Notes under the pieces: generated by a model | Told to the model about the DNA's origin: nothing | Database searches by the model: none | What the model saw: the letters and a program-made list of their open reading frames with translations, nothing else | From: a virus | Virus record (IMG/VR): IMGVR_UViG_3300045988_010453 | Span: 1-5,071 of that record | Direction: 5' to 3' (one strand) | DNA length: 5,071 nt | Translations under genes and position numbers: made by a program | Shown here: positions 1 to 5,071 of the stretch, piece after piece | Position numbering within the stretch: position 1 is the first letter of the stretch | Layout of the letters: each line of letters starts with the position of its first letter

Positions 1-55
1 ACGAGGCTCTCGCCGTCTTTTTCGGCGTACCTCCCGCTCTCGTCGTCGAAATTTT
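1..55. repeat. Left copy of a 55-nt terminal direct redundancy, identical to 5017-5071. It marks a circular molecule of 5016 nt linearised with an overlap.
   Basis: A base-by-base read gives acgaggctctcgccgtctttttcggcgtacctcccgctctcgtcgtcgaaatttt at both ends. The right copy runs exactly to the window end. An ORF reads through the junction in frame. Confidence 0.97.
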
Positions 56-88
56 AAAAGAGTAGGACGTGGTGGATTCAGGATTTGA
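1..88 (+). CDS. C-terminal part of the 36-aa arginine-rich J/VP8-like DNA-binding protein, continuing from 4994-5016 on the circle. Codons are phased from nt 2 and the TGA stop is at 86-88.
   Basis: Joining 4994-5016 to 1-88 gives MRRRRLSKRGSRRLFRRTSRSRRRNFKRVGRGGFRI*. It has 16 Arg and 2 Lys in 36 residues and no acidic residue. Size and charge match the small DNA-condensing proteins of Microviridae (phiX174 J, gokushovirus VP8/ORF8). Confidence 0.8.
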   Translation, partial: RGSRRLFRRTSRSRRRNFKRVGRGGFRI

Positions 89-107
89 CATATCTACCTA
101 ATCCTGA
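78..107. repeat. Perfect 8-bp inverted repeat TCAGGATT (78-85) / AATCCTGA (100-107) with a 14-nt spacer, bracketing the -35 box of promoter P1.
   Basis: The arms are exact reverse complements by direct reading. The left arm ends on the first T of the -35 box and the right arm contains the TG of the extended -10. Confidence 0.6.
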
Positions 108-113
108 TACAAT
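85..113 (+). promoter_or_regulatory. Promoter P1 (sigma70/sigmaA type) driving VP4. It reads -35 TTGACA (85-90), 17-nt spacer ending TGA (105-107), -10 TACAAT (108-113).
   Basis: It has a perfect -35, optimal spacing, an extended -10 TG and a 5/6 -10. The predicted start at about 120 coincides with the VP4 Shine-Dalgarno AGGTGA (120-125). Confidence 0.75.
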
Positions 114-130
114 CAGTACAGGTGATTAAT

Positions 131-1042
131 ATGGTTTGTTATAATCCTGTTCTCATGTACCCGGTTGAAGGAGCTATTACCAAAAATGGAAAACAGCATT
201 ATAGTTTTTACGGTAGCCTTGCCTCTCACCCTGAACTTGCTGGTGATAGTCGTTTTATTCGCTGTTCTTGTAAGCAATGTATTGGTTGTCGTCTCGAAAA
301 TAGTAGACAATGGGCCGTCCGTGCTGTTCACGAAGCCCGTACTTCGTCTTCTGCTTATTTCGTTACTTGCACTTTCGACGATTATCATTTGCCATATGAT
401 AAAAGCTTAAGCAAGAAATTTCATCAAACTTTCATGAAGAATCTTCGGCGTGAGTATGGTAGCGGCATTCGCTTTCTTGGCTGTGGTGAATATGGTGATC
501 TTCATGCTCGTCCCCATTATCATTATATTTTGTTTAATATTGATTTTGATGACAAAATTTTTCGGTTCCGTACAGACGGTTATAATACTTATACTTCTTC
601 TCGTTTTGCGAAGGTCTGGAAATACGGTATGCATCTTATTGGCGAGTTTAGTTTTGACGCTGCTGCCTATGTCGCCCGTTACATAGTTAAAAAGCAGACA
701 GGCAGTAAAGCTGCTGCTCACTATAAAGGCCGTACGCCTGAGTTTATGCTTGTATCCAATCGTCCAGGCATAGGTTCTAAATGGCTTGAGGAGCATGGTG
801 AAGAGTGTTATGCTAACGATTATATTGTTATCAATGGTAGGAAGATGCGTCCCCCTAGATACTATGATAAAAAATTCGACGAAACTTACCCTCACTGGAT
901 GGAATACATTCGTAATAATCGCATTGAGAAGATGATGCATAATCTTGAGAATAATACTTTTGAGCGCCTTGTTGATCGTTGTAGAGTTCAGGAAGGTAAG
1001 TATACACATTTCCTCGGCAGAAAACTTGACAGAGTATTATGA
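131..1042 (+). CDS. VP4: VP4, an HUH-superfamily rolling-circle replication initiator (phiX174 gpA-like), 303 aa from ATG 131.
   Basis: Motif 1 is FVTCTF. The HUH motif is PHYHYILF (His codons at 515-517 and 521-523). The two-tyrosine catalytic motif is YVARYIVKK (Tyr codons 668-670 and 680-682; compare phiX174 A YVAKYVNKK). The Cys cluster CSCKQCIGCR lies at 263-289. ATG 131 is preferred over the GTG at 122 because 122 lies inside the SD AGGTGA (120-125). Confidence 0.95.
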   Translation: MVCYNPVLMYPVEGAITKNGKQHYSFYGSLASHPELAGDSRFIRCSCKQCIGCRLENSRQWAVRAVHEARTSSSAYFVTCTFDDYHLPYDKSLSKKFHQTFMKNLRREYGSGIRFLGCGEYGDLHARPHYHYILFNIDFDDKIFRFRTDGYNTYTSSRFAKVWKYGMHLIGEFSFDAAAYVARYIVKKQTGSKAAAHYKGRTPEFMLVSNRPGIGSKWLEEHGEECYANDYIVINGRKMRPPRYYDKKFDETYPHWMEYIRNNRIEKMMHNLENNTFERLVDRCRVQEGKYTHFLGRKLDRVL

Positions 1043-1054
1043 TTGTGTTATTAT
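1026..1054 (+). promoter_or_regulatory. Promoter P2, internal and overlapping the VP4 3' end. It reads -35 TTGACA (1026-1031), 17-nt spacer ending TGT (1046-1048), -10 TATTAT (1049-1054).
   Basis: It has the same architecture as P1: perfect -35, 17-nt spacing, extended -10 TG and a 5/6 -10. The predicted start at about 1061 falls on the purine-rich AGAAAGGG (1061-1068), downstream of the ORF94 ATG. Confidence 0.65.
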
Positions 1055-1323
1055 CTAGTCAGAAAGGGTGTGATGTTATCGATAAGTTTAATACTGAATT
1101 TGAGGCTATTAGTAATTATTGCAAAGGAAAAGGCTTGCATTTTGATTTTTTATTTAGAGGCTCCAAATATGCTGCTTATAAGCTGAAGCCTGATAATTGC
1201 AATGTTATTCGTATTGACAATGATTATTTCGTTATTCCTAATTGTACACATCTTGTAATTCGCAGATTTTTAATTGCTTTAAGAAAGGGAGATTTAGACG
1301 TTGAGACTTTATTCAATTTATGA
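1039..1323 (+). CDS. Hypothetical 94-aa protein (ORF94). It is an orphan accessory gene between VP4 and the VP5-like gene, and I recognise no family.
   Basis: ATG 1039-1041 overlaps the VP4 stop TGA 1040-1042 (ATGA coupling) and there is no SD. The 94-codon open frame lies in DNA of about 29% G+C, where stops are frequent, and it exactly fills the gap between two conserved genes. The product has four Cys and no hydrophobic segment. Confidence 0.65.
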   Translation: MIVLLSSQKGCDVIDKFNTEFEAISNYCKGKGLHFDFLFRGSKYAAYKLKPDNCNVIRIDNDYFVIPNCTHLVIRRFLIALRKGDLDVETLFNL

Positions 1324-1582
1324 TTCTAAGGCTGAGCAGTTTAGCCCCCCTCAGGTTTACCACAATGATATGCTTGCATTGAGAGGCTTTGAAAGCATTG
1401 TTAACGACGATAAAATGCTTATTAAAAAATATCCTGAAGATTTTACTCTTTATTATGTTGGTAATCTTAGCGACGTTGACGGTCATTATTACGTTGAGCA
1501 TTCTGACGAATCCCGCGTTCCTGTATTGGTTGGTCGCGCAGTAAATTATGTGCAGAATGTTGACATTCCTCCTAGTGAGTGA
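1301..1582 (+). CDS. 93-aa small non-structural protein resembling the conserved gokushovirus VP5/ORF5 family. Start is TTG.
   Basis: The position (after VP4, before VP3) fits the family. The N-terminus M-R-L-Y-S-I-Y-D-S-K-A-E-x-F-x-P-P and the later YPEDFTLYYVG match my memory of this family. The SD AAGGGAGA (1285-1292) has an aligned spacing of 8 nt to TTG 1301. Tandem stops TGA TAA lie at 1580-1585. The function assignment is from recall, not from a search. Confidence 0.7.
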   Translation: MRLYSIYDSKAEQFSPPQVYHNDMLALRGFESIVNDDKMLIKKYPEDFTLYYVGNLSDVDGHYYVEHSDESRVPVLVGRAVNYVQNVDIPPSE

Positions 1583-1588
1583 TAATCT
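1560..1588 (+). promoter_or_regulatory. Promoter P3 candidate. It reads -35 TTGACA (1560-1565), 17-nt spacer ending TGA (1580-1582), -10 TAATCT (1583-1588).
   Basis: It has a perfect -35, 17-nt spacing and an extended -10 TG. The -10 matches only 3/6 but keeps T1, A2 and T6. The design is the same as P1 and P2. The predicted start at about 1594-1596 lies about 15 nt upstream of the terminator hairpin. Confidence 0.45.
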
Positions 1589-1604
1589 AATAAAGAGCGT
1601 AGCA

Positions 1605-1642
1605 GAAAAAGAGCGGTCTCGAAACGAGATCGCTCTTTTTTT
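1605..1642 (+). terminator. Rho-independent terminator T1 after the VP5-like gene.
   Basis: The stem is AGAGCGGTCTCG (1610-1621) / CGAGATCGCTCT (1625-1636), 12 bp with one G-T wobble. The loop is AAA, followed by a T run through 1642. A5 at 1605-1609 can extend the stem to 17 bp against the T run, giving a bidirectional-type design. Confidence 0.85.
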
Positions 1643-1690
1643 GTACGCCACGCCCGCCGCGTCTAGGCGCTTTTGAAAGGAGGTGAAATT

Positions 1691-2173
1691 ATGAGATTTA
1701 AGACTGCTTATGACCCTGTAGATGAACATGATCACTTTGGCATTGATTTTACTATGCCGTCTCTTGCTGTTCAGGATGAAAAGGATGATACTGATATCAA
1801 CTACATTGTAAATAAGTATGCAGACGGTCAGAAAGGTATTTCTACTCTTGATCTTGGCGATACTTCGCAGTATGCGTTCCTTCAGTTTGGAGATGCAACG
1901 CTTCCCGGCGACTATAGTACTGCTCTTGAACTTGTTTCTGGAGTTCGTGAAGAATTCTATAGTTTACCTGCATACGTTCGAGCAAAATTCGGTCATGATC
2001 CGATGAATTTTATCAATCAACTTAACAATCCTGAAACTCTCGAATATCTCCAACGAGAAGGCTTGTATGCTAGTAGAGATACTTCTTACGAACAACAACA
2101 GTCCGTAAGTACTGAACAAAAAGAAGAAAAAAGTAACACTTTAGTACAAAATGAAGAAGAAATGCAAAAATAG
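1691..2173 (+). CDS. VP3: VP3 internal scaffolding protein, gokushovirus type, 160 aa from ATG 1691.
   Basis: The strongest SD in the genome, AAAGGAGGTGA (1676-1686), lies at an aligned spacing of 7 nt. The position immediately upstream of VP1 fits. The N-terminal pattern (KTAYDP ... PSLAVQDEKDDTDINYIVNKY) matches my recollection of VP3 scaffolds (PSLT.Q..KDE.DIN.IV..). The tail is acidic, EQQQSVSTEQKEEK...NEEEMQK. The track start at TTG 1673 is rejected because the SD would then lie inside the ORF. Confidence 0.8.
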   Translation: MRFKTAYDPVDEHDHFGIDFTMPSLAVQDEKDDTDINYIVNKYADGQKGISTLDLGDTSQYAFLQFGDATLPGDYSTALELVSGVREEFYSLPAYVRAKFGHDPMNFINQLNNPETLEYLQREGLYASRDTSYEQQQSVSTEQKEEKSNTLVQNEEEMQK

Positions 2174-2222
2174 GCGTCACCGAAGCCAGTTACTTACTTG
2201 ATGTAACTGGCGTAGGTGACGC
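2174..2222 (+). other. Large interrupted stem-loop directly after the VP3 stop. It is a candidate weak terminator or mRNA 3' stabiliser, and a candidate ssDNA replication signal.
   Basis: The outer stem is GCGTCACC (2174-2181) / GGTGACGC (2215-2222). The inner stem is GCCAGTTAC (2185-2193) / GTAACTGGC (2203-2211). The internal loop is 3x3 (GAA/GTA) and the apical loop is 9 nt, TTACTTGAT (2194-2202). It is followed by AAAAATAAA, not a T run. Confidence 0.8.
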
Positions 2223-2233
2223 AAAAATAAACT

Positions 2234-2274
2234 AAACCTTAATAATAATTTGCTTTAGGTTAATTATTAAGTTT
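2234..2274. repeat. A+T-rich imperfect inverted repeat in the VP3-VP1 intergenic region.
   Basis: AAAC(C)TTAATAAT (2234-2246) pairs with ATTATTAAGTTT (2263-2274), giving 12 bp with one bulged C (2238) and a 16-nt loop. All pairs but one are A-T, so stability is low. Confidence 0.4.
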
Positions 2275-2296
2275 ACACTTTGAAGAAGGTGAGAAT

Positions 2297-4012
2297 TTGG
2301 CTCGAAAAATTAGAGTTCGCGGTCATCGGTTTAGCGATGCTCCTGCGATGTATATGAGAAGGACTAAATTTGACCGCTCGCATGTTTATAAAACTACTTT
2401 TAATTCAGGTAAGCTTATACCTGTATTTGTTGACGAGGTTTTGCCTGGCGATACTACTCGTCTGTCTGTTAATTATTTTGCTCGCTTGGCTACTCCTATT
2501 AAACCTATTATGGATAATATTTATCTTGATTGGTTCTTTTTCTTTGTACCGAATCGGCTTGTGTGGGAACACTGGCAGAATTTTTGTTTTGAACAGCAGG
2601 ACCCGGATGATAGCACTGATTATGTCATTCCTACTGTTACTGCTACTGGTAATACTGCTAATGCCTATGTAGGCTCTCTTTGGGATTATTTTGGCTTGCC
2701 TGTGAATACTTCTGGTAATATTTCTGGCATTAGTGCTCTTCCGTTCCGTTGTGTGTATCTTATTTGGAACGAATGGTTTAGAGATGAAAATTTGCAGAAG
2801 TCTGTTAAAATTCAAAAAGGTGATACTAATGAGGTTTTAAACTCTACTAGAGCTTCTGATCAGCCTTCTTGGGTATTTACTTCAGGTACTAATTTAGTTC
2901 CCGGGTTAGCTTGTCCTCCTCGTGGTAAACGTCATGACTATTTTACTTCTGCTCTTCCTTGGACCCAAAAAGGTCCTGGCGTTGAGATTCCGTTAGTAGG
3001 TAATGCTCCTGTTTATGGTACCGGACTGCCTATGGCTTTGACTAGTACTGGTTCTGATCGTCTTAACTTGATGGTTTATGAGGGTGCTGGCAGCCATGCC
3101 AATGCTCGTACTTTTATTAATGCTTATGCAAAAGCTCAATTGCCCACTCCTGCTACTGGTGCCTGGACTGTTCCGTCAGTTTCCGGAAGTTCTCCGGCTA
3201 TAGGTCTTGCTACTAATGGTGATAGTGGTGTTTATGCCGATTTGAGTTCTGTCTCTTCTGCTACGATTAACAATTTACGTACGGCTTTCCAAATGCAGAA
3301 GTTTTATGAGCGGCTCGCACGTGGTGGTAGTAGGTATACAGAGGTTCTTCGTTCTTTCTTTGGTGTAGTTTCTCCTGATGCACGGTTGCAGCGTCCTGAA
3401 TTCCTTGGCGCTTTTACTAAAATGGTGAATGTTAATCCAATAGCACAGACCTCTGCCACTGATAGTACCTCACCTCAAGGCAATCTTTCTGCTTATGGTG
3501 TTACTGCTTCTAAGTTCCATGGTTTCGTTAAATCTTTTGTTGAACATGGCTATGTAATAGGATTTGTCTGTGCTCGTGCTGATCTTACCTATCAGCAAGG
3601 TATCAATAAAATGTGGCTTCGCTCTACGGTTTATGATTTTTATTGGCCGACTTTTGCTCATCTTGGTGAGCAGGCTATCGAATTGCGTGAAATTTATGCT
3701 CAAGGCAATGAAGATGATTCTATTGTATTTGGTTATCAAGAACGTTATGCTGAATATCGGTATAAGCCTTCTCAGATTACAGGTAAGTTCCGTAGTTCTG
3801 TTACTGGTGGCAATTTAGATGTTTGGCACCTTTCTCAGTATTTCAATAATGCACCAACTCTTAACGAGGAGTTTATTGTTGAGAATCCGCCTATTAAACG
3901 TATTGTTGCGGTTCAGGATGAGCCTGAGTTTTTGCTTGATATAGGTTTCCGTTATACTACGGTTCGTCCTATGCCTATGTTTGGCACTCCTGGTCTTGTT
4001 GATCATTTTTAA
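2297..4012 (+). CDS. VP1: VP1 major capsid protein (Microviridae F-protein family), 571 aa, TTG start.
   Basis: Hallmark segments are LIPVFVDEVLPGDT, FFFVPNRLVW, RCVYLIWNEWFRDENL, KRHDYFTSALPW, INNLRTAFQMQKFYERLARGGSRYTEVLRSFFGV and RLQRPEFLG. TTG 2297 is the first start after an in-frame TAA (2261-2263). It is preceded by the SD GAAGGTGAG (2285-2293) at an aligned spacing of 7 nt. The first ATG (2349) has no SD and would remove the conserved HRFSDAP N-terminal segment. Confidence 0.97.
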   Translation: MARKIRVRGHRFSDAPAMYMRRTKFDRSHVYKTTFNSGKLIPVFVDEVLPGDTTRLSVNYFARLATPIKPIMDNIYLDWFFFFVPNRLVWEHWQNFCFEQQDPDDSTDYVIPTVTATGNTANAYVGSLWDYFGLPVNTSGNISGISALPFRCVYLIWNEWFRDENLQKSVKIQKGDTNEVLNSTRASDQPSWVFTSGTNLVPGLACPPRGKRHDYFTSALPWTQKGPGVEIPLVGNAPVYGTGLPMALTSTGSDRLNLMVYEGAGSHANARTFINAYAKAQLPTPATGAWTVPSVSGSSPAIGLATNGDSGVYADLSSVSSATINNLRTAFQMQKFYERLARGGSRYTEVLRSFFGVVSPDARLQRPEFLGAFTKMVNVNPIAQTSATDSTSPQGNLSAYGVTASKFHGFVKSFVEHGYVIGFVCARADLTYQQGINKMWLRSTVYDFYWPTFAHLGEQAIELREIYAQGNEDDSIVFGYQERYAEYRYKPSQITGKFRSSVTGGNLDVWHLSQYFNNAPTLNEEFIVENPPIKRIVAVQDEPEFLLDIGFRYTTVRPMPMFGTPGLVDHF

Positions 4013-4024
4013 GTAGGTGATATT

Positions 4025-4753
4025 ATGTCTTGGCTTTCTGATACACTTGGCAGTATTGCTGGTTCTGTTTTTGGTTCTGCCGTTCAGAATCATTATAATT
4101 CTGCTGGTGCTGAACAGCAGAATGAGTGGAACGTTGAGAATTATAAACATCGTTATCAATGGTCTATTGAAGACATGCGTTCAGCTGGTCTTAATCCTAT
4201 TCTTGCTGCTACTAATGGTATAGGTGGTTCTGTATCTGGAGCTTCAGCTGCTTCTATAGGTTTGAGTGATATAGGTTCTACGATGAACTCTGCTAGAGCC
4301 GCTAGTGCCTCTCAGAGGCAGGCAAAGAATGCTGAGCATCTTGCAGTATCTCAGATTGATAAAAACGTTGCAGAAGCCGATTCTGTGCGTCAGAGCACCC
4401 ATGGAACAGTTCTCCAAAATGGTATTCTTGCAAATGATTTGAATCTGCGTGAGCAGACTTATGAACAGCGCCTTGGTTATGAGCTTGAAAAAATGCGCCT
4501 TGAACTTGAAAATATGCGTCTTCAAGGTTCTTACTTAAGTTCGGGTGTATTAAGTAACATTGCTTCTGCTAATCGGTCTAATTCTGCTGCTGCTTTTGAT
4601 AATATTCAGACTGAAATGGCAGGCATGGAGCGTGATTTTTATAAGAATATTGAGAGTTTAACTGGTGTACCTAAATCTGTTTCTACTGGGGTTGGTTCTA
4701 CTGTTAAAAATGTTTTAGGTATCCTTGGTGGTCGTTATTTTGGAAGGAGATAA
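4025..4753 (+). CDS. VP2: VP2 minor capsid / DNA pilot protein, gokushovirus type, 242 aa.
   Basis: It lies immediately downstream of VP1. The N-terminus is Gly/Ser/Ala-rich. The motif YQWSIEDMRSAGLNPILA is typical of gokushovirus VP2 (AGLNPxLA). A central heptad-like, Gln/Glu/Leu-rich region follows. The SD AGGTGA (4015-4020) has an aligned spacing of 7 nt. Confidence 0.88.
   Translation: MSWLSDTLGSIAGSVFGSAVQNHYNSAGAEQQNEWNVENYKHRYQWSIEDMRSAGLNPILAATNGIGGSVSGASAASIGLSDIGSTMNSARAASASQRQAKNAEHLAVSQIDKNVAEADSVRQSTHGTVLQNGILANDLNLREQTYEQRLGYELEKMRLELENMRLQGSYLSSGVLSNIASANRSNSAAAFDNIQTEMAGMERDFYKNIESLTGVPKSVSTGVGSTVKNVLGILGGRYFGRR
4484..4525 (+). repeat. In-frame tandem duplication of a 21-nt unit inside VP2 (LEKMRLE / LENMRLQ).
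   Basis: Unit 1 is cttgaaaaaatgcgccttgaa (4484-4504) and unit 2 is cttgaaaatatgcgtcttcaa (4505-4525). They are 18/21 identical and both start on a codon boundary. Confidence 0.85.
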
Positions 4754-4757
4754 TTTT

Positions 4758-4997
4758 ATGTCTAATAAAACTACTATGATTTTAACTTTTATTGTTTCCG
4801 TTGTTGTGCCTTTCATCCAGGAAGTTGTTGATCTTATTGAAGCTCTTAAAGGTAAAGCGTCTTCTAATACTGTTACTGCGAAAAAAGTTGCTTCGGACTT
4901 TCAAGCCGATGTTGCTCAGCTTGTTGAGCCAGTTTTAAATAAAAATGATTCTAAAAAAACTAGTCGTTTTTTCGGTTCTTGGAGGGATGCTAAATGA
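4758..4997 (+). CDS. Hypothetical 79-aa protein (ORF79) with an N-terminal hydrophobic, proline-containing helix. It is a candidate membrane or lysis protein.
   Basis: The SD GGAAGGAGA (4742-4750) has an aligned spacing of 7 nt to ATG 4758, four nt after the VP2 stop. Residues about 5-24 (TTMILTFIVSVVVPFIQEVV, Pro18) are hydrophobic. The rest is hydrophilic with a basic tail, KKTSRFFGSWRDAK. The stop TGA (4995-4997) overlaps the next ATG (ATGA). The track start at TTG 4725 is rejected because it overlaps VP2 and has the SD inside the ORF. Confidence 0.7.
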   Translation: MSNKTTMILTFIVSVVVPFIQEVVDLIEALKGKASSNTVTAKKVASDFQADVAQLVEPVLNKNDSKKTSRFFGSWRDAK

Positions 4998-5071
4998 GAC
5001 GTCGTCGTTTATCTAAACGAGGCTCTCGCCGTCTTTTTCGGCGTACCTCCCGCTCTCGTCGTCGAAATTTT
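4994..5071 (+). CDS. N-terminal part of the 36-aa arginine-rich J/VP8-like DNA-binding protein. It is truncated by the window end and completed by nt 56-88 of the circle.
   Basis: ATG 4994-4996 overlaps the ORF79 stop (ATGA). The SD GGAGG (4981-4985) has an aligned spacing of 8 nt. The translation begins MRRRRLSKRGSRRLFRRTSRSRRRNF and continues in frame into the duplicated left end. Confidence 0.8.
   Translation, partial: MRRRRLSKRGSRRLFRRTSRSRRRNF
5017..5071. repeat. Right copy of the 55-nt terminal redundancy, identical to 1-55.
   Basis: The match to nt 1-55 is exact and ends at the last base of the window. Confidence 0.97.

Follow-up and report, generated by a model that had tools for sequence, protein, structure and literature searches.

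The small open reading frame between VP4 and VP5 in the viral DNA studied here (ORF94; the window is the whole stretch analysed, 5,071 nt, IMG/VR record IMGVR_UViG_3300045988_010453) is a true member of a family of small, uncharacterised gokushovirus proteins that extends across a clade and is referred to here as ORF-X. It shares with the other members full-length similarity, the position between VP4 and VP5 with an overlap of the VP5 start, and the predicted fold. An earlier note on this DNA, made from the letters alone, had described a 94-codon frame with an ATGA overlap on VP4, and its coordinates were reproduced: the VP4 stop TGA (1040-1042) is overlapped by the ORF94 ATG (1039-1041). The same note had called the gene an orphan and strain-specific, and these two terms have to be given up. 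Homologues are present in 243 protein clusters (90% identity; E <= 0.01) and on 223 IMG/VR contigs, always in the slot between VP4 and VP5, and a lineage with 42% identity has ORF-X between VP4 and VP5 too. The best 120 of the 243 clusters have E values from 9e-51 to 4.5e-25 and come nearly all from ~5-kb contigs or pieces of these. The closest homologue is P0001 (94 aa, 90% identity, E = 9e-51), which is known from three independent assemblies. A profile search of a library of 1.84 billion representative proteins yielded two full-length 50% clusters and one distant one; outside the clade, this library contained no relatives except P0128 and some chimeric fragments.

The gokushovirus core consists of six genes (PMC7062461), and these phages have been described as having almost no accessory genes (PMC9239249). 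ORF94 lies outside this core, and among the GenBank phage records ORF-X is present in 10-11 and VP5 in 322, which agrees with the accessory status proposed before. In the GenBank relatives ORF-X occupies a stretch between VP4 and VP5 that was left without annotation, and in all 10 records in which the ORF-X protein was found by tblastn the gene is unannotated. Among the members are A0A858NKL6 (UniProt, 79 aa) and P0062 (nr 'MAG TPA: hypothetical protein [Microviridae sp.]'), both uncharacterised gokushovirus proteins, and unannotated ORFs in KX513872, KT264818, OP971938, MG945759 and others. They have the VP4 - X - VP5 slot and the core motif FRGSKYAAY...VIRID.DYFV...IRRFL.ALRKGD in common with ORF94, at 56-90% identity. 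The N-terminus differs: ORF94 belongs to a 94-codon class that starts on the VP4 stop, whereas most relatives have 79 or 84 codons and start downstream of their own Shine-Dalgarno (SD) site. No prophage copy was found in 185,579 GTDB species genomes; in the literature we found no description of the ORF-X gene or of gokushovirus non-AUG starts.

Features in and around ORF94 (positions in the window)
Feature	Position	Strand	Details
P1 promoter-like site	85-113	+	Upstream of VP4; 11/12 match, extended -10
VP4 replication initiator	131-1042	+	PF23343 2.3e-16; phrog_942 5e-113
P2 promoter-like site	1026-1054	+	TTGACA (1026-1031)-17-TATTAT (1049-1054), extended -10 (TGtTATTAT); 11/12
ORF94, canonical ORF	1039-1323	+	94 aa; ATG start, TGA stop at 1321-1323
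Family SD site	1061-1074	+	AGAAAGGGTGTGAT; holds first 8-mer copy
Out-of-frame 37-codon ORF	1073-1186	+	Opened by SD-proximal ATG; specific to this genome
Conserved part of ORF94 protein	1078-1320	+	Ile14 codon 1078-1080; core E20-L94 1096-1320
Second 8-mer, VP5 SD and VP5 start	1282-1303	+	SD AGAAAGGGAG; TTG start at 1301; from ORF94 R82-D85 on
VP5 (Phage_ORF5)	1301-1582	+	PF20577 6e-20; phrog_1670 1.5e-24
Intrinsic-terminator hairpin and U tract	1596-1650	+	-35.5 kcal/mol, z = -8.4

That ORF94 is a real gene had been argued from the length of the open frame, at an estimated one stop per 12 codons; the computed value is 1 per 12.15, and the probability of 97 open codons is 2.4e-4. The relatives bear this out. 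The 75-codon core is free of stops and indels in 82 distinct sequences, with dN/dS of about 0.28, compared with 0.93 and 1.14 in the other two frames, both of which are full of stops. Relatives with a disrupted frame were not seen, and in 87 loci ORF-X is never lost or disrupted. For the same loci dN/dS is 0.28 in ORF-X, 0.058 in VP5 and 0.069 in VP4 at equal dS (0.72 in ORF-X, 0.71 in VP5); non-synonymous change in ORF-X is 4-5 times faster than in its neighbours, but the gene is still under purifying selection. Between codons 20 and 82 third positions are free to vary (entropy 0.47, 0.34 and 0.73 at the first, second and third codon position). They are almost invariant in codons 83-85 and invariant in codons 88-95, because VP5 and its SD overlap there, and synonymous constraint is confined to this overlap. 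Such a pattern is hardly compatible with the idea that this A+T-rich DNA acts chiefly at the DNA or RNA level, be it as origin, packaging signal or structured RNA, and that the open frame is incidental. In favour of an element is the G+C dip, which is kept across the family; the freedom of the third positions, the restriction of synonymous constraint to the VP5/SD overlap and the abundance of stops in the other two frames speak against it. Moreover, Rfam gave no match and folding of the 5' region is ordinary (z = 0.42), and an RNA element was rejected on these grounds. We regard this explanation as very improbable.

The base composition itself is a trait of the family. ORF94 has 30.2% G+C compared with 39.7% in the whole genome; of all 285-nt segments only 0.28% reach so low a value, the lowest of them being at 1035. 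Recomputation of the three lines counted by hand in the earlier note (1081-1140, 1141-1200 and 1201-1260) returned the same 30.0%, 33.3% and 25.0%. The low value of ORF94 therefore stood, but the size of the contrast had been overstated, since the 45-47% given for the flanks came from picked high lines: VP5 has 38.7% and VP4 40.1%, and some VP5 lines have only 31.7-35%. Of the shift in codon choice, the use of TTA for Leu was confirmed (8/11 in ORF94 vs 16/104 elsewhere, Fisher p = 1.3e-4) and the use of AGA for Arg is marginal (3/5 vs 15/84, p = 0.054). GC3 of ORF94 is 0.242 and that of the other genes spans 0.21-0.32; the shortfall is in GC1 and GC2. Across the family, G+C of the core is below that of the rest of the locus in 84/84 loci, and the distant L084 lineage has 0.288 vs 0.40. 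The A+T richness is thus an old trait of the whole ORF-X family and no sign of foreign origin. It arises from the amino-acid composition and from the use of TTA for Leu, the gene being under weak constraint and the ssDNA genome rich in T.

A recently acquired foreign gene, inserted in this strain and bracketed by direct repeats of the 8-mer AGAAAGGG, had been implied before. In its favour are the lowest G+C of any segment in the genome, the bias of Leu to TTA and the presence of the 8-mer in two copies, which were indeed found at 1061 and 1282 only. The comparative data refute it. Hundreds of genomes have homologues in the same slot, among them every close relative, and all 84 loci and the distant lineage share the low G+C; GC3 is within the range of the genome and dS is the same as in VP5. 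Nor do the repeats bracket an inserted segment: both serve as ribosome-binding sites, the first at the start region of the family itself and the second at VP5, they are kept as SD sites in relatives, and ORF94 reaches past both. A foreign, recent origin is left with next to no probability.

The protein contains 4 Cys and no hydrophobic segment, as described before, and has a GRAVY of 0.02 and a net charge of only about +2. In the AF2 model (mean pLDDT 80.5) residues 1-15 are below 50 and the blocks from 21 to 80 at 88-97, and the segment from Ile14 onward is common to all length classes. ORF94 is predicted to be an α/β domain of about 80 residues preceded by a disordered N-terminus, and no known fold was detected for it; the predicted order is α1(20-30)-β1-α2-β2-β3-α3-α4, with an α2 of only 7 residues. 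The former statement that it matches nothing recognisable holds for named families and for PDB folds. Searches of Pfam, PHROGs, PADLOC and NCBIfam gave no match for ORF94, P0121 or P0128, and Foldseek with the ORF94 model against the PDB found nothing below E = 0.74, with all TM scores < 0.32. For PADLOC there was no match at E <= 1, in a collection of defence systems, not anti-defence genes. The fold search against BFVD returned the family member A0A858NKL6 (E = 2e-9, TM 0.76/0.90, rmsd 1.4 Å) and one weak match, H9NCF0. Paralogy with VP5 was discarded, since ORF94 has no match to Pfam PF20577 and hhalign against the VP5 alignment gave a probability of 0.1%.

Other gokushoviruses from pig and human gut have ORFs in the same slot (the MG945719 family P0132-P0139; MG945805, MT135424 and MG945525; KX513874) that resemble ORF94 in position, size (75-100 aa) and the order α1-β1-α2-β2-β3-α3; the first six secondary-structure elements are in the same order in the AF2 model of the putative superfamily relative. 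Both groups share the hairpin motif V(I/L)(R/K)(I/V)DxDYFVI, and hhalign of ORF-X against the slot-ORF superfamily gave a probability of 83% (E 8e-6). They differ from ORF94 in that identity is < 25%, α2 is longer, an internal promoter is missing and a canonical start stands at normal SD spacing. Homology of ORF-X and these slot ORFs is probable, though not proven. The best fold matches of P0132, but not of ORF94, are small viral winged-helix proteins that bind DNA and carry a C-terminal helix (SSV1 F-93, STIV F93, PadR-like), which have a helix, a β-hairpin 'wing' and a long C-terminal helix in common with it; at E 0.04-1, TM ~0.3 and rmsd > 10 Å these matches are not significant. The ORF94 model itself had no winged-helix match below E = 4.7, and with no significant structural match and an α2 of 7 residues ORF94 was not retained as a winged-helix protein.

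The signals around the gene suggest how it may be transcribed. P1 is the sole predicted source of transcripts that include the ATG at 1039. P2 spans the VP4 stop and the ORF94 ATG, and its predicted start (about 1061) is downstream of that ATG, as had been pointed out; the only canonical start here lies upstream of it. The sequence CTTGACA-N17-TAT(C/T)AT, with occasional single-base variants, is found in all 84 loci, the distant L084 lineage has it too, and the consensus is kept even in loci where its downstream part is non-coding. VP5 overlaps the 3' end of ORF94 by 23 nt, and downstream of VP5 none of 200 shuffles folds as well as the terminator. Judged from these signals, which are predicted from consensus or thermodynamics, P2, ORF94, VP5 and the strong terminator form one compact unit.

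Less straightforward is where translation starts. The earlier observation that no SD precedes the ATG at 1039 was correct. Aligned SD spacing is 7-8 nt in 5/6 other genes listed and, for VP5, 13 nt by automatic and about 8 nt by manual alignment, the alignment of such short motifs being partly subjective. Measurement over all 87 loci shows that the VP4 stop and codon E20 are 56 nt apart in the class of this genome and 57 or 45 nt apart elsewhere. The 45- and 57-nt classes have the same SD site followed by an in-frame GTG, ATG or TTG; in this genome the SD-proximal ATG (1073-1075) is out of frame with ORF94 because of the 1-nt shift of the 56-nt class. In that class, to which the nearest relative belongs, an ATG or GTG overlaps the VP4 stop in 11/11 loci. 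A sequencing error behind the class was rejected in view of the three independent assemblies of this relative and of 38 of the best 120 clusters, with 93-94 aa. Programmed frameshifting on a T run, suggested by the T5, T6 or T7 of relatives, was not retained either, since such a run is missing at this site in the present genome and its subclade. The short frame opened by the SD-proximal ATG probably has no function, as it is not kept in the closest relatives (L087-89), in which the SD-adjacent candidate starts, read from sequence, are out of frame and run into a stop within a few codons.

The simplest route to ORF94 would be termination-reinitiation at the ATGA overlap with VP4. Such a coupled start would exist on P1 transcripts only and would give the protein an unstructured leader of about 13 residues. 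However, the ATGA follows anyway from the Leu-stop ending of VP4 and is no evidence of selection for coupling, and the N-terminal extension, as judged by eye, varies at the same nucleotides as its non-coding equivalents. Two loci, L009 and L028, are without any canonical in-frame start, and the L084 lineage has a strong SD but no ATG, GTG or TTG near GGAAGGAGG in any frame. Coupling accounts for neither case. These loci would be accommodated if all family members started at the invariant in-frame Ile codon (ATC at 1078-1080), 7-9 nt past the SD, non-AUG initiation keeping expression low and the ATG at 1039 and the SD-proximal NTG being irrelevant. The Ile codon is present in 87/87 loci (ATT 62, ATA 22, ATC 3) and in the 42%-identical L084 lineage as well, and the residue is invariant despite the disorder predicted around it by AF2. 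In seven of these genomes 42/45 other gene starts have the same SD spacing, whereas SD-proximal ATG or GTG codons are spaced by only -1 to 2, and indels of +1 or -1 nt between SD and Ile recur in interleaved branches (56-, 57- and 58-nt classes). The gene infC is an example with a conserved AUU start, and by analogy ORF-X may follow the same plan of a strong SD and then a conserved AUH codon at optimal spacing; unlike infC, it also uses AUA and AUC, and initiation there is only putative. It weighs against the Ile codon that known bacteria initiate very poorly at AUA and AUC, and it is left unexplained why the codon never turned into ATG. An invariant Ile could be a mere structural or interaction residue, a canonical upstream start is present in all 11 loci of the 56-nt class, the two start-less loci may be defective genomes or assembly errors, and the spacing depends on the partly subjective SD alignment. 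We consider initiation at Ile rather unlikely on balance and keep coupling to VP4 as our working model.

What ORF-X does can be stated only with great reserve. We tentatively suggest a small accessory factor that would bind nucleic acid or protein and belong to the replication-to-packaging module; it would be made together with VP4 and VP5 and modulate both. Hints in this direction are the overlap with VP5 and the presence of the VP5 SD within ORF-X, the conserved basic and aromatic residues (R40, K43, Y44, Y47, K50, R58, R75, R76) and the probable distant superfamily in the same slot, whose model gives the weak winged-helix matches. On the other side, neither homology nor fold searches point to a function, the winged-helix matches (best E 0.04, TM ~0.3) are not significant and come from a putative relative, α2 of ORF94 is too short for a helix-turn-helix and the net charge is low. 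About equally likely is a direct role against the host, that is takeover, anti-defence or superinfection exclusion via a host target as put forward in the earlier note, and this too is a suggestion that we would back only hesitantly. Restriction to a clade, evolution 4-5 times faster than that of the neighbours and predicted expression alongside the early replication gene would all suit it, as would the slot, which is empty in most sampled gokushoviruses and holds diverse small ORFs in others, such as the 120-aa ORF of KT264820, whose N-terminus is hydrophobic. PADLOC models (a weak test) and known folds were unmatched, however, and matches to bacterial STING/Cap12 (profile E 0.14 and 0.6) vanished in the broader profile and in the Foldseek search of the PDB. 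The lack of any loss or disruption in 87 loci would be unusual for a dispensable counter-defence gene, and the overlap couples ORF-X tightly to VP5. Taken together, a gene of the ORF-X family with VP4-coupled expression and an accessory role between replication and packaging is our best joint explanation, and we give it an even chance.

A bolder combination is improbable in our view: an overlooked seventh conserved gene, part of a superfamily, with a new α/β fold, an invariant non-AUG start and limited expression. If it were true, ORF-X would be the seventh conserved gene of mammalian-gut gokushoviruses, in a fast-evolving superfamily across several lineages; an AUU/AUA/AUC start at optimal SD spacing would explain why upstream frame-shifting indels were tolerated repeatedly, and the tightly limited expression would tune the switch from replication to packaging or the interaction with the host. 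A large gut clade keeps a selected seventh gene in any case, despite the six-gene core described. Adding ORF-X would correct GenBank annotations and provide a defined candidate for experiments on replication, packaging or host control, and its start arrangement offers a compact, testable case of termination-reinitiation coupling or of non-AUG initiation.

In phiX174, the small non-core gene K straddles two neighbours, covering the end of the replication gene and the beginning of the one that encodes the dsDNA-to-ssDNA switch protein; K encodes a hydrophobic protein and is overprinted deep inside A and C. By position alone, K at the A/C junction may be seen as an analogue of ORF94. ORF94 is soluble and has overlaps of only 4 nt and 23 nt, and without a hydrophobic segment it does not qualify as a K-type protein.

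The window comprises the complete 5016-nt circular genome of a gokushovirus, with a terminal redundancy of 55 nt (bases 1-55 recur at 5017-5071); among GenBank genomes it is closest to faecal gokushoviruses of human, pig and dog, at ~84% nucleotide identity. The 79-aa ORF downstream of VP2 is a second non-core gene and a candidate for a membrane or lysis protein. It matches phrog_23638 (unknown function) over its full length (E = 3.6e-50) and, weakly, the PADLOC '4TM effector' (E = 0.006); relatives keep it, and KX513872 lists it as hypothetical.

Features of the window discussed in the text
Feature	Position	Strand	Remark
P1	85-113		predicted promoter; 11/12, extended -10
VP4	131-1042	+	replication initiator
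P2	1026-1054		predicted promoter; 11/12, extended -10
ORF94	1039-1323	+	
37-codon ORF	1073-1186	+	hydrophobic; opened by the SD-proximal ATG 1073, out of frame with ORF94
VP5	1301-1582	+	Phage_ORF5
Hairpin 3' of VP5	1596-1650	+	predicted terminator; 19 bp and U tract; -35.5 kcal/mol, z = -8.4
VP3	1691-2173		scaffold protein
Hairpin 3' of VP3	2174-2222	+	-32.6 kcal/mol, z about -8.8; without U tract
VP1	2297-4012		capsid protein
VP2	4025-4753		pilot protein
79-aa ORF	4758-4997	+	hydrophobic N-terminus; between VP2 and Arg-rich VP8-like gene
VP8/J-like ORF	4994-5071 joined to 56-96	+	Arg-rich, 36 aa (MRRRRLSKRGSRRLFRRTSRSRRRNFKRVGRGGFRI); spans window ends

ORF94, the 94-codon gene between VP4 and VP5, had been taken for an orphan in the earlier note. 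It is not: a protein search found homologues in 243 clusters (at 90% identity), 223 IMG/VR contigs encode a relative, and in the GenBank relatives an unannotated VP4-VP5 gap of ~220-240 nt holds an 80-codon ORF that can be aligned to ORF94. Nearly all of the best 120 of the 243 clusters are on contigs of ~5 kb or fragments of such, and by N-terminal length the clusters divide into three classes (94, 84 and 79 aa). Among 50,697 GenBank phage records, 10-11 encode a member, which is never annotated as a separate CDS, compared with 322 for VP5. The gene also occupies this slot in a 42%-identical lineage (proteins P0128 and P0140; loci L084-86), whose genome is syntenic. ORF94 adds a new member to a family, here called ORF-X, that exists already but is uncharacterised and mostly lacks annotation.

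Judged by its sequences, ORF-X is a real gene under selection. The earlier note had estimated one stop in about 12 codons and considered the open frame unlikely to be chance; the expectation is indeed one in 12.15 (P = 2.4e-4 for 97 open codons), and the family core, 75 codons from E20, runs to its stop codon without a premature stop or indel in 82 distinct sequences. The alternative frames of these contain a mean of 2.7 and 15 stops, and the Nei-Gojobori dN/dS is 0.29 in the ORF-X frame versus 0.93 and 1.14 in the others. Neither an interrupted frame nor a lack of purifying selection, named by the earlier note as counter-evidence, was thus found in the relatives. Variability peaks at third codon positions. 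Over the same 77 loci, dN/dS was 0.28 for ORF-X, 0.058 for VP5 and 0.069 for the C terminus of VP4 at equal dS (0.72 for ORF-X and 0.71 for VP5); ORF-X therefore shares the history of its neighbours and is far less constrained. The free variation of synonymous sites in codons 20-82 argues against the A+T-rich stretch being instead an element acting at the DNA or RNA level. Such sites hardly vary at codons 83-85 and not at all at 88-95, because the Shine-Dalgarno (SD) sequence and the coding sequence of VP5 overlap there, and an Rfam search for an RNA element gave no match. To some extent at least, this overlap accounts for the conservation of R82-D85 and E89-L94.

The low G+C content of ORF94 is genuine (30.2% versus 39.7% for the genome). 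Counts of 30.0%, 33.3% and 25.0% for three lines were reproduced exactly, and the lowest 285-nt window of the genome coincides with the gene, just 0.28% of windows being as low. The 45-47% reported for the flanks came from picked lines, however, and the neighbouring genes have 38.7-40.1%. Of the codon shift, the preference for TTA as Leu codon stands (8/11 versus 16/104 elsewhere, p = 1.3e-4) and that for AGA as Arg codon is marginal (p = 0.054). GC3 (0.242) is within the range of the other genes (0.21-0.32), and so the deficit sits in codon positions 1 and 2. The core has a lower G+C content than the remainder of the locus in 84/84 loci (mean 0.337 versus 0.416), as is ORF-X of the 42%-identical lineage (0.288 versus 0.40). 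Together with normal GC3 and equal dS this rules out a trace of recent transfer, and the reading of a recently inserted gene is wrong, the slot being the same across relatives. A+T richness is an old property of the family: the protein has many F, I, K, N, D, Y and L residues, its Leu codons are mostly TTA, and the gene is under weak constraint in a genome rich in T.

The direct repeat AGAAAGGG does have only two copies, at 1061 and 1282, but these do not bracket an inserted segment. The copy at 1282 is the SD of VP5 (AGAAAGGGAG, then TTG 1301) and that at 1061 is the SD region of the ORF-X family itself, kept in all relatives as AGAAA(T/G)GAGGTGAT or AGAAAGGAG; both being SD sites, insertion scars are ruled out. 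P1 and P2 are the two best promoter-like sites of the genome. A P2-type site, CTTGACA-N17-TGnTAT(C/T)AT, in which a single base occasionally differs, occurs in 84/84 loci, even where the stretch past the VP4 stop is non-coding, and also in the distant lineage. With the hairpin 3' of VP5, P2, ORF-X, VP5 and terminator therefore look like one discrete, predicted transcription unit. This hairpin and the one 3' of VP3 are both very stable; an A tract flanks the U tract of the former, which may thus act as a terminator in either direction. The start of VP5 is annotated inconsistently (1301 in the window versus 1133 in L001, 3943 in L002 and 3941 in L003, loci of relatives). In GenBank relatives VP5 has an upstream GTG or TTG start, 102 aa and a 49-nt overlap with ORF-X; in the window TTG 1301 is the sole available start, giving 93 aa with a Pfam match from residue 3 of this short form.

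A conserved gene was thus overlooked, and its start-codon arrangement is unusual and testable. As noted before, ATG 1039 has no preceding SD and a transcript from P2 would begin downstream of it. Loci were classed by the distance between the VP4 stop and codon E20, which is 45 nt in 58 loci, 57 nt in 14, 56 nt in 11 (among them the window and its closest relatives), 58 nt in two, and 46 and 47 nt in one each. Nearly all loci of the 45- and 57-nt classes have an SD-adjacent GTG, ATG or TTG that is in frame. Within the 56-nt class this codon is out of frame, and the ORF-X frame extends back to an ATG or GTG overlapping the VP4 TGA in 11/11 loci. As VP4 ends with Leu-stop, every class has an ATG overlapping the VP4 stop, and this ATG is therefore no evidence of selection for coupling. 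As read from the sequences, unquantified, nucleotide variation in the N-terminal extension falls at the positions that also vary where this stretch is non-coding in other classes. A neighbour-joining tree interleaves the 56-, 57- and 58-nt classes; 1-nt indels are therefore recurrent. In some relatives these are runs of T5, T6 or T7; such runs immediately after the SD-proximal ATG (L006, L007, L009, L011, L016, L018 and L028; homologous to window 1069-1080) set it in or out of frame, with the downstream ORF intact. No canonical in-frame start was found in L009 and L028. The closest relatives lack the 37-codon ORF of the window, candidate starts there being out of frame and running into a stop within few codons.

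By default, ORF94 would be made in the window by termination-reinitiation at the ATGA. Non-AUG initiation at ATC 1078 appears rather doubtful. An in-frame Ile codon is present in 87/87 loci (ATT 62, ATA 22, ATC 3) at an aligned SD spacing of 7-9 nt; in seven of the genomes, 42 of 45 starts of other genes have this spacing too, whereas the SD-proximal NTG has a spacing of -1 to 2. The L084 lineage has a strong SD, GGAAGGAGG; no canonical start can be reached from it in any frame, but an ATA lies at spacing 7.

An AF2 model of ORF94 built with 48 family sequences had a mean pLDDT of 80.5, with blocks at 88-97 in residues 21-80 and values below 50 in residues 1-15, and predicts a disordered N-terminal extension followed by α1(20-30), β1(39-41), α2(43-49), β2(54-59), β3(62-67), α3(68-82) and α4(88-92). 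Among the residues that vary little or not at all are F35, F39, R40, G41, K43, Y44, A45, A46, Y47, K50, V56, R58, D60, Y63, L72, I74, R75 and R76. Foldseek found no match in the PDB (best E 0.74, TM below 0.32) and in BFVD, besides a weak match, solely an ORF-X family member. The second-best BFVD match was H9NCF0 (61 aa; probability 0.98, E = 0.13, target TM 0.56). Weak sequence matches to bacterial STING were supported neither by the fold search nor by a further profile search.

Two functions fit the evidence about equally. VP5 is the dsDNA-to-ssDNA switch protein (PMC7062461). We prefer, tentatively, that ORF-X could be an accessory factor of the replication-to-packaging module, since it lies in one predicted unit with VP5, overlaps VP5, comes after the replication initiator, carries basic and aromatic residues that are conserved, and is retained throughout its clade. 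ORF-X could about as well be directed at the host, in line with its restriction to the clade, its rapid evolution and the varied contents of the VP4-VP5 slot.

In the few sampled gokushovirus records with readable coordinates, VP5 begins directly past VP4. In some lineages the slot holds other small ORFs: an 81-aa ORF with eight homologous clusters in MG945719, ORFs of 95-100 aa in MG945805, MT135424 and MG945525, one of 80 aa in KX513874 and one of 120 aa with a hydrophobic N-terminus in KT264820 (L091, 1142-1504). After bridging sequences had been added, the ORF-X profile aligned with the MG945719/MG945805 group across β1-α2-β2-β3 (hhalign probability 83%, E 8e-6), and the AF2 model of this group (pLDDT 85.8) has six elements ordered like the first six of ORF-X. 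The slot proteins of several lineages therefore probably form a fast-evolving superfamily, although this is not proven. The best PDB matches of the model of the MG945719/MG945805 group were small winged-helix DNA-binding proteins, none significant. By locus, such unannotated small slot ORFs of other lineages lie, besides L091, in L090 (920-1165), L095 (about 910-1153) and L096-L098 (about 900-1200), and all are somewhat lower in G+C than their own genomes.

What the first reader, a model, noticed from the sequence alone, without database searches (positions are those of the whole stretch)
4758..4997. 79-aa protein with an N-terminal proline-containing hydrophobic helix: candidate lysis effector
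As far as I know, gokushovirus-type microviruses generally lack a recognisable homologue of phiX174 E, and their lysis mechanism is mostly unassigned. ORF79 has its own strong SD and its own reading frame. It has one N-terminal hydrophobic segment (about residues 5-24, nt 4770-4829) containing Pro18, followed by a hydrophilic basic tail. That layout is reminiscent of the single-gene lysis protein E, whose N-terminal transmembrane helix carries an essential proline. The hydrophobic run is rather short (about 16 strongly apolar residues). A virion-associated or membrane-tethered assembly role is therefore equally possible.
Basis: inference. Interest (0 to 1): 0.68.

Follow-up and report, generated by a model that had tools for sequence, protein, structure and literature searches.

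The report
Conserved small membrane-type gokushovirus protein
ORF79 is a real, very strongly conserved 79-residue accessory gene of one clade of gut gokushoviruses, with a short membrane-like N-terminal helix; it is a reasonable but unproven candidate for the missing lysis gene of these phages.

Summary
The ORF is real. The window is a complete circular gokushovirus genome. ORF79 (4758-4997) is intact in all 88 related genomes fetched, has an SD and ATG, follows VP2 directly, and overlaps the start of the basic VP8-like gene. Its dN/dS (0.04) is the lowest in the genome.

It belongs to PHROG 23638 (function unknown), a narrow family with 29 clusters at 50% identity. Members share a near-invariant N-terminal module (ILTF...PFI...D), a variable linker and a C-terminal R-F-hydrophobic motif.

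It is not related to phiX174 E. The hydrophobic core is only 16-17 uncharged residues, so it is a marginal membrane helix. The tail is not consistently basic.

Some new comparative evidence favours a membrane or lysis role. Neighbouring gut lineages carry unrelated, conserved 25-41-residue hydrophobic peptides in the same slot. Another lineage carries an M15 peptidase upstream of VP8. These four accessory types never co-occur in 241 genomes.

Against this, 100 of those genomes have none of them, and the plaque-forming EC6098 is described with only six genes. The gene also sits in the structural operon.

Verdict: a membrane-acting lysis effector is the best single reading (about 0.4). A virion or assembly accessory role remains a serious rival.

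The parts
4742..4749 (+). Shine-Dalgarno site GGAAGGAG of ORF79, inside the last codons of VP2, 8 nt before the ATG
   Evidence: Read directly from the sequence. An SD-like motif lies within 20 nt upstream in 88 of 88 relatives.
4758..4997 (+). ORF79 coding sequence (79 aa), a member of PHROG 23638
   Evidence: E = 3.6e-50, full length. Intact in 88 of 88 genomes. dN/dS 0.044 against the window and 0.045 pairwise.
4758..4853 (+). Conserved N-terminal module, residues 1-32. I8, L9, F11, P18, F19 and D25 are invariant; K4, T6, T10 and I20 are nearly so. G32 is invariant only in the first 29-sequence alignment.
   Evidence: Alignments. AlphaFold2 predicts a helix with pLDDT 87-96 over residues 1-30. 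dN/dS is 0.039 with normal dS of 0.37.
4770..4820 (+). Uncharged hydrophobic core T5-Q21 (17 residues): a candidate, marginal, transmembrane helix containing Pro18 (4809-4811)
   Evidence: The core is 16-17 residues in 38 of 39 family members.
4818..4850 (+). Acidic amphipathic continuation of the helix, Q21-K31 (E22, D25, E28)
   Evidence: Hydrophobic moment 1.89. The 15 residues after the core carry -1 to -3 in most members.
4854..4961 (+). Linker, residues 33-68. Length (about 30-55 residues) and sequence vary between subfamilies, but it is constrained within the close clade.
   Evidence: dN/dS for codons 34-58 is 0.041. AlphaFold2 confidence is low here.
4962..4973 (+). C-terminal motif S-R-F-F (family consensus [S/G/R]-R-F-[F/L/I/W]), followed by a short basic end
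   Evidence: R70 and F71 are invariant. Ser is encoded by AGC, AGT, TCT, TCC or TCA and Arg by CGT, CGA or AGA in different subfamilies, which shows protein-level selection.
4931..4990 (+). The most conserved nucleotide stretch of the genome. It overlaps ORF79 codons 59-78 and the SD (GGAGGG, 4981-4986) of the next gene. It is probably a cis element or the translation-initiation region of VP8.
   Evidence: Nucleotide diversity 0.005-0.018 against a genome mean of 0.094. dS is 0.03 for codons 59-79. No significant RNA structure was found.
4025..4753 (+). VP2 DNA pilot protein gene, immediately upstream
   Evidence: phrog_8693, E = 4.9e-90. The gap from the VP2 stop to the ORF79 start is 1-12 nt in 85 of 88 genomes.
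4994..5071 (+). Arg-rich J/VP8-like DNA-binding protein gene (36 aa). Its start overlaps the ORF79 stop (ATGA), and it continues across the circular junction to window position 88.
   Evidence: MRRRRLSKRGSRRLFRRTSRSRRRNFKRVGRGGFRI. The ATGA overlap is present in 81 of 88 genomes.

Best explanation
ORF79 is a late accessory protein, co-transcribed and translationally linked with VP1-VP2-VP8. Its conserved N-terminal helix (residues about 5-24) inserts into the host cytoplasmic membrane. Its job is to compromise the envelope so that progeny can escape, which makes it a single-gene lysis effector unrelated to phiX174 E.

What is shown: it is a real gene under very strong protein-level constraint. 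It has a two-module architecture. It is restricted to one gut clade. Related lineages carry unrelated tiny hydrophobic peptide genes at the same position.

What is inferred: membrane insertion; N-in/C-out topology (from K4 on the N side and E22/D25/E28 on the C side); and the lytic role.

Of the two possible sub-mechanisms I lean towards a homo-oligomeric, holin- or viroporin-like lesion that collapses membrane potential and releases host autolysins. The host is probably a Firmicute. My reasons are that invariant residues come in contiguous blocks on all helix faces rather than on one face, that a small/polar ladder (T6, T10, S14, P18, E22) runs along the helix, and that the gene has a strong SD. 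The other sub-mechanism is an E-like 'protein antibiotic' that blocks one peptidoglycan-precursor enzyme. The C-terminal R-F-hydrophobic motif would bind a second partner outside the membrane; its identity is unknown.
For: The gene is real and constrained.

The N-terminal module is a confident helix. Its Kyte-Doolittle score of 2.06 is above the usual 1.6 threshold, and its octanol energy is similar to that of lambda holin segments. Pro18, F19 and D25 are invariant.

No endolysin or other lysis candidate is present. The only other non-core gene is the soluble ORF94. Alternative-frame hydrophobic ORFs are no more open than synonymous-codon shuffles predict.

In the same slot upstream of VP8, lineage B has a 25-26 aa peptide in 14 of 14 genomes, and lineage C has a 31-41 aa strongly hydrophobic peptide in 16 of 16. 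Neither is detectably homologous to ORF79. All share the pattern Lys - hydrophobic helix - acidic residue.

Another gut lineage has a Peptidase_M15_3 gene upstream of VP8. The four accessory types never co-occur in 241 genomes.

Published work states that gokushoviruses lack an E-like gene and that some carry peptidases thought to act in lysis (PMC7062461, PMC3394797, PMC9239249).
Against: No experiment exists, and the host is unknown.

The hydrophobic core is only 16-17 uncharged residues, far weaker than E or LysM.

100 of the 241 gokushovirus genomes surveyed carry none of the four accessory genes. The plaque-forming EC6098 is described with only six genes (PMC7062461). So lysis in this subfamily does not generally need such a gene.

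Mutual exclusivity rests on about four lineages, not on 241 independent events.

The M15 lineage has a different gene order, so its position is only loosely equivalent.

The lowest dN/dS in the genome, selection along the whole length, a strong SD and tight coupling between two virion genes are more typical of a structural or assembly component than of known single-gene lysis proteins.

The dN/dS estimate is biased, because the loci were chosen by ORF79 similarity.
Confidence: 0.4

Rival explanations
1. ORF79 is a virion-associated or assembly/DNA-delivery accessory protein. It would be made together with VP2 and VP8, use its C-terminal R-F-hydrophobic motif to dock to the capsid or scaffold, and use its hydrophobic helix either inside the particle or to help VP2 penetrate the host membrane at entry.
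For: The gene sits between two virion genes, with an SD inside the VP2 end and a stop overlapping the VP8 start. It has the lowest dN/dS in the genome, with constraint along the whole length. Invariant residues occupy all faces of the helix, which suggests a buried rather than lipid-exposed helix. The hydrophobic core is too short for a comfortable membrane span. VP2 in several subfamilies ends in a similar R-Y-F-G type motif.
Against: The family is confined to one clade (29 clusters), whereas core virion proteins are universal. Sister lineages at similar capsid distance (about 50% VP1 identity) replace it with 25-41 aa hydrophobic peptides that lack the linker and the C-terminal motif. That is hard to reconcile with a capsid-docking role. 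The VP2/ORF79 motif resemblance is post hoc and absent in L002 and L004. No relative was found among solved structures, including microvirus particles.
Confidence: 0.25
2. ORF79 is a phiX174-E-type 'protein antibiotic': a monomeric transmembrane helix that binds and blocks one conserved enzyme of the lipid II pathway (MraY, MurJ or similar), with Pro18 playing the role of E Pro21.
For: It has an N-terminal hydrophobic helix with an invariant proline. Very high conservation would fit a conserved host target. It lies just upstream of the J-like gene, as E does in phiX174.
Against: There is no homology to E. ORF79 is free-standing, not overprinted. Conservation shows no one-sided helical periodicity (permutation p = 0.6-0.9). 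The charge distribution predicts the opposite topology. The SD is strong, although such inhibitors need little protein. The tail is under sequence-specific selection, unlike the replaceable tail of E (from my own knowledge of E).
Confidence: 0.15
3. ORF79 is a membrane protein with a non-lytic role, such as superinfection exclusion, blocking of a receptor or uptake channel, or modulation of host physiology during infection.
For: It has an accessory, lineage-specific distribution and turns over at the same slot. It has a small single-helix architecture. Many gokushoviruses need no such gene to complete their cycle (PMC7062461).
Against: A 5-kb lytic genome has little room for non-essential genes. 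The extreme purifying selection and universal retention within the clade (88 of 88) suggest an essential step. No defence-related or exclusion family matched in Pfam or PHROGs.
Confidence: 0.12
4. The ORF is mainly a carrier of cis-acting sequence, a leader or coupling ORF that tunes VP8 translation, and its protein has no function of its own.
For: The last 60 nt are the most conserved nucleotides in the genome, and dS there is 0.03. The stop overlaps the VP8 start.
Against: Codons 1-58 have normal dS (0.28-0.37) but dN/dS of 0.04. The S-R-F motif is kept through changes of codon family. The protein motifs persist in subfamilies where VP8 starts 10-11 nt downstream with its own SD.
Confidence: 0.03

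Closest known systems
phiX174 lysis protein E (Pfam PF04517, Microvir_lysis)
   Same: It is a small microvirus protein with an N-terminal hydrophobic helix carrying a conserved proline. It is encoded just upstream of the J-like DNA-binding protein gene. The genome has no endolysin.
   Different: No sequence or profile similarity. ORF79 is free-standing, not overprinted in a scaffold gene. Its hydrophobic core is 17 uncharged residues against 24, and its octanol energy about -6 against -17 kcal/mol. The opposite charge asymmetry is predicted. It has a specific conserved C-terminal motif and a strong SD.
Single-gene lysis peptides of ssRNA phages (for example LysM, 37 aa; MS2 L)
   Same: These are short, non-homologous, lineage-specific single-helix membrane peptides that substitute for one another at a fixed genome position. 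That is the pattern seen for ORF79 and the 25-26 aa and 31-41 aa peptides upstream of VP8.
   Different: Those act in Gram-negative hosts and have experimental support, whereas here nothing has been tested. ORF79 is longer and is constrained over its full length.
Holins and pinholins; holin-like peptides of Firmicute phages
   Same: It is small, late-expressed and well translated. It has one hydrophobic helix followed by a charged amphipathic segment, with a polar/small ladder along the helix.
   Different: No endolysin partner is present in the genome. No holin family matched in Pfam or PHROGs. The hydrophobic core is shorter than in typical holin helices.
Peptidase_M15_3 accessory gene of other gut gokushoviruses (Roux et al. 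2012, PMC3394797)
   Same: It is an accessory gene in the region upstream of VP8, and it is mutually exclusive with the ORF79 family in the genomes examined. It is thought to act in lysis.
   Different: It is an enzyme of about 130 aa with a recognisable fold family. It occurs in a lineage with a different gene order (VP2-VP4-...-peptidase-...-VP8).
PHROG 23638 (unknown function)
   Same: ORF79 and all 29 aligned family members match it over the full length.
   Different: Nothing differs. This is the family itself, and it carries no functional annotation.

Membership tests
PHROG 23638 (uncharacterised microvirus protein family) | Full-length profile match | tested here: met
   E = 3.6e-50 over 1-79 of 79. 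All 29 of 29 diverse members match.
phiX174 E / Pfam PF04517 Microvir_lysis | Match to the family profile | tested here: not met
   No Pfam hit at E <= 1 for ORF79, or at E <= 10 for 29 members. The positive control, E, scores 1.8e-22. hhalign of the family against E gives probability 0.4%.
phiX174 E / Pfam PF04517 Microvir_lysis | N-terminal transmembrane helix with a conserved, essential proline | tested here: inconclusive
   Pro18 is invariant in an N-terminal apolar helix. However, the core is only 16-17 uncharged residues and energetically marginal. Whether the proline is essential cannot be tested here.
phiX174 E / Pfam PF04517 Microvir_lysis | Overprinted in the +1 frame of the external scaffold gene | tested here: not met
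   ORF79 is free-standing between VP2 and VP8. Gokushoviruses have no D gene.
phiX174 E / Pfam PF04517 Microvir_lysis | Inhibits MraY, depends on SlyD, and lyses growing cells | not testable with these tools
   Needs expression and genetics.
Holin (functional class) | Small membrane protein with at least one transmembrane helix and a charged C-terminus | tested here: inconclusive
   One marginal hydrophobic helix. The last 12 residues carry net +1 to +4, but the juxtamembrane region is acidic.
Holin (functional class) | Partner endolysin encoded in the same genome, usually adjacent | tested here: not met
   No peptidase or lysozyme family matched any window protein. No M15 peptidase was found in any of the 88 ORF79-bearing genomes. 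No endolysin-sized extra ORF is present in the 5.5-kb relatives.
Holin (functional class) | Match to a described holin family | tested here: not met
   No Pfam or PHROG holin family matched. The best other PHROG hit is 'membrane protein' phrog_20082 at E = 0.28 in 7 of 29 members.
Single-gene lysis protein (functional class) | Expression of the single gene is sufficient for host lysis | not testable with these tools
   Needs an expression experiment, and the host is not cultured.
Microvirus structural proteins (VP1, VP2, VP3, VP8/J) | Homology to a known virion or scaffold protein, or presence in a solved particle | tested here: not met
   No match to structural PHROGs or Pfam families. No PDB chain scored better than E = 0.19.

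The most novel reading that the evidence does not exclude
The ORF79 family, the 25-26 aa MNKWF peptide and the 31-41 aa hydrophobic peptides encoded just upstream of the DNA-binding protein gene are the long-missing lysis genes of gut gokushoviruses. They would be a set of unrelated single-gene lysis proteins that replace one another, and the M15 peptidase, from lineage to lineage. If the hosts are Firmicutes, as CRISPR data suggest for this part of the tree, ORF79 would be the first single-gene lysis protein described for a Gram-positive host. It would have a new two-module design: a membrane helix plus a C-terminal R-F-hydrophobic docking motif.
Probability: 0.3. Interest if true: 0.8.

Novelty: new member of a known kind. 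Interest (0 to 1): 0.55.

Why it matters
How gokushoviruses lyse their hosts is an open question. They are among the most abundant ssDNA phages in the human gut, and the literature says only that they lack an E homologue and that a few carry peptidases. This analysis turns that question into concrete experiments. It provides three short, conserved, synthesisable candidate genes (ORF79, a 26-aa peptide and a 31-36-aa peptide) at a defined genome position, plus a natural comparison with peptidase-bearing lineages.

If ORF79 lyses cells, it would point to a new target or mechanism, possibly in Gram-positive bacteria, and would be a new small protein antibiotic scaffold. If it proves to be a virion component instead, it would be a new minor structural protein of a very small capsid. 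Either way, the gene is missing from about half of the GenBank annotations of these genomes and should be annotated.

Tried and rejected
1. Homology to phiX174 E, holins or any Pfam family: none found.

2. Relatives among solved structures: none.

3. AlphaFold2 gave one long helix, confident only for residues 1-30. With no globular fold to compare, I did not run a fold search.

4. My idea that the invariant residues form a single helix face, as in an E-like binding surface, was rejected. Conservation has no 100-degree periodicity (permutation p = 0.6-0.9).

5. Overprinted rival lysis genes. Several +1-frame hydrophobic ORFs stay open in relatives. But synonymous-codon shuffles give open frames with P = 0.33 and 0.42, and +1-frame stop counts equal expectation in every gene. 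Openness is therefore explained by T-ending codon usage. The ORF inside ORF79 (4792-4938) is open in only 3 of 83 relatives.

6. My first synonymous scan compared relatives only with the window, so its sharp dips in VP4 could be mosaic artefacts. The all-genome version shows milder dips.

7. A VP2-ORF79 fusion, suggested by 'VP2' annotations over the match, was rejected: those records simply have an 8-nt overlap and leave ORF79 unannotated.

8. 'A small hydrophobic ORF in this slot is general to gokushoviruses' was rejected. In 110 genomes chosen only by the VP8 C-terminus, 14 had such an ORF against 7.8 expected by chance, and only the MNKWF family was convincing.

9. Prophage or host search in 185,579 genomes: the only hit was a free 5.5-kb contig binned in a Clostridiales MAG, which is weak host evidence.

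10. RNA structure, Rfam or promoter explanations for the invariant 3' end: nothing significant.

11. The VP2/ORF79 C-terminal motif resemblance is inconsistent across subfamilies and is kept only as a lead.

12. Literature searches for a gokushovirus lysis, holin or single-gene lysis assignment found none.

Full report
**Context.** The window is a complete circular gokushovirus genome: a 5,016-nt unit plus a 55-nt terminal repeat. All genes are on the + strand:
- VP4 replication protein, 131-1042
- ORF94, 1039-1323 (no family)
- VP5, 1301-1582
- VP3 scaffold, 1691-2173
- VP1 capsid, 2297-4012
- VP2 pilot protein, 4025-4753
- ORF79, 4758-4997
- a 36-aa Arg-rich J/VP8-like protein, starting at 4994 and crossing the junction

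The closest GenBank records are human, pig and dog gut gokushoviruses, about 84% identical in DNA.

**Observation.** The ATG is at 4758, and the SD GGAAGGAG sits 8 nt upstream, inside the end of VP2. The product is 79 aa, with an apolar stretch over residues 5-24 and Pro18. The remark that the apolar run is short is correct: only T5-Q21 (17 residues) is uncharged. The 'basic tail' is only partly correct. The residues right after the core are acidic (E22, D25, E28). Across the family the tail net charge ranges from -2 to +3, and only the last 12 residues are always positive.

**Is it a real gene?** Yes.
- ORF79 matches PHROG 23638 (unknown function) over its full length, E = 3.6e-50.
- It is 85-99% identical in protein in ten GenBank genomes that are about 84% identical in DNA. 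There it is called 'hypothetical protein' or is not annotated at all.
- The large protein collection holds 495 clusters at 90% identity, and IMG/VR has 260 loci.
- In all 88 genomes I fetched, the ORF has an ATG, an SD-like motif and no internal stop. It starts 1-12 nt after the VP2 stop in 85 of them, and its stop overlaps the VP8 start (ATGA) in 81.
- Its dN/dS against the window is 0.044, the lowest of all eight genes; the others range from 0.07 to 0.34.
- Because the loci had been chosen by ORF79 similarity, I recomputed pairwise values by region. Codons 1-33 give dN/dS 0.039 with dS 0.37. Codons 34-58 give 0.041 with dS 0.28. Codons 59-79 have almost no synonymous change either, dS 0.03.

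That last region, nt 4931-4990, is the most conserved nucleotide stretch of the whole genome. Within the close clade, C-terminal conservation is therefore confounded by a nucleotide-level constraint. That constraint probably reflects the VP8 translation-initiation region or another cis element. No RNA structure, Rfam family or promoter explains it.

**Anatomy of the family.** Three subfamilies (79-80, 82-85 and 86-100 aa) and a few outliers share two modules.
- *N-terminal module:* the first 32 residues, K-T-T-x-I-L-T-F-x-x-S-x-x-x-P-F-I-[QR]-[ED]-x-x-D-[FLM]-I. I8, L9, F11, P18, F19 and D25 are invariant.
- *C-terminal module:* a motif [S/G/R]-R-F-[F/L/I/W], followed by a few basic residues.

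The linker varies in length and sequence. The S-R-F motif is encoded by both serine codon families and by CGN and AGA arginine codons in different subfamilies, so it is selected at the protein level.

The family is narrow. An exhaustive profile search of 1.84 billion representatives found only 29 clusters, all on roughly 5-kb microvirus contigs. There is no Pfam match for any member and no relative among solved structures. AlphaFold2 predicts a single helix over residues 3-56 that is confident only for residues 1-30.

**Is the helix a transmembrane segment?** It is marginal.
- The Kyte-Doolittle 19-residue maximum is 2.06, above the customary 1.6.
- The Wimley-White octanol sum is about -6 kcal/mol. 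That is similar to lambda holin segments but far from phiX174 E (-17) or LysM (-15). The scales and some comparator sequences were recalled from memory; the E sequence was later verified.
- The uncharged core is 16-17 residues in 38 of 39 members.
- K4 on the N side and acidic residues on the C side would favour an N-in/C-out orientation by the positive-inside rule, the opposite of E. The basic extreme C-terminus makes this uncertain.
- Conservation has no alpha-helical periodicity (permutation p = 0.6-0.9). Invariant residues come in contiguous blocks. This argues for a helix packed on all sides, in an oligomer or a complex, rather than one face binding a target.

**Relation to phiX174 E.** There is none by descent. 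E hits Pfam Microvir_lysis at 1.8e-22 while ORF79 does not, and hhalign of the family against E gives probability 0.4%. ORF79 is also free-standing rather than overprinted. The resemblance is limited to layout: an N-terminal apolar helix with a proline, located just upstream of the J-like gene.

**Rival lysis candidates inside the genome.** Apart from ORF79, the only non-core gene is ORF94. It is soluble, fast-evolving (dN/dS 0.34) and matches no family. The T-rich genome produces many hydrophobic +1-frame ORFs, and some stay open in relatives. Synonymous-codon shuffles show this is expected from codon usage (P = 0.33 and 0.42; stop counts at expectation in every gene). The 5' half of VP4 does show reduced synonymous diversity, which I could not explain.

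**Comparative evidence on the slot.** This is the most informative new result. Gut lineages about as far from the window as the distant ORF79 subfamilies (about 50% VP1 identity) carry a different, unrelated small hydrophobic gene at the same place.
- *Lineage B (KT264824-like):* a 25-26 aa peptide, MNKWFSALCVAIGAAATYLGQF[LI]FGK. It has an SD and starts 4-9 nt after the VP2 stop, in 14 of 14 genomes, although VP2 identity falls to 55%.
- *Lineage C (MG945487-like):* a 31-41 aa strongly hydrophobic peptide in the VP2-VP8 slot, a few nucleotides upstream of VP8 wherever VP8 was detected. It comes in two variants and is present in 16 of 16 genomes.

Neither peptide is detectably homologous to ORF79. 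All share the pattern Lys - hydrophobic helix - acidic residue.

A further gut lineage (5.5-5.9 kb) carries a Peptidase_M15_3 gene (E = 3e-22) in the accessory region upstream of VP8, but with a different gene order. Across 241 genomes, the ORF79 family (88), peptide B (18), peptide C (18) and M15 (17) never co-occur.

This is what one expects of alternative solutions to one task. Peptides of 25-41 residues can do little except sit in a membrane. The pattern resembles the turnover of single-gene lysis peptides in ssRNA phages.

**Limits of that evidence.**
- The exclusivity rests on roughly four lineages.
- In a sample of 110 gokushoviruses chosen only by the VP8 C-terminus, hydrophobic slot ORFs were barely above chance (14 against 7.8 expected), and only the MNKWF family was convincing.
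- 100 genomes (median 4.5 kb) have none of the four genes.
- The plaque-forming enterobacterial gokushovirus EC6098 is described with six genes only (PMC7062461).

So such a gene is not generally required for gokushovirus lysis.

**Host.** The only hit among 185,579 bacterial and archaeal genomes is a free 5.5-kb contig binned in a Clostridiales MAG. A CRISPR-based study reports that the gokushovirus branch containing phiMH2K is nested within gut microviruses targeted by Firmicutes (PMC8530359). Every gene here has a strong SD. A Firmicute host is plausible but unproven.

**Interpretation.** I rate a membrane-acting lysis or release effector as the best single explanation, at about 0.4. Within it I lean towards an oligomeric, holin- or viroporin-like lesion that triggers host autolysins rather than an E-like enzyme inhibitor. 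My reasons are the all-round conservation, the polar ladder T6-T10-S14-P18-E22, the strong SD and the likely Gram-positive host. These steps are inference.

The main rival, at about 0.25, is a virion or assembly accessory protein. It is favoured by the position inside the structural operon, the tight coupling, the extreme purifying selection over the whole length and the short core. It is disfavoured by the narrow distribution and by replacement with peptides that lack the linker and the C-terminal motif.

A non-lytic membrane role, such as superinfection exclusion, stays possible at about 0.12. A purely cis-acting role is essentially excluded.

**Novelty.** The protein family already exists in PHROGs and GenBank as 'unknown' or 'hypothetical'. 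I found no paper that assigns it, or any small membrane protein, a role in gokushovirus lysis. If the lytic role holds, it is a new, unrelated member of the functional class of single-gene lysis proteins.

Noticed in passing
window 4931-4990: This is the most conserved nucleotide stretch of the genome (diversity 0.005-0.018 against a mean of 0.094; dS 0.03). It covers the last 20 codons of ORF79 and the SD of the VP8-like gene, and contains an A/T-rich palindrome around ACTAGT (4953-4970). The constraint goes beyond coding needs, which suggests a cis element such as VP8 translation control, an origin or a packaging signal. No significant RNA fold was found.
   Followed up: partly
window 2093-2222: The 3' end of VP3 has almost no synonymous diversity (0.04-0.15 of expectation). 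It is followed at once by a 20-nt-arm inverted repeat at 2174-2193 / 2203-2222 (90% complementary). This may be a terminator or an ssDNA origin-type hairpin.
   Followed up: partly
window 165-686 (inside VP4): The 5' half of VP4 has reduced synonymous diversity (0.3-0.8, with minima near 182-230 and 518-570). It coincides with two +1-frame hydrophobic ORFs at 165-410 (internal ATG at 186, preceded by GAAGGAG) and 450-686. ORF openness is explained by codon usage, so the cause could be an overprinted gene or an origin inside the rep gene, as in phiX174. Unresolved.
   Followed up: partly
window 1039-1323: ORF94 lies between VP4 and VP5. Its start overlaps the VP4 stop (ATGA). It matches no Pfam or PHROG family and is the fastest-evolving gene (dN/dS 0.34, median 59% identity). 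It is a second accessory gene of unknown function. Non-homologous ORFs occupy the same position in relatives (for example L008 2314-2667).
   Followed up: no
window 85-113 and 1026-1054: Two near-consensus sigma-70-type promoter-like sites (TTGACA-17-TACAAT and TTGACA-17-TATTAT, 11 of 12 matches, each with an extended TG). They lie upstream of VP4 and of ORF94/VP5. None lies near ORF79, so it is probably co-transcribed with VP1 and VP2.
   Followed up: no
window 1603-1643: A 19-nt-arm hairpin followed by a T run lies just after VP5, which looks like an intrinsic terminator on the + strand. The consensus scan reported only part of it, on the other strand.
   Followed up: no
L092 2660-2740; L091; L121; L216-L227: A conserved 25-26 aa hydrophobic peptide gene (MNKWFSALCVAIGAAATYLGQF[LI]FGK) with an SD lies between VP2 and VP8 in a sister gut gokushovirus lineage. 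It is not annotated in the GenBank records inspected (KT264824, MG945706).
   Followed up: partly
L089 4936-5037; L228-L242: A conserved 31-41 aa strongly hydrophobic peptide gene lies in the VP2-VP8 slot of another gut lineage, in two sequence variants. In 13 of the 16 genomes an SD-preceded 54-59 aa soluble ORF (MRKTRSIYCSDDEY... or MKELKKSRSVYCTESEY...) precedes it.
   Followed up: partly
L099, L189, L191, L098, L107, L124, L127, L130, L165, L167, L172: These 5.5-5.9 kb gut gokushoviruses have the gene order VP3-VP1-VP2-VP4. They carry a Peptidase_M15_3 gene, often followed by a 34-40 aa amphipathic ORF (MALISIKDVKQAI...) and a 75-81 aa ORF, before VP8.
   Followed up: partly
window 4730-4753 versus 4962-4985: VP2 ends in ...GGRYFGRR and ORF79 ends in ...SRFFGSWRDAK. 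A similar R-aromatic-hydrophobic-G ending occurs in VP2 of some subfamilies (L007 KKRYFG, L003 NRQYFED) but not in others (L002, L004). This may be a shared docking motif or a coincidence.
   Followed up: partly
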